A DNA stretch of 64,000 nucleotides from Folioceros fuciformis (Eukaryota). The stretch spans positions 552,735-616,734 of the forward strand of contig JBNGIO010006380.1 of the NCBI GenBank assembly GCA_049999805.1. Reading direction: 5' to 3'. A program made the translations under genes and the position numbers. Position 1 is the first letter of the stretch. Every line of letters begins with the position of its first letter. The notes beneath the pieces were generated by a model, which worked only from the letters and a program-made list of their open reading frames with translations, did not search any database and was not told where the DNA came from. Shown piece after piece: positions 1 through 64,000 of this stretch.

Positions 1-2028
1 GGTGATGGTGGATGCCGAGGTGGCAGAAGCGCATGATCGCACTCTGGGCCAGCTGACACCCACAGGGACTTCTGTGGTGGTGGAAGGAGAGCTGAAGAAG
101 CCTCCCGAGAGTGCAAAGAAGCAGCTTGTAGAACTCAAGGTGGAAAGGATCCTGGACGTGGGGACAGTCGACACATCGTCGTACCCCATTGCCAAGGCAG
201 CATTGTCGTTCGAACATTTGCGGAACTATCAGCATCTGCGAGCCCGCACTAACACGGTGAGCGTGGTGATGTGTTGACGTTCTGGGTGTGTGCAGCATGC
301 AGTTTTGACATGTCTCTGTGTGTGCGTTTGGTGTCCCAGATCTCTGCGGTCGCTCGGATTCGTCATGCCCTCACGAAAGCCACGCATGATTTCTTCGATG
401 CGAGGGACTTTATTTGTCTACAGACGCCGATTATTACCACCAGTGATTGTGAAGGTGCTGGAGAGATGTTCCAGGTGACCACTTTGCTGAGTCAGGCAGA
501 AAAGCGAGAAGAGGAGGCCCTCCTGCACCCTCCTCCCACAGAAGCTGATGTGGAAGCTGCAAGGAAGGTTGTGACCGAGAAGGGTGATGTGGTGAAGCAG
601 CTGAAGGCAGAGAAGAAGAGTAAATCTGAGATCTCGAGAGCTGTCCAGGAGTTGACGAGTGCTAAGGACACAGTTGCAAGGTTGGAAGATGCTCTGCGAT
701 TGAAGGGTGGCATTTTGCACAAGGAGGGTGGAGGAGTTGACTATACAGCTGATTTCTTCGGGACCGCTGCATACCTGACTGTATCGGGCCAGCTTCAAGC
801 TGAGACCTACGCGTGTGCCCTCGGTCGGGTATATACATTCGGGCCGACCTTTCGTGCTGAGAATTCCCACACGACACGACATTTGGCTGAGTTCTGGATG
901 GTTGAGCCTGAAATGGCTTTTGCAGATCTCGAGGTAATGTCTGTGAGGACGAAGATTGATGTGGTTCCGTTTCGGTCGTGTTCAAGCAAGGCTCTCAGTT
1001 TTTCCTTCGTTGTTGCAGGATGACATGAACTGCGCAGAGGATTATGTGCGTTATCTGTGCAGATATTTGCTTGAGCGGAGGTTAGATGATCTCAAGTTTT
1101 TTGAGGAGAAAATCGACCCGACCGTCTTACAGCGGTTGAGAATGGTTGAGTCGACTCCATTCCAGCGTTTGTCATATACTGACGCAATCAAAGTTCTCGA
1201 GAAGGTCTCTCAGTCTGTCTTTGTTGTTGTTTGACTGGTGCCAGTTTCATTGCTGTGACCACCTCAAGTCGCCTGAGTTAGACTGTGGTTGTTTATGTTG
1301 CCAGGTCCCGGCTGGGAGATTTGAGAACAAGGTGGAATGGGGAATCGATCTAGCTTCAGAGCATGAAAGGTACTCTCAGCCACTGCATTTTGGACTTAAA
1401 ACACTTCCACAGTACTGAAAAGCAGAGTGTGTTCTCTCCAGTCTACAAGAACTACTTTTTGCCACAGGTATCTAGCTGAAGAGGTCTACAAAAAGCCAGT
1501 AATCGTTTACAACTACCCCAAGGGCATTAAAGCTTTCTACATGCGCCTCAACGACGATGGGAAAACAGTCGCAGCCATGGATGTCCTTTGTCCCAAGGTT
1601 GGATAAACCAGTGCAGAAATCCGTTCAGTCACATTTTATTCGGTTCTTGAAAGTGCTGACGTTATCCCCAACTGATGCAGATCGGGGAGCTCGTGGGCGG
1701 AAGTCAGAGAGAAGATCGACTGGATGTGCTAAGGCAGAGGTTTGTGCTTGTGCTGTCATCTTCATGCTTTTGGTATTAATGACATAAGTATTGATCTGCA
1801 GGGCCTTTTCCTTTCACATCTGACCGATCCCATATTTCGATCAGGGTGAAAGAAACTGGCGTTCCAGAGAAGCAGTATGATTATTACCTGGATCTTCGGC
1901 GGTACGGCACTGTCAAGCATGCAGGATTTGGCCTGGGTTTTGAGAGAATGGTGCTATTTGTGACCGGCCTTGAGAACATCAGGGAAGCCATACCTTTTCC
2001 AAGATATCCAGGCAAAGCAGACCTGTGA
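1..2028 (+). CDS. Cytosolic asparagine-tRNA ligase (SYNC1-type, with WHEP-like insertion); 5' end lies outside the window
   Basis: Spliced exons encode [93 protein letters not shown] and [11 protein letters not shown]. Introns are GT-AG, e.g. 257-339. Confidence 0.96.
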
Positions 2029-3388
2029 GAAAGGAGCTCGATGCACTAGGATCGATAGAGTAGTCGTTGCAGCCTACTCTGTTTCGTGTCACGGGTAATC
2101 CGGAATGATGAACCAACTCAAAGTGAGTTGTTCGTCTCCTGGACCTTCACCTCGTTTCGGCAAATTGTGCGGAGATGGTGTGCATGTCGCATTTTGTGAT
2201 TGATAGAACAGAGTACATCTCCCTCGCATACGGCACTCAGAACTCGAACATTTCTTCCCTATACCAGCTGGGAAAATGGAGGGAGGCCAATGGTACTCCC
2301 CGGCACTACCAAGGCCTTGTCCATTGCTTTATGTGTGGATGAAGTAGTGGCCTCTCTACCAGAGAAAGTAATCGCGAACCTTTGCGGCGGTGCATCTCTC
2401 CGCAAGCCACCCCGCAGTGCTGAGGATCACTTGCCCTTGACGGAATCTCCAGTAAGGCGAGTGACAACCACCTCCGCTCGTAGCGTCTGGTCATCCTTTG
2501 CCAAAATCCGGTCAGCCTCAAGGGAGACACCATTGAGCAGAGCACTCTTCAAAAAGGAGGAAGCCCCTCTCGTTCTCCGTAGAGAATGACATTGGAAGCC
2601 TAGTGATGGGCAGCAGTTCTTTGCCTGCCATCCAGAGTCTAGTGATTGAGGTGGGTCCTCTAGTCGTGTATGAACATCCCATAGTTCTAATCGTGGAAGG
2701 CTTGGCTGGGCCCAGATTGACCCTCATAGCACGAGGACAAGACGAAACCTCGTTCCTTGAGAAAGAGTAGAAAAGAGATGGCTGGGATTTGGAAAGCAGT
2801 GATACAAAGTTGAATCATGTACCAGCTCCCTAACCAGAGGAAGAGAATCTGGAGGCATCCTAGGGATGGAGGATTCCTAAAGGAGAGCTGTTCAGACAGC
2901 TTTAGACGAAACCGTACATGAAGAAAATTCTTAGTGTGGACGAAAATTAGTAGACTTCTGTAAAATTTTTCTTCAGAGTGGTGTTTCAAGTAAAAATTTG
3001 CATCAGATAAAATTCCTCCTCTTCCTTCCCCTTGTGGCGTAGTTGGCCGGAAAGGCGGCCTTTGTCTCCGTTGGTGTTGGTTAGGTTAGGTGACTTGCCC
3101 GCAGCCCGAAAGAGTCAGTTCTAGATACTGTGCTCTTTTTCGGAGCAATAACGTTTACTTCTCTCACTCCCAACGCAACTTTCAGTCTGTGGGCTCGTTG
3201 CGGCCGTAGAATCCGCGGTATCGTCTGCTTGAGCTCCTGCGGTATCGTCTGCTTGGCGTGTGGCTCCAAGGACAGCTGTAGCAACTGCTGCAGCGCTGCA
3301 GCAGAGCGCCGAAGGGTGTGGCAGGGAGTACTGTGTTCGCTGTTGCGGGGTTTGTTGTCGGGATTTGGCGCTGAGCCAGGGGTTCACC

Positions 3389-4213
3389 ATGGCGGGATCC
3401 GAGAAGGTGTACACCCTGCAGGAGGTTTCGGAGCACAACCATGCCAAGGACTGCTGGCTCATTATTGACGGCAAGGTTAGTGGACGCGAGAGCCTCATTC
3501 CGAGCCCCGGGGCAGCTGAATGGCTTGCCCTTCTTGCCGGTTGATCCCGTGTTCTTGCGCGATTCTGTTAAGCTTGGCTCTGGACGTCTGCTGTTGGATT
3601 CCTGTCTACTGAAAAACCGGTAGTGGCTGATTTTTTATTGAATGCACGCCGCAGTCCAGCTGATAGGTTCTAGCTTCCGATGCATCCATTTTATGCTGTG
3701 TTACGAAGCGGCTCACGAAAGTTGCTTCGTCGTGGTTTTTGATTCAGTTGTCTCATATTGCTTTTGCGGCCTGTTAGGTTTATGATGTGACCGCATTTCT
3801 AGAGGAGCATCCTGGAGGTGATGAGGTACTGCTGTCAGCTACAGGTACTTAGCCGGCACGAGTTCTTTTGTTAAGGTTTACGCGGTATTAGTTAGCCTGT
3901 TGTGAGCAGCCAAGCGGCACTCGATGGCAAATCCTGAACCGCAGTTCTGTGTGACACAGGGAAAGATGCTACCGAGGATTTCGAAGACGTCGGGCACAGC
4001 ACGAGCGCCAGGGCCATGATGGAGGAGTATTTGGTCGGGGATGTGGACGTCACATCATTCCCCGAGAAGCCCGTGTACAAACCTGCGAAGCAAGCTGCCT
4101 ACAACCACGACAAAACCTCTGAGTTTCTCATCAAGATTCTGCAATTTCTAGTTCCCCTTGGAATTCTAGCCTTGGCAGTGGCAGTCCGCTTTTTAACCAA
4201 AGCGGAAAGCTAG
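3389..4213 (+). CDS. CB5: Cytochrome b5 (tail-anchored)
   Basis: Three exons: MAGSEKVYTLQEVSEHNHAKDCWLIIDGK|VYDVTAFLEEHPGGDEVLLSAT|GKDATEDFEDVGHS... The HPGG heme motif is present and the C-terminus has a TM segment (LQFLVPLGILALAVAVRFL). Confidence 0.96.
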
Positions 4214-4583
4214 CTGGACAGTAGGTTAGACATGCTCGTTTTTGTCAAGGTTTCCTTGCCTCGGCGACAGGACTGTGTGCGTATGACTTTGAGCTGTAAT
4301 TTCAGCAACTTTTAGGGTCCGTATCTATTCAATAATAAGGACTGCACAGAGTAGTCGAGTTTGTTACTAAACAAGCTTGTTCATGCGTCGTCGATGACAG
4401 GCTCTGGCTAGCACTGCTAGAGCGGCGCATCTAGGAGTTTGCAAGCACGTGCGTGCGGGAATGCAAGTGCAACACGAAGCGAGTGAGAGACACGCATAGC
4501 TGTGCAGTGCTGTGCTGTGCTGTGTTGCTTGGTTCGTGAAGGGCAGCATTGTGCTGGGCCCGCGCTGGGACGGAGGATCGGGG

Positions 4584-7500
4584 ATGTGGACGCTCAAGAC
4601 TGCGGAAGGCGCAGGCCCGTGGCTGCGCTCAACTAACGACCACGTTGGGCGGCAGGTCTGGGAGTACCATGAGGACGCAGGTCCTGATTCCGTGCGTGCC
4701 ATCTCTGAGATCGAAGATTTTCGGTCCCACTTCACTGCCCACAAGCATGAGAAACGACACAGTGCAGACCTTCTGATGAGACGCCAGGCTCGTGCCTTGC
4801 CCCCCAGAATTGTGGCGAGCTGGGCATGTTTCTCGTTTGGCTGACTCTCGTGCGCTTTCTTTGCCTGCAGTTTGCAATCAGGAACCCAGTTCCACCGCTA
4901 CCACCCCAAGTGAAGGTCAGTGATCCGGAAGATGTCACAGACGATGCTGTTGAGACGACATTGCGCCGGGCTATCCGCTTCTACTCTACTATCCAAGCCG
5001 AGGATGGGCACTGGCCCAATGACTACGGGGGCCCTATGTTCCTCATGCCTGGATTGGTGAGTTCTGGATGCTGTCAGCGAGAAACTCTGGTCGTGTTTCT
5101 CGACTGCCAGCTTCTTTTCTTGCGTGTACTTAAGTTTTTGGATGCTGGTATCAGATTATCACGTTGTATGTGACGGGAGGAATGAATTCGGTGCTGTCAG
5201 CAGCTCACAAGAAGGAAATATGCCGCTATTTGTACAACCACCAGGTGAGCAAGTTGTAAAGCATCGGGTTTTACCTTTGTCTGAAACAGTGGTAGCTTGT
5301 TTCCTGGTCTTTCATGAATTGCAGGTGTCAGATGACGGGTGTCTGTGGCATGCAGAACAAGGACGGAGGGTGGGGTCTGCATATTGAGGGTCACAGCACT
5401 ATGTTCGGATCTGTTCTCACTTACGTTTCTCTGAGATTATTGGGGGAGAAGCTTGAGGATGAAGAGTTTGGGGATCTGGAGAGGGGTCGAGTGTGGATTC
5501 TAAAGCACGGCGGAGCCACTGCAATTCCTTCTTGGGGAAAGTTCTGGCTATCGGTACGAACTGGCTAAGCCACGTGTATGGTTTTCTTGGCTCAGGATCT
5601 CAAAAGACGGTTCTTGTCTGGTGCAGGTTCTTGGAGCGTTTGAATGGGAGGGAAATAATCCTCTGCCTCCAGAGATGTGGTTGCTGCCCTACTTTCTGCC
5701 CATCCATCCAGGTGAAGGCCTGTCTTCTACCTGCCGTTCTAAGTTATCTTAAATTCCTGACGTTTTTGGTACTAGTGAGTTACGTTACCGTCAGTGTTTC
5801 AGGAAGATTTTGGTGTCACTGTCGAATGGTGTACCTTCCCATGAGCTATGTCTACGGATGTCGGTACACTGGGGAGATCACCAGCACTGTCAAACAGTTG
5901 CGACAGGAGCTCTTTAATGAGCCTTATGAGGATGTGGACTGGAATGTGGCCCGGAATTCCTGTGCTAAGGTATTGAGGCTCGTGAAGGAATATCTCTACT
6001 AAATTGCTATAAAAGCCGTAGTACTCAATTCAGCTTGTGTGGTTATCGAGTAACATTCTTTCGCATTTTGGATCCCTGGGAATAGGAGGACCTTTACTAC
6101 CCACATCCCTTTATACAAGACGTGCTTTGGGCCACACTTTACCATGTGGTAGAGCCAGCCTTGACGAAATGGCCGTTTTCAATGCTGAGGGAGAACGCTT
6201 TGGCGCATGCAATCAAGCACATACACTATGAGGATGAAAATACTAGATATTTATGTATCGGCCCAGTAAACAAGGTGTGTGGATTGACTTTGTTATCTGC
6301 CTTGCTTGATTTTGAGGGTTTTGGAATCAGTAAGTCAGCTGCCTGCCATGAAAGACTTGTGCGTAGACCAGCCGGAAATGTGAAATGGTATGCATGCCGT
6401 CATTTTGTGGCTGGAATCAGTTGCTGTAGCTAAGTTGTCCACGATGGAAGAAGCAGGTGATGAACATGCTAGCTTGCTGGATTGAGGACCCAAATTCTGA
6501 AGCCTTCAAGCTTCATCTTGCAAGAGTTCCAGATTATCTCTGGCTTGCTGAAGACGGCATGAAGATGCAGGTGTGACGAGTCAACTATCTGCTCTGTCAT
6601 CCCTAGTGAGAGGCTCTGTAACGTGGTGTAGCAGTATTTAAATTTCTGTGGCTTGATTGGTTCACGTAGGGATACAATGGCAGTCAGTTGTGGGATACAG
6701 CATTCGCGGTTCAAGCCCTAGCTTCCACCAGTTTGCTGGATGAGAGCACCTCAGCTCTTGCAAAGGCTTACCGCTATATCGACAGAACGCAGGTGATCTA
6801 TACATTCTATAACTTGTGTAGGATGAGTGGCGGTTGCTTCCTCATTTTAGCGGTTTACTTGTCCACGGGGAGCCACTTCAAATGTATGTTGCGAAATCTG
6901 GTTTTGGTTTGGCTGCCAATACCTCCAGGTGGTGCGTATCTTCGAAAGCAACCGCATCACCTAAACCTTATTTCTTGATCTTGAAGGTTAAATTTGACTG
7001 CCCAGGCGATTTGAGCTACTGGTATCGTCATATTTCTAAAGGGGCATGGCCGTTCTCAACGCAAGATCATGGCTGGCCGATATCGGATTGCACAGCGGAA
7101 GGCCTAAAGGTTGTCCTGTCTCTTATGGGCTTGTCTTTGAAACAGCTTGTGGTCATCTGCTGCTGTCAGGAACGTTCCAACATCCTAAAATACCGCAGAT
7201 CAGTGTAGGAGGGTATTATTCAAACCACGGATGCATTGCTTGCTGCAGGCTGCATTGGTCTTATCAACGCTGTCTACCAATCTGGGTATTGAGAATCTCG
7301 CCGCAGAACGGCTGTATGATGCTGTCAATACCCTTCTTTCCTATCAAGTATGTTTATCTGGTGTACCAGGTTGAGGCAGGATCTGTTTTTATCAAGGGGA
7401 AGGTTTGCTTTGACAAACGTCCCTGATGTCTTTTTTTCAGAATGCTGATGGTGGAAGTGCTACTTATGAGAACACAAGGTCTTACCCATGGCTTGAGGTA

Positions 7501-8744
7501 TGCATTGCATGAAAATCAGCGCGAAACTGGTCCTGATTTTTTGTTTCAAGCCACAAACGGTTTGTGGATGTTGTTGAAGCACTGTGGCCTGCTTGCAGAT
7601 GATCAATCCAGCAGAAACATTCGGGGATATAGTCATTGACTATTCGTGCGTGACACATCCCTGGTTTTGCGTGATCAGTTTGTGAGTTTCTTGTGACACT
7701 CTGGAATTGAGGACGTTGACTGGCTGTTGTTTATGGAGCTGCAGCTACGTCGAGTGTACCTCTGCCGGCATCCAAGCTTTGTCTGCCTTTAGCAAGCAGT
7801 ATCCAGACCACCGTGCAGATGACATTGCAAAGTTTGTGGATCGAGCTTGCAAGTTCATCGAGGACAACCAACGACCAGATGGGTCCTGGTACGTATTGAT
7901 GTCTGATTGTGTGGCCTGAGTTACGGAAGCTTAGATACAAATCTTGTGAGATTTTAGGGGATGTGAGTACATTTCTTGTTGTTTAATGGATTATGATTAC
8001 GCAGGTATGGATCCTGGGGTGTCTGCTTTACGTACGCTGGTTGGTTTGGCGTTCTGGGTTTGATAGCTGGTGGGAAAACATATAGTACCTCGGCTGCAAT
8101 CAGAAAAGCTTGTGACTTTATTCTGTCCAAACAGCTTCCTGATGGAGGGTGGGGTGAAAGCTATCTTTCCTCCCAAGATAAGGTAAAACGGAATTACAAG
8201 GTGGTAGCCGCGTGTGCCATCCTTCTCAAAATCTGTGCATCTACTGTCCAGGCTATCAAAACCTCATGTAAGAATCTCGTTTGTAGGTGTACACGAACCT
8301 GGAGGGTGGTCGATCTCATGCAGTGAACACCTCCTGGGCACTGCTTACTCTTATTGCTGCTGGCCAGGTTGCCATCCTTCTGTCTGAAATACAAAGACCT
8401 TCACTCTAACTAACTCTCTTCCTAGAGTGCGACCTGACTGACGTTTTTTCCCCTTGATACAGGCCCTACGAAACAAAGAGCCACTGAGAAGAGCGGCTGC
8501 TGTTCTTATCAACAGGCAAATGGAGAATGGGGACTTCCCACAGGAGGTCAGTCCCCTTTCTTGACCCTAGGTTGAACAACATGCTTTGCCCTGCTCTGAC
8601 GAGACGATTCTGAATCCACGTCTGTGCTCTCAGGAAATCATTGGCGTGTTCAACCGGAACTGCATGATCTCCTACTCCTCCTATCGGAATGTATTTCCTA
8701 TATGGGCACTGGGTGAATACCGCGAGAAGGTCTCAAGGTCCTAA
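4584..8744 (+). CDS. CAS1: 2,3-oxidosqualene cyclase, cycloartenol synthase type
   Basis: Multi-exon gene encoding MWTLKTAEG...[65 protein letters not shown] (catalytic DCTAE), QW repeats ([18 protein letters not shown]) and [13 protein letters not shown]. The Tyr, His and Ile residues equivalent to the cycloartenol-specifying positions of AtCAS1 (Y410/H477/I481) are present. Confidence 0.95.
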
Positions 8745-8896
8745 TTGCTGTAAGCAGCTATTCATTACACTCACATTCTTTTAACGTTTCTCACGTCCAT
8801 CGAAGTGTCTCCGGGCTCCCACACGACACGGTTTTAGGGTTCTCTTGTTCAAGAAGGCGGGGGGTTCCGGAATTGCATGACGCCCATCGCAAACCA

Positions 8897-9472
8897 ATGG
8901 CAGAAGCCAAAAACTCATCAGCGTCGTCGAGCGCCTCGCCCCCGTCTGCCCCTCTGGAGCTATGCCGGAAAAAGAAGACAGAGGGGACGACCTTTGCGCG
9001 AGACGTTCTCGACCACATCGACGAGTTTATCCACGCTTCCGTGGATGACCACAAAAACTGCTTCCAGAGATCCCTAAGCAAGGTGGCCATGCTGACACAA
9101 CTGTGCCTGTTACAGCTTGTAGCCGTTTCATGCACAGAAGGCCATGTCTGCCCTAGATGTAGCGTGTTAGCAGATCTGGCGTGTTAGCATTAATTTTGAA
9201 GTTGTGGTATTCGATATGCCTGTTAGAATTCCAACGGGGAGGGGCCTGCGTGTTGTGATAAAGCTGGAGCTTTGGACAAGGTTGATACCTTGCTCTTGAT
9301 CCTCTGCGGCTTCTACGTTGCTGTTGATCACTCTCTGCGTCTGGGCTTTCTATCTGGTGAGTGTAACAAGAACGGAGTTTGCTTTCAGATGTTTGAACTG
9401 ACCAAGGCAGTAGGGCAACCCGCTGCAACTGTCGAGAGTGTTCTTCCTCTAACGGTAACAACCAGAGATTGA
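8897..9472 (+). CDS. Small (about 89 aa) uncharacterised plant protein
   Basis: Exon 1 8897-9082 (CRKKKTEGTTFARDVLDHIDEFIHASVDDHKNCFQRSLSK) joins exon 2 9389-9472 (MFELTKAVGQPAATVESVLPLTVTTRD*) through an in-phase GT-AG intron. It resembles a conserved plant family with the motif DHIDEFIHASMDEHK.CF (from recall, not a search). Confidence 0.7.
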
Positions 9473-9726
9473 AGCTACAACATCAGTTAACACCATGAAT
9501 GACTTTTCAAATGAAACTACCACAGGACATGTGGACATCCTTGAGGCTGGGTTTAAAAAAACTTCCTCAGCGTCTCCTTGGAATAGGAGCCTCCTCGTGA
9601 AGTAGAATTAATTCTACTTTGTGTGATTTATTCACTTTAATCATCTTAATTTTAATATCAAGGATGGACAAAGGCTTTCTATCGAGTGGTGTATCAAAGT
9701 CATAGGAATGGGTGTTCTCTTTCTTT

Positions 9727-9961
9727 TCTATGATGGTCTTCTTTTGATAATGCATATTTATTATTTTGCAAAGATCATTGGCCAATATCTATGATGGTCT
9801 TCTTTTGGACAATGCATATCTATTGTTTTGCAAAGAGCATGGGCCAATATGGTTTTTAAAACCATGCATATCTATTGCTTTGCAAAGAGCATTAGCCAAT
9901 ATGGTTTTTAAAACAATGCATATCTATTATTTTGCAAAGAGCATTGGCTAATATGGTTTTT
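9727..9961. repeat. Tandem repeat, about 52-62 bp unit, 4 copies, in an AT-rich intergenic block (about 9560-10440)
   Basis: Repeated core atgcatatctattgttttgcaaagagcattggccaatat. Confidence 0.85.
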
Positions 9962-10653
9962 AGAATAGTAAAAAGTGTAGGTCAAGTAACTTCTTTGGTT
10001 CCACCGTTTCACTATTTAGAACAGCAATAAGCATAGGTCAAGTGGCTTCTTTGGTTCTTTAATAAGAATAACAACAAGTATATCTATATTGAATTAATTA
10101 TATCATTAAACATAACAAATTACTAAATGAGACATTCTTGTGTTTGGAGAGCATTAAGTGCTAAGAAAGCATAGTTTATGTATTCTAAGAGAACATTTGA
10201 AGAAGAGGAGAGAGCTAAGCTCCTAACTTAAGTAGGTCTAAGCTCCTACTTAAACTAGAAGCTTACCAAATATGGGCAAGATGTACTTAATTTTTATTGG
10301 ATAAATTTCTTCTTCTTTTATTTTTATTTCTTTTACTTTTTGTATATATATATTTAGTTAATATATTAATATTTAAGGTTTTTTTAAATGGGAATGATGT
10401 AGAGGTATAAAGGCCAAGGTCTGTAATATTCTTACATAGGGCTTTGAAGTAGCTTCGTGTTTCTATGGTCCATGGCCCTGGGTGAGGTTGGTAATGGATG
10501 GAGTGAATGGCGGATGGTGGACTAAAGAGTGGCGCCGCCGTCGATCCGGTCACTCGCTGCGGTGCCATCCGGTTTCCCGGTGTTGAGGCTTGTGATTAAG
10601 TGCAGGCCATACCTTCGCTGCTTCGTAGGCGTAGCGGGTTGCGCGACGCGGCC

Positions 10654-12137
10654 ATGGCGCTGTCGCAGGAGCCTGGTACGGCGCCTGCGGCAGATGAATG
10701 GCACCCGCTGGTGCTGGGAGCTTCCGTTACCGACCCGGACGCACCTCGCTACTACTCTTTGAGATGTGCGCGGCCCAAGGCTTTCTCTTTTCCACAATTC
10801 GGTTGTAGGGAGGGTTCAGCTGAATGAATCCATGGTGTCTTCATACGGAGGGGTTGAGCTGAATGAATCGATGGTCTCTGTATTGGGAGGGGTTCAGGGG
10901 AATGAATCTATGGTGTCAGCAGAGGGGAGGGATGAGCTGAATGAATCTACGGTGTCTGCGGTAGTACCTTTACTGCCTGCTGGTCGCTTGCTGAAATTTC
11001 TTTCCTGTTGCCGTGGTGCAGATGATTTTTTGCCTGCTTCCATAGACACGAGCAGGCCTGGGACTCTGCACAAAGGCGCAGAGAACAAAGTGAGCGTGGA
11101 ATTCCATAATAATCAGGCAGGAAAGCCGAAAGTCCAGTTCCAGGGGAACAGCGAGGATTGCAAGGAGATTGATGCGGTGATATTCTTTGATGGAAAGGAG
11201 TTCCGGGTGGAGCGCCTGTACCGAGCCATCAAGCCTTTGAGGCACGTTCGGGAGGCTGGGGAATCTGCGGCTGCGGCTGCGGCTGCGACCACCATCGCAG
11301 GGCCAGGCCCAGGGCCTTCCTCGTCAGGGGCCACAGCGTCTGTAGCGGCGCCACCTGCGCCATCTGGATTGGTGGAGAAGATCCTTCCAGCCCCCGCTGC
11401 AGAGCCTCGATCTGCTACGCTCGAACCGCGGGCGTCTCCGGTGCATGTCGCTCTCAAGGATGTTGGCAAGAAGAAGCCTGCTCCCAAGAAAGGTGAGTTT
11501 TTGGTTTGGGAAAACTAGAACGAAGTTTAGGGCTGCGGTTGTTTTGATGTGAGTATTCGGTTGAGTTCATGAGTAGATGTCGGTCCAATTGCAAGGAAGC
11601 TTGACATTTTGATATGGAACAGAGCCAAAGAAGAAAGGGACCAAGCGAAGTCTGGATGGCAAGGCAAAAGGCGGTGCAGTTGCTTCTGCATCTGCACTTC
11701 CTTCAGTGCCTTTGCCTTTGCCTTTGCCTGTGCCTGTTCCTGCAGCATCTCCTGTGGAGGAGCAGCAGGAGATACAGGCTCCCTTCACTCTAGTGGACAT
11801 TGATGATGACGAGGATGACAGAGCAAAAACAAAGAAGGTGGAAGAAGACACAATAGATGATATCGTAGACATTGACGAAGTGGTGGAGGAAATAGCAGAT
11901 CATGAGAGCGACTATGAACTCGAAGATGTGGAAGTGAGCGAGGAGGAGGATGCAGACGAGGACAAGGCTGTGGGAGATGGAGCTCCGGTCGTAGCCTCCC
12001 AGGCAAACACTGAAGATCAACCGCAAAGCTCGGGTGGCAGCAGCAGCAGCAGCAGTGAAAGTAGTGATAGTGGCAGCAGTAGCGAAAGTGGAAGTGACGA
12101 TGAAGATGATTCTGCCAGTTCAGGTGATGACAGTTGA
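10654..12137 (+). CDS. ELL-associated factor (EAF) domain protein with acidic/Ser-rich C-terminus
   Basis: Exons 10654-10765, 11022-11492 and 11623-12137 encode WHPLVLGAS...YYSLRYDFLPASIDTSRPGTL...VSVEFHNNQAGKPKVQFQGNSEDCKEIDAVIFFDGKEFRVERL. Confidence 0.9.
10808..10960. repeat. About 39-bp tandem repeat (4 copies) in EAF intron 1
   Basis: Unit ggagggttcagctgaatgaatccatggtgtct repeated, reading ELNESMVS in one frame. Confidence 0.85.
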
Positions 12138-12967
12138 CCTGCATCCTACCCGAGGAGGAATGGTAGTCGCCAGCCATGGCGACAGTGTATACATTGCGAC
12201 AGCCTCTCCGGTGAGGATCTACAGCCGTAAAATGAGTTGTTCCCCTGACTTGAAACATGCGTGTTGGATGATTGAATTCATTTACCGTGCTCACTCGTTA
12301 TGTTCAGGTGGGAAGTTTCTTGAATCTGGTTGCACCTCCGTACAGGGTGGATTTTGGATTGAAAGCACACATATGACATGCCTGTGACATGCCTACATTG
12401 ACCCCAAAAGGTCGGAGCGACTCACTCCGAGTAGTGAGAGCCTCGTGTTGAGACGAGGGTTTGTGTTCCGACCTCGGAGCAGAACATAAAAATGACTATG
12501 GAAGATGCACAGATGAATAGTTTAAATCTGCGCCCAATGGAGTAGTGAAAACATCAAAGCAACAGCTAGTCATAAATCCGCTGAAATGGAGTGGTTGAAA
12601 CTCCAAAGCAACACACCCTTTACGCATGGTGCTAAGGTTCTCTGTATTATACATAGCCTTCACATATATATATACACCTATTGTTATAGATGAGAGTCAG
12701 CCACCATTAATGGTCCCCCGCACGTTCCGCTATCGCTCCGTCCGTCCGGAACTTTGAAGGACGAAACCACACTCAAATGTGCCTACATGCATAGTAGGCC
12801 GTCAGTCACTTGACTCTCTTCCGTGTAAGTATTAGATTAAAGAACGGACAAGCGGCTTCAAACAGGGCCTGTCCCTGCCCTGGCTTGGGTGATCCATGTG
12901 GTGTAGTCTGTGTGTTGCCTGCACTGGTCCAAGTGCGCATCTACAGGTGGAGCAGGGGATGAGGGGG

Positions 12968-14124
12968 ATGGCAGACAAGGAATGTTATGGGAAGGTCGCT
13001 GCTCTCCTTGTAGAAGTTAGAGGCATTGTCCGGAGAGCTATGGTTGAGCTGCTGATGAATCCCGGCAGTTCTGGTTACTCTTGGAAGGTTTGAGGAGTCG
13101 CAAGAAGAATCCAACCCAGCTGGTTGAAGCAAATCATCGCAGGAGGTTCGACGTCCGGGAACGTAGGTTAATGAAACACCGTCTTCCAGTGTGTGCTGTG
13201 CGATCTGTTGGATCGTGAGGACACCCTGGCCAAACTCGGTCTTCTGAAGGATGTCACGCGTCTGTTCTGGATGACCTGGGTGAAAGCTGGTTCAGCGAAA
13301 GAGGAGAACGTGGAGGCTAACAGTGGAATGTATGAGAATGCTTTGGATGCCGTTGTCAGGGGAGACAGGCCTCTGGAACACATTGCAGTGACGACAGGCG
13401 GGAAATAATACCTCGGCTCTTTCAGCGGTATAGGCAAGATCACCGTGCCTGACGATCTCTTCAGGGAAGACGCACCTCGCAAACCGGGTCCGAATGCCTG
13501 CCACAGTATCATGGACAAGACGCTGGATGCAGTGAAAAGTAGTTACGGCAAGGTGACGCGGTCTGATCATCGAGCTACAGGCGTCTGGGGTTTCGCTCCA
13601 CGCAACCAGATGAAGGTTGTGGGAACCATAGCCACGTACGCGCTTATCTGCAAGGAGGAAAAGCTGCCGTTTGTGATCCCCGGGAGCCGGGTGTGCTGGG
13701 AAGGGCTGTGTGATTGCTCTGACTCCGGGTTGATTGCTGAGGAGCAGCTGTGGGCGCCCACCAGGCCGGCGGGGAAGAACCGATACTAATGGTGACGTGG
13801 TTACCTGGAAGCTGATATGGCATGCAGTTGCTGAGAGGTTTGGATTGGATGTTCCTGAGAACAGGCAGGTAGGCTACAGTATGGTGGAGCTGATGAAGTG
13901 CAAAGATAGCACCTGGGATGCGATTGTGTAGAAGCATGGATTGGAGAAAACCAAGGTTGATGAAGATGGACACGGGTGGTTCATGGACACCTTCATAAAT
14001 GTGCCTTTCGAGATTGTCCTCAGTATGAACAAGAGTTGGAGGCTGCGTTTTCTGGGCTGGAGAGAGCTTAGATAGCTTGCGGACCACAGTGGATGAGGTG
14101 AAAAGGGACAGAGTCATCCCCTAG
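12968..14124 (+). pseudogene. VEP1/PRISE (progesterone 5-beta-reductase/iridoid synthase-like SDR) pseudogene
   Basis: Family-like segments VAALLVEVRGIV, SWKV*GVARR, CDLLDREDTLAKL, DVTRLFWMTW, LEHIAVTTGGK*YLG, FREDAPR, NGDVVTWKLIW and VDEVKRDRVIP*. In-frame stops (13091-13093, 13406-13408 and others) and frameshifts disrupt it. Confidence 0.88.
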
Positions 14125-15811
14125 TTTTCTTTCCACACGTGGAAGCATACAAGAGAATTCATGTATGGGGTTGGAACTCTTGCTCATAATTTGCAGACAA
14201 GGTCGTCAGCCAGGCAAAAGGAATCTAGTCTTCTTAAGGTTTATTTGGCTGATCAATCTATGAACTAACGACCTCGAATCATGGAAGACATGGATCGACT
14301 GAAGGAACAAATGAAAGAGATGGGATTGTAGTAACTCATTCCTGATTGCCTGAGTGGTAGCTTGCATGTCAAGCAGCAGGACGAATCCAGGAGTCAACAG
14401 CAACAGACACATTTGGCATAAGGTCCGGCATTTGGTTCATGCCTCATGCAAACTAATATGTACAAGTCCTGCCTTTGAACGGTGGCAATGCCTTCTGGAA
14501 GCTGGAAACTCACCTATGGAAGGAAGTCATCTGGCAATTTGTTTTCTGGCGGATCTGCCATGCAATTTGAATCCAAAGCGTTAGACAACGAGTATTCAGT
14601 ATTGAATTATTCAGGCCGTTGAACAAGGTGGGAAGGTGAGACCAGAAAGTCATCACCTACAGCTCCTTCCACCGCTAAGGGCTTGAGATGGACTTACACA
14701 TCTGATGCATAAGTGGATGTACCAAGTTTTTCGATTTGGAGAAGTCTCGTCTTTCTGCTTCCTCACTCTGTTGTTTTGTGTTATTGTCTTTTATGCAATC
14801 TCATCATAGGAAGGAGTGGAGACTTTGACTATCAGGAAGAGAGAGAAAGAGTACCTACCCTCAACTGAGGCGAACAACCCACTAAAGGGAGGCCAAGAAC
14901 CAGACAAGGATAGGCCGCCGATGCCAATTCCGAAACCCAGATGACTGGGAGCTGTGTCACAGCACATACTTTTTGGAAGGGTAGGAGGGACGACAAGGAT
15001 GGTTACACAACAATACGAGTTAGCTCCTTGTGACATGGCAATGTCGCTCCATTGGCAAAATCGCCTGGGAATTTGGAGGGCCTTCAGGTGTATGTGCCTA
15101 CTACAGGCATGAGCAGGCCTGTGGAAGCATGAGCACAGCAGTTTCCAAACATTGCATCTTGAGGCAAACGAGTTTAATCTTGAGAAGACACAGGCAGGAA
15201 AGCTTGAAACGACCAGGGGCAATGCACACGCAGGTGCTGTTGCGCAGTGGTGTGCTGTGGGGGATGGTGAGGTTCTGTAGACCCAACTATGTTGTCAGTT
15301 TACATCTACAATTGGCTAGGCTCCTGGACATCAGCAGTTCTGTATAAGGAACGCAGTATTGTGCAGGAAAACAAAGCAGGATTCAAATACACCTCAGAAC
15401 AGGAACCACAGCCTAGAGGTCGTGTCAGAAAAACAATTCAAAAGATCTTTTGGTTAATGATCTATAACTCTGTAGATATATTGTTGAATATAGAACATAA
15501 ATAGTATGTTTTAATAGCCAAACAAAATACAAACCCATGGGTAAAGAAACAAGTACATAGTGACTAGGAGGAAAAATAGTTCATACAAACTAAAAGCTAA
15601 GTGAACAATATTATTGAATAACTTATCAACCTAAGTACTCTTCACTTAACTATAAATACATACAAGAGAAGAACTTGGTGTGTCCTAAAGATTCCAAGAA
15701 CAAGAATCTTAAATTATTAATTTCTTTTTTACCTTTTCCTGAACAAAGAACACAATGAGCTATGTGTAATTTACATCAAGGAATTGGATCCTCTTGATAA
15801 TGGGATGACCA

Positions 15812-16906
15812 TTAAGTACACTCAGGTAAGGAGCCTTGAGGATATCTTTTAATATCCTTACAATAATCGTATATCATATAATTGAGTCTCACCCAACTCA
15901 AAGCACGCACTTGTTGATTACTTAGGGATGACAATAAGGGATGGTTTTCAAGAAACACATTGGATGGATTAGAGGAATAACACACAGGTTCCATACCAAT
16001 CGAGTCTCCAAGAATGCAACCACTTATGATAATATTTGTATAGATAGCAGTGAAAGGAGCAAATGTGTAATTTACTTTATACTGCCCACCATCAGTGGCC
16101 CATGAGGAGGCATCCCAAATGGTAGCATATATTGACATAGGTTTAACTGGATATTGCTTGTCTAATCCTTTAACATTTTGATATTCTCGAATGGGAATTT
16201 CATCCACAAAAAACCTGCATACAAAGTATGGAAGTTCAGAACTGCTAATCTTCTAATGTTAGTATGTAGAGCTTGAAGATCTCTTTTGAGAAATGTAGCT
16301 TACACTATATGAGAAGGGGTCCATAGAATAGCATAGCGATGGAAATCCAATGTTGGATCAAACCATAATCGAAACCGCTGTTCTCTCCCAATTTGGGTGC
16401 TTCCATCACCATAGATATTGGTTTGTATGACATACTGCTCTCCAGGGATAGTTCCCAAGAATTCGAGGTCCAATTCATCATGTTTGGTTCCATAGACTTC
16501 GTTGTTTGATGCCTGCAATGAGAACAAGAAAGTAGTGTAACTTCAAAGCTTTGTGCACAAATCTATGTGAATTGAATATGGTTCTTACATAGAAAGTTGT
16601 CACCACACCAGCTGTATAGTTTGCAGGTAGCTTGATTGAGGCACTGAAGTAGCCATGTAGAAAGGCATTTTTGGACTTGATACCACTTCCAGAGTGTAGG
16701 TCCAAAGTCAGCTTTATTTGTGATGCATCTTTAGAGACTTCTTGATGATCTGATGCCCATATGTTTGAAAACTCCTTGTCAAAGGTTGAAGGTTGGAAAA
16801 GATCAGAAACTATGACTCCAGGAAATGGAGGAACTTCAAAGAGTGCATGAATGAGCAAGAGATGTAAGCTTAGACTCATAAGCATGCACCAAATCTTCCA
16901 AGACAT
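15812..16906 (-). CDS. XTH: Xyloglucan endotransglucosylase/hydrolase (GH16), group III-like
   Basis: Exons 16906-16589, 16512-16304 and 16214-15812. Signal peptide, [14 protein letters not shown], catalytic [40 protein letters not shown] and [11 protein letters not shown]...PECT*. Confidence 0.94.
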
Positions 16907-17196
16907 AACTTATAATTGATTTTCAACTGCTCAAAATCCCAGCTTAGGACTAGCTAGTTATGCACCTAGAGTAGAGTAGAGCTATGGTGTTGGACTTGGA
17001 CAATGAGACTAGTATCACTCTTTGCCAACACTATAACTACCTTTGGTTTGCTATTGGCATTAGCTGGCAGAGGACCGTTGTCCACCTACCGAATAGATAT
17101 TGATATTAGTAAGGACAAAGAAGAAAGTATAACCAACTAGTGCAGGTGGCACATGAAGTAAGAAAATCATGTCTTTTGCTGCCAGTTTAGCATGCC

Positions 17197-17808
17197 ATGG
17201 AGGTTCTTGAGACCGTGCATGAAGGAGAAGATAACACGGATTCCAAACCTGAGACCAAGGTATAGAAAATTTGAAGTGCAAGTGATGCAGTAAGTAGCAT
17301 GTTAGCAACTAGGTTTGTCAATTCTTGTACTTTGCAATGTCTTGAATCCTAAAGTCAAGAAACGCTTTAGATTATTCTTTCTAGCTACTTGGAGTATGCA
17401 CCCAAGTACAAGTTCCTTCCTGGCAAGGCCAAGGAGATAATTGCCGAGGCCATGAGAGAAAAACTGAAAGGAGCTGAGTATGATCCAGATCAAGCACCTA
17501 CTTGGGCTCGTGAAATTAGTGATTCGGTCAAACAACGTGTGAAGAAAGGTGCCTTCTGAGTTTGGGAGATGGGTTCTTTTTTTTCTGCAACCTTGGTAGA
17601 TTGAATTGACGGAGTGTTGAATGCAGAAATGCAACTTGAGAGATACAAAGTGATAGTCCAAGCTTGCATTGGGGAACAACGTGGCCAAGGATTTCAGATG
17701 ACATGTCGCTGCTTCTGGGATCCTCGCACTGATGATTTTGCAGAGGAGACGTATGTGAATGATAGTCTGTTTTGCGTGACGGTAGCATTTGCAATTTATT
17801 TGAGTTAA
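17197..17808 (+). CDS. TCTEX1D2: Tctex-type dynein light chain, TCTEX1D2/DYNLT2B-like
   Basis: Exons 17197-17259, 17371-17548 and 17627-17808 encode KFLPGKAKEIIAEAMREKLKGAEYDPDQAPTWAREISDSVKQRVKKEMQLERYKVIVQACIGEQRGQGFQMTCRCFWDPRTDDFAEETYVNDSLFCVTVAFAIYLS*. The RYK..VQ..IGEQRG and RCFWD..TD...NDSLFC signatures are typical of this subfamily. Confidence 0.88.
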
Positions 17809-18752
17809 CACCAGTGCCAAGCGTGCCTGTGCCTACCATGTTGAAATGCTGAGCTCTTTGGAATCCTCGAGGAGGTAGAAGAAAGACACTTCGTCTAGGA
17901 TTGTTTGCTTTGCTTCAATTCATGCAAGCAAGCAAGGAGGGATGCTTGGGAAGTGGAGGAAGAGAGAGGAGTGAAAGCCGGTGTGGGCAAGAGATGGATG
18001 GCATAGCGGTGAGCTGCTGAACGGCCTGGTGGATTGCATGTGCGGATGCGTGGGGAGGGTAGATTGTTGAGACTCACGAGACATAGCAGCCGACAACCGG
18101 AAGAGGCTGGGCGATCACGACGAGGTGGTGGGTGTTGTAGGGACGGTGTGAAGTGAGGAGGAAGGAAGAAGGAAAAACTGGAAGAACGTGAAGTGGGAAT
18201 GGAAAGAATGGAGGAGGAGGAGGAGAAGAGACGGAAGGGTGAAAGAGACGTGCGGGTCGTGACGGCGCCGGCGGCAAGAAAGGCCAGTCCTGGCCTACAT
18301 GGCGCCGAGAGCGACGGGTCACGACGCCATCTCACTGCCACGCTGGCGACGGTGAGGTGGAATTGTGCTGCTTGGTGTTGCTGCCCGCGTCTCCTTCGCT
18401 TCTCTCGTCCTCGTTCTCGTCCTCGGCTGCGTCTTCGTCCGGCCGACCGAGGCCCATGCGTGTAGGCAGATCTCCGCCACCTCCAGTTTTTCACGCATCC
18501 AAAGTGTGTGAGCGAGCGAGCGAGCCCAGCGCAGGCGGAGCCAGGGAGAAGCAGCCATCGCCGGGAGGGGAGGAAGGGATTGGGAGAGCGGAGAGCAGGG
18601 AATCGGAATCAGGATCTGCCCGGCCCGCAATTGGGCTCCATGAGGGGCCGGGCCTGCCCCCGGCGGCTTGCTAATCGGGTGCACATGGCTGGGGCGGAAC
18701 CGATCTGACTCACGCCTGCCCGCAGCCGTGGTTGGTGTCGTGGGTGGGTGCC

Positions 18753-20325
18753 ATGGCCGCGGCGCTGTCGCTGTCGCTGGGGCTCGGGGTGCAGGGGGAG
18801 CGGGTGCGCCTCCCTCACGTGACCCAGGCACGTGACGGCTTGAGGAGGCACGTGATGCCTGGTGCCCCTGCTGCAGGAGGTCGAGGGCTGTGCGAGTTGA
18901 GGTTCCGGAGGAGGGCCGCCGGGGAGCACGAGCAGGAGCGCGGAATTGGGGGGCCTGAAGCTCAGCCTGGTAGGGTGAAGCTCGCGCAGGGCGGCATTCC
19001 GCTTTCCAGGTTTCTGGCTTTCGATAGCTGCTTCTTTCGTCTCGTGGGGCTGGGGCTTGTTCACGTGAGTGAGAATAATGGGTTGCTGGCGAGGAGGCTG
19101 GGCTCGGGAGAGGTCATGGACGTGCTTGTTCATCCAGGGAGATTTGGTTTCCAGAGGCATGTAAGGGCTTGGAAGAAGGGCTTCGGCTCTGGCCTCGGCC
19201 GGGCTTTGGTGTGGAACCGGGGTGTCACTGCTGGTGGTGGTGAGGCAGGATACAATGGCTCCGGTGAGTGTTGTGTGATGGATAGATGGATGGACGGATG
19301 GAAGGAATGGTTTGATTTGCTTGCTTGCTTGTTTGTGGAGGTTGGAGGTTGATTGTGTTTGTGTGTGTGTGCGTGTGTGTGTTGGGGTTGGGGATGCAGA
19401 TTGGAGTCATGTGTGTGAGGCTTCCAAGAAAGGGAACAATAACCCGCAGTCTACACCACCTGAGGAGGACTCGGACCCAAAGAGGAAGCAAGGAGATGGG
19501 CAGCAGAGTGATGATGCCTCCAGGTCGTCCTTCCCCAGGCCGCCCATGGTGCCCGAGACGGACTGGAGGCTTGTTCGTGCTCGTCTCGTTGCTGGAGAGC
19601 AGGCTCCCACGGGGAGCGGGAATGGAGGAGATGCAGCAGGGGACCTCAAGGCGGCTGCGGCGGCGGCTGCTGCTGCTGCGGACTCTGCTCCTGCCTCTGG
19701 AGGACATGCTTTTTACCCTGCTGTGGGGAAGAGGTGGGCTCACCCTATCCTGGCCCCCGAGGCGGGGGCTGTGCTCATAGCCTCCGAGAAGTTGGACGGG
19801 ATGCCGAATTTCGAACGGAGTGTGGTCCTGCTGCTCAACGGGGGACCCGTGTGGAGCAAGGTGGCACCGTATGGGATTATTCTGAACCAGCCCCTGCCGC
19901 GGAGAATCAAGCATGTGAAGCCAAAGGACCAGGCTCTAGTGAAGACGTTCGGTGCCTGCCAGGTGCATGTGGGAGGGCCCCTCGAAACCAACAAGTTCCT
20001 CCTCTTGCATGCTACTCCGGGGGTGAAGAATTTCCGGGAGGTCATCCCTGGTGTCTACTGCGGATCCTCGGAGGGCCTAGAGCCCGCAGCCGAGATGGCT
20101 AGGGCTAAGAATGCGCTCCCTCAGGACCTCAGGTTCTTTTTCGGGTACACTGGCTGGGGTACCGACCAGCTGAAGAAGGAGATCGCATTGGGGCTGTGGC
20201 ATGTGGCTGCCTGTAGCACGGACCTCATAACGGGGATCTCCAATGCAGGGCTGTGGGAGGAGATCCTGCTCCTGATGGGGGGAAAGTATGCGGAGCTCAG
20301 CAAGAGACCCAGGAGAAAGCTCTAA
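18753..20325 (+). CDS. DUF179 (AlgH/YqgE, UPF0301) family protein with probable organellar transit peptide
   Basis: Exon 1 18753-19263 joins exon 2 19400-20325 in phase. Motifs DWRLVRARLVAGE, WAHPILAPEAGAVLIASEKL, FERSVVLLL, GIILNQP, GGPLE and LRFFFGYTGWGTDQLKKEIALGLW. Confidence 0.88.
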
Positions 20326-21377
20326 GTCTGTGCCACACCCTCTTGTCACATCCTGTGGCAGGCAGTACATGAGAGGGACGACTGGAGTTCTCACATCACC
20401 TTGGCCATGACATGCCAGGCAACCACAAACAGAACCCGAGAGGAAGTAAGGCACTCGCAACTGACATCATCTTTCACAACCAGAGCGACATGGCTTTCCT
20501 CCCAGTCCCTGGCCTGGCCACATGCCGAGGAGCGTGGACCTTATGCCCGCTTCACAGACACTCCGTCCCAGAGGAACCGGGGGCATTTTTTGCACCCAAG
20601 TATCACAGACCAGCCATTGCTGTCACAGTGCATTGGTACAAGCACGGTTGCTGTGGCATTCGGACATCGCAAGCAACTTGCTCCTCTGCTGCGCATATAC
20701 GCCGATTCTTTCCCGGATTTCCTTGCACCTGCCGCGGGATGCTCGCCTGTCGTTCTTCTTGACTGCTGTGATTACAGCCTGTGATGGGCTTTCCGGGGGC
20801 TCGCAAACCGGCGTGACGCCGTCTCAACCCGCTGGGAGGGTGGTATCGCCCGCTTGTGCCACCTGATTACCATAAGACGTTTGCGTTTCGCCGTTCCTCT
20901 GTGTGAGCCCGGCCTTGGGACTGCAGCTAGAAACTGTTGCTCCTCGCAGTCCCAGCGAGCAGCAGAGCGTGCTTTGCCTCTGGGCGGGGAGGCGGAGTCA
21001 GAGTTGAGTGGACTCGATTCCATCGTTGCAGCAGCGGCGGGTGGCGAGTGCTCGCGGATTGCTTTTTGTACGCCATTGGGAACGCTTATTGAAGCGTGGG
21101 AAATGGCGCTTGTTATGTGGTCCCTGACACTGAGAGTTATGCAATTGTGAGGCCGTCACTGTTATCTGCAGCGTCTCCGAAGACGTACGGCGGTGTAGCA
21201 GAGCGCCGTGTTTGGAGAATTCGCGCTGTTAAGAGCGATTGCCTTGCCTGCAGGGAGCAGGAGTAGTGTAGGAAGTCATTCTCGAAAGCTCTGGTGCGAC
21301 AGCGCAGTGTCAATCGGTCGGCGAGCGCGGAGCTAGAGCCTGCGGTTTTGTGCGTGTGAACTTGGAGTGCTGGAAAA

Positions 21378-22976
21378 ATGGGAGGAAGGTGTGTTGTGAA
21401 GTTTTTGTGTAGTTTCCTCCTTCATTATGTGTTGTTTGCGAGTGTGTAACCAAGAGAGCAATGGATTGCGTGTTTGTTGTGAATCTTGACCCGTGGATTT
21501 GTGCGCTGATCGTCCTTGCTGTCCGCTCTCCGCGGCTGGAATGTGGTGTGTCTCCAGGGAAGAGAACGACGCACGTGCATCGCTGATAGAGAACAGACAA
21601 GATGCCTCGGGCGGAATCCCGGACAGGTTAGGTTTGTTTCTGTTCAGATCTCACCTCAGGCTGGTGTGTTTGCATGCTCCCTGTTCGCTGCGGCGTCTGA
21701 TGGATCTTGCCGTCGATGCAGAGACGAGGATAATGAAACTGCCGGTTTGCCACCATGGACTTGTCGCTTGGCCGCAGACCATGAGGAAGTGGACAGGTCG
21801 GTGGCTACCGCCAGGCTAAGCAAGGCGGTGATATTCTGTCTGGTATTCATGGCTGTGGAGGTAGCTGGAGGTGTGTGGGCCAACAGCTTGGCGATTCTAA
21901 CTGACGCGGCACATATGCTCTCCGATGTTGCTAGCTTTGCGATCTCGCTGTTTGCACTCTGGGCAGCAAGCTGGGACGCAACACCACGTCGTTCCTATGG
22001 TTTTCACAGGCTTGAGATCCTGGGAGCGCTGCTTTCTATACAGATTATTTGGCTGATAACAGGCATACTGGTGTATGAAGCTATTGAGAGGCTCATCCAC
22101 GAGACCCAGCCTGTGGATGGCAAGCTCATGTGTTTCATTGCAGCTCTGGGGTTGGTGGTGAATCTCGCTATGATCTTCCTGCTTGGGCATGGCCATGAGC
22201 ATGGTACCGAAGGAGCTCATTCGCATGGATTTCGCCACAGCCATGCTGTTGGTCATGGTCATGACCATAACCATGTGCATGACCATAACCATGTGCATGA
22301 CCATGCCCACACCCATGCCCATACCCATGATGGGCATGATGTTGAAAGCCATCATGATCAACATGAACAGTTCTCTGCTGACGACCCTGCCAGACCTGTT
22401 GCTCTGGGTCTGCAAGAGGGTGGCCGCTCGGTTCAAGGCACATGCATTGCTTATGCTATAAAAGATGGCAAGCGGACTTGCCAGACCATTAAAGTTGATC
22501 AGGATGTTGCACACGAGGGTGCAGTGTCATCCGGCAATATCAATGTGCGAGGTGCTTACTTGCATGTGCTGGGGGATTTAATCCAAAGCATTGGAGTTCT
22601 AATAGCAGGTGTTGTCATCTGGTATAGACCTGATTGGCAAATTGTAGATCCTGTGTGTACCCTTCTCTTCGCCGTGCTGGTTTTGTTCACAACCATCAGG
22701 ATACTGAGGGACATTTTAGATGTATTGATGGAAAACACCCCACGTGAGATTGATGCACAGAAGTTGGAGGTTGGTCTTTCAAGTATTCAAGATGTAGTTG
22801 CCGTACATGAGTTGCATATCTGGGCCATCACTGTGGGCAAGACTCTTCTCGCCTGCCACGTTACCATCCAACCTGGAGCAGATTACTCTAAGGTTCTGGA
22901 GGATGTTATTGCATATTGTCGGACAGAATTCCAGATTGGCCACGTTACGGTCCAGATTGAGGTGGTCAGAGACTAG
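21378..22976 (+). CDS. MTP1: Metal tolerance protein, MTP1-like Zn cation-diffusion facilitator
   Basis: Proposed exons 21378-21388, 21558-21626 and 21722-22976 (start inferred from splice phases). SLAILTDAAHMLSDVA, His-rich loop, NVRGAYLHVLGDLIQSIG, VHELHIWAITVGK and HVTVQIE. Confidence 0.92.
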
Positions 22977-23023
22977 GAGGAAGGCAGCAGGGGCCCTTGC
23001 ACTGTTAAATCTGACGGGACATC

Positions 23024-23201
23024 TGGCTGCAACGTTTTGATGGGACGATGGTGCACTTGTGCTGGCTGCGAGGTTCTGATGGGACGATGGTGTATCCATG
23101 CTGGCTGCAACGTTCTGATGGTACGATGACACCGTGTATTCATGCTGGCTGCAACGTTCTGATGGGACGATGACATCGTGTATTCATGCTGGCTGCAACG
23201 C
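23024..23201. repeat. About 40-bp tandem repeat (4-5 copies) just 3' of MTP1
   Basis: Unit gctggctgcaacgttctgatgggacgatg(g/a)...tattcat repeated. Confidence 0.88.
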
Positions 23202-25266
23202 TCTTAACCTTAAGAAGATGACAGTGGATCCGCTTTGCTGGATTTCACAATGGAGATGTTTTATTTCCGAGATGTTTAAGTCGTTCATATCCCGAGAGCC
23301 TCAAGTGTTAGGAGACGACATCAAAATTTGTGCTATGCCACGCTTGATGAATTCAAAGTCGATGCATGCATGTGCTCTTTAAGGGTCTACCGGCTTGGCT
23401 TTTTACCAGATACCCAGCTCTCCACGATAAGTTTGTGCGTCCCCTTGGACCTCACTTTTTGTGCTAGCTATGCCACATGTCGCATTCACTGGAAGGAATA
23501 TCTTGGGACATGTCTTTCTCCTTGCGTGAATACACACTTTGATTGAAAGCACGACCCGAATGTCTGAATAAACTCAAGATTCGTTGCTGTCCGAAATTTA
23601 TTTAACGTCTTGATTTCGAAGGTCGAAAGGTCCACCGGTTTACAGTTCAACGGACGTGGCACTTCCCATAACATTCGCCCACGTAACATTTCTCGTTTCA
23701 CTTGACAAGTGGCTGCTGTTTTCATCCCTCCTTGTGAAGATCCAATCCTCCCACTCAGCTACATGTTATTTCCTTTCTGAAAATAAGATTCCCCGTCAAA
23801 TTTCACCGCGCACAACATCAGGGATACTCCTTGGCACGCTTCCTTTTCCTTTACGTAATATTTGCGCACCATTCCCCAGCTCTGTGATGAAGAGATTGCA
23901 CTATGCTATGAGCATCTTCTTCTTCCCGCTCGGACAAGAGGCACTTGTTGTGTATGGTCCATACAAGTCCAGCAGGAAGCGCTGATTTTAGACAGCCATG
24001 TTACTTTAGCTTGCCTGCAAACACCTTTGTACTCACTGGTGCATTACAGAAGGGCAACTCGTTGCAGTTGCACTCACGGACTGTCCAAAGAGGACTGCTG
24101 GACTGCTGGACTGCAGGATAACGTAGTGGTGGGAACCTATCCTGTGGCTTATGTACGTAAAAGTGTACTGGAAGATGCACGCCAGATTTTGGACAGTTTG
24201 GCCGCAAAGTGGAATCTGACTCACAAATCTCGAGTAAGCACTGACTCCAACATACAGTTTCTCTGCCCCCGTTAACCGAATTCCCAACTTTTGCCGATCA
24301 CGCACCAGCATGTTCCACTCGGCAGCATGCACAAATCAGCCATCTAACCTTGCACCAGAGAGCCGAACTTTTCCAATGGGGTCCAAGTCCTTGATGAAAC
24401 CTAACCAAGGACCAACATAAAAAAAATGGTGCGATGCCACCCGGTGAAGCACCCAGAATGCGCCTGCATGAAAGTACCAGGACAAGGGCACGATGGAGCT
24501 CCTTTTGGATATTAGATTCTAGAGCTGCATTTCCCTGGTCCGTACCTACATGTACTGTCGTAGACAATACCTTCTGCCCCAGCCTCATCCATCTCTTGCA
24601 TATCTGACGATGTGCAGGGTGTGGTGCGCTCAGCAAAATCAACCTTTGACATTTTGTGCTTAGGGTTTCAACCAAGTTTGGCCAAGGCTGGTGCAACCGT
24701 TCAATGCAGAGAACCTCGATGAGACTAGAGTCTTGTCTCGCCACGATGAACCACATTTCATACTACGCTGGATGCGCGTTGCTGCGGGCACCTCGATCCT
24801 CTTCGCCCACGCCACCTTTGCCATTCACCGGCTGTCCTGTGTCCAACCTTGAAAGATCTGTTTGTGGGATTCGTCCTCAATCCTCAAACTAAACCAGCGC
24901 GCGGCAGAGCATTGTCAAAAGACCTGAAATACCAGCTGAACCCTCAACGCCCGTGTCAGATTCGAATGCATCAGCATTCGACTGACTATGCACGTAGCCA
25001 ACAAGGTCGTACTTGCCTATTGACGTCTCCATCGAACATTGTTGGTCCGGCAGTTTAAGTGCCATCGTTACTAGACTTCGTGGCTGTCCCTTCGACTCTG
25101 GTGCCATTTATTCCCGATCCGAATGTGACCTCATACAGCCTCGGTTGGCAAAGAGTGCTCAACCGCCTTGGGGCAGAGGTGCGGTCATCATTGGGGTGCG
25201 CGTCCGTCCATCGACTGTTCTGCGCTCGTGACTTCGGCGTCACAAACAAACTTCTTCCTCTTGCCC

Positions 25267-25995
25267 TCATGTTGACCAATGGCTCCTTATTGAATGCTCG
25301 GGGTAGGGGGGGAGGCCTATACCTTCCACTTCTCCAACCTCCTCCTCCTCTGCTGGCCAGTTGTCTAGTGTGTTTAGTCTTAGATCCATGACATGAGTTG
25401 CTTTGGGATCGGCATCCACTGCAATTATGCTTCTTCCGCATTTGAGGGCTGTAATCATCTTGGAGCAAGAGCCAGCACATCCATACAGCACCTAGTCACC
25501 CTCCACTGTTCACTTCGATTATCTTCCTCAATACCCGCATTGGCTTGTGGCATACGGAAAACAACTTTGTCAGTGTCATGTGCTATGAACATATTGTGCT
25601 CCATTGCCTGATACACAAACCTTTCCCATCACTCGTTACGGAGGCTGCTGCACATAGGGGGAAACAGCTGGTGCAAATAATCTTCCTTTGCAAAACTTGA
25701 GCCCATGGTCATGTAGTCCATTGTATCATATAGCTTATTTATCATTGCTATATGACTGTTTGTCCAGTACCAAATGCAAGTTGCCGTGAGCACATCATAA
25801 ACCTTGCACATGTCAATTGGCGAATGAAAAATTACAACCTTGAACATCTCAGACGTGGTTATTCTTCAAACTCCATGATGACCTTGTGAAACTACTATCT
25901 TGTTGTCTCCATAGTGGAAGACGACAACCTTGAACATCTTAGACCTATTATTCCTTCAACTACATGATGACCTTGTGAAACTACTCTCTTGAAAA
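25267..25995 (-). pseudogene. Decayed bacterial-type N4-cytosine/N6-adenine DNA methyltransferase (beta-class-like motif order)
   Basis: Minus-strand translation across frameshifts: ...FKVVIFHSPIDMCKVYDVL...WYWTN...KLYDTMDYMTMG...SVCHKPMRVLRKIIEVNS/EGD*VLYGCAGSCSKMITALKCGRSIIAVDAD. This fits the motif X-I-II pattern HPxQKPxxLLxxLI..S..GDxVLDxFxGSGST..AA...GR..IGxD. Confidence 0.62.
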
Positions 25996-26420
25996 TTATA
26001 TATCAAATTGCCTAGAGTTTATGTCCAACTCCAATCCTAGATCTAGTAATAGCATAGCATATGAACAGGGTTGCATAAGCCGAACCATCTCGATGATTTC
26101 TCCGCACAATATTCCAACCTTACACATTCTTCCTGTGTTCATCCTTAAAGTCATGATTGAATGTGTCTCGACTTCATGACTATAGCAATTGCAACCACTT
26201 GTTTTCATTTCACCTTGAGAAACACAAAAGACAAACAACCTACATGATAACAAACATGGTTGTTAGACCAACAACAAGTAGGAAGGAGAACACTGAGCTC
26301 CTCAAGACATACTTGCACCACAAAGTGCAAGAAAGTGGTATTGCATACCAAAGTGAATGTTCCTTTGAAGCCAAAGTGTTTGTTAAAAAAGCATAGAGCT
26401 CTCTGTACCTGCCTTCTCAA

Positions 26421-27368
26421 CTTTGGGTCATAGTTGAAGAGGCTTACCTCCGTCCATGGGTCAGGGGTAAGAGCTTGAACTTTGGGTCATAGTTGAAGAG
26501 GCTTACCTCCGTCCATGGGTCAGGGGTAAGAGCTTGAGAGTCGTCCATTACAATCATTTGGGTCATAGTTGAAGAGGCTTACCTCCGTCCATGGGTCTGG
26601 GGTAAGAGCTTGAGAGTCGTCCATTACAATCATCTTCGGGTCAAAGCTTGAAAGGCTTCCATTACAATCTTGTTCGGGTTAGAGCTTGAAAGGCTTCCAT
26701 TACAGTTATCTTCTTCAGGTCACAGCTTGAGAGACTTCCATTATAATCATCTTTGAGTTGAGACAGAGCTTGAGAGGCTTCTATTACAATCATCTTAGAG
26801 ACAGAGCTTGAGAGGCTCCCATTATAGTCATCTTTGGGTCACAGCTTGAGAGGCTCCTATTACACTCATCATTGGGTCACAGCTTGAGAAAATTCTATTA
26901 CAATTACCTTCTTCAGGTCTCAACTTGAGAGGCTCCCATTATAGTCACCTGTGGGTCACAACTTGAGAGGCTTGCGCTGCAATCATAATCGGAACAAAGC
27001 TTGAGAAGCTTGCATCACAATCATCTTTGGGTTAAAGCTTGAGAGGCTTCCACTACAATCACCTTTGGCACAGAGCTCGAGAGGCTTCCGCTACAATCAT
27101 CTTTGGCACAGAGCTTAAGAGGCTTCCATTACAATCATCTTCGGGGTCATAGCTCGAGAGGCTTTGATTACAATCATCTTCAGGTCACAATTTGAGAGGC
27201 TTCCATCACAATCATCTTGGGACAAAGCTTAAGAGGCTTCAGTTATAATCATCTTGGGACAGAGCTTGAGAGGCTTCGATAACAAAATCATCTTTGGGTT
27301 GCAGCTTCAGAGGCTTCCATCACAATCATCTTCAGGTTAGAGCTTAAGAGGCTTCCATTACAATCATC
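26421..27368. repeat. Minisatellite array: about 35-38-bp unit (about 20 diverged copies), preceded by 3 longer related units
   Basis: Unit agagcttgagaggcttccattacaatcatctttgggtc. The leading units are tttgggtcatagttgaagaggcttacctccgtccatgggtcaggggtaagagcttga. Confidence 0.92.
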
Positions 27369-27459
27369 AACCACGATGAACTATAATCTTTTTTTGGGTA
27401 GGTGAGTTATATGCTTGTCATTCAATTGACCCCACATGCATTTCTAGCTTACATCACTA

Positions 27460-28028
27460 TAGTTGCACCCGCATAATTCCAATAACTATAATGCAACCGT
27501 GCAATTCTAAGAATTGGAGTTACAACCATGCAATTCTAACAATTGGAATTGCAACCATACAATCCCAATACCTAGAGTGCAACTATGCAATTCTAACAAC
27601 TGGAGTTGCAACCATACAATCCGAATACCTGGAGTGCAACCCTGCAATTCTAACAATTGAAGTTGTAACTATACAATCCCAATACTTGGAGTGCAATCAT
27701 GCAATTCTAACGAATAGAGTTGCAACCATACAATCCCAATACTTGGAGTGCAACCATGCAATTCTAACAATTGGAGTTGCAACCATACAATCCCAATCAC
27801 TAGAGTAAAACCATGCAATTCTAACAATTGGAGTTGCAACCATACAATCCCAATAACTAGAGTACAACCATGCAATTCTAACAATTGGAGTTACAACCTG
27901 CAACCATGCAATTCTAACAATTGGAGTTACAACCTGCAACCATGCAATTCTAACAACTAGAGTGCAGTGTAATCATACAATGCAACCATGCAATTCTAAC
28001 AACTAAAGTGCAGTGCAATCATACAATC
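27460..28028. repeat. Minisatellite array, 57-bp unit built from two related 28-29-bp halves
   Basis: ggagttgcaaccatacaatcccaatactt + ggagtgcaaccatgcaattctaacaatt repeated. Confidence 0.92.
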
Positions 28029-28195
28029 CTGTGACAGGGAGCGAATGAGGTTGAGCCACCTTGTTGGCATTGAAATAGAGTAAAACTCTGAATCTGCAAA
28101 AAAATATATTCAAATTATAAGTATATATTTTTGAGATTCGTAATGTGGTCTTGCCTACAACACTGTCAATATGACTTGACAAACCGCTCGTGCCG

Positions 28196-28428
28196 TGGTT
28201 CATGGTCGAGCCTGCTATATGGTTCATGGTCGGGCCTCCTATGTGGTTAAGGTCGAGCTTACTATGTGGTTCAAGGTCGAGCCTACTATGTGGTTCAAGG
28301 TCGAGCCTACTATGTGGTTCAAGGTCCAGTCTTCTATGTGGTTCAAGGTCGGGCCTCCTATTGTGGTTCAAGGTCGGGCCTACTATATGGTTCAAGGTCG
28401 GGCCTACTATATGGTTCAGGGTCGAGCC
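28196..28428. repeat. 24-bp minisatellite, about 10 copies
   Basis: tggttcaaggtcgagcctactatg repeated. Confidence 0.92.
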
Positions 28429-28529
28429 CTACCCTTTAGATATATCGCACATAAAGTCACCGAAACGTGTAGCAGTTGATGTCAAAACAGGACTCGAACT
28501 TGTTGATTTTCGGACTCTCTATCTCCGAG

Positions 28530-29869
28530 TTACTGCCGCAAGCTCTCAACAACGTACGAGGCATACAGGTCCCTGCGAAGGAATTACAAACATATGAGTG
28601 ACACTTCCAGGAATTGTATGTGAAGTGTCCATAAACTGAAGGAGCAGAAAGACATGACTAACATGGAATGACGTATGGCCTGCTCAGCCTTCTCGTGACC
28701 GAGAAACTGATCCACTGCAACTTCCTTGTTCTCGTTCTTCTTGTCTGAAGTTGGTCAAGGACACAGGAAGGAAATTGCAACAACATGATGCCCTAACATG
28801 CAAGAATTAGGAAAAGATACAGTCCTCGAAAAAGCGCCGAATTTCTGCCAGTCTGTGGGGAGGGAGCTGACTGATGTCTTGGTAATGTCGAACGTCAGGG
28901 TCATCAGCACAGACTGCAATGATCTTGTCATCTTTCTCACCCTAATCAGCCATCATGTACACACAAACAAAAGTAAGTGGCGGGCAGTGTGACAAAGCAG
29001 TGGAACGGTTACCCGTCTTGTAAGGGAGCTCAGGTTGTCTACCTGGTCTATCATTGGCATGAGACCGATGGCCTTGGCCCGGAGGAAGCATCCCGGAACG
29101 ACTGGTTCCTGCGCTAAGTTGCAGAATCAGGACAGCACCAATTTGTGAGGGTCACGATAGAAAATGGAAAGGCAAGAAAGATTAAGAGGGAGGACACAGA
29201 CCTGCATGAGAATCAGCACGTCCATGGGATCGTTGTCCTCGCAGAGTGTTCGAGGGATGAACCCATAGTTGTGAGGATATACGACAGAGGAGTAGAGAAC
29301 GCGGTCTACCTGGTGGGAGCGCAGTGTGAAATCAGATTCGTCAAAGCACAGTTTCCGCAGTTTCGTTGATTGTCGGGGAACACCAGATGAAGCTATACCT
29401 TGATCAATCCACTGCTTTTGTCCAGCTCGTACTTCACCTTACTCCCTTTACTGATCTCCACAACCTGACACAGGCAACGCCATATGCGAAAAGCGAAAAC
29501 GTTTTACTCCTTCGAGGCATGCATGCATATACGAAAAGGCCGGAGTAGTTTATGGTGACAGAGCAAGAGCAGGAGAGCCGGCTAATTTCCACTTACACAA
29601 TTGAAGACTTGGGGAGCTCCGGGCCCTTCAATCAAAGCAGGTCTAGCAATTAGCAGCTCGAAAAGCAATCATGCACGGAATCAGTGAGGCATAGCCTGAA
29701 CCAAATGGTGACAGAGTTTACCAATTTCCAAATCATGCCAAGGATGGGCAGCAACTGATCGGCTAGACATCGATGATAGAATCCGCTGGTTCAAGGGAGT
29801 AGCTGCAACCCAAGGCTTCTTGGCAGCGGAAGGGGCAGGGGCCTCCTCTTGGGGTCCTTCCGTACTCAT
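28530..29869 (-). CDS. PPA: Soluble inorganic pyrophosphatase
   Basis: [106 protein letters not shown] and [13 protein letters not shown]. Confidence 0.96.
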
Positions 29870-30423
29870 GGTGTCCAGTCACCTCTCCCGGGGGTCAGTA
29901 GTGGCTGCCCAACACCAAGTGTTTGCGATTGACCTTGATTCGTGGCTACTTCTGCATTCCGACAATTGCGACTGAGAAGACACTTCTCAAACGCTACATC
30001 ATCGCTCTCAACCTAAAGCAGAATGTTCAAGATTGGAGCAGCTGGCCGAGATCAGCCAACAGCGGAAAAGTGAGAGGCTATTGAACTCCCTCCTACAGCG
30101 GAATAAGAGGAAACGAGAAAGGCAACCAAATCGACCGCTCCGTTGCGATGCTTTGAGCTCCTTGCAGGTGGCAAAGAAAACGTTGGATCCGGGAGAGGGA
30201 GAAAACTTGGGTTCTATTGGAACACGTGGGCAGGGCATTTCCTCCTTTCCGATGTACGTCAGGCTGGTATGGAGTGCGCAGGGAGGAATGTACCGAATAA
30301 ATGCTTACACACAGACAGATGATGGTGTACACTGGGGTGTGACCGTGAAACGATTGTCCAAAACTGCCTCCACGTAGAGCTCGTTATGGCATCAGCATAT
30401 CCAATCCACATCATGGTGGAGAC

Positions 30424-32563
30424 TCACAGGGGTGTGTGGGCCTGGATAGCGTCCGCTAAGGCCTTGGCATCCTCTGGGGATTGTAATCTGAAAACACAGG
30501 CCTGCCTTCGTACTTCTTGCGTTGGTTCCTGACACACGACAGGGCAAGGCATGGCATGGTCATCACTCATAAGATGGGACTGCTTTACTCCAACAACCCT
30601 TGTAAGGCATAGAAAGAATGTTCTTCCTACTCACCGCAATCAATAGGATAAGGGTGATGTCTTTCTTTGTCGCGTTCGCTTTCAGTCCAGTGTAGAGGAG
30701 TGCGTTGAGAAGAATCTTGCCCACCTGAGCACGGCATGTCAGGGCATGGCGGAATCAGTACGAGTAAGCGGAACTCACGGACACTGCTAGGGAGTGGATC
30801 GTAGTAGAAGTAGCTGCCACCTCGTTGCGGAAGACAATTGTGGGCTTGGATTCCTTCGAGGTTGAAGGAGCACCCTCTTTGCACCTGAGGATTATCTGGC
30901 CCCTGCCCAGATCTTTCCACGTTTTCTCCTCACCGTCTGCGACCTGATCCCGGCCCAAACACATGGTGGCTTGATGTATGAGTAGGATGTTGAAGAACAT
31001 GAGAAACCGTCGCTCAGGAAACGTCGGAATCCGCCGTCTAACCTGGAAGTACAATTTCCCTCGCACTTGGTGGACTATCTGGATGCCCTTCTCTTGTGTG
31101 CTTATGAAGGATGGGCTTCCAGGGGCTTCTGCATCTTGATCCTCTGGGGAACGGCATCACAGTCAAGAGCACTTGCAACAATGCTGCAGCAGCAGAGAAT
31201 CACGTCAGGAACCCTTCAGTCCATGAGTGCTCACCGTCCTCTAAGTTCCTCTCAGTAGTAGTGATATCTGGTGGCCTTGCAAAACTGGGGATGGGGATGG
31301 GTGACCGCACAGCAGATACAGTAAAGACCCCTGGAGTCGAAGTTGCCGGAGCCACCACGCTGGATTCTGCAGAACAGATAAGCTACTGCTCTGCGGAGAC
31401 CAGGCCATCCACCTATACAGACCACTCAAATACAACTTCATGTCTACTCACCAGGTCCTTGAGCGTCCTTCGTCTCATTATTTGCTGGGACTGCAGCTGG
31501 CAACGGGGACCGAAATGCTGCTACAGACCCTGTCCGCGGCCATGGATTGTGCAGAACGGTCAGGACCTGTCTTCCCCTGAACAACCCATTGATCTACACC
31601 ATTTCCACAACAGCTCACCAGGTCCATCAGAGTCCTTCTTCTCGGACTCACTTGCTGCCGGCAACGCACCCGCAGGAGGCAGTGGCGATCGAAACGCTGC
31701 CACAGACCCTGATCGTGACATGGAAGGCAGAGGAGTCCGTTCTGCACCAAAAGGAACTTCATGACCCTCCCCTCCATATCCTCAACCAATGCCACTCCAC
31801 GATGAAAGCAGGAAACGTCAAAAACCCAAACCTGCAACTGCACCAGCCCGAGCCCCAGTCCCGGACGTGGTCCACATAGCTGCCAGAATACATCACACTC
31901 AGCCCATGGATCGGCAGATGCAGCTGCAAATGAAGCAAATATAATTCACATCGGTGTCTCAGCTAAAATCTCACAAGCAGCGTTGAAGCCCCCAAATGTG
32001 GCTCCACCACCAGCACTTGCTGCAGCGGAATCCTGCTGTGGAGGCCCTGGCTGGCTGTCCACCAACGGGGCGTCGAACAGAGGGGACCGGCGTGCACAGG
32101 GCGGAGACACCACTTGTTGCTGCTGTTCCTGCAACACGTTGTTGCTGTTTATGTTGCTGTTATTGTTGTTGCTGCTGCTGTTCTTCAACCAGTCTACCAC
32201 ATCCTTGTAGTCCGTCTACAGCATTAACAGCAGCAGCAGGTATGTCAAGATGTGTACCCGCATTTCACTCACAAAATTCAGCAAAAGCAGACGTGCCCAA
32301 CAGGCATAGCAATGATTACCCACCAGAAGAGTCCGGGCATGCTTCAAGTAATCTTCCACCCCCGCCTCCCATAGCTCGTCCAGATGATCTTTCTTTTGCT
32401 GTTCGACCCAGGCGGCGAACTGGGTGTTAAGCGCCCTGACGTAGTCCAGGCACCAGGCGGACCTCTGCTCCAGCTGGGTCTGACAGGATGCCAGGCCCTT
32501 GGCGCTCTTGTTGTAAAGCTGCGGACTCACATTTCCCTCTCCCTTGCGCTTCCCTCCTGCCAT
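30424..32563 (-). CDS. Nup50-like Ran-binding (RanBD/PH-fold) domain protein
   Basis: N-terminal YVRALNTQFAAWVEQQKKDHLDELWEAGVEDYLKHA. C-terminal WKDLGRGQIILRCKEG...KPTIVFRNE|VGKILLNALLY...ACVFRLQSPEDAKALADAIQAHTPL*. Confidence 0.85.
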
Positions 32564-33234
32564 GGCCGATCACATGAAAGAAAGCGAGGCTGTCCCACAA
32601 CCGCCAACAGTACACGCCTTCTGACTCACCCACTCCGGGCTGCCCAGCTCGGCACTTGTTTAGGGGCAGCAAACAACAAACAGCGTCCTGCACCAGCACC
32701 TTCCTTTTTTTCTGTGGGTTTACTCGTGTGATGTGTTCCCAGGGCCGGACAGGTCCGGGCAGCGTGCCGTGGAGCCCGTGCTTCATCCGTTGCGGTTGCG
32801 CCGCTGCAGGGAGCTGGAATCCGCCGGCAGCTGGCCGCCGTGGCCCTGTGATGCCGTGCTTTGTTTGAATTCAAGCTGCAACTGCAACCGCCCTTCTTGG
32901 CGGATGCCCCTGGGGAGTGGTGTGGGAGTAGGGTGATTTGATCTGAGCTGGGCGGTGCTGCGGGAGCTGCATATCTCCAGTTGTGGGCGGCTCCGGTAGC
33001 AGCAACTCCGTCTGCATGGAGTCTCCTGAGCTGGGAGGGAAAGTGTTTTGGGTGGTGTTGTGGGATTGGATTGGCTTTGTGTGATGATTGGCATTGGGTT
33101 GCCTTTCTGCATGAGAATCAGACCCGGGCACTGTATATGGTAAATGGGCTAACGGAGGGAGAAGGGTGAGAATTCAATCATGCAGCAACTCGCTTGTAGA
33201 GCTAGTTGCGAGAGGGGGCCCAGGCCGGGACAGT

Positions 33235-36200
33235 ATGAGAGTGGGCGCAGGGATAGCGTGGCTCCAGAGCTTGCCACTTCTGTTGCTACTCCTTGTGTCT
33301 CTCTGTTCTCCAGGCTTCGGATTTGTGCCTCGGTTGGCCAGTGAGATTGGCTGTGGCGGGCCAATTTACTCTGCTGCAGAAGGATCCGATAGTGGTGGGG
33401 GGTGGGGGCAGGTTTTTCATGGACAGCATTTGAATCAGGGGTTTTGGCCTGTGCCTTCGGATGGATTCAGTTTCCTTAATTCCAGTAGGCTAGATGAAGC
33501 TGCACGTACATGCAGCTGCAGCAGTGGTGAGTTTAGGCCTTCATTGCGGGAGGACGAGCTTGGGCCGGTCAGAGCTGTCGGCGAAGTTTCCGACGAAGTC
33601 ATTGTGAGATTTACAGAGTACAAGGATGCGTCGGTACACAAGGAAAAACTGGAAGGCGTTTTGGAAGGGAATGGGTGGGAATGGGTTCACCGTGTGAATC
33701 CTGCCTCTGCCTTCCCAACAGATTTTGGCGTGCTGAAACTGGAACAGGACTGTAGAAATTCGATCCTGGACAAGCTGAACGGGATATCGTTTGTGAAGGA
33801 TGTCTCTGCTCAGGTTCAGTACACACGAGCGCTTGCTAGTGAAGAAGATTCTCGTGACGAAGGGGAGACAGGTTCCCACCACAGCCCAGCCCATGATGAT
33901 TCACACCCTAGAAAATCCCCTGGCCGATTTGCCACAGCATTGTCTTTCGCTGAGGAGTGGCACGCGGACGATGAGGGCAATACTTCCACTAGTCATGAGG
34001 GTCGGAAACTCCTATCCCAGGTACTCAGCCTTTGTAGTCGGGGGCGCTGCTTGCCCCTTTAAATGAACTGTGATTCTTTCCAGACAGCTGTGAGAGCCGT
34101 CTGTGTTTCATTGACATTCTTAGATGGCTTCTGTTCTCAAGCAGAAATCGAAGCTTACATCTATGTTTGGAGCTGAGAAACTTTGGGCAAAGGGCTTCAC
34201 CGGTGCAAAAGTGAAAATGGCAGTGTTTGACACAGGTGTGCGAGCAGATCACCCACATTTCCGCAACATCATGGTGAGCCTTGGGAACGTTGTGTCTCGT
34301 CAGATTTGTTTTCAACTCCACTGTATTGAAATCGAGAGGTCTTATTGGTTTGTATCATGGCATACAGGAAAGAACTGATTGGACGAATGATGGGAATTTG
34401 AACGACAACCTTGGTCATGGAACGTTTGTAGCAGGTGTGATATCAAGCCAAGATCCGCAGTGCCTAGGATTCGCACCCGATGCGGAGATCTATGCTTTCC
34501 GGGTTTTCACTGATGCACAGGTACACATTATGGCTTGATGCAGTGATGCTCTCTGGCAAACGAATTTTTGGGTCTTTGATGTCCATGATTCATGTGTTTG
34601 GCCTGTTTCATGTAGGTGTCGTACACATCGTGGTTCTTGGATGCTTTCAACTATGCAATTGCCACCGCCATGAACGTCCTGAACCTGAGTATTGGGGGAC
34701 CAGATTATTTGGATCGTCCGTTTGTTGAGAAGGTTAAGATACACTTCACTGCATCTTGTATTCTTCAACATTCTGTTTCATGCAGTTCTCGTAATTCATG
34801 TTTGGCTGCAGGTTTGGGAAATGACAGCCAACAAAATTATTATGGTGTCTGCTATTGGGAATGATGGGCCGTTCTACGGTACTCTCAATAATCCTGCAGA
34901 CCAAAGTGATGTAATTGGTGTCGGAGGTATCGATTATAGCGACCACATTGCTGTGTTCTCGTCCCGTGGAATGACGACTTGGGAAATTCCTCATGGGTGA
35001 GAATTTCGTTACAACCATTGCTGAAATGTACTATCATTTGCTTACTTTGGTCAGGTCAGACCTAGTACTAACACTCACCAACCAGTACAGATATGGACGT
35101 GTGAAGCCGGATGTTGTGGCTTATGGAAGGGAGGTTATTGGGTCCAGAATCACATCTGGATGCAAAAGTCTGTCGGGAACCAGTGTTGCTAGTCCGGTTG
35201 TGGCAGGTGCGGTTTGCTTGCTGGCCAGTGTTATACCAGAAAATATCCGGTGGCATATACTCAATCCTGCGAGTATGAAGCAAGCACTTTTGGAAGGTGC
35301 TGCAAGACTAGATGGTCCAAACATGTTTGAGCAGGGTGCGGGCCGTCTTAATCTGTAAGTTGAATCATGTATCACATCTACCTTGTTTCTGAACGCCTAC
35401 GCCCCGATTCAGATGATGTATTGTTGTTTTTTCAGCACTGCAATTTCTTGTCCTTTGTGGCCTACAAGCTCCCATGACTAAGTTGTGGCCATTTTGGGAT
35501 ATAGGTTGGCTTCCTATGATGTTCTCGTAAATTATAAACCACGCGCAAGTGTTTTCCCAAACAAGCTAGACTTCACTGATTGCCCCTACTCATGGCCTTT
35601 TTGTCATCAGCCCATGTATGCTGGTGCAATGCCTGTAATATTTAATGCAACTATTCTGAATGGGATGGGCGTTATGGGATCTGTCGAAGGTGAGCCTTTG
35701 TGGGTGCCTTCGGAAGATGCTGCCAACTTGTTGGACATTCAGTTCACCTACTCTGACTATATCTGGCCATGGACTGGGTATCTGGGGCTGCACATGCGAG
35801 TAAAGTCTGAAGGAAGCAACTTTCAGGGCATTATTGAAGGAAATGTCGTCTTTACGATAGTCTCCTCTCCCGGGACAGGAGAAGAAAATGTCCGTCGATC
35901 TGACTGTGTGCTGCCTGTCCGGGTTGAAGTAATTCCAACTCCTCAACGTGAGAAGCGGATCTTGTGGGATCAATTTCACAGCATCAGGTACCCACCGGGG
36001 TACATTCCACGAGATTCCCTGGATGTGAGGAACGACATCCTTGATTGGCATGGAGACCACTTGCACACGAATTTTCATGGGATGTTTGACAATCTGCGTG
36101 ATGCTGGCTACCATGTAGAAATTCTGGGCTCGCCATTTACTTGCTTCGATGCCACACAATATGGTACCTTGTTATTGGTGGACCTGGAGGATGAGTACCA

Positions 36201-37690
36201 TCCAGAAGAGGTTGCAAAGCTGAAGAATGATGTGGAGGTTCATGGTCTAGGACTTATCGTGTTTGCAGACTGGTATCATGTGGAGACAATGATCAAGATG
36301 AAGTTTTTTGATGACAATACTCGAAGTTGGTGGACACCTGCCACCGGCGGTGCAAACATTCCAGCATTGAATGACTTGCTATCTCCTTTTGGGATTGCAT
36401 TTGGGGACACCATTTTAAATGGGCCCTATTCTATTGGGGGTGAGAGAATTCATTATGCCTCTGGTACCGATATAGTACGCTTTCCTGCCGGTGGGTTTGT
36501 TCATCGATTTCTCTTTCAGGACAGTTTTGCCTTGGGTTTGGGGCTTTCATCCACACGAACTGCAGTCCGACCACAGGTGGGCTTGCCTGTTTGCGGTTTA
36601 CCTTTCTGTCAGTTTGGTCGCTATTTTTGGCTGCATTCTGATGAATTTCTTTGATCCTCAGATCGAACTGCCAATTTTGGGAGCCATAGAGGTTGCGAAG
36701 GGCCGCGTCACGGTATACGGAGATTCAAATTGTCTAGACAGTAGTCACAATCTGAGTAACTGCTACTGGCTCTTGAGAAAGCTGCTGAACTTCACTAGTC
36801 ACAAGGTTCGGGATCCAATGCTTTTCACTCCAGCAAACCAGCTACTGACTCCTCTAGGGGGACCAGAAACAGTTCTCCCCGTCCGAAGGGATGATGTTAA
36901 CTTGACTGCATATTCCCTTGTCTTAGATCATGACTTACTATGTGGCCTAGATGCACCACTGGAGGTACAACATTCTAAAGGGTATGTGTTACCAGCCGTG
37001 CCACCAAGGAGGGTTGCAGCAGGAAAAATGCCTCATCCTATTGATTCATACCGGGAACTGATTGGCAGTGTCAGCAACTCCTCTCTGCATGCACCTCAGG
37101 GGTCTGTGGAATTTAACATTCCAGTGAGTGCCTTCGCTACCAAGGAGGAGGGAAGCAGTAGTGTGAGGATACCGGCTATGCCCCCTAATGAATCTCTCGC
37201 TCAGGTGATCAAGGTTCAGATACAAGAAGAACCAGGAACCACAGAGGACCACTCAGGAGAACGGCGGGAAAGCAGGAGGTCCACCTCACAACAAACAGCG
37301 AAGAGTGTGGCGCACCTACGTTTCGATGATGAGGTACATCCCGCCCGATCTTGTGCAAGAAAAAAACCTTGAAGTATTGTTCGTGTTCCGTGTTGGCTCA
37401 AGTAAAGCTTACGCAGTTTCAAACTTTTGCAGTGGAATGTGCAGCTGGATGGAAGTCTTCTGGCTGTTCAGCGGCTTTTCCCTGTAGTCTTCTGTGCCGT
37501 AGGTGAGCTGCTCACTAGTCTGTTGCTAAGCTGATATATCCTTCTTTTTGCTCAAGACCCGGTGGTTGAGCTTTAGACTTGCTTGATATGGCATGCAGGG
37601 ATTGTAGTATTGGTGATGAGCATATGGCGCGCCAGACAGAAAAAGCGGAGGAGAACGAGGAAGGCCGCAGGACGTGGTCTCCTCCCTTAG
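33235..37690 (+). CDS. SBT6.1: Subtilisin-like site-1 protease
   Basis: Signal peptide and catalytic triad motifs [15 protein letters not shown] and [12 protein letters not shown]. Also [40 protein letters not shown], and a C-terminal TM segment with a basic tail RQKKRRR. Confidence 0.95.
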
Positions 37691-37696
37691 GAGGAA

Positions 37697-37855
37697 GCGA
37701 ATTGTCACTAACAAGTTCTTGAGGTGATCAAATGCTAACTAGCGCAACCTGTAAACGTAGAGTCGAAGAGTTGTCGCGAATTGTCACTAACAAGTTCTTG
37801 ATGTGATCAAATGCTAACTAGCGCAACCTGTAAACGTATAGTCGAAGAGTTGTCT
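37697..37855. repeat. About 79-bp direct tandem duplication just after the SBT6.1 stop
   Basis: gcgaattgtcactaacaagttcttga(g/t)gtgatcaaatgctaactagcgcaacctgtaaacgta(g/t)agtcgaagagttgtc occurs twice. Confidence 0.9.
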
Positions 37856-38142
37856 CGCCCCAAGGTGGGACCTTCCAGCTTGTTTTCAATCGGTTTTGTG
37901 CTAGTATCCGTCATTCTCAAGTCTGTTATCGAGGCTGAAAGTTCGATATAGAGTGGATGAAACACATGACTCATGCAAAGCTCGTCATGGAGCTGAGGAA
38001 ACACAGTAACTCATGCCAAACTCATTATGGAGTTGAGAAAACGAAGAGACTCCTGTTCGTGATAACCTGATCTGTCCTTTCTTTTAACCCTTGGTCAAAA
38101 CTGGATCACAACTGTCGCGGACTGCTGGAGAATGTACATTCT

Positions 38143-40415
38143 CTAGCCAATGACCAAAGCTTTCTTGGCCATCGCCAGAGTGCCATCAAAACTTTTGTTT
38201 CCGCCAATGAAGCCACTCATGTGGACAAACACCCCTCCTTCAATTCCTGTCTCTGCGGAAAGTTCGTCATCCCTAAGGCCGCGCCACTGCTGCGGCAAGG
38301 GCTTCCTGCTTTCAAACTTCCCAGGGGCAACAGCCACGGCCTGCACTCTCCATTGATGATTCCTGTCGTCCTGCTCCACAACCGCAAAGGAAGGGAATCA
38401 CTTCTGCTAGTCACACAACGTGAAAAGGTGTACATGTGCAGTCACTCGAGGAGGACGTACCTCATATAGAACGTATTTAATGGAAGGCTCCAGCTTCATC
38501 TCCTCTTCCAACTCTGCTAGGTGTGACTTCCACTGTTTGAAGATACGCGTCCGGACAGCGTGAGGCCTTACACGAAGAGAGGGAAATTACTGCAATTAAG
38601 CAATGAGAAATGGAAAACGTACCGGGCAAAACCTGTCAAGCACCATGATCTCCCCAGTCTCTGCATACCGAGTTCTAGCCGCTATACACTCAGCAACAAT
38701 GGACCTTGCGGGTAGCCATGACAACGCGTAGTAGTGCAGAGCCTGAAATTTCAAACAGCCCAAGTGAAATTTTCACTTCGTAAAAAAATTCATGCCAAGT
38801 TCTTGGCTCTGTAACTATGCCCAGTCACATGAGATGAGAGTGATCGACCCTTCTACAGGTACTTGGATTATGCCAACAAGCACGATCAACCACGAGAAGC
38901 AATCCCCGAATTGAAAAATGCATCTCACATAGTAAGATAGACAAGTTGGCTGGTTGCTTTACGCAAAAGTAGGCCACTGTATTGATCAGTCATCACAGTA
39001 GATGGAAATTTGCAAACGACACCAGTAGTAACAACAACCACAACGTGCTGGATTCAGAGGTCTATTGTACCTTCGATTTTGCCAACAAACAGAATCAACC
39101 ATGCAAAGCGATGGTCATATTCACTAGTGCACCTCACAGAGTAAGATAGACACATTGGCCGGTTACTTTATGCAAACGTAGGCCACTGTGTTGATCAGTC
39201 ATCACAGTAGATGGAAATTTGCAAGGATTGCCGGGTCAGTCAACCCACAGAATCAATATCTCAGAACATTCGAGGCGAAGTGGTAAAAAGACGACAAGAT
39301 TACCTCCTGAAATTCAGTGCCAGTCAGCTGCATGGCCTTGGAAAAAGCCGAATCCTCCTTCTCAGATGTGACTTCGTCAATCCAGTCCGGGTTAAGACGC
39401 GCCACACGAGCCGAAAGATGTGTATTGTTCACATACCTTGGTGGTTGATCAGTGTCGTACTGGTTGACACCATTATCAATTGCATCTACAGCCTGCTATA
39501 AACCACGAGAGTAGACAACAAACATCAAAGATCACATAAGGCAGGTAGTAAACTGCTAGAAGCCAGCTAGCACTGGCCCATAGGTCGGTGAGAGGTAAAG
39601 CTATAAACTCCATCGTACCTCAATAAAATTCTTGTAGACGGCAAGATAGACGCGCTCGACGTCAGGATGCGACGTGTCCAGATTTAATTCCTTGGCAACA
39701 ATTTCCAAGCCGTAATGCTGCAAGACCAAACCGTAATCACGAAATCATGGAGCGCACTCGAACTTTACGAGCAGTACTAAGTCAAATGCAGAGAAACCAC
39801 ATACGGACCTTGTAGACAAGCCCAGCACTGCTAAGCTTTGTTATGAACCCGTGGCCAAACACCTGATCAAAGCCTCTTTGATGATGATCGAAACGATCAC
39901 ATTCGGCGGAATACACGCCCCCCACATCTAACACCGCATCCAAATTTTGCAGAATCTGCACCTCAACCCCTAAATTAAATGGTCAACAGGGTGCACATCA
40001 GAATTTTGCGACAAACAAGCGTACAGAGCTGAAGTTGCCTTCTCACAGGTGCAAGCTCTACCTTCTCATCTCTTGTTCTGATGATCTCTGCGTTTGCATA
40101 CTTATCCGTCAAACGGATCATGAAGCAGGCCAACGCTTCGTCGCAGTGGAAGGTGCCATTGTGCGTTCCCACCACTTTCCGCAATTTCCTCTTCAGCGAC
40201 CCATTTCTCTCCACCTCAAACTCAGAGTCAGAGGAAGTTCTCAACTCCGGCGCTGCTGTAGCCGACATGGTCCTCCAAACATGCAAGCTTCCTCCGTGCC
40301 TCGGATTTGGAAGCACGACACGAACACCTACCGACGCCAAGAACAGGGAGGACGATGTCTGGCCAAAGGACCCAAGAATATGGCTACAGAGCTGCACTGC
40401 CAGGCGGGAGAACAT
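38143..40415 (-). CDS. MYG1: MYG1 exonuclease (UPF0160)
   Basis: [33 protein letters not shown]...[61 protein letters not shown] and [13 protein letters not shown]. Confidence 0.95.
38850..39224 (-). ncRNA. Candidate pair of duplicated intronic H/ACA-like snoRNAs in MYG1 intron (38743-39303)
   Basis: Two copies of about 160 nt. Each has a pocketed 5' hairpin followed by ANANNA (aaagta / aaagca). The upstream copy ends ...ggt ACA ata. Confidence 0.5.
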
Positions 40416-40789
40416 GTGTGAACTACAGCCAACAACAAGAAAGCAAAGAGACGGCACAATGCCGTAGAGCGACAAAAGACAGTTTGGTGCCTTCCTTCCT
40501 GCAACAAGTCTTCCACACACAGTGTGCACCTGTTTCAAGCACTGAAACCAAATTAGGGCTAGGTTTGAAGGCAAATTTCCCAACAGGGAATCTGTGAATT
40601 TGGTAAAGCCGACCGTTTTGCTCGTCGCCTTGCATCCGTTGTTCGTCTGCGGTTAGCACAGTGGTAGAATTGACTTCAGGGCAGCTGGGATTTGGGGTGA
40701 GATGGAGCTGCTGGACTGCACCTGGAACGCGTGACGTATGGACTGTGGGGGTGATTGACGAACTCGGTTTTCGTGCAGCAACCACGGCT

Positions 40790-43700
40790 ATGAGGAATCG
40801 CACAGAGCCCAGGAGCAGCAGAAGTGCAAATCACGATAGGAGCATAAGTGGGAAAAGCAGGAGCCGAAGTCGAGATAGGAAGGATTTGCATAGTCGAAGT
40901 CGCAGTCGAGACAGGAAGGAGAGGCACAAGAGCAGAAGTCCGAGTCGCGACAAGAAGGATTCGCAATCTCACAAGAGCAGGAGTCAGAGTCGGGACAGGA
41001 GGGATTCACATAGGAGCAGGAGTCGGGACAGGAAGGATTCACACAGGAGCAGGAGTCGGGACAGGAGGGATTCACACAGGGGCAGGAGTCGGGACAGGAA
41101 GGATTCACACAGGAGCAGGAGTCGGGACAGGAAGGATTCACACAGGAGCAGGAGCCGGAGTGCCGAAAGGAGAGGTGGGGATCATGGGGGGCATGTGAGA
41201 GACAGGAAGGATGCTCACAGAAGCCGGAGTCGAAGTCGAGACCGAAAGGATCACAAGCGGAAGGAGATCGATGGAGTGGATGGTGATCGGAAGCGGCTTA
41301 GAGGGGAAGATGGTTTGAAAGAGGTTGACAGAGACGAAAAGGTGAGGAGAAAAGATGGTGATGATGACAAAATCAAAGTAGCTGAGAAAGGCGAGAAGGA
41401 AGGGAACGGTTTGGAGAAGGCAGCAGAGGGTATGCCGGCCGAAGATGGAGAAATACCTAGTGAGTCTACCAAGGAGGATCCGGCATACGCTTCCGAAAGT
41501 AAGGGTGGTGGCAAGAACAGCGACAGCAAGAAACCCGGGGTGAGCCAACTCGTGGGCCTAAAGGGAATGCAAATTATACATTATTCGAGTAGATGTAGAT
41601 TGACTTGTAAGAATGGAATGCTGTATACATGCAGGTTTCGTTGTTTTGACCTGCTGGGTACGGGCGTCTGGGCCAATACTGTGTCGTTTGCTAGTCCATC
41701 GCTGCTTATGAGCAGGTTGTGCTCCTTCTTTTTTGAGGGACACTGGTGTTCATTCGTAGACGTTGTACAGAGTTAGTGTCCGGCAAATCCGCAGGAGCTC
41801 ACAGAAGTTTCCCTTGCGGATGCAGCCCTTGTCGCTGGAGGAGATTTTGAAGAAACGGAAGGAGGACTCCCTTCAGCAGGCGAAGGTATGCATGCGTTGC
41901 TCTATAGACTGCAGAGGACGTTGTTTTTCCCCTTTCTAGGCTGAGCCTCACGAGCATGTCTTCATCGCTGACTTCGTGGGAACATGTCTTCGCAGCCTGT
42001 GTTTTTAACTAAAGTTCAAAGAGAGCAGTTGGCTCTGAAGCGACGTGAGGAAGAAGTTATTGAACAGAAGAAGAGGTAAGGGCGTCAAGCTTAGTCTTCA
42101 TACTTTTGCAAAGTCTTGAAGTGGACTCTGCTACTCATGAAGGGGTTTTCTTTCTATCTTGCAGGACAGAGGAGCGCCTCAAAGTTGCAGAGAGCAGTCG
42201 AAAGGAGCAGGAAGGTGTGCATCTTTGTAACTGCAGTTTGTGGACGGGAAAGTTCAGAATCCTCATTATCAGGAGAGGTTTATTCTGTCTGCTATTTGTT
42301 GCAGATAGGGACCGTCGGGAAAGAGAGAGGGAAAGGGAACATGAGCGGGAACGGGAAAAGGAACGAGAGAGGGAACGGGAACGTGATCGCGAACGAAGAG
42401 AGCGGGAACGTGAGCGTGAAGAAGAGGCCAAGGGTCGTGAGAGAGAACGCCTTGAAAAACAAGCCGCTAGAGAACGTGAAAAGGAGTTGGATGCCATCAA
42501 AGAACAGGTACTGGACCTTTGGTGCTTGAGTGAAATGGAAGTACTTAGCTGTGGAGGGGCTTTGGTGGATGCAGAGCGATTTATCAAGCTAGCTATTGCT
42601 CTGGGTGCAGTACCTTGGAGCGAAGAAGTTGAAGAAACGCGTTGTCAAGCCGAGTGAAAAGTTTCGATTTTCTTTTGACTGGGAGAATACTGAGGATACA
42701 TCACGGGATATGAATCCTATGTATGTATTTTGCTGCTGCTTGCAGAACGTGGTTTGTTTCTTCTTCCTGTTTCCTCTGCCATACCCAAGTGTAACATTTC
42801 CGGTTGATGTTAATGACAGCTATCAAAACCCACATGAGGCCCAGTTGCTTTTTGGCAGAGGATTCCGTGCTGGCATGGACCGTCGGGAACAGAAAAAAGT
42901 ATGTATTTTGGTACAAGATTGTGCTTTCGTCTTTTTCTTTCTTCTGGCTTTGTGCTGTGGTTCATTAACCGAATACTTGTGTCTTCGTGGGTTTTCTTAG
43001 CTTGCAGCGAAGAATGAGAAGGATTTACGAGCTCAAATTCGGGTGAGTTCCGACAGATATAATTTGTGGTGAAGGTTATTTCTGCAGACGGTGGGTAATT
43101 TCATTTGTATTTAGGACTTATTTTCTGTGTTATCAGGCCAAAGATGGAGTTGAAGAAAAGCCAGAAGAAGCGGAAGCCCAGAGGCAAAAAGATGAGGCTG
43201 CAAACGTTTATGACACTTTTGATATGCGTGTGGACCGGCACTGGTCGGAGAAAAAGGTCTGGGCTCATCCATTTTGCTGAACCTTGTTTTTCACCACGAT
43301 GCTTGGCTGTAGAGCGTTCTGACAAGGTGTTCGTGTGCTGCAGATTGAGGAGATGACAGAGAGGGATTGGCGCATTTTCAGGGAGGATTTCAACATTTCG
43401 TACAAGGTGGGGGCTGTTCCATGAACGATTCTATTTTGCTCGTTGCATTGAGTAGGCTCGGTGCAAGTTAGCTTTGTTTCTGTTGATTGCAGGGATCAAG
43501 GATTCCAAGGCCTATGCGCAATTGGGAGGAGGGGTCACTGAGTGTTGAACTGCTGAAGGCAGTTCAAAAAGCTGGTTACAAAAAGCCATCACCTATTCAA
43601 ATGGCAGCAATACCAATTGGTTTGCAGCAAAGGGATGTTATTGGCATTGCAGAAACTGGGTCTGGCAAAACGGCCGCCTTTGTTCTGCCCATGCTCACTT

Positions 43701-45810
43701 ACATCTCAAGATTACCTCCCATGACGGAGGAGATAGAAGCAGAGGGGCCTTATGCTGTAGTAATGGCACCCACCAGAGAGCTTGCGCAACAGATAGAGGA
43801 TGAAACTGTCAAGTTTGCCCACTACCTCGATGTTAGGGTAGTCTCGATTGTCGGTGGACAGTCAATCGAGGAACAAGGGTTTAAGTTGCGCCAGGGCTGC
43901 GAGATTGTTATTGCTACACCTGGTCGCCTCCTCGACTGTCTGGAAAGAAGGTGTGTCTTCCTTTCAGTCTAGTCGAATGCTAGGAGCCGGTGATGTCATT
44001 ATCTTGCTGAAAATTTCTGTTTGCAGGTATGCAGTTCTGAACCAATGCAACTACGTTGTCCTTGACGAGGCTGATCGTATGATCGACATGGGTTTTGAGC
44101 CACAGGCAAGCGCCAGTAACCTTTGAAGGTATCGTTTTTCCTTGCTCCAGCGGCATGCAAGAAGGATATGAACATCGTCCTTTGATCTGTGCAGGTTATG
44201 GGTGTGCTGGATGCAATGCCTTCGAGTAACTTGAAACCAGAAAATGAGGATGCGGTACGGCTGTCGTTTGTTGTGGAAGGAATATATATGGGTTACAGAT
44301 ATATGGTGAACTAAGCCCTGTGGCGTGTGCTCCGCTTCTGAAGTTTTTGTTTGCCTGCAGGAGCTTGATGAGAAACGGATCTACAGAACAACGTACATGT
44401 TTAGTGCCACAATGCCGCCAGCTGTGGAGCGCCTTGCCCGCAAATACTTGAGGAACCCTGTCGTGGTGCGAACATGTTTACTTGCTAGCACCGTACTGCC
44501 TCCGTTTGTGTTGGTCTTTGAATGTAGGTGTGTTGTCAGATAAGCTTGTTGTGAAATCAAGTACGCTTACGATGTTTTGTATGACAAGGCAGGTAACCAT
44601 TGGTACAGCAGGCAAAGCGACCGATCTCATTACACAACACGTCATGATGCTCAAGGATGGAGAAAAGCTGGACAGGTGGGAATTGACGGGAGAAGTCGTC
44701 ATCTGCCCTACCGCTTTCCTACCCGTTCCTTATCATGAGTTGCCAGCCCTGTTTTTGATGAGTCCGGTCGCGGGACGGGACTGAGTGCTGTCCCCCTGAC
44801 GTTGATTATGATGTGCAGATTGCAACGTGTGCTGAATGACCTGGGTGAGAAGACAGCGATAATATTTGTGAACCAGAAGAAGTCAGCCGATGCCCTTTCA
44901 AGGCAGCTTGACAAGCTGGGCTACAGGGTGACGACCTTGCACGGTGGGAAAACTCAAGAGCAGCGTGAGGTATAAGCGGAGGCAATTGGGTCCTGACTTG
45001 GGTTGGTTTAGGCCACTTTCTTTGGGTGTTGTTGTGTAATGCGTTTCCAGTGCTTTGTTGCAGATAAGTTTGGAGGGGTTCCGAAACAAGCGTTTCAACT
45101 GCCTTGTTGCAACTGACGTCCTAGGACGTGGAATTGATATTCCTGTAAGAGATGTGGCGTGGTTGCATTTAGAAGTCAGTCTGCACTTTGTTTCGTCTCT
45201 TGGAAATAGGAACAGCGTTGCCTGAACGACTGTATTGATGATGCAGGACGTGGCCCATGTGATCAATTATGACATGCCTGGGAACATCGAGATGTATACT
45301 CACCGAATTGGTATGTGTGGTTTCCACTTCCCTCTACTTGGACATGAGCGCAAGGCTGCTAGGTATGTGTAATCTGAGCCTTGTGCATCGTGCTGTGTTG
45401 TGAAGGTCGAACTGGGCGCGCCGGAAAGACTGGGGTGGCCACCACCTTCTTAACACTCTACGACACAGAAGTTTTTTACGATCTGAAGCAGGTACATGGT
45501 AGCTGGACAAGTAGTAGGCGTTTGATAGAGAGCAGTGAGGTGCCCAGTCCTTGAAAGGTTGGATCCAATGATGAACTGTACCGTCGTCCTGCAGATGTTG
45601 GTACAGAGCAACAGCCCTGTACCCCCGGAGCTGGCCAGGCATGAGGCTGCCAAGTTCAAACCAGGTTGGTGACTTGACATGTGGTGTGATGGCCGTGACC
45701 GGTGTAGCTGCCTGGTTCCGAGACTCATTGCCTGCTTGTTGGTGTTTGGCATGACAGGCACCATCCCCGACCGTCCCCCGAGGAGGAACGACACCGTATA
45801 CGCGCACTAG
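40790..45810 (+). CDS. PRP28: Spliceosomal DEAD-box helicase PRP28/DDX23 (RH21-like)
   Basis: RS-rich N-terminus, [76 protein letters not shown] and YTHRIGRTGRAG. Confidence 0.96.
40987..41157 (+). repeat. Coding 33-bp repeat ([11 protein letters not shown]) in the PRP28 RS domain
   Basis: gagtcgggacaggaaggattcacacaggagcag occurs about 5 times. Confidence 0.9.
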
Positions 45811-47081
45811 GGAGGCTCCATGCCGTGCAAGCTGCCGTGGCGGGGGTTAGTGCATTGATGAAAGTGTAGCTCGAAATCTTGTCACATACAAGTGTATCCA
45901 GACGTTCATGGACAGGTACCCTTGAGATGTTCCTGTTCTGAAAAGCCGGATTTGCATAACGAACGCGGAGTTACGAACGTGGAGTTGCAAATAGTTTATG
46001 TATGGTTTTATAATGCTGTGTGCTGCAAGTGAGAGCCGCAGCTGTCCCGTGTCTAGTCCCAATAGGCAGGGCCTGGGATAGGGCAGTGCAGTGCAGCATG
46101 CGTGGTGGGTGAGTGGGTAGGTGGGCGATGATTAGAGAGAGACAGGGAGCTGGTGGAGCCATGGGGGTGGTGCTGCTACACTTGGCGAGAAGCTGAGCGG
46201 CGAGGCGGGCCCTGCGGCATGTGGGTGTGTCAGAAGGTGGGACGCCGCGCCAGATGGCCCGGCCTAGTGCGGTCTCCTATCTATCCAGGGGCTCCAGTCA
46301 CAGCTCGAGAAAAGATGGCTGCCATATCGTTTTCTGCTTTTCCCCTTCAGGTCCTTCCTTGCCTTTCCCCCTTCGTCGAGACTCCAGCAGTCGCGTGGGA
46401 AGGAGCACGTTATTCCCCGCCCGCCTACGTTTTATGTAACGCTTCACTATCGGATTATGGAATCTAATCCATGTGGAATATGTATTTTATAAGTACATAT
46501 GATTTAATACATGACCATCCGTACAGTCCGACCTTCTGCTTCCTTGTTGTTTACGGTGCGTGCCATGTCCCTACCGCCGGGGCCCCAAGACCTGCGGTAT
46601 TTGTAAAAATAGAGAGGCTAGTTGTGCACGCGCCGACCGTACCATCCCTCTTCCTCGATTTCATTTACTAATGCCTTACATTCTGTGAGCGGAGAGCATG
46701 AGTGGCATCAGGGGGGTATGATGAATCCCAGCGGTAAGAGTGTGGGTGGCATGCGCGTGTCGGCCGCAGGGGAAGGAAGAGCTATGTCGGCAACACGTGC
46801 CCCGCTGCATGTCTCTGCCCCCCTCTCTCTGTCCCTTATATACATGTACCTACATACATACACATTCACATGTATGTCCATTAGTATGAATGAATCAATG
46901 CAGAATTTGCACGATATTAGCCAAAAAACCTGACTGGAGTTGAGTTTGAGCGACCGGGTGGGCGGCCCGGCCATGCGCGTGCTGCAGCGTCACGTGAAGC
47001 CATGCTCCTGCTTGTCGTTTTCTTCCGCCATGTGCCTGCCGCTTTCCAGGCTCTACTCCCTCCTAATCCAGGCCTGGGACC

Positions 47082-47181
47082 CTCGTAATCCCTAATTGCA
47101 CCAACTCTCGTAATCCCTAATTGCACCAACTCTCGTAATCCCTAATTGCACCAACTCTCGTAATCCCTAATTGCAACAACT
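47082..47181. repeat. 25-bp tandem repeat, 4 near-perfect copies
   Basis: ctcgtaatccctaattgcaccaact. Confidence 0.92.
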
Positions 47182-49008
47182 CAGTCTCCAGTGCCTGTTG
47201 GTGGTCTCATAAGACGGGGACCTGGTTCCTTCGGACCTTCCTCCGCCCTGTCTTCACCATGGGGCCTAGGCATGGGTGGGAACTGGTCTCCGTTTGCGGG
47301 CCTGCGGCCCAGGAGCGCGGGCCCCCCCTCCCCCGTCCCGTCCCTCCCAACTCATGGTGAGGAGAAGTCGGAGCCGCGGAACGGGCGGTCCTCAGCGCCC
47401 TGCCCCCGGGAGGCCGGGGGGGCCCTCTTGCCTCCTGGGACCGGCGGGCCGCGGACCCTGTCCCATATCCGCCTGCTTCTGCACTAAATACAATTCGGAC
47501 ATACAATAAAGGAACGTGGTACAGTACACCATGTACATGTACATGGACCCTGTTGCACAGGCCCCAGCTGATGAGCGCAGCAGAGCAGAACAGAGAAGAT
47601 ACAACCGGGCCCCGGCCACCCTCCCCGCCTCCAAGTTGCGGATGAAATCTCCAAATGATGAGCCAAATATTCGCAGAGGCTTCAGGCCAGGGAAGGGCAT
47701 GCATGCGCGGCCGGACTCCCCCTACCCCCACTTGCTCCCCGCCCTGGAAGATCTCGGCAGATGGGTCTCGGGAGATGGGGCGGGCTGGGGCCCAACCGAG
47801 TGTCCAACCCTGCGTCGCATGGAAACCTTGCTCCTCTTGAAAACGATGTCCGGACTCTAGTCTTTAATAACAAGACCTTTTACCACTTGGCCCTGCTTGC
47901 GAAAGCAACATACTCTGGGGACATTGTCATGGATAATACTGCGATTGCGACAAGCACGATCTTTAACACCGACAAACATACTCACACACATATGTATGTA
48001 AGAAAGGAGAAGAAGAAAAGAACAAGACAAAACTTGGAACAGATGTGGAACTGCTCCTCACCTGGAAGCCTGCTGCTGGGTGGAAGGAAAGAGATGTCAT
48101 GCTCGGTGGCACCGCGCGTCGCATCGCTCCTTGTGCCCAAGTTGTTGTTCAGGAAAGCAGCCCCGAGTCCACCCCATGCACGCCTCGAGTCAGTCACTTG
48201 GACCGGAGATTTCCCTCTTGTCCAACTTGACACCTTCCAACGGCAAGCGGCTGGAGCTCTTTTCCTAGTGCGATGCCGCGTCTCTCTCTTCGCTCTTCTG
48301 GCTCTCTCGCAAGGTGGGCCATGGCGGACCTATTTCACCGGCTCACAGCATGCGATGCCCCACAGCCTTCACGTGCACCATCCGCTTCTGCTCTTCTTCC
48401 GCCTCCTCCTCCGCTTGTTCCTCCACCTCCTTCCTGTTCTTCATATGCTTCCCAGCACGAAAAAAATTCAGCTTGCTCCAATTCGAGCACCTGGAGGAGC
48501 TCCGGGGATCCGAGCTTCCTCCTCCGCCTCCGTCCTGCACTTCGACGATCCAGTTCGTTCCTTGACCGGAAGCAAGGCCTGAGGCTGCAAGGGCAAGAGT
48601 GCGTCGACAAATCAACTTAGCGACAACAGCAGTGTCCATCCCATCTGCTCGAGACCGCTTCCAACAGTCTCACCTCCTTCTGCTCTAGCCTTCGACTTTG
48701 CTAGAAATCGGCGTGCAGAGCGTCAGCTTGTATCGCGTCCGTCCGCGCTACTCCGTCCGTGCTGCGAGCCCGGTGGCGGATCTTGCCATCCCCGATTACG
48801 CCCAAGCTCAACGACAGGTCGATGCTTCTCTCCCCCGCTTTCTCCATGGCTGCTGCTTCAACGCGCGCAGGCGAGACGAGCGCAGTGCATGCTCCGATCG
48901 CTGTGCCTCTTTGAGACCATTCCACTCGGTCAAGATCGCGCCTGCGCTCTTAGGCTACCAACCATAGCTGTGTGCCACCAGTAGTCGGTGATCCTCATCT
49001 TGCCAGCC

Positions 49009-49755
49009 ATGGCCGCGGCTAGAATGCTGTCCTTCCGCTTGACCCGAGCTCTGGCATCGGAAGCCTCCGCCAGCGACCGCAGGGCCCGACCCGCGGCTAC
49101 CGTATGCCAGCTCTCGCAAAGGTCGCCGTGGGGGAGCGTCTCTCTGCCGCGCCTCGGACACGGACCGGGTGGCGCCGACTCTGAGTGCAAGGTGCCCGTC
49201 TCCGACTCTCCTCGTAGCTCCCCGCTGCAGCCGTCCCTGTACGGGGAGCCGGCGGCGGTGAACTCGGGGTCTGAATTCGTGCTGGAGGAGGCTGCTGTAG
49301 GCAGAGTGGAGTGCAACAGCCGGGGCTGCCGGCCATGCATAGCGGAGCCCGACCCCGGGCTCATCACCAACTGGGGCAGGGCGACGCAAGACCAGAATGA
49401 GGCTCAGCTTGCCTCTGCCGTCCCGCAGAGCTCCAGGATAGCCACCTACCACAACCGGAGCACCTCCAGAGACCGCAGCCTCCGCGGGCCCAAGCCTCAC
49501 TTCCCCTTGGATTTCGCGGAGTATCTGAACGAGGTGTGGATGGAGACGGCTGCGGCTGACAAGTACTTTGCGGCGGCCTTGGCTGCTAACCAGCACGATG
49601 CCGCGCTGCTGGTGGAGTATGCTCAATTTTGCTGGACCTCGCTCTCCGACGCCGATCGAGCTGAGAACTTCTTCAACCAAGCTTTGGAGCAGGCTCCCAA
49701 CGATTCCAGTATTCTGGCGAGCTATGCCAACTTCCTGTGGCAGACTGACCAGTAG
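49009..49755 (+). CDS. Plant TPR-like helical repeat protein with probable transit peptide
   Basis: Single exon. The C-terminal DKYFAAALAANQHDAALLVEYAQFCW...DRAENFFNQALEQAPNDSSILASYANFLWQTDQ* matches the plant TPR-like family ending in YA.FLW. Confidence 0.8.
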   Translation: MAAARMLSFRLTRALASEASASDRRARPAATVCQLSQRSPWGSVSLPRLGHGPGGADSECKVPVSDSPRSSPLQPSLYGEPAAVNSGSEFVLEEAAVGRVECNSRGCRPCIAEPDPGLITNWGRATQDQNEAQLASAVPQSSRIATYHNRSTSRDRSLRGPKPHFPLDFAEYLNEVWMETAAADKYFAAALAANQHDAALLVEYAQFCWTSLSDADRAENFFNQALEQAPNDSSILASYANFLWQTDQ

Positions 49756-50553
49756 ATTATTAGGTACTTGGTCTGCCAGGAGCGAACTTTTCCTGCAATC
49801 TTCTTCTCTCCTTCTCCATGGCCTGCACCACTCAACTCATGTGCGTCCACCACGGACCTGTACAGTATACTCACTTTCAGCAACTCTGCGACTTATGACA
49901 CCAAGTTTTGCGTAGAATTTCTGTCCAAACTAATATAAAGGAGGAGCCGCAACCATCAACTGCTTGTCCCATGATCTACAGCTTTCAGATGCGCTCAACT
50001 TCCTTCTTCAATCTGGCCATGTGAATATCGCTGTTCCCATCTTCCTTCCAGCCTGCCTAAGACTGCTGTTTTGTGCATGGTGACTGAACCAAACATTTGC
50101 TGTGAAATGCAAGTGATTGTGTACTCGTGATCAATCACAGACTCTTGTCCAACGTTTTCCTCCATGGAATTCGAAGGACACACTCCTCCTTGTTCAAGTT
50201 ATTCGTTAAGAGTACTCTCGTGTGCACTGCTCGGCTTGACAGTTGCTCAAAATTTTGCTGGTTCCATTGACTCCCAATCTGTGATGGTATGGTTTTGGTG
50301 CAACGAACGTTCCTGTCCGTGTTTCACTCACGAAATTGTGCTGGGTGACTTTGCGAAGGTCACGAACGATGATAAGGCAATCGACACGAACCAACTGCGT
50401 TTCGCATATCTTTCGCATTCCGACGAAGACAGGTGTACTAGTCTGGGTAGAATCGGGTACAATTCTTCAATACTCACACGGCTAAATTACAATGCCAGTT
50501 ACGACCAAAGAGAGCGATAACACCGATCCATCGCTTTGGCGACCTCTTTGCAA

Positions 50554-52258
50554 TCAATGGGCCTGCGATTCTAGCAGTATGTTTGTGGCTACGTTTACGT
50601 CATTGCGAGCCCTTAACAGGGCTTGAGAGGCCATGGCCCTGTCAAAGCCCATTGCAACAAGAGTCGCCACGGACTCGTCCGAAGGTTGCAATATCGGGGC
50701 CAGAGGAGCAGAGGGCGCAAATCGGTTCTGCCACGGTGAAACACCAAAGAAAGTGAGACCAGCACTTTACTGTCAGAAAACCGCAAAAACCAGTGCACTT
50801 GTGTACTGCTGATACCTCATGGGGACGAGCATCTGCTGGCCCTTGCGGCCTTCCTGAGCCCGGTTGTGGTGGTGGGGACGAAAAGAAAGGTGAAAACAAT
50901 CGGCTAGTGGCAGCTGCCAGAAAGTCAGGAAACTGCACGGCCAACATAAAGACACTTGCCCACTGTAAGCAACTGAACAGGACCACCGACGGATCACCGC
51001 AGCGTTTAGCCAGAAAGCCAGTGTGGACTAACCTTAAGTCTGCGTATTCCAAAGATGTTTGATCGATAAGTGAAGCCAGCAAGGACACCACACAGTCCGG
51101 GTATCAAAGACCGTTTCCATGATGACAACAAGAGCTGCGCAAACGAACATCCTGCAAGTTATTCACCAACAGCAGCAGTAACCAACACAACTCAGCAGCG
51201 GCTTTTTAATTTGATCTGAAGCCAGACCTGCAAGCCAGCAGCGTATATGAATGACTTGTCTGAAAACCTTGCACCAAACACCTTGAAGCGAGTTGTGATT
51301 GGAATATCGAAAAAGAAAGGTACAAATGACGCGAAGATAAGACCATACGGGCCCGGGGCCAAGGTGTCTCCTCGTGTTGCTCGACCTGTTTCAAAAAGAA
51401 CATCGGTTGCCTCGTATTCAGTGACGAGAAGCCAGCCAGGCCTGATGTTAGAGGGCATTTGCCCAACACAATCCCTTCTTCCATTTATGCAATAACAATG
51501 GATCCATGACAACGCAAGACCCAGAACTGAACACGAGACGTGTTGGTACGCTGAGTCAGACTGCAGGAAATTTACCCCGAATGGCTGCAAGACCGACCAG
51601 CTCTAGAACTGTGGCGAGCGTGGTGCTCACCAACAGAAAAACCTACACCAAAAAGAAAGAACCATCAGACCATCAAACTTGAGAGCGTCCAAGTGCATCC
51701 AATTTAACATTCGAGAAAAGTATGATCCACCGAACTTACAGCATACTTGTTGGATCCAATGTGTCTTTCAAACACTCTAAAATAGTAGACGAGGTACAAG
51801 CCAAATATAGCCTCCGGAGTTGTCGAAAAAATAAAGGGAGAACACACAAGGCGCCAAAGTTGCAGCTTCCGGAAAATCCCCTGCCATTTCCTCGACTTTC
51901 TCAGTCAAGAACTTTCAATCCAGTGAGCTCTACCCTAAACATTCATGACTGGATATGCACCCGATCGAGAACCTGGCACACACCACAAAGGCACAACAGA
52001 AAACAGAGCTGGCACCTGATAGGAAATGCTACACGCCCTGGAACCACCTTGAAGGCCCACCACAGATATGAATCCGCATACCAGCACCAAGAGCTTCGTC
52101 ACCGGAGCATTATCTGAAAGGAGCCACAGCCAGAACCACGCTCAGCTACATCCGAGAAATCATTCACCGCCATCCAAATGGACCGTCGGTTCAAGTCCGG
52201 AAACAGGACGGAGCGGAGCGGAGGAGCTCTCACGGAAGCCAGATGGACCAGCGTTCAT
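50554..52258 (-). CDS. Rhomboid-like pseudoprotease with C-terminal UBA domain (UBAC2/RBL20-like)
   Basis: [36 protein letters not shown]...[13 protein letters not shown] and the UBA segment [39 protein letters not shown]. Confidence 0.9.
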
Positions 52259-52969
52259 GATGCACCCGCCGGTTCTTGCGAAAACCCTGCTTGCTCCGAT
52301 CCCAGGCCCCGCGCTCAGCTACCCCCGAAAATCCTCTTGCAAGGTGACTCACAACAACCGAAGCCTTAGCCCAGCTAGGGCATCTCAAATCCTGACATCC
52401 CGCACTCTCCAGCTGAACACTCCTGCCGTATCCCTTTGTCAGAATCACTCCCGGCTCTGAATCCGCCACCTTCCCGAGCAATCAGACCTCGATCTACAAA
52501 TTGTCTGCAAACAAAGCGGCACCTTCCGGCGACGAAAACCACGAGGACCGACAGGGGAAGTGTGAAACGGGGACTGCCGCAAGCCCGTAACGTCGCATAG
52601 TCAAACAATCCCGAGTACCTACACGTATGTTTATCGTACTCAAACTCATTTATAAGAAATTCCTACGTTTTTTAATATTTTAAAATATCGTGTACATCGA
52701 AATCTGGGGAGTAACGACTTAGTGCACACGGGCACTGGGGGGGTAATTCTATCGGCACTAACAGCCGGCCTCGCAAGGTGCCAAAACTGAAGATCGATGC
52801 GCTTGTTTACCTATTTAACCTCGTGTGATACATTTCACCTCATTTATCTCTACACTTCTTATTTTAGTTCAGTGACGAACCCGTAATCTATAAAGCCCAG
52901 TGCCTGGGTTCTTACAGGCACCAACTTTGGAGTCGGGACGAGGATCACGAGATGACGCACTGAGCGGCA

Positions 52970-55048
52970 ATGACGCCTGCTCAGCCTCTTCAAGTTCCTC
53001 CTGTTCCTCGTTGGCATAGCTATCAGGTGCTCAAGCAGCTGCGCGATCTGGAGGAAAATCTGTACCTTCTCAAGGCATTGTGAGTTGATTAGTGAGGAGA
53101 GGCGCTGGGACATATGACTTTGTTGGTTAGGTCGTGTCTGTTTCTTTTGTTAGAGCCTGGGAAGCTGTGTAGGGCATTGAGACAGCCGTGGTGTCTTGCA
53201 GGAAGGATGAGGCTGAGGTTCTTCTGGCACGTGAGACGGTGCCTGGATGGAGTGATACTTCAGCGTCTGCAGTGGAGACGCAGCCGGGAATTGAATTTTT
53301 GCCACCAGGTAGTGAACAGCCTGGGAGTGATGGTACCTGCCAAAGTGGTGAGGGAGGAGGCAAGGGTATTGTACCGGATAATGATGCTCAGCCAGTGAGT
53401 GTCTCTCACTTGACGCGTTTAAGGAACGCCTTAGAAGGTTCCTCCGTATGTTTCGAGGACAAAAGGGCAGCTGTTGCACGAGCTGCGATGAGTCTTTCTC
53501 GTGAAGTCGGGAGATTATTGGCACCGCTGGAGAAGGGTTCTGATGCCTTGGCTCAAGGACAGAAGGCTGATGTGATAGCTCAGCTAGCCATAAAGCGGCA
53601 AAAAGTGAAGCGGAACAGGAGGTGGAGAAGCAAACGCAGGCGAAATGCTGCTGTTGCCTTAGAGAAGGTGGGAGGAGGGAGGTTCAGCGTGTTGAGCTCT
53701 TGTTATTCTGGAGTGAAGCATGTATAGGAGGTTGTAGTTGCTACTTGGACCATGTACTGAGCTGGGAAGTGATGGCCACGTTGCTTTCTGTCGTGCAGGA
53801 AAGGGCAGCCTTTGAGAGGATTGACTCAGAAGTTGATGCTTGGAGAGCCAGAGAGATTGCGAGGGATAAAGTGAAGCGGAAGGTCAGATTGAGATTCTTC
53901 TGAATCTGCTTCGTTGTTGCACTACGGCGTCGTTTCATCATCATTGTAATGACACTGCAGATGGAGAACATGAAAGGGATTGCGCAAAAGAAGGCCAAGG
54001 AAGACCGGGTTAGGCAAGCTGAAAAGGTTTCCCGCCTCTTTTTGAATGTTTGTTTGGCAAACAGTTTGTGCAGCTAGTTTCCTACTCTATCTGATTCCCT
54101 TTTCCGTTCTCCTTTCTGGGCAGCAAGAGATGGGTTTGCTTGTTAAGAAGCTTCAAGAACTGCGAGCCCTACGTATACAGAAGCTGAAAAAACAGGGTGA
54201 GCATAGACCTTACCTTTGGGATTCTCCCAATGCTTGCCACTGTCTGTGCAGCGTGTTGATTGGAGATCTCTGATTGTTGGTTGTGATCAGGGAGGTTCTT
54301 CCCCGATGAGGATAATGAGTTCACTGAGCGGATTCGTTTAGCAGTTGAGGAGGAGGAAAAGCAGGCAGCAGCTGCTGCTGATACAAAAGCTGCAGCAGCT
54401 GCGATTGCTAATGCATCAGTGGCAGCAATGTCTGCTACCACGGCAGTGGCCTTGGATATTCCTAAAAAAGGAGTATCAGATGGTTTGGAGGAGGCACAAG
54501 GACAGGATCTTGCCGCAGTGGACAAGCCTAAAGCCAAACTAAATGACTCTTCTGGGACGACTGACGTCTCAGCCAAGCAACGGCCGAGTACAGAGGGACC
54601 AGATCTTACAGCAGACTATCATTGTGAGGGTCTGCCTCCAGAATTTTACCAGTACTTCTACGGGAGCAATTTTGATATGGGCACTCTGATTGAGGTTTGT
54701 GTGCGATTTCGTAATCTCTGTTCTGCATTTCAATTTTGACCTGGACTTTGTCGCATCTCAAGCTAGCTGACGTTGTACAGGTCAGACGATCATGGGACGC
54801 GTTCATCATGCCAGGTGGCAGGTTAGTCACTTGAAATTATAGCAAAAATTCCCACAATTCATTATTCAGAAGTTTGTCTACTGTTTGTCTTGTCAATGTG
54901 TTTCAGCCGAATACCAGGCCACTGGATCCAGGCGCCTGTCCCAGCCGATACCGTGTGGGCCTCTTATCTTGTCAGACCTGCGAGCACAAAAAGAGAGTTG
55001 CAGGTCGCAGCAGAAGATGAGAAGCATAGTAAGAAGCCAAGATCTTAA
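52970..55048 (+). CDS. SNRNP59: U11/U12 snRNP 59 kDa protein (PDCD7-like)
   Basis: KRQKVKRNRRWRSKRR, DAWRAREIARD, KLQELRALRIQKLKKQG.FFPDED and LPPEFYQYFYGSNFDMGTLIEVRRSWDAFIMPGGSRIPGHW. Confidence 0.9.
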
Positions 55049-55696
55049 CAGCCTGTCCCTTCTATCGAGTACATCTTGGCAGGGCCTTCTCTCGGGTACG
55101 ACTTGACGGCAAGAGTTGAAGGCAGACATTGTTACTGTGGGTGCCAACAGCTCACCGTCAATCACACCTGTTTCACAGGTTGCTGCTGTATTTACTCTGT
55201 GTTACACCTTGTTTGGTCTATGATGCCATGATTCGATACGTGTGTGCTTAACTTGTGGGTTCTGATTCGCAGACTTGCCAGCGGACAACTTCCTGGCACG
55301 GTTCTTTGACAAGGGGAGCTACCTGCGTTTACTAGAAGAACCAGCTGCGTTTTGTAATGGACGTCAAGGGCAAAGAAATGTATCCAAGGAGTATTTCACC
55401 ATGCAAGCAAGCTGGAGGTTGTTGTCATGACGGTGAAGGCTTCAGAAGTGCATTCCTTTTGCCACAGGCCCTTTCCTATGAAGGGTTTTGCAACACAGCC
55501 AAGCAGATCGTTCGCTAAGCGGCATTCGACTTGTCCGTATTTGGTAAGCAAGACAAGTACTGGCAGTGTCTTGACCGAAAATGCATCTTGCCAGTAGTGT
55601 GGTGGTGGCAGGTGTCGCGGTGCCTTCGCTCTGCGGAGTTTGTGGTTTCTACTGTTATTTAATAGGTAGTCCTCCGCCTCCGTGCGATCCAGATGT

Positions 55697-56470
55697 CTAG
55701 AAAAATAGGAGGCACAGAATGACAAGGCAGCCGAGTAGAAGCAAAATTCTCGACAGCTGTGCTTCTTGTTGCTGGTCAGGTGTGAGCGGCGGTGGAGAAT
55801 ACAAGCCCCCATGAATACTTTGCACGCCACCGCCGTCTGGTAATCCGTGCACGTGAAAGCCGAAGAGAGAGGGGAAAAGGCCAAAGCCCGCCGAGAGCGT
55901 GATGTTCCCAAACCTGGCAGTGGCAGTAGGCCCGCCGGGGCCTGACATGTAGTTGAATCCGTGAGGGGCATAATGCAGAGCCTGATCCGAAACCTGGCGT
56001 GCCATATCAGGCCTCTGGCCCGCAGGCCGATGCGGGATGCTAATCCCTAACACAGTCTTGGTCCTGGGATCGACAGATCCAACCTTACCTCGGCCGTAGA
56101 GAGGAATGACCTTCTCCTCCTCCACATTCCCCTTGCACACAGGACACTCCTGCGAGATGGAGTGCACCTGGAGCCAACGGTAGAGACAGGGCCAGCAGAA
56201 GAGATGCCCGCAGAGCGTCACCACAGGGTCCTGCGCCAGTTCGAGACATATGTTGCAATCGAAGCTGCCGCCATCGCTGCCGCTAGTGGCCGCCACGGCC
56301 GCCACCACTTGGCTCTCATCTCCAGCGGAGTGCTGCGCCGCTGGCTCTTGCTCCTCTTGCTGTGAGGCTGCAGGTTCGCAATCTGCATACACCGCCACTG
56401 ATTGAGAACTCGCCTCCGATTGCATGATGCTGGCGGCTTCCATTTCCTTGCTTTCCGCTTCGCTACTCAT
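55697..56470 (-). CDS. RMA/RNF5-type C3HC4 RING E3 ligase, membrane-anchored
   Basis: FDCNICLELAQDPVVTLCGHLFCWPCLYRWL...ECPVCKG...IPLYGRG, IPHRPAGQR and C-terminal TM LSRILLLLGCLVILCLLFF*. Confidence 0.94.
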   Translation of the reverse strand: MSSEAESKEMEAASIMQSEASSQSVAVYADCEPAASQQEEQEPAAQHSAGDESQVVAAVAATSGSDGGSFDCNICLELAQDPVVTLCGHLFCWPCLYRWLQVHSISQECPVCKGNVEEEKVIPLYGRGKVGSVDPRTKTVLGISIPHRPAGQRPDMARQVSDQALHYAPHGFNYMSGPGGPTATARFGNITLSAGFGLFPSLFGFHVHGLPDGGGVQSIHGGLYSPPPLTPDQQQEAQLSRILLLLGCLVILCLLFF

Positions 56471-57285
56471 CCTAGTCCCGGTCCCAACGTCGCGCACCCG
56501 AAGGCGAAGCGCAGCATACGCTCCCTCTGCCGCTCCCACTCCCGCGTTGCTCAGGGGAGCGGGAGCGGCAACTGCATCCGCGCTGTCGCGCCGGAGCTGG
56601 TGAGACGTCTCCTTGCAGCGCGCTGTGAGACTCGAGAGCGGCAGGCGTGCCGCTTGGCAACCTCGCTCACTTCCGCCATGCGAGCTCGCGATTTTCTCAA
56701 AAACCAACCCTCCTCTTCCGAGCTAGGGCGGAAATCTCAAATCGTTGTGAAAATCGTTCACCGTTTTTCAAACTGAACCGTGTGCCGGCGCCGAATACTG
56801 TACTCAAACAAGGGCTCCAGCCTCAACTTGTCACACTTGGCAATTCGCGCAGCGAGTGCCAACCGAGTCTGAATTGGCCAGGACAGGAGTAGGTCTCTGA
56901 TTTGCTGAGACAGAGGGAAAAGTCTTCAGACAGTAAAAAGCCCCAGCAGTATGATGGCGTCAGCACATCGTGTGTTTATCTGACAGGGATCCACGATCGG
57001 ATGATGAAAGATGAAACCGGCATTGTTCAATGAACGTCCGTGGAATATGCACGCCTATAGGGAGCGAATATGCCGTTGTTACGTAGACGACACCTCGCTG
57101 TGGTTGTTGTGGAAATACATAGGGGATTCAGTGCACAAGGCTGGAGCTCACTGTTTGTGTCCCCATCCTGAACGTGTGGAGGTGCAGCAGCAGCACAGAA
57201 GGACAATGCGTGATTGATGGAGCAGGAGGTGGCAGCTGCAGGCAGCCGTTCCGTTGCGCGGTTTGATTAACCACAGAAGTGACCG

Positions 57286-58923
57286 ATGCCGAGCGGCAGT
57301 GCCCGCGGGGCTCTGGTCCCGGCGAGGCAGCAAGGGCACTGGGCGGAAAATTTTGCGTCAGGCGCGGCGGCTTCTGTGGTTTCCAAGTTGGTGTTGCAGC
57401 CCTTTGATACCACCAAGACTCTGCTCCAGGTGAGTGGTGCTTTCTAGGCTCTTTTGGTCTTTTGGTTTGGTTTGATGGATTCGTTCACTGAAGGTCTGCT
57501 GGATATTGTTGGAATAAATGCAGATGTATCCACTCTGCTTTCCTCTTGCAGGCGTCCAAGGAGGTGAGGGGAAATTACAAAAGCTTGGCAGACTGTGCAG
57601 CGGGAATTGTGAAGACCAAGGGGCTGGGAGGACTGTACTGTGGCTTCTTCGCGTCGCTCGCTGTCTCTGCGCCGTCTACGGCTGTGTTTGCTGCTGGGTA
57701 TGAATTTGCCAAGAATGTGTTGGAGAAGACCGCTGCCAATCACCCGCTCGGGGGAATGTTGCAGCCCTGTGCTCCCATTTTGGCTGCCTCGTTCGGGAAC
57801 TTATTTTCCAGTGTAGTGAGAGTGCCACCGGAGGTGGTGAAACAGCAGGTGCAGACAGGGATGTACAGGTGGGCACCTTGGAGCTGTCGCTTCAGGGCAA
57901 AGCTGCGTGTACGTTGTGAGGCTTAAGTAGACTGACAAGGGTTTTGCTTCGTGGGCAGGGATGTTTTTGAAGCTACTAATAGAATTTGGGTACAGCATGG
58001 TGCTGCTGGGTTCTACAGAGGGTACTCAAGCATGGTTGGCCACTTACGATAGCATAAAGTGTTTTGTGCGTTGTTGAGGAGAGAGGTGTGGGTATGCCTT
58101 GCTGTAGTCACTGCAACATCTGTTTGCTGCCCTTTTCAGGTTCTTAGAGATATACCCTACGCAGCCCTGCAATTCATGACCTTCGAGGCACTGAAAAAAC
58201 ATAAAGCATTATGGCTGGAGAAGCAGAAACGAAACTCACACACTGGTGAAGTGTCCGGATCACACAACGATCTGGCCCTAAATCTGTGTATGGGTGCTGT
58301 AAGTGTGCCGGCATTTGATGCAATTCTGGCTTCGGATGCTATGGTTAACTGTTTACAATGAAAAGCCACGCCGAGTATTTGATGTATACCTTGTCATGCA
58401 GATTGCTGGTGCTGTTGCCAGTGTTTTGACAACCCCGTTAGATGTGGTGAAGACTCGGGTCATGACAGAACGGACGCTCACCGGGCTCGTCTCTGGAGGC
58501 ATGAGATCGACCATGAAAAAAATATGGATAGAAGAGGTACTGGATGCCTTGTTTTTTTTTGGTGGAAAACTTTCGTCCATGCGAAATTCTAAACACAGAG
58601 TGAGGTGCACAGCTTCTGCCACTAAGTTTGCATTTGTACGACCATACTCAGGGACTGCACGGATTTGGCCGCGGCATGGCACCCCGAGTTCTCTACAAGG
58701 TGAGCTGTACGATCTTCATCCGTCCTGTAGCTGTCATCTTGTAGCTTGCTGAAGCTTCCAGATGAACAGTTACTCCTGGTCGGTTTGCTAGGTGCCAGCA
58801 TCAGCCATCTTTCTGATGTGCTATGAAGTGACGAAGAAGCTGTTTCGGGCAAGGAGCATGCGCTCAACGTTGAGCCGGGACACTCCCCGGGTTCACAAGG
58901 TATGTCTGCGTTGTTTTGTTTGA
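57286..58923 (+). CDS. Mitochondrial carrier family protein (S-adenosylmethionine carrier-like); 3' end uncertain
   Basis: Three PX[DE]XX[KR] signatures (PFDTTKT, PPEVVKQ, PLDVVKT), plus RDIPYAALQFMTFEALK and GMAPRVLYK. Confidence 0.88.
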
Positions 58924-59422
58924 TACTGTGAAGCGCCGCTAGATGGACACGACAGCACCTGATTCCTGTATCAAACCAGAGCGGACTTCGTCACGTCATC
59001 AAGCCCAGCCAAAGCCACACCGAGAAATCCACCTCGATCGTTCCCACGCCCAGTGGACAGTGACACGACCATTCACACGCCGCGTCCGCCAAAATCTCTG
59101 GGTCGCGGTCTTGCACACGGGCAAATTATTGCGAATGTCGGAGGCGGGACTTTTGATGGTGTTATGATACCTCCAAATGTAAGAGGAAGCAGTGCTGCTG
59201 GGCGGCGTGGGGTGTGTCCTTGTGCAGCTGATCCTTATGCTCACTTGAAGTATTCTGTGTTGAAGCAGTGAAATTGCTTGAGCTCATAGTACAATTGAGT
59301 GATGGTACATTTGGCCATTGTTTACAATAAAATAGCTGTGACATCTGTGCAGAGATGCAAAACATGGCCGGCAGTCGTACAACCCATCGGGACGATTCAG
59401 TCAACTCCAAAGAAAATTAAGA

Positions 59423-60598
59423 TTACGCGGAGGCTAATAGTTGTTGAGCAGTAAGCTCCGGCACCACGGCAACACGGTCGTCCTCACTTCTCGACGGTGC
59501 AGTGCCCTCTCCGTTCTGAAAGGCCAGCCACAATGCTGTCAGCAGTACAGCACAGATCGCAGCTGCAAATGCGGGAACACTGATTGATGGCACATCCACA
59601 TTGCAGTGACGGAATTGAAGAGTACTTGTTGCACTTGCCTTAATTATAAATGTCTGACTGTGCAAGTGAGAAGGCCGACAGTTTAGATCAATCATCCTGC
59701 CAACTGGCTTCTCAGCAAGAGGAAAGGCTTCCAGGTCTTCATCCCCAACCGTGATAGCGAATGCTGGAGCATTGCTGTTGTTCCAATCACTTGACGGACC
59801 CTTCTTCTCTTGAGCATGTTCGTGGTGATGATGGTGATGGTGGTGGTGATGGTGGTGGTGGTGATGTTCATTTCCTTGCTGTCGGGTTGCATCCTTGGGT
59901 GCCTCTTGGGATTTTGCCACAACTGCTCCAGCAGCGGCGAGGTCCTTTAGGGAAGGGATCTGCGTTATATCCCAGTCACCAAGAGAATTAGATAACAACC
60001 TCATAGCCATTTACACAGGGAAGGGAGAGACTCAATGGGAACTGCATGCAGTCTGCATGAGAGTAAGCAGGCAGACTCACCTCCACCCTTTGCCCCATAA
60101 GAAGGTATCGCTCATGGGTCTTTTTGCCTCCAATGTGTACATCCATGTCACATTGCAAGCACAAGGACGTACCATCGATTCCACAGAAGAAGAATGCTGC
60201 ATGAACATGAGTGATGGACAGAGATGTCAGCATTCCTCAAGCCTACGAGATTTGTTAACATGCCAGGACAGCTGCAGACACGAAACCTAATCTAGCCAGC
60301 AAGCCCAGATCACCAGGTGAATTCTCGCAGATGTCACACCGAGGCACAGAGCGAGCCTCTGCCAGCTGCACCCGCACATGTCTGTTCGCAAGCTTGTTGC
60401 AGCCATGAACCTGGACAAACGCAAACACTAAACCGGCTTCAGTGACCCACGGTTGTCTGCATTGTCAAACAATCCCAAAAAACTCCACAAGCACCACAAA
60501 AAAACCTTGTCATCGCATTTGAGGCAAAGTGCAGCCTCATCCGCAGCGCAGAACAATCGGGCCGGTGCTGCCTCACAGCCGTCACAGAGAGTCCTCAT
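59423..60598 (-). CDS. Double B-box zinc finger protein (BBX18/19-like, no CCT domain)
   Basis: [45 protein letters not shown]...[49 protein letters not shown], plus MIDLN motif and a poly-His tract. Confidence 0.93.
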
Positions 60599-61576
60599 TT
60601 ATCCCCCCCCACAATTCCAGGCCAGAAGCCACTCCAGCCGTCAACCAGGTCAAAGTGTCATAAACTAGCCACGTCTGGTGCACGTCCCTTCTATCCTACA
60701 CCTACCCTTCCCTACGTTTCTCATCCCAGACCTGCACCCGGCGACGAGAAAGTAACAGGAAGCAACCCGGCCGCCCATCCTGCTCCAATATCCTCTTCTC
60801 CCGTACCCATCAGCAGAGACGGGGTCATGTCAGTCCCCGTAAACGCGACATCCGTCCGTCTCACAATTGGGCTTATTGCTCTCGATGCAAACTGCCATCT
60901 TCCTTGACAAACAGCCCGTGCACAGCCCTTTCGATAGCGATGAAATACCAAGTTTCATGCCCCTCCGCGCTGCTCCATCTACCTCCCTACGGCCCCATCG
61001 GAGGATCGCCGGGGCTATTCAAACCTGAAACAGGATTCCAGCAGCCCACAGACAAGGAATGCCCATTACCAGAGAGTTGAAGGGAGGACGACAAGTGGAG
61101 CCTGGATGCGGGAATACGATCGTGAGTACGAGCAAGACACGGAAAGCCAAGAACGTACGTCTCCACCAGTGCAGCAATCGCATGGGCTCGCAATGCGGAA
61201 TGGATTCCAAAGATGCTGGCCTGGAGCAGGCCCGTCCAGGTCTCCAAGGTGACTGCTCAATTTGGCATAAACCGCACATGAAAGAGCAGGTTGCCCGGCA
61301 AAGAGAGTGGCCCAAGCAGTCCCGACTCCCGACCTCACCTCTGAGACTCAGCAGCTCTTCCATCCGGACGAGAAGATATTTCGCAAAGCGGTCCAAAAAT
61401 CTCCTCCATGAGGCTCCCTCTGACGTGTTCCTGACCTTAAATCCGAATAAGTAGATCCACATGACGCTGACGACTGGGATACCGACGCCTTGTGCTGCGT
61501 CCAGTGTCGCAGCCCCATGTGGACGCATCCAAAGCTCCCATCAGTCCCGGTCCGAGAAGTATGCAGATAGCGCTTT

Positions 61577-62098
61577 CTATGATTTCTCAAACAAGACTCG
61601 TCCAATTGCAATGCTTGGCAGTCGGAAGTTGGTATACATATGTATGAATCTGTTGTCCGCCAGAACGGCGGCTACAAGAAAACCCCAGGCGATATCAACT
61701 GAACAAATGTGAAAGGCCAACGCGCTATTCGGAACGGACAGACAATGTATCAGGCAACTACCTACAAACATGTCAGAGCAATCCACACTCCCCATAATGT
61801 CAGAATGTACCTCCTTGCCTGAAACCATATCTGCTGCAGCGGTACATGCTTCGAGCATTGCGACAAACACAGAGTCGTTGGGTTTCACAGCCGAACCTCT
61901 CATTTGCCTGCTGTACAGGCGGACAGCCTGAGCCGGCTGCCCATGGTCAGAATGCGTCTTGATGACGGAAGCCCACTCGAAAAACATGACTAGCGCTACA
62001 TCTAAGCTGCAGAACACTTCAAGCCTTGCTTCCTCCAACATGGCATGTAAAGCACAGATGCGAATTGTAGGGTCGGCCAGAAACGGGTCACTCTGCAA
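61577..62098 (-). pseudogene. PLS-class PPR gene fragment
   Basis: WASVIKTHSDHGQPAQAVRLYSRQMRGSAVKPNDSVFVAMLEACTAAADMVSGKEVHSDI...DMFVGSCLIH gives degenerate P-L-S repeats. No clear start or editing domain. Confidence 0.75.
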
Positions 62099-63109
62099 GC
62101 AATGGAAAATCAGTCTTCTACATTTCTAGGACCAGAGCGATCGCATGTATAGTTGCAGGGGAGTAAAACTAATAGCCATGGAAGGAGCTGCCGAGTTCAG
62201 CACGCACTAGACTTTCTTACATTGAGATCATATACACAACATTGTAAAAGGAGTTATGCATTGTCCGGATCCACCACTAACTCTCTATCACACGACATCG
62301 TGTGTGACACACAATAAGTCAAATCTCGCAAAGCACACTGTGGAGTGGAGTCTGGTGGTGTCTCGTACATGTACCTGCACGCTGGGCTACGCAGCTTCGG
62401 CTCGTCTCCGCTGGAAGTCTAATATCAAAATTTCTTGCCCTTTCTGCCTCCCGCTTACGGATCACATCGGTCCGATGCAGCAGAGGAATTCATAAAGCTA
62501 GCGTCTGCCCTCATCGTGGCTCTGAAATGAAACATCAAGTACATCACTTCGTCCTGCGAATGCAATACATTGCATCCAGGCAAGAAGGAGATACATACAC
62601 CCACCCAACACCATGTACTGGAGATCCATACACCCCTCGGACACCACATACTTCAAGTCGTTGCACGTCTGTCTTCCTTTGTCTTGAAGCTGTTGACATG
62701 TTGGAGAATCGAGCTCCAACGACTTTAACGTAGGGTATAGATCTCGGTATAGGATACTCCACAACGAAACAGATTAAACATCCCCGAGATTATGACCAGC
62801 CTTTGTGGCTATATTTGTGGTGCACCGGTACACAACTTTCAGCGTAGATGTGATTGTGATGCGTGTGAGTTTCCCATCATATGGTCAGGTCATAGAAGGT
62901 TCAGCAAGCAAGGGGAAGTGCAGGGGCTGGGTTATATGCTCCAAAGACAGGGCGGAAGGCTCACAAGTGATCAGTGAAATACCTATTCTTGTAAGAGAAT
63001 TCTTTTGAATAGAGCTTGACTTGCACATAGCTTTTGAGGTGGAGCAAAAGATGGATGGGATGGAGGATATGGAGGACGTAGGTATGGATGTGGAGGGCAT
63101 AAGGAAGAT

Positions 63110-64000
63110 GTGGGTTCTAGTGACGGAGAGGAGTCGAACAATGAGGTATACGATGATGATGATATCTTGGTCTACGATGATGATGATATCTTGGTCGACG
63201 AGTTCTCCATATTTAGAGATGAACTGAATGTGGAGTTCTCCATCTCCAATGACACAATTCCTACACTTCATATTACAGAGCCACAACTCAAGCCTGGTGT
63301 ATATGATCTTCATGTTATGATTTATTTGTTGAGTGAGGAATATGGATGTGAAGAAGGTTGCTCTAGATCTACACATGCGATTGCTACATCAAATGTAGAG
63401 GACTCTTCTAAATTGTCAAAAGATATCGTGGAAGAAATTTTGCTGCGATTTGTCTACTACATCAAATGTAGAGGACTCTCCTAAATTGCCAAAAGATATT
63501 GTGGAAGAAATTTTGCTGCTATTGTCTACTAGATTGTAGGCTCAATGCCAATCTACTTGCAAGGAGTGGCATACGACACTCACAAATGCAGAATTTCTTC
63601 GTCGAAGTTTTCTTCAGGAACTAAAGTCACACACCATAACACCCCTGTTGTGCACCCTTGCATTTTGCTACAAAAATAGTTATTATCATTCGAGAGATGA
63701 TCATTCTAGTGCTTCAATGATGAGGCTGCCAATCCTACACAAGGCCTTGAAAGTAGATCTCTCCTTCTTACCAAAGCTGTTGCAACATAACATGACGATG
63801 TTCATTGCTGCCGATGTATGTCCAACATCTGGTTTCATATGTTTATCACGTCAGGCAGCCGAGGGAATGTATGTGTGTGTGGTGAATCCGATGAACCAGA
63901 GCTTCAAACTTTTTCCTGTACTTCAAAACCTTCAAGGTTATAATATCGTCTTATTGGTGGAACCAAGAATTGAAGCAGGAAAAGTTCCTAGCTTCAAGGT
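63110..64000 (+). pseudogene. F-box protein pseudogene (runs off the window end)
   Basis: KLPKDIVEEILLLLSTRL*AQCQSTCKEWHTTLTNAEFL is an F-box with TAG at 63537-63539, followed by an open frame with ...SGFICL...YVCVVNPMNQSFKLFP. A duplicated segment of about 70 bp shifts the frame. Confidence 0.75.

Follow-up and report, generated by a model that had tools for sequence, protein, structure and literature searches.

The window, that is the whole 64,000-nt stretch of Folioceros fuciformis DNA that was analysed, carries a broken protein-coding remnant on its minus strand; the spacer that contains it abounds in tandem repeats. On one flank of this spacer lies a cation-efflux gene (Pfam E 2.2e-43) with two short GT..AG introns, and on the other a gene of the minus strand that has seven introns, likewise short; introns in this genome measure 76-169 nt. 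Further genes in the window encode an S1P/MBTPS1 protease, an AlgH-like DUF179 protein, a RING protein, EAF and a class II tRNA synthetase, and no Rfam family was found anywhere in the window. For the cation-efflux protein the nearest clusters at ranks 1 and 3 belonged to Streptophyta and that at rank 2 to Arthropoda, which was taken as a lead only; a nuclear genome of plant type is likely on these grounds.

An earlier note, made from the letters of this DNA, had read the remnant as a decayed methyltransferase, and the minus-strand peptides quoted there were all present at their places. Peptide CHKPMRVLRKIIEVNSGG is the frame translation of the window at 25582-25499. In a different frame, EGD is followed by a TAG stop and by VLYGCAGSCSKMITALKCGRSIIAVDADPKA, the latter in ORF 25491-25267(-), which encodes 74 aa (longer quotation VLYGCAGSCSKMITALKCGRSIIAVDADPKATHVMDLRLNTLDNWPAEEEEVGE). 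The upstream minus-strand piece, MFKVVIFHSP...WYWTN...KLYDTMDYMTMG, lies at 25865-25629 and reads in full MFKVVIFHSPIDMCKVYDVLTATCIWYWTNSHIAMINKLYDTMDYMTMG. The duplicated piece was also borne out, as two segment pairs offset by about 90 nt: 25825-25869 and 25915-25959 are 76 % identical, and 25859-25902 and 25948-25991 are 89 % identical. The homology extends beyond the interval given at that time (25267-25995), from about 26173 to about 25216, so that the remnant at the position of the catalytic motif (26052-26023) lies outside that interval; FKVVIFHS aligns with the strand after the catalytic motif and not with the motif itself. The features of the locus are as follows, where P0001 is one of six related proteins described below and family residues refer to those proteins.

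25216 to 26173, minus strand: whole pseudogene, the remnant of a large methyltransferase-like exon, collinear with P0001 residues ~54-347 (tblastn, frameshift-aware alignments and family HMM)
25966 to 26133, minus strand: N-terminal core piece, family residues ~59-125, with stops TAA 25998-25996 and TAG 25983-25981 (HMM E 2.2e-8 for the piece 25999-26262)
26023 to 26052, minus strand: remnant at the position of catalytic motif IV, LLLDL--GLELD against LL.LDLPRGL.(L/M)D in the relatives, codons PR absent (tblastn alignment)
25825 to 25991 (25825-25902 plus 25915-25991), minus strand: tandem duplication of ~90 nt, repeating family residues ~117-143 (F..I..F....F.VV.FH)
25632 to 25865, minus strand: central piece MFKVVIFHSPID...CIWYWTN...KLYDTMDYMTMG, family residues ~130-205, with the VFHSPDD strand and the CVW.K.N motif (HMM E 1.4e-11; tblastn 45.1 bits)
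25499 to 25582, minus strand: CHKPMRVLRKIIEVNS piece, equivalent to family SPYQKP.RLLK..I and canonical HPTQKP..L...I (HMM E 0.83, collinear)
25270 to 25494, minus strand: AdoMet motifs I and II, GD, TAG, VLYGCAGSCSK...GRSIIAVDADP, then the family-specific tail LRLNTLDNWPAEEEEVGE (HMM E 3.5e-15)
25238 to 25300, minus strand: C-terminal tail of the family, RAFNKEPLVNMRARGRS, whose frame (a third one) is entered through a 2-nt frameshift at 25311-25310

Read along the minus strand, the motifs in the window pieces follow one another (26052 > 25865 > 25582 > 25491) in the permuted order of beta-class enzymes.

When P0001 was used as guide, frameshifts were placed at 25867/6, 25673, 25618/7, 25559, 25510 and 25311/0 (at least six in number), of which those near 25559 and 25510 are 1-nt shifts flanking the CHKPMRVLRKIIEVNS piece. 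Three in-frame stops were observed (25998-25996, 25983-25981 and 25494-25492), the last being a TAG in motif I at a position where the relatives have W. In addition, two codons (PR) are lost at the catalytic loop. Homology to a coding gene and disabling lesions, the two parts of the pseudogene test, are thus both present at the locus. Judged from its letters, the window copy is a pseudogene and would be unable to make an enzyme as it stands; it could have originated by decay in place, or by duplication and then decay.

We also considered whether a live gene may appear broken through assembly errors, unrecognised introns or recoding, and this is highly improbable. One DNA contig spans 21000-26448 with no differing letters and with a depth equal to that of the flanking genes, a single-copy depth that bears on near-identical copies only. 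Contigs from two DNA runs are identical to the window letter for letter; both runs represent one sample, perhaps the source of the assembly itself, so that their agreement on the lesions is not independent and leaves this explanation some room. The same may be said of a low-depth RNA contig of run X3 (24017-25276), which reaches the 3' end of the locus; no RNA contig of that run covers 25277-26400, and the RNA contigs are not informative on expression. However, a live gene would have to accommodate at least nine separate lesions, including the TAG in motif I, the deletion in the catalytic loop and the internal duplication, and the frameshifts lie 50-60 nt apart, too tight for introns of the length found here.

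The identity of the decayed gene was not evident from direct searches. Seven ORF pieces and three read-through frames (stops as X) of 25199-26100 gave no Pfam family, PF01555 included, at E ≤ 10, and the three minus-strand frames gave no methyltransferase at E ≤ 10 when compared with all PDB sequences using phmmer. The PDB matches that these raw frames did give (a peptidase, TiaS, a haemagglutinin and a perforin; E 0.5-1.4) were regarded as chance only. The profile check proposed in the earlier note, if taken literally, therefore came out negative: the window sequence itself has no PF01555 match at E ≤ 10, and on these searches alone the refuting condition of that note would have decided against its claim. 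A small HMM of canonical enzymes matched the 74-aa piece at E 0.042 only. When the 74-aa ORF was looked up with a language model, clusters of PF01555 fragments came out (score 0.94, 183 of 256 features in common), a family set to which 24 of 30 hits belonged; this was used as a lead only.

A HMMER search of the 74-aa ORF against 1.84 billion representatives returned six proteins at E ≤ 0.001. Two of them, P0001 (446 aa, E 2.6e-8) and P0003 (283 aa, E 3.4e-6), are true relatives and both score above the PF01555 gathering score, and the remaining four (P0002, P0004, P0005 and P0006) are unrelated repeat proteins. Because four of the six matches were of this unrelated kind, the E-values of the search are not trustworthy alone. 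With tblastn against the window, P0001 residues 68-125 matched 26133-25966, residues 131-205 matched 25862-25659, residues 260-322 matched 25509-25321 and residues 327-347 matched 25300-25238 (sum E 2e-14 and 1e-11 for P0001, 5e-12 for P0003). The neighbouring frames at 25862-25659 and 26133-25966, which are outside the 74-aa query, therefore also match P0001 and P0003, and they do so collinearly. In frameshift-aware alignments the locus shared 78 of 213 codons with P0001 (six frameshifts and one stop), 84 of 246 with P0007, 62 of 168 with P0003, 76 of 174 with P0008 and 26 of 67 with P0010, that is 34-44 % identity over 67-246 aligned codons.

An HMM of the family was built from the six relatives, with no sequence from the window, and was run unfiltered against the whole window in six-frame translation (2,726 pieces with 114,490 aa in all). 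The three best pieces were 25270-25491(-), 25632-25865(-) and 25999-26262(-), at the E-values listed above. The next three (E 0.83, 1.5 and 2.1) also lie at the locus and are collinear, and nothing in the rest of the window matched below E 4. A chance similarity in intergenic or satellite-derived DNA, which the silence of the raw frames in Pfam and among PDB methyltransferases might have suggested, is refuted by these family HMM E-values on collinear pieces together with the tblastn matches outside the original query, and we give it next to no probability. A stretch of 25 nt within motif I (25448-25472) is 72 % like the adjoining 38-nt satellite unit and could be cited in its favour. When scanned with the satellite consensus, however, the locus did not rise above background: its best matches agreed at 20-22 of 38 positions, where the background reaches 23 and the array itself 33-36. 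A satellite origin of the motif I region was rejected.

The relatives number six (P0001, P0003, P0007, P0008, P0009 and P0010), of which P0007, P0008, P0009 and P0010 were added by two word-index searches. They are known from Logan assemblies only, are unannotated and include five singleton clusters. PF01555 was found in five of the six (best E 5.3e-15; cut-off 26.7 bits), the sixth being an N-terminal fragment. Using hhalign, the family was compared with six canonical enzymes (four with DPPY and two phage-like with DLPYG), which gave a probability of 98.2 % and an E-value of 2.7e-14 over 234 columns (family residues 50-308). This alignment runs from motif IV to motif II with the permuted order kept, and the same columns were obtained with MAFFT.

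When the family profile was searched against PDB, the top 11 matches were all beta-class DNA amino-methyltransferases, among them TTHA0409 (4.7e-9), the A. vaga N4C enzyme, DpnA/M1.HpyAVI, M.BceJIV, M.RsrI, M.MboIIA and CcrM. Enzymes acting on protein, RNA or small molecules, which the earlier note had named as the alternative best match, appeared at E ≥ 0.08 only. PHROG DNA-methyltransferase families matched the family down to 1.7e-18, and NCBIfam equivalogs stayed far below their cut-offs (e.g. 24-31 bits versus 830 for CcrM). A first AlphaFold model was unusable (pLDDT 38.6). A second model, made from a 12-sequence alignment, had a mean pLDDT of 53 with 65-86 in the core, and its top Foldseek matches were CcrM, M1.HpyAVI, M.BceJIV and M.MboIIA (E ~1e-10; TM (target) 0.53-0.73), with N4CMT, M.RsrI and M.PvuII also found (overall E 1e-10 to 1e-7) and METTL3-METTL14 chains as distant matches (E ~4e-6). 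This fold match lends support but is not independent, because canonical enzymes were already in the alignment of the model.

The assignment of the locus is thus made only via intact proteins, and it depends wholly on the six relatives from Logan assemblies. As to the claim that a decayed copy of a beta-class methyltransferase lies here, the PF01555-type homologue and the eukaryotic nuclear setting stand, the former via intact relatives only, whereas a direct Pfam or PDB match is lacking.

The ancestral gene, like its intact relatives, would have encoded a beta-class fold of permuted order, with the catalytic loop on the N-terminal side of the QKP helix (SPYQKP.RLLK in the relatives). The ancestral protein would also have had AdoMet motif I (DG.xGSGS) and motif II (AVD.DP), from which binding of S-adenosylmethionine is predicted. 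In the relatives these two motifs read DGC(S/A)GSGS...RNV.AVD.DP; the G-S-G and the acidic residue are kept, and P and F are replaced. In the window they read YGCAGSCSK...GRSIIAVDADP, where C has taken the place of the second G and the stop lies two codons upstream of the motif.

The catalytic loop of the family is unusual. At the column of the canonical DPPY/DLPY, DLPR was found in all three relatives that have the N-terminus (P0001, P0007 and P0010/P0016), so that the second proline and the aromatic residue of (D/N/S)PP(Y/F/W) are both missing; the window reads DL--GL at this column. The longer stretch LDLPRGL is invariant although the identity of these proteins is otherwise only ~50 %, and this speaks for constraint on the loop. 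Given DLPR in three of three, the idea in the earlier note that intact relatives write 4mC or 6mA appears doubtful. We give about even odds to two readings of the relatives, as methyltransferases whose catalytic loop is altered and as inactive pseudoenzymes serving as reader or scaffold. METTL14 offers a parallel, in which an MT-A70-type fold has kept the AdoMet-type scaffold and lost the canonical catalytic tetrapeptide, although METTL14-type partners belong to MT-A70 and not to PF01555.

The gene structure of the relatives was studied using P0016 (418 aa, on a 4,011-nt contig), which equals residues 1-184 of P0015 followed by residues 14-229 of P0010 exactly. P0015 and P0010 are each on a 16,193-nt contig, presumed to be the same one. 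After the joint P0015 continues with V (a GTN codon), and in P0010 and P0001 a Q immediately precedes the RVRSVGNL that they share; these flanks would be consistent with GT..AG boundaries. Compared at the level of the predicted proteins, the junction in P0016 is an exon-exon joint and the gene a eukaryotic spliced one. The upstream exon adds an N-terminal extension of ~200 aa to P0016 and matched no Pfam, NCBIfam or PHROG family. It was not found in the window either (best E 0.095, not collinear). At the other end, the relatives share a conserved acidic C-terminal tail (LP.E.EEIGE...F.KEPM), and no chromodomain was detected in them with Pfam.

Taken with the alignments above, the locus is very probably the non-functional relic of a eukaryote-encoded gene that stood alone, resembled the beta-class (PF01555-type) amino-methyltransferases and belonged to this small family of six proteins. 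A processed pseudogene, retrotransposed from an expressed parent elsewhere, was also considered, as only the large methyltransferase-like exon is represented in the window, with no counterpart of the upstream exon of P0016/P0015, and as the locus is uninterrupted where the predicted P0007, P0009 and P0010 break off. The absence of introns from the locus does not need retroposition, however, because the corresponding stretch in P0001 is a single uninterrupted frame, and the N-terminus of P0001 seems to reach the exon boundary of P0010. Moreover, a retrocopy should include the upstream exon, which is absent, and no poly(A) remnant was found downstream (A/T runs of at least 7 in 23000-28500 occur only at 24419, 27389 and 28098), nor was any further sign of retroposition. 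We consider a retrocopy improbable.

A second origin to be weighed is the one favoured in the earlier note, a methyltransferase carried by a mobile element (a transposon or an integrated virus), with the locus as the fossil of its insertion. Phages and giant viruses typically have PF01555 genes among their cargo, the nearest named relatives of the family are the phage DNA-methyltransferase PHROGs, and the locus is surrounded by a repeat-rich spacer. The 200-aa N-terminal extension of P0016, being without a known family, could stem from an unknown element. In addition, two phage-like metagenome genes (L001:1749-2522 and L002:4524-5291) have a DLPYG loop, one residue from the DLPRG of the family, and keep the QKP and GSG motifs. 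These genes differ from the family in that they are intronless and prokaryote-type (255-257 aa), retain the Y and are only 26 % identical to it (residues 231-306).

The surroundings of the locus do not bear out carriage by such an element. No terminal inverted repeats or long direct repeats were found around the locus, and the six frames of the downstream flank (23299-25252) gave no Pfam family, hence no remnants of a transposase or reverse transcriptase in that part. Upstream there is only satellite DNA, and the depth is single-copy. The profile found no longer, fused forms of the protein, which is weak evidence, and no relative emerged when viral contigs were scanned twice by pattern. One of the relatives is spliced in the manner of an ordinary gene. 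No relative of the family was found in prokaryote genomes. Metagenome contigs gave only the two distant phage-like genes, and the phage records that matched (79) were all below 60 % identity and covered at most 41 % of the query. An insertion fossil is thus unlikely, and the pseudogene of a stand-alone host gene is the reading that we retain.

Such a gene may be compared with the known systems. With the bacterial and phage beta-class enzymes (CcrM, M.RsrI, M.MboIIA, M1.HpyAVI/DpnA, M.PvuII and TTHA0409) the family has the permuted motif order in common. Canonical beta-class enzymes have (D/N/S)PP(Y/F) and a motif I of the form DPF.GSGTT, whereas the family has DLPR and DGC.GSGS; unlike them, it is also spliced and has the ~200-aa N-terminal extension and the acidic C-terminal tail. 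A "DNA methyltransferase" of hornworts ascribed to horizontal transfer was considered and set aside, as it is of the O6-methylguanine repair type (PF02870/PF01035) and unrelated.

PF01555 amino-methyltransferases are described as rare in eukaryotic nuclear genomes, the reported cases being N4CMT and DN4MT1 (PMC8885841, bioRxiv 10.1101/2021.02.12.428880, PMC12344493). The N4CMT of bdelloid rotifers is presented as an active 4mC writer with a C-terminal chromodomain, said to be without eukaryotic homologues (PMC8885841). It resembles the family as a PF01555 domain domesticated by a eukaryote, in a gene that has introns and has gained a eukaryotic region (PMC8885841; PDB 8s9m/8s9n/8s9o), and was among the top matches (family profile versus PDB 2.5e-6; Foldseek 8.0e-10). 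However, the family lacks the chromodomain and has a non-canonical loop, and in the fold alignment only 13-15 % of the sequence is identical.

Marchantia polymorpha MpDN4MT1a/b is likewise a beta-class prokaryote-type amino-methyltransferase in a land-plant nuclear genome. According to its description, DN4MT1a/b is the 4mC methyltransferase of sperm, has TSPPY and clusters with prokaryotic N4C enzymes (bioRxiv 10.1101/2021.02.12.428880). As far as that description goes, TSPPY sets DN4MT1 apart from the DLPR of the family. No specific link to Marchantia DN4MT1 was observed, and no DN4MT1-like named protein was among the matches of the two word-index searches. A 2025 survey, in the part bearing on these enzymes, treats DN4MT1 and N4CMT as independent acquisitions from bacteria. 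No DLPR-type PF01555 family of plants was found in the literature, and supplements may list such genes.

Since the window copy is dead, it tells nothing about present-day methylation in the host. The value of the fossil is as a pointer to six intact or partial, unannotated relatives. We tentatively suggest, as a possibility short of even, that these represent an undescribed host-encoded family of streptophyte-like eukaryotes, a domesticated phage or bacterial beta-class enzyme that is spliced and has a new 200-aa N-terminal region, an acidic tail and the invariant DLPRGL. If so, the family would be a further eukaryotic acquisition of PF01555, separate from N4CMT and DN4MT1, and could either act as a writer through its non-canonical active site or serve as a reader or scaffold with a methyltransferase fold. 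If the relatives are contaminants or element cargo, the locus would be an ordinary gene relic. If they are plant genes under selection, they would be candidate carriers of a DNA-modification or modification-reading activity that has so far gone unrecognised.

In the window that carries the pseudogene, a decayed PF01555-type methyltransferase-like copy on the minus strand, the following features were also observed.

21000-22976, gene for a cation-efflux protein (CDF/MTP-type), interrupted by two short introns
23012-23221, tandem repeat of a 44-nt unit, 4.4 copies
26419-27373, satellite array of a 38-nt unit, about 22 copies, 74% matches
27466-28027, tandem array of a 57-nt unit, 6.6 copies
28170-28450, tandem array of a 24-nt unit, about 10 copies
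33115-37372, site-1 protease (MBTPS1/S1P) gene with large exons

The 38-nt satellite array is located immediately upstream of the minus-strand pseudogene and begins with a 59/76-nt higher-order part (26419-26658). An unspliced, low-depth (5.5) RNA contig from run X3 was placed at 24017-25276, with one end falling within the 3' tail of the pseudogene. No Pfam families were found in any frame of this contig.

Highly abundant RNA contigs of the same run (depth 460-676) overlap the 24-nt array, which seems to form the 3' end of a gene that is encoded on the minus strand and contains seven short introns (28571-29721; CT..AC, corresponding to GT..AG in the gene's own orientation). The two introns of the cation-efflux gene measure 169 and 95 nt and are absent from the RNA contigs that cross them. 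Its coding region includes a hexamer repeat (22260-22330), and the 44-nt tandem repeat adjoins the gene just downstream. The domains of the site-1 protease gene identified by Pfam were MBTP1_N, the third Ig-like and the fourth GATase-like.

Distant phage-like methyltransferase genes were found in two metagenome contigs.

L002:4524-5291, phage-like methyltransferase, catalytic loop DLPYG
L001:1749-2522, phage-like methyltransferase, catalytic loop DLPYG

Both carry DLPYG in place of DPPY, and this differs by a single residue from the DLPRG of the eukaryotic family to which the pseudogene is related.

In P0016, a spliced member of that family, about 200 amino acids (residues 1-202, equivalent to P0015 residues 1-184) are encoded by the upstream exon. 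When this region was compared with Pfam, NCBIfam and PHROGs, nothing matched. It contains a basic stretch, KRRPRK, which could be a nuclear localisation signal.
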